A stretch of 19,819 nucleotides of DNA from positions 1,603-21,421 of the forward strand of contig CAYLZE010000089.1 in the NCBI GenBank assembly GCA_964388035.1, in the 5' to 3' direction. Within the stretch, counting starts at the first letter, position 1. Every line of letters starts with the position of its first letter. Positions 1-19,819 of this stretch are shown here, piece by piece. The notes below the pieces were generated by a model. That model worked only from the letters and a program-made list of their open reading frames with translations, made no database searches and had not been told where the DNA came from. The translations under genes and the position numbers were made by a program. This DNA comes from an uncultured archaeon (GTDB taxonomy: Archaea; Asgardarchaeota; Lokiarchaeia; Sigyniarchaeales; SOKP01).

Positions 1-585
1 ATTTTAATATTGGGTAGTGGGGGAGCAGTAGGGGGTTTATGTGGCATTCTCATTGGAGGCAAATGGATAGATTCACAATTTAAACGGGGAAAAATTAAAA
101 ATACCTTGTATTTTTCTATAATTTGTTTGTTTTTGCAAGTATTTCTTTATTACGTTTTAATTCTTGGAATAGATTATCCCAGCTCAATTAATCCTGACAT
201 TATCAATTTAAATCAATTTTTTCTCAATTATCCGGAATTTTATTGGTTTATATTGATATTTAATCTAACTGTGTTTTGCGCAACGCCTATTGGCACAACC
301 GTAGCTGTCTCGAGAACAAACGTAAATTTACCGGAACATCGTGGAACAGCAGGGGCTCTTTATGATTTAACCGATTTTATTGGGGCGGGATTAGGGATCA
401 TGATAGGAACTCTGATGATGCTCTTGTTTCAGAGGTATCAATTAACTATTTTTCTGGGGAGTCTATTTTGGATAATTTCTGGTGCTTTATGGATACTAAT
501 AACAATCTTCATAGAAAAGGATTTCAATAATGTCAGGTTGATTTTAAAAGAACGAGCAAAAAAGACCCAAGAAATAATTTATTAA
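1..585 (+). CDS. MFS-type transporter, C-terminal part (5' truncated by window edge)
   Basis: Frame is open from position 1. Multiple TM segments; 'GGKWID' loop and 'VNLPEHRGTAGALYDL' resemble the MFS C-terminal loop motif (P-x-x-RG-x-A). Confidence 0.75.
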   Translation: MLILGSGGAVGGLCGILIGGKWIDSQFKRGKIKNTLYFSIICLFLQVFLYYVLILGIDYPSSINPDIINLNQFFLNYPEFYWFILIFNLTVFCATPIGTTVAVSRTNVNLPEHRGTAGALYDLTDFIGAGLGIMIGTLMMLLFQRYQLTIFLGSLFWIISGALWILITIFIEKDFNNVRLILKERAKKTQEIIY

Positions 586-699
586 AGAAGTAAATTCTTT
601 TAATTATCTAAACGCTGCCCACTTTTAAAAATATATTAAAATAGTAATTGATTTTATTAAATTACATAGTTTTAAAAAACGGTACTTATTTCATGGAAC

Positions 700-1734
700 A
701 TGAAACTACTAGAATCCTTAAATAAATACAAGGGAATTATTTTAATATGTATTGGTTTTAGTATTCGAATCTTAATGTTATTGTATTATTATTATACACA
801 TTGTATTGATCCATTAAGGTCTTGGGGTGATGTGGGATTAAATTTTCGTAACATAATCTATTATCCTCTCTTAACCACTTGGTTTTTAGAGATTTTCGTT
901 TTGATTTCATTTGGTTCCATAGAAATCTTTGCATTTTGGGCTTTTTTTTGGGAGCTTTTTACTAGTATTTTATTTTACTTTGTTCTTAAAAGGTTTGAGA
1001 TTGAACGAATTAAATTTATTTACGGATTATACCTTTTGAATCCTTTTCTCTTTTTGAACAACGTTTTTAGTTCTATAAACTGTGGATATCATATTACAGA
1101 TTCTTTTTTCTTTTTATTTTTTTTTTTAGCTCTAATTTTTTATCCTAAAAAAGGAGATGACAATAAATATCTTTTTTTTATATTTTTGGGGTTCTCCATG
1201 GTCTCTAAATATTATACATTACCGGCTCTGGGATTTCTCTTTATTAAAATGCTATATGATAAAAATTGGAAAGATATAAAGCAATTAATCCTTACAATTT
1301 CACCCATATTAGCAGGTTTTTTTCTTATTCCCTTATTAATTGCTCCTAAATATGGAAATGAATTAATGCAATGGTATCAAATTGGATCAGAAACTCCATT
1401 TTATCTGAGAATTATTCCCGCGATAATAATTTTAGCTTTATTTTTAGTATTTCGAATTAAAAAAGCAGATCTGCTTGAGATAATAATAGTATTTTCCATA
1501 ATGGCAATGGGGACGTTCATGTTTTTCAGTTATCCTTACTTAAGATGGTTTCAAAGCATTATTTTTTTCGGAATATTGAAATCCAAAACGTTCTATACCT
1601 TGAATTTGAATTTAAAATTTGTCCAATTTAAAATCAAAATTGATAATAATATCCTAACCTTCTTATTATCTTTTCTGGGTGTACTCTTATCTTACTTAAT
1701 GATTATTTTTATATTAAATCCCGGGTTTGTTTAG
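700..1734 (+). CDS. Polytopic membrane protein, GT-C-fold glycosyltransferase-like (GT87/PIG-M-like)
   Basis: 344 aa, many TM helices. First loop has an Asp followed by YYPL, then 'LLNPF' and 'SKYYTLP', an arrangement typical of GT-C enzymes. Family assigned by eye. Confidence 0.5.
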   Translation: MKLLESLNKYKGIILICIGFSIRILMLLYYYYTHCIDPLRSWGDVGLNFRNIIYYPLLTTWFLEIFVLISFGSIEIFAFWAFFWELFTSILFYFVLKRFEIERIKFIYGLYLLNPFLFLNNVFSSINCGYHITDSFFFLFFFLALIFYPKKGDDNKYLFFIFLGFSMVSKYYTLPALGFLFIKMLYDKNWKDIKQLILTISPILAGFFLIPLLIAPKYGNELMQWYQIGSETPFYLRIIPAIIILALFLVFRIKKADLLEIIIVFSIMAMGTFMFFSYPYLRWFQSIIFFGILKSKTFYTLNLNLKFVQFKIKIDNNILTFLLSFLGVLLSYLMIIFILNPGFV

Positions 1735-1817
1735 ATTGTAGTTTAATCAAATCTAAAGTTTTTATCTTTTTTCCATTGTATCTATCCTAAATTTAAATTG
1801 AATTCTTTACCAATAAA

Positions 1818-3104
1818 ATGACGACAAGTAATACAAATAAAGTCGAATTAATGGCACCCGCTCGTAATTTTAAAACTATAAAAGCAATAGTTAATCATGC
1901 CGATTCCGTTTATTTTGGAATAAAACGGTTTAACATGCGGATGAAAACTGAAAACATCGATATAGAAGATCTATCCAAAGTAACTACATTTTGCCATGAT
2001 AATCATTTAAAATGCTATCTCGCTACTAATATTTTGGTTTACGATAATGAATTAACCGATATTAGAGAAATATTGTTCAAAGCAAATGATGCAGAAATTG
2101 ATGCTGTTATCGTCAATGATCTTGCTGTTTTAGAAATGGCACGAGATATCGGTATTCCCTTCCATATTTCCACCCAGTGTAATGTATCTAACTCAATCGC
2201 AGCAAAATTCTATGAGAATTTGGGGGCTGATAGAATCGTATTAGCAAGGGAATTATCCTTAGAAAAAGTAAAGGAAGTAAAAAGAAATTTAAATAAAACA
2301 GGAATTGAAGTTTTCGTTCACGGAGCCATGTGCACATCCGTGAGTGGGCGGTGTTATTTTTCACAAGATATTTGTGGTTCTGAAGAAAAATCAGCAAATA
2401 GAGGTAATTGTACTCAGCCTTGTAGAAGACGATGGTGGCTAAAAGAAGAATCAGGTCAAGAATATATTTACGATGGTGTACGATTTCTTAATTCTAGAGA
2501 TTTATGCACAATTGCTTATATTCCTAAATTAATCGAAGCGAATATAGATGCCTTTAAAATTGAAGGAAGAATGAAACATCCCCATTATGTTGAGACTGTT
2601 ACTGCAACTTATCGTGAGGCCATAGAGGCATATTATAATAACAATTTTACAGAAGCACAAGTAGGACGTTGGGTAACTACACTTAAGAAAGTTTATAATA
2701 GAGGATTCACGCCTGGCTTCTACTTTAAGAGATGTACTCCTGAAGATCAACAACATAATTATCCTGCGAATTTGTCTCATTACAGATATATAAAGATCGG
2801 AATAATTGATAATTTCAATCCCGAAACAAAATTCGCCAACATTTCTTTGTTTAATGGTTCGTTAAAAGAGAATGATGATGTTATCATATTGGGAAGAGAG
2901 ACGAATACTTATATACACCAAAATATAAATAAATTAAGATATAAAGGGGAAATTGTAAAAAGAACTCCAAAAGCAAGTAAAAATAATATTATTAAAGCGG
3001 AATTAAAAATTTTGGATGAAAATGAAGCTCCAATCGGGAAAGGGGAAGATAAAATCTTTATATTTACCAATAAAACATATGAGAAAAAATCATATAAACT
3101 TTGA
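1818..3104 (+). CDS. Peptidase U32 family Fe-S protein (TrhP/RlhA-like RNA hydroxylation family)
   Basis: N-terminal ELMAPA; HISTQ; RELSL; HGAMC-x6-C ... NRGNCTQPCR Cys cluster; FKIEGRMK. Confidence 0.9.
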   Translation: MTTSNTNKVELMAPARNFKTIKAIVNHADSVYFGIKRFNMRMKTENIDIEDLSKVTTFCHDNHLKCYLATNILVYDNELTDIREILFKANDAEIDAVIVNDLAVLEMARDIGIPFHISTQCNVSNSIAAKFYENLGADRIVLARELSLEKVKEVKRNLNKTGIEVFVHGAMCTSVSGRCYFSQDICGSEEKSANRGNCTQPCRRRWWLKEESGQEYIYDGVRFLNSRDLCTIAYIPKLIEANIDAFKIEGRMKHPHYVETVTATYREAIEAYYNNNFTEAQVGRWVTTLKKVYNRGFTPGFYFKRCTPEDQQHNYPANLSHYRYIKIGIIDNFNPETKFANISLFNGSLKENDDVIILGRETNTYIHQNINKLRYKGEIVKRTPKASKNNIIKAELKILDENEAPIGKGEDKIFIFTNKTYEKKSYKL

Positions 3105-3123
3105 AAAGAAATAATAAAAAAAT

Positions 3124-4971
3124 TTAGAGATTTTCTAATCCTAAATTCTCTAGTTTTTCTTGATTAGGATATCCAGAGTTTGAATTAAAAGTCCTAATTT
3201 CGTAATATTTTTCTTTAAGCTGTTTGAAGTTTGGACTTTTTCCTGCTGAACCACCTTCACTCAAGGGTCGCAATAAAATAGAAGGAAGCTTTTCCATTTC
3301 TGGACTTAAGCCCATCTTGAGATTGAATAATCTTTTCATCATGTAAATTCTTTCCCCGGTCTTTTTTAATCCTTCCATATCCATCTCTATTCCCGTTGCT
3401 GTGCTTAACATGGTAAGAACCATTGAGGGAAGAGGATTACAAAATAGACAGAGAGTTAAAGCATTATAAAGACATCTATAATCATAAATAATGGCACAGG
3501 CTTTAGCCATATCCTCTCCATCATCATAACGATCAATCATTTGCATCCCAATTTCATCTAATGGTACTCCTAATAGAACCATGTACATGTCACATGCGGT
3601 ATGACAAGGACCTCGTGGGGTTCCAACCGAATAAGCAATTGCCATTCCATAAGTTTGTCTTAAATCGTGATAAGGAACTTCCATGCCTAAAGCAGTTGCT
3701 ATGGAGTCAGAAGAAATATTGAATCTCTTACCCACATTATTAGATCCTTCCGCTAGAATATCTCCAATTCCTTCCCTAAATGCAATTTTCTTGATCATTT
3801 CTAATGCAGGTTCAATATCCCCCCATAATGGATTTAAATTGTCTATTTGATCTGATGCTATCTTTTTTTCGTTAAATAGATAATAAATTAAAGCAATGGT
3901 ACCGCTACCGCTGATGGTATCAATTCCATAATCATTACATAATTCATTAGCTTTTACTATTGAACCTAGATTTTCATTTAGGATCATGGAGCCAAACCCT
4001 GCGAGGGTTTCATATTCAGGGGCTTCTATTTCATTATCCATCTTATATTTTCCTTCTCTTACCATTGCTTTTTTAGCGCAACCAATGGGACATGAAAAGC
4101 AAGGATAATTTTTAGTAAATATTTTTTCTGAAGCTGTAGCACCGGATATGTTATATGCCCCGTCCCATGTACCTAAAGTCCAATATTTTATCGGTAATTC
4201 TCCTTCAGCATTGAATTTATCCAATCCACCTGCGGTACCTAATATCCCAAACATTTGAGTAGCAAAAGATGCTTGTACATTTTCAATAGCTATTTTTACC
4301 GCTTCTTTAAATCCTTCGGGATCTGCGGCCTCATATTGTCTCTTTTTTCCTTTCACTACAATGGCTTTTAATTTTTTCGACCCCATAACCGCCCCCATCC
4401 CTGTTCTTCCCGCTGCTTTTTCTTCGGATGCAATTGTTGCGTATTTCACTAAATTTTCTCCTGCTTGCCCAATACAAGCAATTCTTACTAAATCTGAACC
4501 ATATTTTTCTTTTAAAATGGTTGAGGTTTCAAAGACGCCCTTTCCCCATAAAAAGGAGGCATCTTGAATCTTGGGTCCATCTTCGGTTATCTCTATGTAA
4601 ACCGGGTCACTAGAACTTCCCATTATTATAATACCATCATATCCTGTTTTCTTAAGCTCTGGTCCAAAAAATCCGCCACAACTAGATTCCCCCCATAATC
4701 CCGTATAAGGACTTTTGGAACAGATATTGAATCTACCACTTGTAGGTGCATTGGAGCCACATAGAGGACCTGTCATGAACATTAAAATATTTTCGGGAGA
4801 TAATGGATCGGTATCTTTCTCAATATGATCATATAAATATCGAACAGCATAGCCCGCGGCTCCCAAAAATTTTTTTGCAATATCTTGATTTAAGGATTCT
4901 TCCAAAATTTCTTTTTTAGTCAAATCTATTTTTAAAATTTTACCCACAAATCCTTTCAAAGTCATAATCAT
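3124..4971 (-). CDS. aor: Tungsten/molybdenum aldehyde:ferredoxin oxidoreductase family protein
   Basis: GKILKIDL, DPLSPEN, KSPYTG, AAGRTGMGAVMGSKKLKAI, CFSCPIGC Fe-S motif, EYET, GIDTIS. Confidence 0.93.
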   Translation of the reverse strand: MIMTLKGFVGKILKIDLTKKEILEESLNQDIAKKFLGAAGYAVRYLYDHIEKDTDPLSPENILMFMTGPLCGSNAPTSGRFNICSKSPYTGLWGESSCGGFFGPELKKTGYDGIIIMGSSSDPVYIEITEDGPKIQDASFLWGKGVFETSTILKEKYGSDLVRIACIGQAGENLVKYATIASEEKAAGRTGMGAVMGSKKLKAIVVKGKKRQYEAADPEGFKEAVKIAIENVQASFATQMFGILGTAGGLDKFNAEGELPIKYWTLGTWDGAYNISGATASEKIFTKNYPCFSCPIGCAKKAMVREGKYKMDNEIEAPEYETLAGFGSMILNENLGSIVKANELCNDYGIDTISGSGTIALIYYLFNEKKIASDQIDNLNPLWGDIEPALEMIKKIAFREGIGDILAEGSNNVGKRFNISSDSIATALGMEVPYHDLRQTYGMAIAYSVGTPRGPCHTACDMYMVLLGVPLDEIGMQMIDRYDDGEDMAKACAIIYDYRCLYNALTLCLFCNPLPSMVLTMLSTATGIEMDMEGLKKTGERIYMMKRLFNLKMGLSPEMEKLPSILLRPLSEGGSAGKSPNFKQLKEKYYEIRTFNSNSGYPNQEKLENLGLENL

Positions 4972-5094
4972 CTCATTTAATTCTTATTGATATAATAAAG
5001 AAAAATATGAATTCTTATTTATTTATAATTGAAATTGTTTTTTTCACATATTAAGGGAATTATAATTGATAAGGAGGGATGTAGTTAAAAATTC

Positions 5095-6825
5095 CTATTT
5101 GAATATTTTTACTCCCCTTTCAGATAATTTGGATAAAAAGTCGGGAAATTGATTAAATTCATTTTTTTCAACATTAATAAACTTTATAGAAGCATGCTTT
5201 TCTAAATCTGGTAAATCTGCTAAATTATTGCTTCTAAGAAATAAATATTTTAATGACTTCATTTTTTTGATTGATTGAGGAATTTCTGTTAGCAAGTTAT
5301 TTCCTAAATATAAATATTTCAATTGTTTTAATTCACCAATAGAATAGGGAAGGGTCCTTAATTGATTATAATATAGATATAATTGCTTTAGTGATCTCAA
5401 GGAGCCAATCTCTTCGGGAACTTCAATTAAATTATTTTTTCCGATATCCAATATTTCTAAAAACTGCAAGGAACCAATGGAACTTGGGATGGTTTCTAAA
5501 TTGTTGAATCCCATCATAAAATTTCTCAAAAATTTTAAATTACCGATAGATTCGGGAATTTGAGTTAATTCATTATTGCTTAAATCTAATTCTCTAATCG
5601 TTGTTATATTTCCAATGGAGTCCGGCAACTGTTTCAACTCATTTTTACTTAAATCCAAAATCTCCAGACTACTTAATTTACCAATCGAATCAGGCAGAAT
5701 CTCTAATTTATTATCATATAAATCAAGTTCTATTAAGGATGAAAGATTTCCGATTGTTTCAGGTAATTTGGTTAAACTGTTTCTATCTAATGCAAGAAGA
5801 GTCAGAGATTTTAAATTTCCGATTGTATCTGGAACATTTTCTAGTTGATTCATATCTAACATTAATCTATTGAGTAAAGTTAAATTTCCAATAGAGATGG
5901 GCAACGCTACTAAATTATTTTTAGATGCTTCTAATCGTTTTAGTAATGTCAAGTTCCCTATTGATTCAGGAAGGGAACTTAGGTTATTCATGCTTATGCT
6001 GAGATTTTCCAAATTATACAAATTACCTATTGCCTCTGGTAGTTCCGTTAAATTATTTTGATTCAATCCTAAGTAATTTAATTTTTGTAAGTTACCTATA
6101 GATTCGGGTAATTGAGTAATCTGATTATTTTTTAAAAAGAGGGAATGCAGAGAGGAAAGCGAACTTATAGATGATGGTAATGTTGAAATTTGATTATTTC
6201 TCACATTCAATCGTTTAAGGGATTTCAGAGAATTGAGGTATTCGGGAAGATAGGTTAATCGATTATTTCCTAAATAAAGGATTTCCAAGGATTCTAATGA
6301 AGTTATTTCTTCCGAAAGTTCTGTAATATTGTTTGAGCTAAGATCTAATAGTTTTAATGATCTATAATGTTTTATAACTGGAGGAATTTTATCGAATTGA
6401 TTTTCACTTAAGTCTAATATTTCCAAACTTGAAAGATTTTTTAATGATTCAGGTAATTCTTTAAGTATGTTCGATTCCAAATTAAGCTCTTTTAGAGATT
6501 GAAACGAAGAAATGTTATCTGGAATTTCGCTTATATTATTTCCGCTAAGATCTAAGATTTTTAAATTTAAATGGGATGGAATATCTCTTTCATTTAAGAT
6601 AATTTCATTACCTCTTAGGAATAATTCTTGCAATCCAGAAAAGGATTCAAGATATTTTGGAAAGATTCTAAGCCCGCAATAAAACAGACTTAATCCCTGA
6701 ACATAATTATTTTCAATTCTATATCCTATGATTTGAGGATTTAATATCTCTAATTTTGGAATAGGACGATGAATTAATCTTTCCATGGATCGTAAAATTG
6801 TATCCTCTTCCTTTGGTATTTCCAT
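5095..6825 (-). CDS. Leucine-rich repeat protein (about 22 repeats, mostly 23 aa)
   Basis: Tandem LxxLxLxxNxLxxLPxxIGxL units across nearly the whole 576 aa; no other domain visible. Confidence 0.95.
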   Translation of the reverse strand: MEIPKEEDTILRSMERLIHRPIPKLEILNPQIIGYRIENNYVQGLSLFYCGLRIFPKYLESFSGLQELFLRGNEIILNERDIPSHLNLKILDLSGNNISEIPDNISSFQSLKELNLESNILKELPESLKNLSSLEILDLSENQFDKIPPVIKHYRSLKLLDLSSNNITELSEEITSLESLEILYLGNNRLTYLPEYLNSLKSLKRLNVRNNQISTLPSSISSLSSLHSLFLKNNQITQLPESIGNLQKLNYLGLNQNNLTELPEAIGNLYNLENLSISMNNLSSLPESIGNLTLLKRLEASKNNLVALPISIGNLTLLNRLMLDMNQLENVPDTIGNLKSLTLLALDRNSLTKLPETIGNLSSLIELDLYDNKLEILPDSIGKLSSLEILDLSKNELKQLPDSIGNITTIRELDLSNNELTQIPESIGNLKFLRNFMMGFNNLETIPSSIGSLQFLEILDIGKNNLIEVPEEIGSLRSLKQLYLYYNQLRTLPYSIGELKQLKYLYLGNNLLTEIPQSIKKMKSLKYLFLRSNNLADLPDLEKHASIKFINVEKNEFNQFPDFLSKLSERGVKIFK

Positions 6826-7130
6826 TATCTATTCCTGATTTAATTATTGAATAATTTTTTTTAATCTTGCTTTTGATGTTCTACAAAGTTTATAATTCTA
6901 GAAATAATTAAAAACGTATGATTAAGATAGATTTAATAACTTAATCTTCGATATAAGAGAAGATATTATTTTTTCATCTTAATGTTTAGTAAAAAAATTA
7001 AATTTTAAATCTTTTTTTAGAAAATATTAGTTAGTATTAACTAAATAAAATTATTATGTTAAGCTATATAATATTGAACACAAGTATAAAGATTTTTTTT
7101 ATATTAAAGATTTAAAAATAGGTGAATTTA

Positions 7131-7541
7131 ATGGAAGAATCAGAGAAGGAAAACTTATATCAAACCTTTAAAGCTGTAATTGATTCCATCATCATTGATA
7201 AAAGACGTAATCCAAAAAACTTGAAGTTATTAAATGATTTAAAAGCAAAGGTGAATTTAGGTCTTCAAATTGAAAAGGATTTTTTTTTATGGGTTAATTT
7301 AACTGCTGAAAAGGACCAATTTAATTTAGAAAAAGGGAAGCTGGAAGATTACGATCTGGAATTGATGGCTGACCCCGAAGATTTATTGTATTTTTCTAAT
7401 AGAGAATATTCTATTTTAAAAATGCTTTTTAAAAAGAATAAATTTGGCTTTCGAAAATTGAGATTCAATAAAGGAACCACGGGACGAAATCTAGGATTAT
7501 TACTTAAATTACCTAAAATTCTGGTGTTAGATAAGGTATAG
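7131..7541 (+). CDS. Hypothetical protein, probable SCP2-like (sterol carrier/lipid-binding) fold
   Basis: Motif order 'VNL..EKGKLEDYDLELMADPEDLL...LKML...KLRF...NLGLLLKL' matches SCP2 topology. ATG 7131 preferred over GTG 7122 because SD-like AGGTGA lies 5 nt upstream. Confidence 0.5.
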   Translation: MEESEKENLYQTFKAVIDSIIIDKRRNPKNLKLLNDLKAKVNLGLQIEKDFFLWVNLTAEKDQFNLEKGKLEDYDLELMADPEDLLYFSNREYSILKMLFKKNKFGFRKLRFNKGTTGRNLGLLLKLPKILVLDKV

Positions 7542-7585
7542 TTAAAGAAAAAGAGAGAAATTACAATTGAAGAATATTTATGAAT

Positions 7586-8713
7586 TTAACTAATTTTTTT
7601 TAATCTTAATTCTGATATCACATCAGTTAATACTTTTAACATCTCTTCAAGATCTTTTATTTGAATATCTCCCATATGCCCGATTCTAAAGGTTTTATTT
7701 GCTAAATTGCCATACCCATTAGTTATGCGGTAGCCTTTTTCCAACATTATTTTAACCATTTCAGCAAAATCGATTTGAATGGTATTTTTCATGGTAGAAA
7801 CAGTATTTGATTCAAAATTCTTCTCAGAGAACATTTCTAAGAGCATATCTCGCGCCCATATTCTTGTTCGTTTTCCCAATCTCTCATGTCTCTCAAATCT
7901 TTTTTCTAATCCTTCCTCATTAAAAATAAAATCCAATTGCGTGATTAATCCTCTTATCTGAGGAATAGGGGGTGTATTTGGAGTTTGATGCTGAGCATTT
8001 TTTTTTACATACGTAAGAAAATCAAAATAATGTCCTCTATTCTTAACATTTTTTGCTTTTTCGATAGCTCTTTCAGAAACTGAACATACGGATAATCCGG
8101 GAGGTAGAGATAAACACTTTTGTACAGAAGCTAAACATACGTCAACATTCAATTTATCAACTTCAATTTTCACTCCAGCCATTGAGGAGGTAGCATCAAC
8201 ACAAGCAAGTGCTCCATAATTCTTTATAATAGGAAGGAGATCATAAATTGGATTGTATACTCCCGTAGAAGTTTCGTTAGATTGAAGAAATACTACTGCA
8301 TATTTATCCCTTGATAAGACCTCTTCTACAATGCTTGGTTTTAAAGCTTTACCCCATTCTACACTTTCCTTGACCCCATTCCTTCCATTATCGATTGCCA
8401 CTTCATACCATCTATCTCCAAATGCACCTATTGATAAGAAAAGTCCTTTTTCATCTTTATTAAGTAAATTCGTAACACATGCTTCCATGATCCCCGTTGC
8501 GCTAGAACTAAATAAAAAGCAATTAGCATTAGTGAACAATAATTTTTGAAGCCCTTCTACTGCTATTTGATGCATCTCTTCATATGCTTTAGATCTATGC
8601 GTATCATTTGGCTTAGCCATCTCCTTAAGTATTCGTTCTGAAACTTGAACAGGTCCAGGAGTGAACAATTTCAATTGCGAGCCTTCTTCTTTATTAAAGT
8701 GAATGTTTGACAT
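7586..8713 (-). CDS. PLP-dependent class V aminotransferase (alanine/serine-glyoxylate aminotransferase family)
   Basis: LFTPGP, HRS, NETSTGV, VDATSS, SVQK (PLP Lys) CLSLPPGL, FRIGHMG. Confidence 0.92.
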   Translation of the reverse strand: MSNIHFNKEEGSQLKLFTPGPVQVSERILKEMAKPNDTHRSKAYEEMHQIAVEGLQKLLFTNANCFLFSSSATGIMEACVTNLLNKDEKGLFLSIGAFGDRWYEVAIDNGRNGVKESVEWGKALKPSIVEEVLSRDKYAVVFLQSNETSTGVYNPIYDLLPIIKNYGALACVDATSSMAGVKIEVDKLNVDVCLASVQKCLSLPPGLSVCSVSERAIEKAKNVKNRGHYFDFLTYVKKNAQHQTPNTPPIPQIRGLITQLDFIFNEEGLEKRFERHERLGKRTRIWARDMLLEMFSEKNFESNTVSTMKNTIQIDFAEMVKIMLEKGYRITNGYGNLANKTFRIGHMGDIQIKDLEEMLKVLTDVISELRLKKIS

Positions 8714-9001
8714 GATTATTGATTAGAGAAAAGGAATTATGGGATATATACTTTATTTATCTCCTTTAAGGAACTTTTCAGTTAATAGAGAATTAGAATC
8801 ACTTTTCTGAACTTCCATTTTGAAATAAAGAAATATAAAAATCAGAAACTATCAATATTAATAAGTTTCTTTAAGATTATGGCACATTTTAGACATTGTA
8901 AAGATTATTCTTATGAATTTTAACTAAGATGTTCCATTTTGGATGAAATACTAAGACTGAATAACTATTAGGATCTTAGACTTCTATTAAGTTATTTTAA
9001 T

Positions 9002-9628
9002 TTATACAACTTCCACAATATTTTTATTTAAATAGTTATAATCATGCGATCTTTCGCTTATTTTTTGCTCTTTTTTATTCAATATGAAGTGTGAAATGTG
9101 AATATTGCTCTTTTTTAACTCAATTTCCATCAAAATAAAAGACGAATTTCTCGAAGCTAAAAAAGACCATGCGCCAGTTACGCTTCCTGGATTTAATGAC
9201 AGTATTCCACTTGAAAATAAATAGACTTCTTCTTTATGAGTATGCCCAGTTATAATTATATTATAACCTTTTTCTTTGGCAAGTAATTCAATCTGAGCAT
9301 GATCTCCGCGTGGATGAATTTGGGCGCCATGTGTTAAACCAATCTTAATAGTATCTCTTTCCTTCATAGACAATACAAGTTCTTGAAATTCGGGAAGATT
9401 TTTAATTCCGCAATAAAAATCCATGTTTCCCAAAACGAAAAAAATATCGTGAAATGTTTTTTCCTGTAAAAATTGAACGATTTTTGGTGCTTCTATTAAG
9501 TCTCCTGTAAAAAAAATATAATCAAATTTAGCGGTCTCTGTTAACTTATTCAATATGCCATAAATTAATGCGGGAATTTCTATCGCTCTCTCAGGAATAT
9601 GGGAATCCCCAATAACTAATATTCGCAT
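9002..9628 (-). CDS. Metallophosphoesterase, YfcE/MJ0936/Vps29 family
   Basis: GDSHIP, TGDL, GNMD, THG, GHTH, NPGS motifs. Start is 3 nt downstream of the tyrS stop, so likely co-transcribed. Confidence 0.88.
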   Translation of the reverse strand: MRILVIGDSHIPERAIEIPALIYGILNKLTETAKFDYIFFTGDLIEAPKIVQFLQEKTFHDIFFVLGNMDFYCGIKNLPEFQELVLSMKERDTIKIGLTHGAQIHPRGDHAQIELLAKEKGYNIIITGHTHKEEVYLFSSGILSLNPGSVTGAWSFLASRNSSFILMEIELKKSNIHISHFILNKKEQKISERSHDYNYLNKNIVEVV

Positions 9629-9631
9629 GAT

Positions 9632-10732
9632 CTATTTATATTCTCGTTTATATGCCCGTTTTACAAAATCAGCTAACTTTTTAGCATCTCTATTTTTTTC
9701 AAAATGATCTCTAATAGGATCAAGGAGTTGATTAATAACGTTGATTACCGCTGGTTTCAAATCCGGTGGATTTAAGTTCCCTTTATTATAATCATCTTCT
9801 AATTTCAGATAAGAGTCATATTCAACGTTCCCACCGTACTTATCTGGCCTTTCAATAAAGAACGTATCATTGGTTTCAAAGACAAGATATCTGCAATATT
9901 CTAAAACGGGATTTTCATTACTCTGTTGAGGAGGACAGTAAGCCTTATTAATTTTACGTTTAACTTCTGCGGGAGAATCCAACATGAAGATGGCAGAATC
10001 AGGATCTGATTTTGACATTTTCAATTGAATGGTCCTCTCTATGCCTGATAAATTTGAGTCGGGAGGCTTATTCAATCCCATTAACATGTGATGATGAATT
10101 GCTATTGGTTTGGGGCGATCTAATTTATTTGCAACCTCTCTGGCTAGCATGTTAACTTTTCTTTGATCCAATCCTAATTGACAAATATCGGCAGGAAGAT
10201 AAAATATATCTGCAGTTTGCATGAGAGGATAGAGGATTTGTGAAGCCGTCAATGCTTCTGTTTCACTTCGTCCCATAATTTGGGTACATCGAATGACCCT
10301 ATTTAAAGAAGTATTAATAGCAATATTTAGCACTAATTCCCAATACTTTGGATCTTTTACTAATTCTGAAGCATAAACAAATTCAACCTTACTTAAGTCC
10401 ATACCGCATGCCTTCCATACTTCTATGAAGAAATCGCCAACCTTTTTAATTGTTTGTAGATCTCCACCAAATTTATGATTTGCTGCGGCATGCCAATCTG
10501 CCACGAGAAATTTAAAGCGAATTCCTGCTTTAATTAATTTATTCACGTTTACGGCTCTTAAAATACCTTGGGCAATATGTATATTTCCTGAAGGTTCAAA
10601 ACCATCATAAGCAAAAATGGGCTTATCATTTTCTTCTTTCCATTTTAGCATTTCTGCTAATTCATCAACTTCTATAATTTCTTCGCCAACTTCTTTCAGC
10701 AACGAAATTTTTTCTTCGATTGTAAGAGTCAT
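9632..10732 (-). CDS. tyrS: Tyrosine--tRNA ligase (archaeal/eukaryotic type)
   Basis: YDGFEPSG, HIAQ (HIGH-like), YPLMQTAD, GLDQRK, KMSKS, KAYCP. Confidence 0.96.
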   Translation of the reverse strand: MTLTIEEKISLLKEVGEEIIEVDELAEMLKWKEENDKPIFAYDGFEPSGNIHIAQGILRAVNVNKLIKAGIRFKFLVADWHAAANHKFGGDLQTIKKVGDFFIEVWKACGMDLSKVEFVYASELVKDPKYWELVLNIAINTSLNRVIRCTQIMGRSETEALTASQILYPLMQTADIFYLPADICQLGLDQRKVNMLAREVANKLDRPKPIAIHHHMLMGLNKPPDSNLSGIERTIQLKMSKSDPDSAIFMLDSPAEVKRKINKAYCPPQQSNENPVLEYCRYLVFETNDTFFIERPDKYGGNVEYDSYLKLEDDYNKGNLNPPDLKPAVINVINQLLDPIRDHFEKNRDAKKLADFVKRAYKREYK

Positions 10733-10857
10733 ATTTCATATCACGCTAAAAATTAATAAGTATTAAAACGAGATAAGAGAAATATTTTTCCTTATTAATA
10801 GGAGTTCTCTTGGATTTTGAATATAATAGGATTATAGATTTTTAAAAAAGAGTGGAA

Positions 10858-13560
10858 TTAAGCATCGGGTTCAATAGGCTTTTTATTCTCTCCTGAAATA
10901 GCTGCTTGAGCAGCCGCTAATCTAGCTACAGGTATTCTAAAAGGAGAACAAGATACATAATCTAATCCAATTTCATGAGCAAAAGTGATTGATGCCGGAT
11001 CACCACCATGCTCTCCACAAATTCCACATTTCAGATCAGCTCTCGTTTTTCTCCCTTGTTCGATAGCAATCTTCATGAGTTTTCCTACTCCTTTCTGGTC
11101 AAGGGTCTCAAAAGGATTTTCTTCCAAAATATCTTTACTTAAATAAACCGGCAAGAACTTCCCTTCTGCGTCATCTCTACTGAATCCAAATGTCATTTGA
11201 GTTAAATCATTCGTTCCGAATGAGAAGAACTGAGCTTCAGTCGCAATTTCATCAGCAGTAAGAGCGGCTCTCGGAATTTCAATCATTGTACCAAATTTAT
11301 AGGTTAGATTTACACCATAACTTGTAATTATTTCTTCTGCGACTTTTACCAATTCTTGCTTCACTAACTTTAATTCCGAGATCATTCCAATCAAGGGAAT
11401 CATTACTTCAGGATTCACATCGATGCCCTCCTTTTTCAATTCGCAAGCAGCTTGGAAGATTGCTTTTACCTGCATTTCATTAATTTCAGGCCAAACAATA
11501 CCTAGACGGCATCCTCTAAGGCCCATCATGGGGTTATCTTCGGATAACGACCGGATAAGGGAAATCACCTTGCTTTTTTTCTTAATCTCAGCATCTAATG
11601 GAGAGATTTTTAAAAGAGATTTGGATAATTCATTGGTCAGTTTTAATTCTTGATATTCTAATTGAACTTGAGTTAATTCAGGAAGAAACTCATGAAGTGG
11701 TGGATCTAATAACCTGATAGTGACAGGTTTTCCATTCATGGTCTTGAAAATTTCATAAAAATCACCCTTTTGCATGGGTAAAATTTTATCAAGAGCCTCC
11801 TTACGTTCTTCTTTTGTTCGAGCAATAATCATATCTTGAACAACAGGTAATCGTTCTTGGGCCATGAACATGTGTTCCGTGCGGCATAATCCTATTCCTT
11901 CAGCCCCAAATTCTAAAGCTTTTTGTGCATCAACGGGAGTATCCGCATTAGCTCGAACACCGAGTTTTCTGATCTTATCTGCAATCAGCAGTAGTTCTAA
12001 AAATTCACCTTTAATTTCGGGCTCAACTAAAGGAACTTTTCCTTCAATCACTTGCCCCGATGTTCCATCAATTGTTACATAATCTCCCTCGCGAACAACC
12101 ATTTCTCCAACCCGGAACAGTTTGTTCTCGAGATCAACCTCTATATCCTGAGCACCCACTACTGCAGGTTTTCCCATTCCTCTAGCAACAACAGCAGCAT
12201 GAGAGGTTTTTCCTCCAAATTGGGTTAATACACCCACTGAAGCGTATAATCCATGAATATCTTCAGGTTTTGTTTGAGGTCTTATTAAAATTATGTCTTG
12301 TTTATTTTGATTTGCCATTTGTTCAGCTCTGTCTGCATCAAACACTGCGATACCAGAAACTGCTCCTGGAGAGGCATTAATTCCTCGAGCAAGAACGTGT
12401 ACAATTAAATTCTCGTCAATACTTTTAAATAACAATTTCGAAAGTTTTTTAGCTTCTATACTTTGTATTGCCTCTTCTTCGGTTATAAGCCCTTCCTTTA
12501 CCATATCTACCGCAATTTTTACTGCGGCTGAAGGAGTTCGCTTACCATTACGAGTTTGTAAAATAAATAATCTTCCATCCTCAATTGTAAATTCAATATC
12601 TTGCATGTCTCTATAGTGGCTCTCTAAATTCTCCATGGTATGGATTAACTCATCATAGATAGGGGGAAATTCTTCCTTCATATCTTCCAACTTTTTTGGT
12701 GTTCGAATTCCCGCTACAACATCTTCTCCTTGCGCATTTCGAAGATACTCTCCGAATCTCACCTTTTCCCCCGTAGAAGGATCTCTAGAAAAGGCGACAC
12801 CCGTGGCAGAATTCCAACCTTTATTCCCAAATACCATGGCTTGAATATTCACAGCAGTACCAAAATTCGGTATATTGTTCATTTTTCTATAAGTTATCGC
12901 TCTACGATTATTCCATGATTTAAATACGGCTTCAATGGCAAGAAAAAGTTGTATAAAAGGATCTTGGGGAAAGGATACTCCAATCTCTTTTTCATATAAG
13001 GCTTTATAATCTGCAATAATTTTTTGAAGATCCCCTACATCTAAGTCCGTGTCTTGGGCATCTTTTCCTTTTTCTATCTTATATTTATTAAGAATTCGCT
13101 CAAATTTTTCATCGTCTATTCCCATGACAACATCGCCAAACATTTGAATAAATCTTCTATAGGAATCATAAGCAAATCTCGAATTATCCGTCTGCTTCGC
13201 CAAGCCCACAACACTTTTATCATTTAATCCTAAATTAAGCACGGTATCCATCATTCCTGGCATCGACATGGGAGCACCACTCCGTACACTCACCAACAAC
13301 GGATTCTGTAAATCACCGAACTTTTTTTTTGTAATTCCTTCCAGCCTTTTTAAACGATCCAAAACGATAGGTCGTATCTCTGCCATCAAATTTTCTGGAT
13401 CTTTAAAATAGGTCAAGCATGCTTCCGTCGTAATTATAAAGCCCTGAGGAATATTAAGATTCAACTTGGTCATTTCCGCTAAATTTGCACCCTTTCCACC
13501 GAGAAGATTTTTTAATTCTTTTCCTCCCTCATCAAAATTATAAACTAGTTTCTTAGCCAT
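10858..13560 (-). CDS. ppdK: Pyruvate, phosphate dikinase
   Basis: LLGGKGANLAEM, SVRSGA..SMPGMMDT, phospho-His motif GGKTSHAAVVARG, GLCRTEHMF, FSFGTNDLTQ, CGEHGGDP. Confidence 0.97.
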   Translation of the reverse strand: MAKKLVYNFDEGGKELKNLLGGKGANLAEMTKLNLNIPQGFIITTEACLTYFKDPENLMAEIRPIVLDRLKRLEGITKKKFGDLQNPLLVSVRSGAPMSMPGMMDTVLNLGLNDKSVVGLAKQTDNSRFAYDSYRRFIQMFGDVVMGIDDEKFERILNKYKIEKGKDAQDTDLDVGDLQKIIADYKALYEKEIGVSFPQDPFIQLFLAIEAVFKSWNNRRAITYRKMNNIPNFGTAVNIQAMVFGNKGWNSATGVAFSRDPSTGEKVRFGEYLRNAQGEDVVAGIRTPKKLEDMKEEFPPIYDELIHTMENLESHYRDMQDIEFTIEDGRLFILQTRNGKRTPSAAVKIAVDMVKEGLITEEEAIQSIEAKKLSKLLFKSIDENLIVHVLARGINASPGAVSGIAVFDADRAEQMANQNKQDIILIRPQTKPEDIHGLYASVGVLTQFGGKTSHAAVVARGMGKPAVVGAQDIEVDLENKLFRVGEMVVREGDYVTIDGTSGQVIEGKVPLVEPEIKGEFLELLLIADKIRKLGVRANADTPVDAQKALEFGAEGIGLCRTEHMFMAQERLPVVQDMIIARTKEERKEALDKILPMQKGDFYEIFKTMNGKPVTIRLLDPPLHEFLPELTQVQLEYQELKLTNELSKSLLKISPLDAEIKKKSKVISLIRSLSEDNPMMGLRGCRLGIVWPEINEMQVKAIFQAACELKKEGIDVNPEVMIPLIGMISELKLVKQELVKVAEEIITSYGVNLTYKFGTMIEIPRAALTADEIATEAQFFSFGTNDLTQMTFGFSRDDAEGKFLPVYLSKDILEENPFETLDQKGVGKLMKIAIEQGRKTRADLKCGICGEHGGDPASITFAHEIGLDYVSCSPFRIPVARLAAAQAAISGENKKPIEPDA

Positions 13561-13726
13561 TTTTATTATACCAGCTTCGCAATATTATATGATTATTAAA
13601 AATATAACGATTCTTTCAGTTTTTATATTTCACGTAAATAAAAAATAATCTTGTTAAAAATAGTAATTACGTAAGGAAAAAAAATTTTTGTATGGTACTT
13701 TATTAGACATCAAATTCCATGGTTTT

Positions 13727-14530
13727 TTATAAATCAAAAATAGAAATCAATTCCCAAATTCCCTTTATCACGTGATCCGGTTTATATTCACTTTTTTTGA
13801 TTGATTCCACCGTGCTTTCTCCAGATAACACGCAACAAGTAGTTACTCCCGCTTCAATGCCCATGCGTATATCTGTATACAATCGATCCCCAATCATTAT
13901 TGCATCTTTAGGAGATATGTTCAAATTATTTAGCTTATACAATAGCATTTCTTTATTAGGTTTTCCCATTACTTTAGGGGTTCTTTCCGTAGTTTTGAAT
14001 AATAGTGAAGCGACTGCTCCGGCATCGGGAATATACCCATTTAAAGTAGGACAACGATTGTCCAAGTGAGTTGCAATATAAGGAATATCTTCTTGGAGGA
14101 AATGTGATGCTTTAACTAGCTTTTTATACGTTAATTCTTGATCAAATGCTAATACTAAAATTTCCGGATGATCCTCATCTAATTGAAATCCATTTTCTTT
14201 AAATTCCACTTTTAAGGAAGAATTACCTAATAAAAAGATCCGTGTATAATTGTTCTTTTTTAAATAATCCAGAGTAGGATGTTGAGATAATATTATATTA
14301 TCTTTTGTTATATTCAAATTTAGAGCTTCCAACTTCTTTAAATATTGGGATGTTGATAAGCTCGAATTATTAGAAAGAAAAAAGAAGTTCTTATCATTTT
14401 TTTTAAGCTGGGCTAAAAATTCATGTACCCCCTTAAACAATTTATTCTCTAAATAGATTGTTCCATCCAAATCAAGAAAAAAAACTTTTTTTTTAGAGAT
14501 ATTAAAGAATTGTTCCTTTTGCAGTATCAT
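13727..14530 (-). CDS. HAD-IIA family hydrolase (NagD-like phosphatase)
   Basis: DLDGT motif I, LSNNS motif II, GKP, IGDRLYTDI motif IV. Confidence 0.92.
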   Translation of the reverse strand: MILQKEQFFNISKKKVFFLDLDGTIYLENKLFKGVHEFLAQLKKNDKNFFFLSNNSSLSTSQYLKKLEALNLNITKDNIILSQHPTLDYLKKNNYTRIFLLGNSSLKVEFKENGFQLDEDHPEILVLAFDQELTYKKLVKASHFLQEDIPYIATHLDNRCPTLNGYIPDAGAVASLLFKTTERTPKVMGKPNKEMLLYKLNNLNISPKDAIMIGDRLYTDIRMGIEAGVTTCCVLSGESTVESIKKSEYKPDHVIKGIWELISIFDL

Positions 14531-14795
14531 CTTACCTTGCTTAGCAAATAGTTAAGAAAAAAAAGAATTTAAATTAAATAAGGTTTCATATCCCATAATA
14601 CTAATTTAAGTATGGATTTTAAAAAAATCTGTTTTGAGTATCTCATAGTGATGTTAGCAGTTTTTTGCTTTTTCTCCAATGAAGGACTGATAGAGAATTT
14701 AAATTAACGCCTAGATTAAGTTACCTTTTTATGAATGAATATTATATAAGTTAATTATGTAAATAAATCTACAATTACAAAACAAGGGAACTAAA

Positions 14796-16189
14796 TTGAA
14801 TAAATATGATATTATTATTGTAGACGGGGGACCTGGGGGCTCGATTGCTGGAAAACCGCAGCAGAATTAGGATTAAAGACCATTTTTTTCGAATGAGGGA
14901 GAAAACCCGGTGAAAAAAATTCCCCCGGTTGCGGTTTAGGACCCCGAATGTGGCGTGATTTTACGATTATGAAAGAATTGACATCCGATAAGTGCCCTTC
15001 AATGAGGGCTGGATCAGCTGCTAGGAATTATTTTGTTAATAAAGAAGGTGAAGTTGCAGGTTATATAATGGTAAGACCAATGGAATCTGTATCTTATGAA
15101 CCGGCTAAAAGTTGGATTACAATGAATGTATATAGAAGCGAATTCGATCCATGGATTGCTAATTTTGCCGTTAATGCTGGAGCTGAATTAAAATTATCCA
15201 CATTAGTTGTTGATCTAATCAGAGAAAATGGAATAAAGGTGTAATTGATGAAAAAGGCGTAAAATATGAAGCCCCCTTGTAATTGGAGCAGATGGCGTAC
15301 TTTCAAAGGTTGCTAAGAAAAGTGGATTAAGATCAAAATGGGCACAAGATCAAGTTACCGTTGTCCCACAATATGATTTTCAAGCACCGCCTGAGAAAAT
15401 TGATGACATTATGGGAGATGAGGCCTTGGCAGTATGGTGGTCAGCATTATTTCCTGCGTCTTATCAAGTTTTTTTTCATGATCGATTTCATCAAGGTTTA
15501 ACAAATTGTTAAATAAATGGGATAAAAATCCATTATTTTATCTTAATCATGTCATCAATTTAAAATATTATCAACGCCTTTTAAAAATTTTAGAAGCTAA
15601 ACCGACAGAATTGCAATCGCATCTTCTCCCTTGGTTACAATATCCTTATAATACACATGGACAGGGTGTTATTTTAATTGGAGATGCTGGAGGTTTTCCC
15701 TGTTCTCTTGAAGCAGAAGGCATTTATCCGGCCATGATAACAGGAAAGATAGCCGCAGAGGTGGCAGCAAATGCTATAACTGCAGAGGATGTATCTAAAA
15801 ATGCATTATCAAAATATGACGAAATGTGGAAAAAAACAAGTATAGGAGAAAAATTTGAAGCAGGAGAAGAACTATATAATATTTGGAAGGCACTTCCATT
15901 TAGCCCGCAAGAAACGATGAGCTGGTTTGTACCAATGTTCATGGAAGCCATGGGGGGTATTTATGATTGGTCAGAACCTCATGCGAAACGAGTTCGGCAA
16001 ATAGTTGCTCATATAAAATCTTACATGCCACGAGCAATTCCGTTTATTATGAAATATGTATTTCCTTTATTTGCAAAGATTTTTGAAGAAGATCTTGATA
16101 AAATGATGAATCCTTCAAAATTAATGGCTGTTCTTCCAAAGTTGATTGAATTGATTCCAAAAAGTAAAAAACGAAGCTTTAAGCATTAA
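14796..16189 (+). pseudogene. Disrupted FAD-dependent oxidoreductase, FixC/geranylgeranyl reductase family
   Basis: Reconstructed across frames: TTG start MNKYDIIIV(D)GGPGGSIAGK, then AAELGLKTIFFE*GRKPGEKN, ...ENGI, GVIDEKGVKYEA, LVIGADGVLSKVA, ...IGDAGG..LEAEGI. Four single-nt deletions (about 14855, 15236, 15274, 15508), TGA at 14894, and Asp in place of the first Gly of GxGxxG. 1394+4 nt = 466 codons. Confidence 0.85.
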
Positions 16190-16461
16190 AAATAAGAATT
16201 AATTTAGAAGGTTTAACGAAACACATTCCTGGAACAGGAAACTTCATTACCATGGCCCCTTAAAAATGTAATGGATATGGTTTATGTGTAAAAGTATGCA
16301 TCGTAAATTTATAGGGTATTCAAGAAGGTATTGCATTTATAAAGGAAGATTATAAAGAAAAATGTTTAGAATGTGGAAGTTGCGGTCAAGTTTGTGATTC
16401 GGGAGCAATAGAATTTAGATATCCTAGTGGTGGAACTGGAATAGTATATGAGAAGGGCTAA
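16186..16461 (+). pseudogene. Disrupted FixX-like 4Fe-4S dicluster ferredoxin
   Basis: One frame reads KIRINLEGLTKHIPGTGNFITMAP*KCNGYGLCVKVCIVNL*GIQ...KCLECGSCGQVCDSGAIEFRYPSGGTGIVYEKG*. Stops at 16261 and 16312, Tyr in place of a cluster Cys at 16276, no usable start (TTA at 16186). Confidence 0.85.
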
Positions 16462-16592
16462 CCTTAAGAATCTAAAAGAATAAAGTATTTATCCAATTTT
16501 CTTATTTTTTTAATGATTTAAAAAAAAGATCTCAAATAATAAAAAATAAAAAGATTATAAAAAGAACTAGTAAAATCGAAATAACATTTTTT

Positions 16593-17079
16593 TTAATAAT
16601 ATTCCGTTTCTACCATGGTGGTGCTGTTAACAAGCTCTTGCGCAGCCCTCGTTGCTCTCATTACCTTGGCCATGTTTCCTACAAGCTTAAACTTGCCTGC
16701 CATTAAGCCTTGAATCGGATCAAGCTCCTTTCTTAACACCTTTATCCAGTTATCATAAGTACCAGAAAATACAAATTCAGCACCCACTTTTTGACCCTCC
16801 TTTAATGGCCTAGGGGGTGTATTTGGAGGAAGAGCATCATATCCTTCATTATCAGCTAATGCCTTAGCACCCGTGCATTTGCCGTGCAAAAGTCCCACAA
16901 ACATCATTAATTTCTTTTTCAAATTGCCGCTTGGTTCGATTACGAAAACGAAATCGCCTTAGGGAAACTGGTATTAACCCAATTTATTCCCACCATGAAG
17001 CGGCATCGGCATAATTCTTATTATTATTTATAGCCTTGCAAAATTCCTTGGCCCATTCATTACTCGCAAATTTTGCCAC
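16593..17079 (-). CDS. SCP2 sterol/lipid-binding domain protein, split by a 28-nt putative intron (exon 1 17079-16987, exon 2 16958-16593; 152 aa joined)
   Basis: GTG start at 17079 after purine-rich AGAGGGA gives MAKFASNEWAKEFCKAINNNKNYADAASWWE; exon 2 reads GDFVFVIEPSGNL...GLLHGKC...YDNWIKVLRKELDPIQGLMAGKFKLVGNMAKVMR. The joined 'W-E-G-D-F-x-F' is typical of this SCP2 family. Confidence 0.85.
16959..16986 (-). other. Putative 28-nt mRNA intron (relaxed BHB type) in SCP2 gene: TAAATTGGGTTAATACCAGTTTCCCTAA
   Basis: Starts with in-frame TAA, length 3n+1, 7-bp stem AAATTGG/CCAGTTT, intron CCC pairs with exon GGG, removal gives WWE|GDF. Confidence 0.75.
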
Positions 17080-17190
17080 GTTCCATCCCTCTTATTAATT
17101 TTTTTTTTCAATTCTTTATATACTTAGTCAAAATATATTTTTTAATTCATTTCATTAAATTTAAAGTTTATTCTTCAGCAGATCTTTAAA

Positions 17191-17228
17191 TAATTCCAAT
17201 TTGGAAGAAAGGCTCAAAATTGGAATTA
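17191..17228. repeat. Perfect 12-bp inverted repeat TAATTCCAATTT-N14-AAATTGGAATTA between DUF1512 and SCP2 genes
   Basis: Arms at 17191-17202 and 17217-17228 are exact reverse complements. Function unknown. Confidence 0.7.
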
Positions 17229-17317
17229 CTTTTCATATAATTTAATGTGTCCTCTCCTATATAATTACTCTTCTAAAGAGGTTAAGAACTAACAAAAAAG
17301 TAAAAGTAAAAAATAAA

Positions 17318-18500
17318 TTAAATTCCGACACCGATGGTGTTTCCAATTCCAGCAAGTATTATCTTTGAACCCTTTTCGGTATAATTTCGAATCGTCATTT
17401 TAACTTTTTCCACGATTTTAGGAACGGATTGAGTGATGGGCCTGGTCATCGTTGTTATGGCATTTTCCAATGACTGCATGCATATGAGGGCATCAATAGG
17501 TATTTGCTTGTGGGTGGAGGAATCTTCAATATAATATTTCTCAACACCCACACCACCGATTGCCGCACCAACACCAATGGCTATGGAACCGGTTTTATCA
17601 CTACTTAATTTCAATCCGGCATCAATCATGATAATGCGCGAAATGGAATCACCTTGTTCATCGACTAATTTTTTAATGGCCTTTCCTGGTTTGCCCACAG
17701 TTCCTCCCGGACCTTTAGCTCGTACTACATAGACAATCCTATCCTCAAAGTTTACTTCTTGGACAATCGTGTCTTTTTCCGTTTCTAAAACTTTTACATC
17801 TCCATTCTGTACGACGTCTCTTATGAAGCTTCCCGCGACCATTGGTCCTAATGCATCACCAATAGGACTGCCTTCTGAAAATGCTTTAGTGGCTCTATAA
17901 TAAGATTTAGCCATTCCCATGATCATACCCATTTGCATGGATAATTGGAGGAGCAATATCATGGATTTAGTTTTTTTACCCATTATTAAATAATGCTTAA
18001 TCAACCGATGTACATAATCAACAGCCATTGCGGCCTCAAGTAAATTTTCAAGATTATTTCCCTGCGCCTTATCTGCAGTTGGGGCGAGTTCCTTTACTTC
18101 TTTTTCAAATCGATTGTCTCTAATATTCAAAATATGGTCAAATTTAGGGATAATTCCTTGAGGATCAAGTTGCACGGGGCCAATAGTCACGAAAGTCATG
18201 AAATCTTCAAGTTTTAGCATTAAATCCTTTTCAGTTTCCTTTTTGTCCGCGAATTTTTTAAAGTTAGATAAAAGTATCTGCTTACATTCTTCGTTCCAGC
18301 CGGTTAGTTCTGTTAAACCTTGTTCTATATCCTTTGCTGCTTTCCATGCTTGTATTTTTTTTAAGGAATTGAGATCATGCTGTCCCAATTTGTCCGTAAA
18401 ACATCGAGATAAATATCAAGAGGAAAAACAACAAATTCAGAATAAGTGCAAGCGGATCCGCTGTTTGTTGTCCTAATCCTAATTGAAAAATTGAATACAT
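17318..18500 (-). CDS. DUF1512 family membrane-anchored protein, split by a 31-nt putative intron (exon 1 18500-18392, exon 2 18360-17318; 383 aa joined)
   Basis: ATG 18500 gives MYSIFQLGLGQQTADPLALILNLLFFLLIFISMFYG (one TM helix); joined reading continues QKIQAWKAAKDIE. Body has DUF1512-type motifs: LDPQGII, PIGDALGP, GPGGTVG, IDAGLKL, GAAIGG, GIGNTIGV. Confidence 0.85.
18361..18391 (-). other. Putative 31-nt mRNA intron (relaxed BHB type) in DUF1512 gene: AAATTGGGACAGCATGATCTCAATTCCTTAA
   Basis: Contains in-frame TGA, length 3n+1, 8-bp stem AATTGGGA/TCTCAATT, central ACGG/CCTT pairing, exon stem TTTT/AAAA, removal gives FYGQKIQAW. Confidence 0.77.
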
Positions 18501-18763
18501 TTTTTTATATTTTTACTCCATTATAAAATAAGTTAATATTAAGGAGTAATAATTAGAATACGCATAAATTTTTTGTTATTATAAAAATAAAAATTCTTTT
18601 GAATTTTGAAAAAATACTCCATAATCTCAGTTAATTTTTAAGCTTATTTAATTTAAAACTTAAAACACTTAAAAACACGCATTAGAGACCCGTAAAAAAT
18701 TTAAATTAAGGTGGATTTACAAACAAAAGTTCTCATGAAATTTAAAATAATTGAGCTCATGAT

Positions 18764-19819
18764 ATGCAAATTCCAGATCAAATCAAAAAATATAATAGTC
18801 TCATTGTTATAATTTTTTTAACTCTTTTCATGAGAGCTTTGTTTATTTTCAGATCGTTTGATGATATATTGCAATATTTTTATGACGATGCTTTTTATTA
18901 CTTTTCTCTTGTAACCAATTTTTTAAACGGGAAGGGGGTTGTTTTTAACGTGGGAATTCCTACTAATGGATTCCATCCCTTATATTTTTGGCTTTTAATA
19001 CCAATTTTTGGGTTTTTGAGCCCAATAAATGCAAATCTTCCTTTATATTGTATATTAATCGTTCTTACCTGTTTTGATATCGGTACGGGATTTTTTTTAT
19101 ATAAAATTTGCTTGAAAATTCAGAACAGAGCTTCGGGCATTTTTGCAGCAGCCTTCTGGTTACTTAATCCATATATAATGCAAACCACATTTTTGGGATT
19201 AGAAGTGCCCTTGCAAATATTTTTCTTATCATTCTTAACGTATTTTTTGATTAATAACGATAAAACAAGGTATTCGTTAAGAGAGGGAATTATAATTGGA
19301 ATTTTATTAAGTTTAATTATTTACAGCAGGTTAGATGGCATATTCGTCGTTATTAGTGTCGCAATTTCCTTATTTATAAGAAAACTTCAATACTTGAAAA
19401 AGAATAAAGAAAGTTTTACCGTTTTTGATGGCTTTAAAATATTTAAAGAACAAGATATCCTTGTTATACTTGTTATTCCCATTATATCAACACTCTCTTG
19501 GATGGTTTGGAGTTATATACGTGTCGGAGTCTTGTTTCCAATTAGTGGTCAACCGACTAATGTCTCATTCCTTTCAGATAGCTATAATAATCATGTTTTC
19601 AATTCAATCAAAGATACCATTGCTTTCATAATTAACTTAATCTTTTACCCCCCTGAAAGGTATAATTCCCAATTATTTTTCTCAATTTTGATATTTGGCA
19701 TACCAATCTTATTAATATTATATAAATGGTTAATCCAAAAAGATAAATTCTTGAATAGAATCTTTAAAACATTTAATTTTATTGTCATCCTTATATTATT
19801 CTACTATCCCTTCTATTGG
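18764..19819 (+). CDS. GT-C-fold membrane glycosyltransferase-like protein (PMT/ArnT-like), 3' truncated by window edge
   Basis: Absent from the ORF track because there is no stop in the window. Hand translation is open to the end: MQIPDQ...YDDAFYYF...TNGFHPLY...LLNPY...GLEVPL...SRLDG. DD in the first loop and multiple TM helices. Confidence 0.75.
   Translation, partial: MQIPDQIKKYNSLIVIIFLTLFMRALFIFRSFDDILQYFYDDAFYYFSLVTNFLNGKGVVFNVGIPTNGFHPLYFWLLIPIFGFLSPINANLPLYCILIVLTCFDIGTGFFLYKICLKIQNRASGIFAAAFWLLNPYIMQTTFLGLEVPLQIFFLSFLTYFLINNDKTRYSLREGIIIGILLSLIIYSRLDGIFVVISVAISLFIRKLQYLKKNKESFTVFDGFKIFKEQDILVILVIPIISTLSWMVWSYIRVGVLFPISGQPTNVSFLSDSYNNHVFNSIKDTIAFIINLIFYPPERYNSQLFFSILIFGIPILLILYKWLIQKDKFLNRIFKTFNFIVILILFYYPFYW

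What the first reader, a model, noticed from the sequence alone, without database searches (positions are those of the whole stretch)
16959..18391. Candidate family of BHB-type micro-introns in protein-coding genes of a probable Asgard archaeon
Seen: two neighbouring unrelated genes are each interrupted once near the 5' end (after 93 and 109 coding nt) by a 28- or 31-nt insert. Shared architecture: exon ..GGA(A/C) | (T)AAATTGGG - variable loop - complementary arm - CC(C/T)TAA | exon. Loop sequences differ while pairing is retained. Both inserts are 3n+1 and contain an in-frame stop, and I found no other lesion in either gene. Established: archaeal splicing endonuclease EndA cuts after the 2nd nt of two 3-nt bulges separated by a 4-bp helix and RtcB ligates; the well-known mRNA case is crenarchaeal cbf5. 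Seen: that rule, in the same register for both, restores each frame; neighbouring registers that I tried do not. Inference: two in adjacent genes with shared end sequence suggest a genome-wide, possibly spreading intron family that gene callers would misread as truncated ORFs or pseudogenes. Caveat: each central helix has one mismatch, so the motifs are relaxed rather than canonical.
Basis: partly seen in the sequence, partly recalled or inferred. Interest (0 to 1): 0.93.

Follow-up and report, generated by a model that had tools for sequence, protein, structure and literature searches.

The report
tRNA-type mini-introns in Asgard protein genes
Two neighbouring protein genes of this Loki-type Asgard archaeon, and about 16 more sites in the same genome (some in essential genes), are broken by ~30-base hairpin inserts shaped like tRNA introns, so the messages very probably have to be cut and re-joined before translation; the papers I could search report this inside coding sequence for only one archaeal gene (cbf5).

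Summary
Observation confirmed. An SCP2-domain gene (28-nt insert) and a DUF1512 gene (31-nt insert) of a Lokiarchaeia/Promethearchaeia genome each break once. Dozens of orthologues are intact exactly at the bulge-helix-bulge (BHB) cut points. The same sites carry different, still-pairing inserts in three other species, and both exons of both genes stay under purifying selection. A motif-free spliced-alignment census found that well-aligned disrupting inserts are 28-37 nt (18 of 19). In 18 of 19 cases of that size the homology junction equals the BHB cut. Across 26 inserts the central helix pairs 93% (28-41% when slid), and the 3' bulge starts with A in all 26. This genome has about 18 such inserts, including its only pyrG, only dnaG, cdhA and main actin; a relative has 10 others. 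It encodes a two-subunit EndA with the broad-specificity loop, plus RtcB. Correction: the family is structural, not a shared sequence; the AAATTGGG motif is not enriched. No RNA data, so splicing is inferred (~0.88). The scan noted the same phenomenon before, in this and other Loki genomes.

The parts
16987..17079 (-). SCP2-domain gene, exon 1 (GTG start, 31 codons)
   Evidence: aligns to residues 1-31 of intact orthologues
16959..16986 (-). 28-nt BHB intron A: 1 bulge nt, 7-bp hairpin (16985-16979 with 16971-16965, 7-nt loop), central-helix strand CCCT (16964-16961), AA bulge; begins with an in-frame TAA
   Evidence: different 30- and 31-nt inserts at the same site in G008 and G012
16989..16992 (-). 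exon half of central helix A (TGGG; 3 G-C pairs and one U-U mismatch)
   Evidence: sequence
16593..16958 (-). SCP2-domain gene, exon 2 (121 codons and stop)
   Evidence: PF02036 E 5e-6; 83-85% identity to G001 and G024
18392..18500 (-). DUF1512 gene, exon 1 (ATG start, 109 nt, predicted membrane helix)
   Evidence: pN 0.074 vs pS 0.81 against G001
18361..18391 (-). 31-nt BHB intron B: 1 bulge nt, 8-bp hairpin (18390-18383 with 18374-18367, 8-nt loop), central-helix strand CCTT (18366-18363), AA bulge; in-frame TGA in the loop
   Evidence: homologous 31-nt insert at the same site in G001 with a new loop and the stem kept
18394..18401 (-). exon half of central helix B (ACGG, 18397-18394, one C-U mismatch) and outer-helix strand TTTT (18401-18398, pairs with 18359-18356)
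   Evidence: sequence
17318..18360 (-). DUF1512 gene, exon 2
   Evidence: PF07431 and PF23542; dN/dS 0.055 against G001

Best explanation
Both inserts are bulge-helix-bulge mRNA introns, two of a genome-wide set in Lokiarchaeia. In the pre-mRNA the insert folds into a 7-9-bp hairpin. Its four nt before the terminal dinucleotide pair with four exon nt just upstream of the 5' junction, leaving two 3-nt bulges. The (alpha-beta)2 EndA, whose L1/CSL loop tolerates relaxed helices, cuts after the second nt of each bulge; RtcB joins the exons; the full-length SCP2 (152 aa) and DUF1512 (383 aa) proteins are then made. Unspliced messages hit a stop within a few codons. SHOWN here: the inserts, their geometry, junction agreement with orthologues, selection on both exons, and the presence of the enzymes. 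FROM ESTABLISHED KNOWLEDGE: the EndA cut rule and RtcB ligation. INFERRED: that these RNAs are cut and ligated in vivo. How the introns arrive is unexplained.
For: Orthologues are intact exactly at the cut. In a motif-free census, well-aligned disrupting inserts are 28-37 nt in 8 of 8 (G000) and 10 of 11 (G024) cases; a 3-of-4 helix plus a stem of 7 bp or more occurs in 7/8 and 6/11, against 1/60 and 0/52 ordinary in-frame indels. The homology-best junction contains the BHB cut in 18 of 19; where homology allows one register only (3 cases), only the 2+1 cut fits (9-10 of 10 pairs vs 0-5). Over 26 inserts the central helix pairs 97/104 (slid 28-41%; shuffled mean 47, max 67), and the first nt of the 3' bulge is A in 26/26, a feature not used to pick them. 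Selection: DUF1512 G000 vs G001, both interrupted, exon 1 pN 0.074 / pS 0.81, exon 2 dN/dS 0.055; SCP2 interrupted pairs 0.05-0.25, like intact controls; 7 of 8 strain variants are synonymous. The only pyrG and only archaeal dnaG found are interrupted; pyrG is split at about the same model position in five more species. EndA alpha keeps the Tyr/His/Lys triad and aligns with the A. pernix loop including its lysine; a beta-like paralogue and RtcB are present.
Against: No RNA or protein evidence (one search lists no RNA holder). [quoted passage not shown] The BHB fold lies 1.1 (A) and 4.8 (B) kcal/mol above the predicted minimum, and B has a competing register that would remove 29 nt. Folding z-scores of single inserts are weak (-0.9 to -1.6). 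The pairing percentages use registers chosen partly by pairing, so they lean high.
Confidence: 0.88

Rival explanations
1. The inserts stay in the mRNA and the ribosome hops over them (programmed translational bypassing, as in T4 gene 60 or the byps of yeast mitochondria; from my own knowledge).
For: Size (28-37 nt), a hairpin and an early stop fit; intron A starts with a stop right after a codon.
Against: Neither window insert has matching take-off and landing codons, and only 7 of 26 have one within 3 nt. Bypassing does not explain the exon-intron 4-bp helix or the invariant bulge A.
Confidence: 0.04
2. The genes are dead or split: hairpin insertions knocked them out, or the second part is translated alone from an internal start (the DUF1512 frame is open from a TTG inside the insert).
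For: Public gene calls are the truncated forms; a TTG in the exon-2 frame exists in both G000 and G001.
Against: Both exons are under purifying selection and branch lengths are normal. The insert-encoded residues after that TTG differ at 5 of 9 positions between G000 and G001 while the stem is kept. Sole copies of pyrG and dnaG are hit. A truly decaying gene in this window shows scattered 1-2-nt frameshifts instead.
Confidence: 0.04
3. The inserts are removed precisely, but by another route (a different nuclease/ligase pair, or excision at the DNA level in part of the population).
For: The window introns are relaxed motifs; nothing here assays EndA.
Against: The geometry matches the EndA rule in three single-register cases and resembles this genome's tRNA introns (about 23-43 nt by ARAGORN). 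No DNA contig lacking insert A was seen in four runs, though contigs drop rare variants.
Confidence: 0.035
4. Assembly or sequencing artefact.
For: The genome is a MAG with 7% contamination.
Against: Insert A is bridged without gaps in contigs of two runs, one of which may be the source sample; homologous-site inserts occur in three other species.
Confidence: 0.005

Closest known systems
BHB intron of the cbf5 pre-mRNA of Desulfurococcales and Sulfolobales (PMC2738675)
   Same: Short (16-44 nt) intron inside coding sequence, BHB-like boundary, cut by the heteromeric EndA; same size range and the same risk of mis-annotation.
   Different: cbf5 is one gene at one inherited position. Here about 18 sites in unrelated genes of one genome, a different set in a relative, two introns in one gene (actin), a tight 28-37-nt length and patchy presence within a family. 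Splicing is proven for cbf5, not here.
BHB intron in the 5' UTR of Haloferax volcanii HVO_1309 (PMC7714728)
   Same: An mRNA substrate of the tRNA splicing endonuclease.
   Different: A single case, outside the reading frame, in a host with a different EndA type.
Asgard tRNA introns (bioRxiv 10.64898/2026.10.13.758758)
   Same: Same motif and enzyme type, repeated independent gains, the same position recurring in unrelated lineages, route of arrival unknown.
   Different: tRNA hosts only; word searches of that paper found no mention of mRNA introns or of Lokiarchaeia; median 22-23 nt.
Eukaryotic XBP1/HAC1 non-spliceosomal mRNA splicing (from memory, not tested)
   Same: A short intron that shifts the frame and is sealed by a tRNA ligase (RtcB in animals).
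   Different: Cut by IRE1 at loop motifs, not by a BHB endonuclease; one regulated target. No homology is claimed.

Membership tests
Archaeal BHB (EndA-spliced) introns | Precise insert absent from orthologues, whose removal restores the product | tested here: met
Archaeal BHB (EndA-spliced) introns | Two 3-nt bulges around a 4-bp helix, cut after the second bulge nt | tested here: met
   Set-wide: 97/104 pairs, 18/19 junctions, bulges of 2 or 4 nt generally fit worse
Canonical (strict) BHB | All four central pairs formed | tested here: not met
   Both window introns pair 3 of 4, so they are relaxed; 19 of 26 in the wider set and the G008 intron at site A pair 4 of 4
Archaeal BHB (EndA-spliced) introns | Flanking helix (intron and/or exon side) | tested here: met
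   Inner helix of 7 and 8 bp; outer helix 4 bp in B, none in A
Archaeal BHB (EndA-spliced) introns | Host encodes an EndA able to cut relaxed motifs, and RtcB | tested here: met
   Two EndA paralogues, alpha with the catalytic triad and L1/CSL loop lysine; RtcB E 9e-166. Sequence only
Archaeal BHB (EndA-spliced) introns | Spliced RNA in vivo or cleavage in vitro | not testable with these tools
   No RNA holder listed
cbf5 intron family | Located in cbf5 at the conserved position | tested here: not met
   Hosts are SCP2-domain and DUF1512 genes
Translational bypass elements (byps) | Matching take-off and landing codons | tested here: not met
   None for either window insert; 7 of 26 overall
Mobile repeat / MITE family | Multiple similar copies in the genome | tested here: not met
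   No second full copy; pairwise identity at shuffle level

The most novel reading that the evidence does not exclude
Lokiarchaeia run a genome-wide, non-spliceosomal mRNA splicing system in which ~30-nt BHB introns are still being gained (the same SCP2 site is occupied in lineages that do not form a clade) and in which EndA/RtcB activity gates essential genes such as pyrG, dnaG and actin, i.e. regulated mRNA splicing in the archaeal relatives of eukaryotes.
Probability: 0.25. Interest if true: 0.96.

Novelty: new variant of a known kind. Interest (0 to 1): 0.86.

Why it matters
In the papers I could search, archaeal splicing inside coding sequence is a one-gene exception (cbf5). Here roughly 1 in 100 well-conserved genes carries such an intron, among them CTP synthase, primase, CO dehydrogenase and actin. 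That would make mRNA splicing routine in the lineage close to the origin of eukaryotes, by a mechanism unrelated to the spliceosome. It also means Asgard gene catalogues hold hidden truncations: both window genes are filed as shortened proteins, which affects metabolic reconstructions and claims of gene loss. The test is cheap: junction reads in metatranscriptomes, and cleavage of 50-nt RNAs by recombinant EndA.

Tried and rejected
Sequence-motif scan (AAATTGGG...CCYTAA): not enriched, so rejected as the family signature. De novo BHB plus coding-score scans: only slight excess over wrong-frame controls (21 vs 14-16), not usable for counting; a first version timed out. ARAGORN with a lowered threshold gave noise; the default run was used instead. 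No RNA holder listed: no evidence either way. Insert B is covered by one DNA contig with only 15 nt on one side, so it is not counted as bridged. Excess of stop codons in 3n inserts (13 of 14 vs 8.9 expected): suggestive but biased by how I selected them, not used. Pattern hits in G005, G034, G057 and G136 show no clear hairpin and G005's reads as a membrane protein; treated as chance. Sigma-70 promoter scan was uninformative for an archaeon. Alignment used wrong coordinates for one row and was ignored. Seven literature searches found no report of Asgard mRNA introns; most subscription journals are not covered.

Full report
Source. Close relatives are recorded mostly as Promethearchaeota/Promethearchaeia (Lokiarchaeia) MAGs, some with other Asgard or 'uncultured archaeon' labels. 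The window's genome G000 is 5.47 Mb, 33% GC, 97% complete; its DNA is held best by salt-marsh metagenomes.

The observation. Both genes lie on the minus strand. Gene A is an SCP2-domain gene and gene B a DUF1512 gene. A has 93 coding nt, then a 28-nt insert (16986-16959) that begins with an in-frame TAA. B has 109 coding nt, then a 31-nt insert (18391-18361) with a TGA five codons in. Removing them gives 152 and 383 aa, 83% and 75% identical to intact orthologues. Each insert reads: one bulge nt, a 7- or 8-bp hairpin, four nt that pair with the exon just upstream (3 of 4 pairs), then AA. Insert A is bridged without gaps by contigs of two DNA runs, one of which may be the source sample.

Same sites in other species. 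Twenty-eight DUF1512 orthologues are continuous at the junction. G001 (same genus) has a 31-nt insert at the same place: 25 of 31 nt are identical although synonymous sites are near saturation; four changes lie in the loop, one turns a G-U pair into G-C, one sits at the mismatch of the central helix. At site A, two other genera (G008, G012) carry 30- and 31-nt inserts with different stems that still pair, while G001 has none. The three interrupted SCP2 genes are rejected as one clade (p-AU 7e-6), so the site changed at least twice: separate gains, transfer of the intron, or many losses.

Selection. For B, G000 vs G001 (both interrupted): exon 1 pN 0.074 / pS 0.81, exon 2 dN/dS 0.055. For A, interrupted pairs give 0.05-0.25 where computable, like intact controls. 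Seven of eight strain variants seen in DNA runs are synonymous in the spliced frame. A geranylgeranyl-reductase-like gene in the same window shows what decay looks like: four small frameshifts and a stop.

Genome-wide census without a motif. I aligned proteins of G024 (1.92 Mb fetched) and G001 to G000, and the reverse, allowing any insert of up to 90 nt. Well-aligned disrupting inserts are 28-37 nt in 8 of 8 (G000) and 10 of 11 (G024) cases. A 3-of-4 helix with a stem of 7 bp or more occurs in 7/8 and 6/11, against 1/60 and 0/52 ordinary in-frame indels; the single exception proved to be one of the actin introns. In 18 of 19 inserts the best junction by homology alone includes the BHB cut; in three cases with a single possible register only the cut after the second bulge nt fits. 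Over 26 inserts the central helix pairs at 97 of 104 positions (28-41% when slid; shuffles at most 67), with at least five pair types per column, and the first nt of the 3' bulge is A in all 26. These percentages lean high because registers were partly chosen by pairing; the invariant A and the length peak were not selected for.

Hosts. Thirteen G000 inserts are verified by homologues that span the junction, including dnaG, cdhA, a zinc alcohol dehydrogenase and a creatininase. Following leads from earlier scan notes I checked more: two inserts (33 and 31 nt) around a 25-nt micro-exon in the main actin, one in the only pyrG and one in a nadE. One more restores a GGLGPT motif but has no spanning homologue here. 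That makes 18. The only archaeal dnaG found is split. pyrG is frame-split at about the same model position in five other species and has an internal stop in a sixth (sequences not read). G024 has ten inserts at other sites. About 10 inserts in about 1,100 good alignments suggests 1 per 100 conserved genes.

The shared AAATTGGG is offset by one nt relative to the cut in the two genes and is not enriched in the genome; the shared 3' end follows from pairing with exon GG plus the AA bulge. The 18 inserts are no more alike than shuffles and have no second copies. This is a family of shape, not a young repeat.

Machinery. G000 has two EndA paralogues and RtcB. One EndA keeps the catalytic Tyr, His and Lys; its best match among solved structures is the heteromeric-type alpha subunit 3P1Z, which I take to be that of A. 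pernix, and the alignment covers the specific loop and its lysine. The other lacks the His, as a structural subunit would. That loop is reported for Asgard EndA and linked to cutting relaxed motifs (PMC5829648). Several tRNA genes of G000 carry introns of similar size.

Mechanism and doubts. The best reading is EndA cleavage and RtcB ligation of the pre-mRNA (0.88). Shown: inserts, geometry, junctions, selection, enzymes. Inferred: the reaction in vivo. Against: no RNA data; both window motifs are relaxed; the BHB fold is 1-5 kcal/mol above the predicted minimum; B has a rival 29-nt register, although its 3' bulge would start with U rather than the invariant A. Ribosomal bypassing lacks matching codons. 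Dead or split genes do not fit the selection data or the essential hosts. How the introns arrive is unexplained: they are too short to encode a mobility protein.

Comparison with what is known. It works like the cbf5 intron of Crenarchaeota (PMC2738675). A 2020 paper lists cbf5 as the only earlier archaeal mRNA case and adds one 5' UTR intron (PMC7714728). These are members of the relaxed BHB class by every sequence test I could run, not of the cbf5 family, and the RNA test is open. A 2026 preprint describes repeated intron gains in Asgard tRNAs only. Seven searches found no report of Asgard mRNA introns. Earlier AI notes of this scan describe the same phenomenon in other Loki genomes; they are not independent evidence. 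Verdict: new variant of a known kind, interest 0.86.

Noticed in passing
window ~14795-16189 (+): Geranylgeranyl-reductase-family gene, 80% identical to a 467-aa G024 orthologue but with four small frameshifts (~14853, 15233, 15274, 15507) and a TGA (~14894); the small ORF after it (~16200-16460) has two stops against its G024 match. Ordinary decay or assembly error; no BHB insert.
   Followed up: partly
G000 contig C5 ~43890-43978: The main actin gene has two BHB-shaped inserts (33 and 31 nt) around a 25-nt micro-exon; the G024 orthologue is continuous.
   Followed up: yes
G000 contig C37 ~632-662: The only CTP synthase gene has a 31-nt BHB-shaped insert; pyrG is split at about the same model position in G001, G004, G010, G016 and G023 and has an internal TAG in G006.
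   Followed up: partly
G000 contig C50 (+) ~290, ~19070, ~21722: Three inserts on one contig, in dnaG, a zinc alcohol dehydrogenase and a creatininase. G024 has its own intron at a different site of the same dehydrogenase.
   Followed up: yes
L043 and L042 (G008, G012): The SCP2 site W-E|G-D holds different introns in lineages that are not a clade; all three share the exon context TGGGAA|GGCGATTT, a possible insertion hot spot.
   Followed up: partly
G000, 18 inserts: Most lie in the 5' part of the gene (median relative position about 0.19), and 13 of 14 inserts of 3n length carry an in-frame stop; both may be partly due to how they were found.
   Followed up: partly
G000 whole genome: ARAGORN at default settings finds only about 22 tRNA genes, many mis-typed or with introns, suggesting further hidden tRNA introns.
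   Followed up: no
window 5095-6825 (+): A 576-aa leucine-rich-repeat protein (judged from the sequence), of the kind common in Lokiarchaeia.
   Followed up: no

What the first reader, a model, noticed from the sequence alone, without database searches (positions are those of the whole stretch)
16959..16986. 28-nt hairpin insert in the SCP2 gene whose excision restores WWE|GDF
mRNA sense: ...TCATGG TGGG AA^T AAATTGG GTTAATA CCAGTTT CCCT AA^G GCGATTTC. Central helix UGGG/CCCU (3 G-C pairs plus a U-U mismatch), 5' bulge AAU, 7-bp intron stem with one G-U, 3' unpaired AAG. The outer exon helix is weak (CGC/GCG across an internal loop), so this is bulge-helix-loop-like. Cuts at ^ give TGG TGG GAA GGC GAT TTC. 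Unspliced, translation stops at the first intron codon (31-aa peptide), and the ORF-track start at 16922 lacks the N-terminal SCP2 helices. Boundaries can slide 2 nt (AA) without changing the product.
Basis: partly seen in the sequence, partly recalled or inferred. Interest (0 to 1): 0.85.

Follow-up and report, generated by a model that had tools for sequence, protein, structure and literature searches.

The report
tRNA-type mini-intron in Asgard SCP2 gene
A 28-base hairpin that breaks a lipid-carrier (SCP2) gene of an Asgard archaeon is very probably an intron cut out of the messenger RNA by the tRNA-splicing enzymes, a kind of splicing documented in print for essentially one archaeal coding gene (cbf5).

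Summary
Window 16959-16986 (minus strand) is an exact 28-nt insert between the codons for WWE and GDF of a 152-aa SCP2 protein. More than 100 homologues run ungapped across this junction, and the same-genus relative lacks exactly these 28 nt.

The intron reading is supported by comparison, not by RNA data. Five other Asgard lineages carry inserts of 29-31 nt at the very same junction. All six share one build:
- exon UGGG, then a 3-nt bulge (AA^N);
- a 7-9 bp stem of unrelated sequence with a small loop;
- 4 nt that pair with UGGG, then AA^G.

Lengths are 28, 29, 30, 31, 31 and 31 nt. Five shift the frame and the sixth starts with a stop. Both exons remain under strong purifying selection (omega about 0.04-0.06).

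The genome encodes two EndA paralogues and RtcB, and its tRNA introns have the same build. I verified five further such introns in its coding genes, including the neighbouring DUF1512 gene.

The motif is relaxed (HBh'), with no exon-exon outer helix. An exon-2 hairpin may replace that helix.

No transcript evidence could be obtained.

Earlier notes of this scan report similar introns in other genes of this genome and in SCP2 genes of another Asgard genome.

The parts
16987..17079 (-). Exon 1 of the SCP2 gene. It starts with GTG and has 31 codons ending AASWWE.
   Evidence: Translation. It aligns to residues 1-31 of 152-aa homologues. In three independent intron-bearing pairs pN is 0.09 against pS 0.65.
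16959..16986 (-). The 28-nt intron (UAAAUUGGGUUAAUACCAGUUUCCCUAA). The cuts can slide over the AA repeats without changing the product.
   Evidence: An exact 28-column gap against G162 (A2). Its first codon is an in-frame TAA. The geometry-fixed shuffle gives P = 4e-4.
16593..16958 (-). Exon 2 of the SCP2 gene: 121 codons beginning GDF, plus TAA.
   Evidence: Translation. Pfam SCP2 hit. 85% identity to P0003 over its full length. There is no start codon before codon 13 of the exon, yet those codons are conserved as protein.
16989..16992 (-). Exon strand of the central helix H (UGGG).
   Evidence: It pairs with CCCU at 16961-16964. The three G-C pairs have probability 0.77-0.78 in the ensemble. 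The same exon letters occur in all six intron-bearing genes.
16986..16988 (-). The 5' bulge AA^U, with the cut after the second A.
   Evidence: 3 nt lie between H and the inner stem. The bulge is AAU or AAA in all six lineages (listing).
16965..16985 (-). Inner hairpin h'. The stem is AAAUUGG/CCAGUUU (7 bp, one G-U) and the loop is GUUAAUA.
   Evidence: Pair probabilities of the five inner pairs are 0.92-0.98. The other lineages have stems of 7-9 bp at the same place with unrelated sequence.
16961..16964 (-). Intron strand of the central helix H (CCCU).
   Evidence: The counterparts in the other lineages are CCCU, UCCG, ACCU, CUUA and CCUA.
16958..16960 (-). The 3' bulge AA^G, with the cut after the second A. 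The G is the first base of exon 2.
   Evidence: It is AAG in all six lineages.
16937..16956 (-). Exon-2 hairpin (CGAUU ... AAUCG) just after the 3' cut. It may stand in for the missing outer helix. This role is inferred.
   Evidence: It has 5 pairs in 5 of 6 intron-bearing genes and 4 in the sixth. In 27 intronless orthologues it has mostly 3-4 pairs, with 5 in only one. It is part of the MFE fold. Synonymous divergence is low in the first 12 codons of exon 2 in two pairs.

Best explanation
The 28 nt are a bulge-helix-bulge (BHB) type intron of the relaxed HBh' form, sitting inside a protein-coding mRNA.

Proposed mechanism:
- In the primary transcript the last exon letters UGGG pair with CCCU near the 3' end of the insert.
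- The rest of the insert folds into a 7-bp hairpin.
- This presents two 3-nt bulges (AA^U and AA^G) on opposite strands, 4 bp apart.
- The archaeal splicing endonuclease cuts after the second nucleotide of each bulge. Here it is probably a two-subunit (alpha-beta)2 enzyme.
- RtcB joins the exons to give GAA|GGC, and probably circularises the 28-mer.
- Only the spliced mRNA encodes the 152-aa SCP2 protein. The unspliced mRNA stops after 31 codons.

Shown: the anatomy, its conservation and covariation in six lineages, purifying selection on both exons, and the presence of the enzymes.

Inferred: the cleavage and ligation themselves, the enzyme's subunit make-up, and any role of the exon-2 hairpin as a stand-in for the outer helix.
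For: 1. Exact restoration. Removing 28 nt joins AASWWE to GDF. The full-length homologues aligned are ungapped there, and G162 lacks exactly these 28 nt.

2. Recurrence at the same junction in six lineages:
- G000, 28 nt;
- G163, 31 nt;
- G151, 30 nt, in frame but beginning with UGA;
- NCBI MAG contig L088, 29 nt;
- Logan contig L089, 31 nt;
- JGI contigs L092/L093, 31 nt.
These come from independent assemblies, so an assembly artefact is excluded.

3. Same geometry, different sequence. Each has UGGG, a 3-nt bulge, a stem of 7-9 bp, a loop of 4-8 nt, 4 nt pairing with UGGG, then AA^G. Geometry-fixed shuffles give P between 5e-6 and 6e-4 for five of the six. Stem pair probabilities are about 0.9-1.0.

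4. L089 and L092 share a homologous intron, identical at 25 of 31 nt, while their synonymous sites are saturated (pS about 0.7). The six differences lie in the loop (four), in one compensatory shift of a bulge in the stem (C-G with bulged U becomes U-A with bulged G), and in one G.U to G-C change in H.

5. Selection. Omega is about 0.035-0.06 for intron-bearing pairs and for G000 against G162. The 12-18 codons of exon 2 that precede any start codon are conserved as protein.

6. Machinery. The genome has two EndA paralogues. One keeps Tyr/His/Lys candidates by eye and matches the catalytic chains 3p1z_B and 3ajv_B best. The other is divergent. RtcB is present. Asgard EndA is reported as (alpha-beta)2 with the L1 loop that confers broad specificity (PMC5829648).

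7. Context.
- tRNA introns of this genome have the same build and size, for example tRNA-Tyr at 30 nt and tRNA-Met at 23 nt.
- Four other coding genes of G000 carry like inserts at conserved motifs. In the FGGY kinase, Pfam profile positions 78|79 are contiguous across the cut. In the Zn-ADH the motif is CG|I|CGSDVH. The other two are a UBC-like gene and an MFS gene.
- The neighbouring DUF1512 gene has a 31-nt one that G162 shares.
Against: - There is no RNA evidence.
- The central helix is imperfect. It has a U.U mismatch in three lineages and only two pairs in L088. In G151 and L088 the thermodynamic fold prefers a register slipped by one nucleotide.
- There is no conserved exon-exon outer helix, so the strict hBHBh' motif is not met.
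- The local fold is not more stable than shuffles (z = -0.39).
- The distribution is sporadic. Only 3 of 400 phylum genomes carry the insert, and the same-genus relative does not.
- My genome-wide ORF-fusion scan showed an excess over frame-shifted decoys only at the strictest motif setting: 11-17 against 3-10.
Confidence: 0.85

Rival explanations
1. The gene is a pseudogene, or carries a neutral recent insertion, and no full-length SCP2 protein is made.
For: The insert places a stop after codon 31. The nearest relative G162 has no insert. The distribution is sporadic. The same window holds a truly frameshifted gene at 14948-16189.
Against: Six lineages keep an insert at the identical junction with intact, strongly constrained exons (omega 0.035-0.06). 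L089 and L092 share a homologous insert across saturated synonymous divergence. The inserts always keep the same RNA geometry. It is the only copy of the gene in the genome. The decayed gene at 14948-16189 changes frame where there is no room for an insert of this size.
Confidence: 0.05
2. Translational bypassing. The ribosome hops over the hairpin, as in phage T4 gene 60 or the byp elements of Magnusiomyces mitochondria. The comparison rests on my own knowledge of those systems.
For: The insert is short and hairpin-forming. A stop codon follows the last exon-1 codon directly in four of six lineages. The insert lengths are not multiples of three.
Against: Bypassing needs matching take-off and landing codons. 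The take-off codon is GAA, but the triplet before exon 2 is UAA (three lineages), AAA (two) or GAA (one). The conserved features are a 4-bp helix between exon and insert end and two 3-nt bulges. These are what EndA reads, not what a hopping ribosome needs. The same build occurs in tRNA genes of the genome.
Confidence: 0.03
3. The gene is split. The 31-aa peptide and a C-terminal protein started downstream are made separately and assemble.
For: Gene callers report 103-119-aa products from the downstream start in several assemblies (P0091, P0108, P0074).
Against: The 12-18 codons between the insert and the first ATG/GTG/TTG of exon 2 are conserved as protein in five of six lineages, so they are translated in continuity with something upstream. 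The position of the first start differs between lineages.
Confidence: 0.03
4. The insert is an assembly or sequencing artefact.
For: The genome is a MAG with 7% estimated contamination. One relative's apparent split is a scaffold gap of N (G269).
Against: Independent assemblies from NCBI, JGI, Logan and GTDB genomes hold structured inserts at the same junction. No N or repeat lies at the site.
Confidence: 0.01

Closest known systems
BHB intron in the cbf5 pre-mRNA of Crenarchaeota (Watanabe 2002; Yoshinari 2006; Yokobori 2009, PMC2738675)
   Same: A short intron inside an archaeal protein-coding gene. It is presented as a bulge-helix-bulge and removed by the tRNA splicing endonuclease. It is linked to hetero-oligomeric EndA and shows a gain/loss pattern among relatives (abstract seen; reference titles).
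   Different: A different gene (an SCP2 lipid carrier, not cbf5) and a different phylum (Asgard/Promethearchaeota). The motif is relaxed, with no exon-exon helix. In this genome it is one of several coding genes so interrupted. Splicing is not yet shown experimentally.
Non-canonical tRNA introns of Asgard and TACK archaea (PMC5829648; bioRxiv 10.64898/2026.10.13.758758)
   Same: The same size and build as tRNA introns of this very genome. The same presumed enzymes. Sporadic, repeatedly changing presence among relatives, as reported for Asgard tRNA introns.
   Different: The host RNA is an mRNA, so excision must be exact to the nucleotide to keep the frame. The exon half of the motif is made of codons (Trp-Glu / Gly-Asp). 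That preprint does not mention mRNA introns: the word 'mRNA' does not occur in it.
HAC1/XBP1 unconventional mRNA splicing by IRE1 and RtcB in eukaryotes (from my own knowledge; the pathway is named in PMC13149111)
   Same: A small structured intron (26 nt in XBP1) is cut by a protein endonuclease and the exons are joined by RtcB. Removal shifts the reading frame and so decides which protein is made.
   Different: The endonuclease (IRE1) and the recognition motif (two 7-nt loops) are unrelated. That system is stress-regulated, and nothing here shows regulation.
Programmed translational bypassing (T4 gene 60; mitochondrial byp elements)
   Same: Short hairpin inserts in coding sequence, often followed by a stop, of variable length and not a multiple of three.
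   Different: The take-off/landing codon match is absent in five of six lineages. The conserved helix-and-bulge geometry and the archaeal enzyme set point to RNA cutting, not ribosome hopping.

Membership tests
Archaeal BHB (EndA-dependent) intron, relaxed HBh' form | A central helix of 4 bp between the two cut sites | tested here: met
   UGGG/CCCU gives 3 G-C pairs plus a U.U mismatch in G000. The six lineages have 3, 3, 4, 2, 4 and 4 pairs. Ensemble probability in G000 is 0.77. The helix is imperfect, within what relaxed motifs allow.
Archaeal BHB (EndA-dependent) intron, relaxed HBh' form | 3-nt bulges on opposite strands, with the cut after the second nucleotide of each giving the correct product | tested here: met
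   AA^U and AA^G. Cutting there removes 28 nt and yields GAA|GGC, in frame with the 152-aa homologues. The same rule restores the frame in all six lineages (listing).
Archaeal BHB (EndA-dependent) intron, relaxed HBh' form | An inner helix h' directly next to the 5' bulge and to the intron strand of H | tested here: met
   7 bp in G000 and 7-9 bp in the others, with unrelated sequences and compensatory changes.
Canonical hBHBh' motif | An outer exon-exon helix h continuing from H | tested here: not met
   By inspection, only 2 of 5 possible pairs form in G000 and none is conserved among lineages. An exon-2 hairpin lies at this place instead.
Archaeal BHB (EndA-dependent) intron | The host encodes a splicing endonuclease of a broad-specificity type and an RtcB ligase | tested here: met
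   Two PF01974 paralogues. One is like crenarchaeal catalytic chains and one is divergent. RtcB scores 553 bits. The L1 loop itself was not examined.
Archaeal BHB (EndA-dependent) intron | Excision and exon ligation seen in RNA (cDNA junction, circular intron) | not testable with these tools
No spliced copy turned up in the pattern scans.
cbf5 pre-mRNA intron family | The intron lies in the cbf5 (pseudouridine synthase) gene | tested here: not met
   The host gene is SCP2 (Pfam PF02036). It works like that family but is not a member.
Translational bypass element | Identical take-off and landing codons flanking the gap | tested here: not met
   The take-off codon is GAA. The triplet before exon 2 is UAA, UAA, GAA, UAA, AAA and AAA in the six lineages.
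Group I / group II self-splicing intron | A ribozyme core of hundreds of nt | tested here: not met
   The insert is 28 nt. Rfam found nothing in the window.

The most novel reading that the evidence does not exclude
The SCP2 insert is one of a genome-wide population of EndA-type micro-introns (about 28-35 nt) in ordinary protein-coding genes of Lokiarchaeia-like Asgard archaea.
- They are gained and lost repeatedly at sites where codons can supply the exon half of a BHB.
- In this case an exon-internal hairpin stands in for the outer helix, giving a 'nicked' BHB.
- Splicing is then an obligatory, possibly regulated, step in expressing dozens of genes in the closest prokaryotic relatives of eukaryotes.
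Probability: 0.45. Interest if true: 0.9.

Novelty: new member of a known kind. Interest (0 to 1): 0.8.

Why it matters
- In the literature I could search, endonuclease-type introns inside archaeal coding sequences are documented for cbf5 of Crenarchaeota. A 2026 preprint on Asgard introns deals with tRNA genes only.
- Here the same machinery appears to serve mRNAs of several unrelated genes: SCP2, DUF1512, a sugar kinase, a dehydrogenase, a UBC-like protein and a transporter. The host belongs to the lineage closest to eukaryotes.
- This bears on how protein-dependent mRNA splicing could arise. It gives a natural system for studying intron gain and loss at a fixed site.
- It also has a practical consequence. 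Gene callers truncate or split such genes (103-119-aa 'SCP2' entries), so Asgard proteomes and pseudogene counts are biased.

Tried and rejected
- RNAalifold on a MAFFT alignment of the six introns gave no sensible consensus. The intron sequences are not alignable by sequence, so I used geometry-fixed counts and shuffles instead.
- Apparent splits that are not introns:
  - G269 is a scaffold gap of N;
  - G223 is a contig end;
  - the P0120 contigs hold an intact gene whose start was called downstream;
  - L090 and L091 have single in-frame TAA codons elsewhere;
  - L094 is a fusion with a riboswitch.
- The pattern scan of 400 phylum genomes gave about 100 hits. Only G000, G151 and G163 carry the insert. 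Of the other hits, the 44 checked by tblastn are not interrupted SCP2 genes, and the rest were not tested. The metagenome and all-GTDB pattern scans added no new lineage.
- The genome-wide ORF-fusion scan with a loose motif gave 1.7 million motif hits. It showed no excess over frame-shifted decoys. Intergenic hairpins between same-strand genes make a high background, and only the strictest motif showed an excess.
- The paralogue-spanning test could not serve as a statistic, because loose motif hits at a true site make the decoys restore the frame too. It did yield individual candidates that I then checked with Pfam.
- Comparing 231 kb of G162 with G000 found only in-frame coding indels and no new intron.
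- A register shifted by one nucleotide (cuts GGGA^A / NA^AG) loses the inner-stem contact and was rejected by inspection.

Full report
**What is there**

On the minus strand the window holds an SCP2 gene in two pieces.
- Exon 1 (16987-17079) starts with GTG and encodes 31 residues ending AASWWE. A TAA follows directly.
- Exon 2 (16593-16958) is in another frame. It begins GDFVFVIEPSGN and runs for 121 codons to a TAA. It carries the Pfam SCP2 match.
- Between them lie 28 nt (16959-16986).

The gene sits in a conserved neighbourhood of DUF1512, SCP2, HAD hydrolase and PPDK. It is the only copy in the 5.47-Mb MAG. The names that sources give to homologues place the organism among Asgard archaea (Promethearchaeota).

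**Check of the observation**

- A search with exon 2 found 223 homologues, most of them 151-152 aa.
- In alignment A1, exon 1 and exon 2 abut exactly on AASWWE|GDF, with no residue missing or extra.
- The same-genus genome G162 has an uninterrupted gene. Its DNA alignment with the window has a single gap of exactly 28 columns (A2).
- The local fold is not unusually stable (z = -0.39). With the geometry fixed, however, only 0.04% of shuffled inserts pair as well.

**Comparative evidence**

Two other genera of the same family carry an insert at the identical codon junction: G163 (31 nt) and G151 (30 nt). I then looked at homologues that gene callers had truncated. This added an NCBI MAG contig (L088, 29 nt), a Logan contig (L089, 31 nt) and two JGI contigs with one sequence (L092/L093, 31 nt).

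All six read as follows:
- exon UGGG;
- bulge AA^U or AA^A;
- a stem of 7-9 bp, in three cases with one bulged base;
- a loop of 4-8 nt;
- 4 nt facing UGGG (CCCU, CCCU, UCCG, ACCU, CUUA, CCUA);
- AA^G, then exon 2.

The stems have unrelated sequences. Geometry-fixed shuffles give P between 5e-6 and 6e-4 for five of the six. The sixth (G163) has a bulged A that my strict count does not allow. Stem pair probabilities are about 0.9-1.0.

The lengths are 28, 29, 30, 31, 31 and 31 nt. Five of the six shift the frame, and the in-frame one begins with UGA.

**Selection**

- Synonymous sites between intron-bearing genes are saturated, while dN is 0.09-0.16. Omega is therefore about 0.035-0.06.
- L089 and L092 share a homologous intron, identical at 25 of 31 nt. 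That is far more conserved than their synonymous sites (pS about 0.7).
- Their six differences are structure-neutral. Four lie in the loop. One is a coupled change that moves a bulge (C-G with bulged U becomes U-A with bulged G). One turns a G.U in the central helix into G-C.
- The 12-18 codons of exon 2 that lie upstream of any ATG/GTG/TTG are conserved as protein in five of six lineages. This argues against a separately started C-terminal product.

**Machinery and context**

- The genome has two EndA paralogues.
  - One is a 202-aa protein closest to the catalytic chains of the Aeropyrum and Pyrobaculum enzymes.
  - The other is a divergent 200-aa protein.
- RtcB is present.
- The literature reports that Asgard EndA is (alpha-beta)2 with the L1 loop, which allows relaxed motifs (PMC5829648). 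It also reports that Asgard tRNA genes are heavily interrupted (bioRxiv 10.64898/2026.10.13.758758).
- ARAGORN finds only 22 tRNAs here, 15 of them with introns. Several of those introns have the same build and size as the SCP2 insert.

**Other coding genes**

My own scan of the genome, followed by Pfam checks, found like inserts in four other genes:
- an FGGY kinase (C149:3761-3790), where exon 1 ends at Pfam profile position 78 and exon 2 starts at 79, restoring ITNQ|RET;
- a zinc alcohol dehydrogenase (C50:19070-19098), restoring CG-I-CGSDVH;
- a UBC-like protein (C38:34333-34362);
- an MFS transporter (C55:21570-21601).

The DUF1512 gene next door in this window has a 31-nt insert (18361-18391). 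Its removal restores MFYGQ|KIQAW, which homologues read ungapped. G162 has that intron too, with the stem kept and the loop changed.

Earlier notes of this scan had listed several of these genes and more. I treated them as leads only.

**Form of the motif**

A hairpin within exon 2 starts three bases after the 3' cut (16937-16956). It has 5 pairs in five intron-bearing genes and 4 in the sixth. In 27 intronless orthologues it has mostly 3-4 pairs. It may flank the 3' bulge in place of the outer helix. This is an inference, and the lineages compared are not independent.

**History**

On a quick tree the six intron-bearing genes are scattered, each next to intronless relatives. Well-supported branches do not exclude a single origin. 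Repeated gain at a favourable site and repeated precise loss both remain possible.

**What is missing**

- No transcript data could be obtained.
- The central helix is imperfect in several lineages. In two of them the thermodynamic fold prefers a slipped register.
- The genome-wide statistics were weak except at the strictest motif.

**Verdict**

The insert is very probably a BHB-type intron removed from the mRNA by EndA and RtcB (confidence 0.85). It is a new member of a known but very sparsely documented kind.

Noticed in passing
window 18361-18391 (minus strand); exon 1 18392-18500, exon 2 17318-18360: The neighbouring DUF1512 gene is broken by a 31-nt insert of the same build (ACGG AC^A, 8-bp stem AAUUGGGA/UCUCAAUU, CCUU AA^A). 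Removing it restores MFYGQ|KIQAW, which homologues read ungapped. G162 has an insert at the same place (L120), with the stem kept and the loop changed. Its 5' arm shares AAAUUGGG with the SCP2 intron.
   Followed up: yes
G000 contigs C149:3761-3790(-), C50:19070-19098(+), C38:34333-34362(+), C55:21570-21601(+): Four more coding genes of the same genome carry 29-32-nt BHB-like inserts at conserved motifs: an FGGY kinase, a Zn-dependent dehydrogenase, a UBC-like protein and an MFS transporter. Pfam matches continue across the cut.
   Followed up: yes
window 14948-16189 (plus strand): A geranylgeranyl-reductase-like reading frame changes frame three times within about 300 nt. At the two changes examined closely there is no room for a 28-nt insert. 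It looks like a decaying gene or sequencing error rather than introns. It also interrupts the conserved SCP2-HAD synteny.
   Followed up: partly
L094 53-228 (ENA contig, 873 nt): A cobalamin riboswitch aptamer (Rfam RF00174, 56 bits) runs straight into an SCP2 reading frame. The frame begins near the usual intron site (ASWWEGDF) and lacks the normal N-terminus. This is either a chimeric contig or a rearrangement.
   Followed up: partly
L090 about 76-78 and L091 about 329-331: Two metagenome SCP2 genes have a single in-frame TAA in the N-terminal helix region, and their products were called from a downstream start. The cause is unknown: error, pseudogene or recoding.
   Followed up: no
G000 C7:54735-54839 (minus strand): ARAGORN calls an intron-containing tRNA with anticodon CUA (labelled Pyl) in this genome. 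It finds only 22 tRNAs in all, which suggests many tRNA genes are too interrupted to be found.
   Followed up: no
G000 C10:71608-71640 and C47:4846-4878: Two contigs of the MAG hold near-duplicate copies of one region. Both carry a 33-nt in-frame coding insertion relative to G162. This fits strain duplication or contamination in the bin.
   Followed up: partly

What the first reader, a model, noticed from the sequence alone, without database searches (positions are those of the whole stretch)
18361..18391. 31-nt near-canonical BHB insert in the DUF1512 gene whose excision restores FYGQKIQAW
mRNA sense: ATG TTTT ACGG AC^A AATTGGGA CAGCATGA TCTCAATT CCTT AA^A AAAAATACAA. Exon stem UUUU/AAAA, central helix ACGG/CCUU (one C-U mismatch), 3-nt bulges ACA and AAA, 8-bp intron stem with one G-U, and an 8-nt loop holding the in-frame UGA. 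Cuts at ^ give TAC GGA CAA AAA ATA CAA GCA TGG and reconnect the N-terminal TM helix to the conserved DUF1512 body. Exact boundaries are ambiguous by up to 3 nt because of the A-runs.
Basis: partly seen in the sequence, partly recalled or inferred. Interest (0 to 1): 0.86.

Follow-up and report, generated by a model that had tools for sequence, protein, structure and literature searches.

The report
tRNA-type mini-intron in Asgard protein gene
A 31-base hairpin splits a conserved membrane-protein gene (DUF1512) of an Asgard archaeon exactly where the tRNA-splicing enzyme would cut, and comparative evidence says it is very probably an intron removed from the mRNA, one of at least 13 in this genome, although the papers I could search confirm such splicing inside an archaeal coding sequence only for cbf5.

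Summary
Confirmed. A 31-nt insert (18391-18361, minus strand) breaks the genome's only DUF1512 gene. Removing it at the bulge-helix-bulge (BHB) cut points gives a 383-aa protein colinear with orthologues. Of 132 order-level genomes with a match, only this one and its congener are split there. Three related lineages keep the insert, with loop drift and intact stems, although synonymous sites are nearly saturated (dS about 2.3; exon 2 dN/dS 0.05). A close metagenomic relative has the exact intron-less allele. A motif-free census against a related genome found 11 frame-breaking 28-37-nt inserts, all fitting BHB geometry (best fit: bulge 3, cut after nt 2), plus two in an actin-like gene. The genome encodes a two-subunit EndA with the broad-specificity loop, and RtcB. 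Best reading: an EndA/RtcB-spliced mRNA intron (0.88). Weak points: no RNA data, a conserved central-helix mismatch, a BHB fold 5-6.5 kcal/mol above the minimum, and no two-sided covariation. The scan has noted this class before in other Asgard genomes, and this same insert in another genome (e1-5539806).

The parts
18392..18500 (-). Exon 1 of the DUF1512 gene (109 coding nt): N-terminus and hydrophobic (putative transmembrane) helix, ending MFYG plus C of the Gln codon
   Evidence: matches G024 orthologue residues 5-56, E 2.4e-9
18361..18391 (-). 31-nt BHB-type intron (putative): shifts the frame and holds an in-frame UGA
18398..18401 (-). Exon stem, 5' strand (UUUU)
18394..18397 (-). Central helix, 5' (exon) strand ACGG
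18391..18393 (-). 5' 3-nt bulge AC^A; predicted cut between 18392 and 18391
18367..18390 (-). Intron hairpin: 8-bp stem and 8-nt variable loop (18382-18375) with UGA at 18377-18375
18363..18366 (-). Central helix, 3' (intron) strand CCUU; C-U mismatch here, C-A in relatives
18360..18362 (-). 3' 3-nt bulge AA^A; predicted cut between 18361 and 18360
18356..18359 (-). Exon stem, 3' strand (AAAA; AAGA in relatives, U-G wobble kept)
17318..18360 (-). Exon 2: DUF1512 (PF07431) and DUF1512_C (PF23542) body; only copy in the genome
16959..16986 (-). Second 28-nt BHB-type insert, in the next gene downstream (SCP2-like, 17079-16593), at WWE|GDF

Best explanation
The insert is a pre-mRNA intron removed by the tRNA-splicing machinery. 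Shown: the DNA holds the gene in two exons, 31 nt apart, that are colinear with uninterrupted orthologues and under purifying selection; the insert is conserved as a hairpin with BHB geometry; the genome encodes EndA and RtcB. Inferred: the nascent RNA folds the 8-bp intron hairpin and pairs the intron's 3' end with four exon nucleotides; the two-subunit EndA binds the 4-bp helix and cuts after the second nucleotide of each 3-nt bulge (18392/18391 and 18361/18360); RtcB joins the exons, restoring the Gln codon and the frame; the spliced mRNA gives the 383-aa membrane-anchored DUF1512 protein, while unspliced mRNA stops at UGA after 41 codons. The intron was probably gained once in the ancestor of this genus (then lost precisely in one lineage), or after that lineage split. 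It is one of a genome-wide set of such introns.
For: Orthologues are continuous at the site. The same 31-nt insert is in Promethearchaeota archaeon Meg22_1012_Bin_233 and GCA_054386595.1. The exact intron-less allele is in a metagenome contig of 84% protein identity. Exon 2 dN 0.111, dS about 2.3; exon 1 pN 0.07, pS 0.87. Insert changes: 4 of 8 loop positions against 2 of 23 elsewhere (Fisher p 0.026; p 5e-10 against the synonymous rate), and both paired-position changes keep pairing. The motif-free census gives a separate class of frame-breaking 28-37-nt inserts, all with 3-4 of 4 central pairs; the geometry scan peaks at bulge 3 and cut 2 (8.92 against at most 7.31; random mean 5.33), and four of them have only 1-2 allowed registers. 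EndA alpha matches A. pernix EndA best (E 1e-35) and keeps the Y125/H133/K164, W183 and K44/R46 equivalents; K44 lies in the loop that gives broad specificity (PMC3241643). RtcB is present. tRNA genes carry 23-32-nt introns with the same geometry. Precedent: cbf5 introns of 16-44 nt with unconventional BHBs, confirmed by cDNA (PMC2738675).
Against: No spliced RNA was observed. The BHB conformation is 6.5 kcal/mol (5.0 without the exon stem) above the minimum-energy fold, against 0-0.6 for two tRNA introns of the genome. The central helix has a mismatch in all three variants, and there is no two-sided covariation among only three variants. Loose BHB-like motifs are common by chance (about 32,500 in the genome, equal for decoy geometries), so the motif alone proves nothing.
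Confidence: 0.88

Rival explanations
1. Split gene without splicing: a 41-aa membrane peptide plus a 356-aa body re-initiated at the UUG inside the insert (how annotators call it), working as two chains.
For: The UUG at 18388 is kept in all three lineages and overlaps the end of ORF1; the in-frame stop is kept in all three loops (UGA, UAA, UAA).
Against: The UUG lies inside the stem, which explains its conservation and would hide it. The reading does not explain the conserved helix and bulges. The orthologue model has one unbroken helix, residues 16-71, across the junction. Sister inserts in this genome break conserved motifs in mid-domain with the same geometry.
Confidence: 0.05
2. EndA cuts the site, but mainly for mRNA turnover or a regulatory cut, or the insert is removed by some other mechanism (ribosomal bypass of 31 nt, or DNA-level excision).
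For: The BHB is unstable; an intron-less DNA allele exists in a relative.
Against: This is the only copy of a gene found in 132 of 154 genomes and it is under strong selection, so a full-length product is needed. The geometry matches EndA's cut rule at independent sites. There is no target-site duplication across the class (0-3 nt).
Confidence: 0.04
3. Programmed +1 frameshift at CAA-A, giving a protein with 10 extra residues.
For: The +1 frame through the insert is open in all three lineages; a hairpin follows the site.
Against: All 6 differences between G000 and G001 are non-synonymous in that frame and none is at codon position 3 (p 7e-4 given the exon pattern). No orthologue has extra residues here, and the site lies within a long helix. 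Several sister inserts are 30 nt with in-frame stops, which a frameshift cannot rescue.
Confidence: 0.02
4. Pseudogene broken by a hairpin or MITE footprint, or an assembly or adapter artefact.
For: The genome is a MAG with 7% contamination.
Against: The same insert with a diverged loop is in independent assemblies. dN/dS is 0.05 over dS about 2.3 with no other lesion. No copy of the insert elsewhere in the genome within 7 mismatches.
Confidence: 0.01

Closest known systems
cbf5 pre-mRNA intron of Desulfurococcales and Sulfolobales (Watanabe 2002; Yoshinari 2006; Yokobori 2009, PMC2738675)
   Same: Short (16-44 nt there, 31 here) BHB-like intron inside a coding sequence, splitting a codon between its first and second letters; often an unconventional BHB; cut after the second bulge nucleotide; host has a two-subunit EndA; lineage-specific presence and precise loss.
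   Different: Unrelated gene (DUF1512), other lineage (Asgard, Promethearchaeota), restricted to one genus rather than two orders, and one of at least 13 such inserts in unrelated genes of the genome. cbf5 splicing is confirmed by cDNA; this is not.
Archaeal tRNA BHB introns, including the heavy Asgard load (bioRxiv 10.64898/2026.10.13.758758)
   Same: Same size range, geometry and AA^N 3' bulge as this genome's tRNA introns; the joined exons form a 4-bp stem with a 7-nt loop like an anticodon arm.
   Different: The host is an mRNA. The motif is less stable. A text search of that preprint found no mention of mRNA, and it states that none of its new introns has been shown spliced in an Asgard cell.
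BHB intron in the 5' UTR of Haloferax HVO_1309 (PMC7714728)
   Same: An mRNA processed by EndA at a BHB.
   Different: It lies in the untranslated leader and does not break a reading frame; the enzyme is of another type (own knowledge: homodimeric).
Eukaryotic HAC1/XBP1 non-spliceosomal mRNA splicing (IRE1 plus tRNA ligase; own knowledge, review PMC13149111)
   Same: A short intron whose removal shifts the frame, with exons joined by a tRNA-type ligase.
   Different: There IRE1 cuts stem-loops and the step is stress-regulated; here the geometry is EndA's and no regulation is shown. No homology is claimed.

Membership tests
Archaeal BHB (EndA-spliced) intron | Two 3-nt bulges on opposite strands flanking a 4-bp central helix | tested here: met
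   Geometry present with 3 of 4 central pairs, so a relaxed form; the mismatch is in all three variants
Archaeal BHB (EndA-spliced) intron | Outer helices (intron stem and exon stem) | tested here: met
   8-bp intron stem and 4-bp exon stem, 100% paired in three variants; the exon stem is weak and can slip
Archaeal BHB (EndA-spliced) intron | Cutting after the second nucleotide of each bulge restores the functional RNA | tested here: met
   Gives 383 aa colinear with orthologues; at this site four registers are equivalent, but across the class the best fit is bulge 3, cut 2
Archaeal BHB (EndA-spliced) intron | BHB is the favoured or near-favoured fold | tested here: inconclusive
   5.0-6.5 kcal/mol above the minimum-energy fold, against 0-0.6 for tRNA controls; the alternative fold shares the hairpin and central pairs and differs by bulge slippage
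Archaeal BHB (EndA-spliced) intron | Host encodes EndA able to cut relaxed motifs, and an RNA ligase | tested here: met
   Two EndA paralogues; alpha has the catalytic triad and K44/R46 loop equivalents; RtcB present. Sequence evidence only.
Archaeal BHB (EndA-spliced) intron | Structure conserved by covariation | tested here: inconclusive
   Three variants: two one-sided pair-keeping changes, none two-sided; the loop varies and the rest is constrained
Archaeal BHB (EndA-spliced) intron | Spliced RNA observed, or cleavage by EndA shown | not testable with these tools
   No RNA run was listed for this stretch; no bench assay possible
cbf5 intron family (homologous position) | Located in the catalytic Asp codon of cbf5 | tested here: not met
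   The host gene is DUF1512
MITE or transposon footprint | Target-site duplication and further copies in the genome | tested here: not met
   Direct repeats of 0-3 nt across 11 inserts (AAA here, explained by the bulges); no other copy within 7 mismatches
Group I or group II intron | Ribozyme core of hundreds of nucleotides | tested here: not met
   31 nt; no Rfam match at the site
DUF1512 protein family | PF07431 and PF23542 above cut-off | tested here: met
   E 9e-43 and 8e-57

The most novel reading that the evidence does not exclude
In this Asgard lineage, mRNA splicing by the tRNA machinery is a routine, genome-wide step rather than a single-gene oddity. A population of roughly 30-nt BHB introns (at least 13 here, probably dozens) sits in unrelated genes, including an actin-like gene with two, and is gained and precisely lost within genera. 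This would be a dynamic non-spliceosomal intron system in the closest prokaryotic relatives of eukaryotes.
Probability: 0.72. Interest if true: 0.85.

Novelty: new variant of a known kind. Interest (0 to 1): 0.72.

Why it matters
In the papers I could search, splicing inside an archaeal coding sequence is confirmed only for cbf5, plus one 5' UTR case; introns in other genes were only predicted (PMC2738675, PMC7714728). If this reading holds, Asgard archaea splice many ordinary mRNAs with EndA and RtcB. That bears on when mRNA splicing became routine before eukaryotes, on how EndA tells true sites from about 30,000 look-alikes, and on whether co-transcriptional translation competes with splicing. 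It also has a practical effect: databases hold this protein as a 356-aa product without its membrane anchor, so Asgard gene catalogues probably contain systematically truncated or split genes. The site gives a cheap test, with an intron-less natural allele as control.

Tried and rejected
RNA evidence: no RNA holder was listed for the stretch, so no reads could be laid; this is no evidence either way. Pattern scans for inserts at this site: one true hit in genome contigs (the congener) and one chance hit next to a tRNA gene in metagenomes (L031). Motif-only genome scans had no power: loose criteria gave equal counts for real and decoy bulge sizes; strict criteria gave 15 against 6-16, so I give no genome total from them. 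A low-threshold ARAGORN run was noise, and the automated BHB assignment in tRNAs is credible only for Met, Gln(CUG) and perhaps Ser. Apparent splits in G069 and G085 are contig ends, and G043 is continuous at the site. Gain versus loss is unresolved: the intron-less relative falls in the genus clade (100/99-100), but holding the three intron-bearing rows together is not rejected (p-AU 0.126). The fold search gave no clear match for DUF1512 (best Z 8.7; C-terminal domain Z 8.6 to peptidyl-tRNA hydrolase and 8.4 to a nucleosidase, near background; model pLDDT 67). Rfam and the sigma-70 scan were uninformative.

Full report
Observation. The gene lies on the minus strand. An ATG at 18500 opens a hydrophobic N-terminus ending MFYGQ, which runs into UGA at 18377-18375; the conserved body lies in the +1 frame and ends at 17318. 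The body is DUF1512 plus DUF1512_C and is the only copy in the genome. At length 31, the same combination of helices occurs at 14 of 2.89 million tested positions.

Organism. The congener G001 is Promethearchaeota archaeon Meg22_1012_Bin_233, so the window comes from a Loki-type Asgard archaeon. Its own name was not given.

Orthologues. All 28 family-level loci without the insert read straight through as (Y/W)(G/A)-x-(K/R)(I/L/V)Q. In 154 genomes of the order, 132 have a match and only G000 and G001 are split at residue 37; the other partial matches that I checked are contig ends or continuous. A protein search found two more 356-aa truncated entries and one full-length 382-aa close relative. 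Their DNA shows a third insert variant (GCA_054386595.1 and GCA_054386875.1) and an exact intron-less allele on a metagenomic DNA contig that also carries the divergent upstream gene. The four form a well-supported clade, but whether the intron-less one lost the intron or branched before its gain is unresolved. A model of the G024 orthologue has one helix from residue 16 to 71 across the junction.

Selection. Between G000 and G001, exon 2 has dN 0.111 and dS about 2.3 (ratio 0.048); exon 1 has pN 0.07 and pS 0.87. The gene has therefore stayed functional, with the insert, over near-saturating divergence, which excludes a pseudogene or an assembly error. The insert differs at 6 of 31 positions: 4 of 8 in the loop and 2 of 23 elsewhere. 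The paired changes are G-U to G-C in the intron stem and, in the flanking exon stem, U-A to U-G; the central mismatch is C-U or C-A. There is no two-sided covariation. Read as protein in the +1 frame, all six changes are non-synonymous and none is at a third position, which argues against frameshifting. Inference: most relatives have TAT GG here (21 of 28), which would pair perfectly with the CCAU of the two other variants, so the mismatch may have arisen after the gain by a synonymous change.

A class, found without using the motif. I aligned 1,590 ORFs from 2.5 Mb of relative G024 to this genome and listed every indel. Ordinary indels are 3, 6, 9, 12 nt and so on, falling off quickly. Apart from them stands a group of well-supported inserts of 28-37 nt that shift the frame or hold a stop. 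Eleven such inserts, this one and the neighbouring SCP2 one included, all fit a BHB in a register allowed by the protein alignment. The 3' bulge is AA^N in 10 of the 11. An actin-like gene has two further inserts of 33 and 31 nt around a short exon, which I read by eye as BHBs. The census covers only part of the genes, so 13 is a minimum. Motif-only scans cannot give a total.

Machinery. The genome has two EndA paralogues and RtcB. One paralogue matches Aeropyrum pernix EndA best and keeps the catalytic Tyr, His and Lys, the Trp183 equivalent and the KPR loop holding Lys44 and Arg46, which PMC3241643 ties to broad substrate range. The other lacks the His and is read as the structural subunit. 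tRNA genes carry BHB introns of similar size.

Mechanism. Shown: two selected exons, a conserved hairpin insert with BHB geometry, a genome-wide class obeying EndA's cut rule, and the enzymes. Inferred: folding, double cleavage, ligation and translation of the 383-aa product; unspliced RNA yields a 41-aa peptide. The main weakness is that in the nearest-neighbour model the BHB is 5-6.5 kcal/mol above a fold in which both bulges slip along A-runs, whereas tRNA controls are within 0.6. Either EndA binding selects the register, or splicing here is slow or partial. The stop kept in the loop of all three variants and the weak fold leave room for a regulatory gate, but nothing here tests that (my odds about 0.15). 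The function of DUF1512 itself remains unassigned: a membrane anchor, a helical stalk and an alpha/beta domain with only background-level similarity to hydrolase or phosphorylase folds.

Comparison with what is known. It works like the cbf5 intron (PMC2738675: 16-44 nt, mostly unconventional BHBs, cDNA-confirmed) but is not homologous to it. PMC7714728 names cbf5 as the only earlier mRNA case and adds a 5' UTR intron; PMC2738675 notes that introns in other genes had been predicted. Six searches found no paper on mRNA introns in Asgard archaea; the library lacks most subscription journals, so this is not proof of absence. Earlier notes of this scan report the same class in other Asgard and archaeal genomes, two of them with RNA contigs lacking the insert. 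I did not test those RNA claims and do not count them as support.

Verdict. Observation confirmed; interpretation supported at 0.88; a new variant of a known kind (known chemistry, new gene and lineage, and many genes rather than one); interest 0.72. Junction reads or an in vitro EndA assay would settle it.

Noticed in passing
window 16959-16986 (minus), in gene 17079-16593: 28-nt BHB-type insert at WWE|GDF of the SCP2-like gene. Absent in the congener G001, in GCA_054386595.1 and in 11 other relatives, but different-sequence hairpin inserts sit at the same site in G012 (L019) and G008 (L013), two other genera: an old intron with many losses, or a hot spot.
   Followed up: partly
window 18390-18384 and 16984-16978: The DUF1512 and SCP2 inserts of neighbouring genes begin with the same run (AAATTGGG) and end alike (CC(T/C)TAA). 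This may be local copying or chance; the SCP2 insert also resembles the G008 insert at its own site.
   Followed up: no
G000 contig C5, about 43874-43970 (+): Actin-like gene with two BHB-type inserts (33 and 31 nt) around a short exon near its 3' end.
   Followed up: partly
G000 C50+289, C50+19069, C50+21721, C23+37073, C65+26310, C199+1790, C55+21569, C47-7826, C38+34332 (0-based cut on the named strand): Nine further homology-defined, frame-breaking BHB inserts of 29-37 nt. From motifs alone, C199 looks like a CO dehydrogenase/acetyl-CoA synthase alpha subunit and C47 like CinA; gene names were not tested.
   Followed up: partly
G000 C45+19135, C63+5703, C149-5466, C175+595, C20-43708: Strong motif-only candidates of 29-30 nt whose removal restores a frame; not tested against homologues.
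   Followed up: no
G024 C9+6925 and C10+5857: The comparison genome has its own 30-nt perfect-BHB candidates, so the class is not confined to this genus.
   Followed up: no
whole genome G000: ARAGORN finds only 22 tRNA genes in a 97% complete genome, 15 called with introns and several mis-typed, which suggests many multi-intron tRNAs are missed.
   Followed up: no
window 18500-19425: Long AT-rich stretch without ORFs upstream of DUF1512; in the congener an AMP-binding enzyme gene lies divergently there.
   Followed up: no
window 15506-16189 (+): A 227-aa ORF starting at TTG that looks like only the C-terminal part of an FAD-dependent reductase, with a short unrelated ORF before it; possibly a truncated gene.
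   Followed up: no
window 5095-6825 (minus): 576-aa leucine-rich-repeat protein, of a type common in Lokiarchaeia (own knowledge).
   Followed up: no
L165 (G043:C351): This DUF1512 orthologue is continuous at the intron site but appears about 14 codons longer in frame further downstream.
   Followed up: partly
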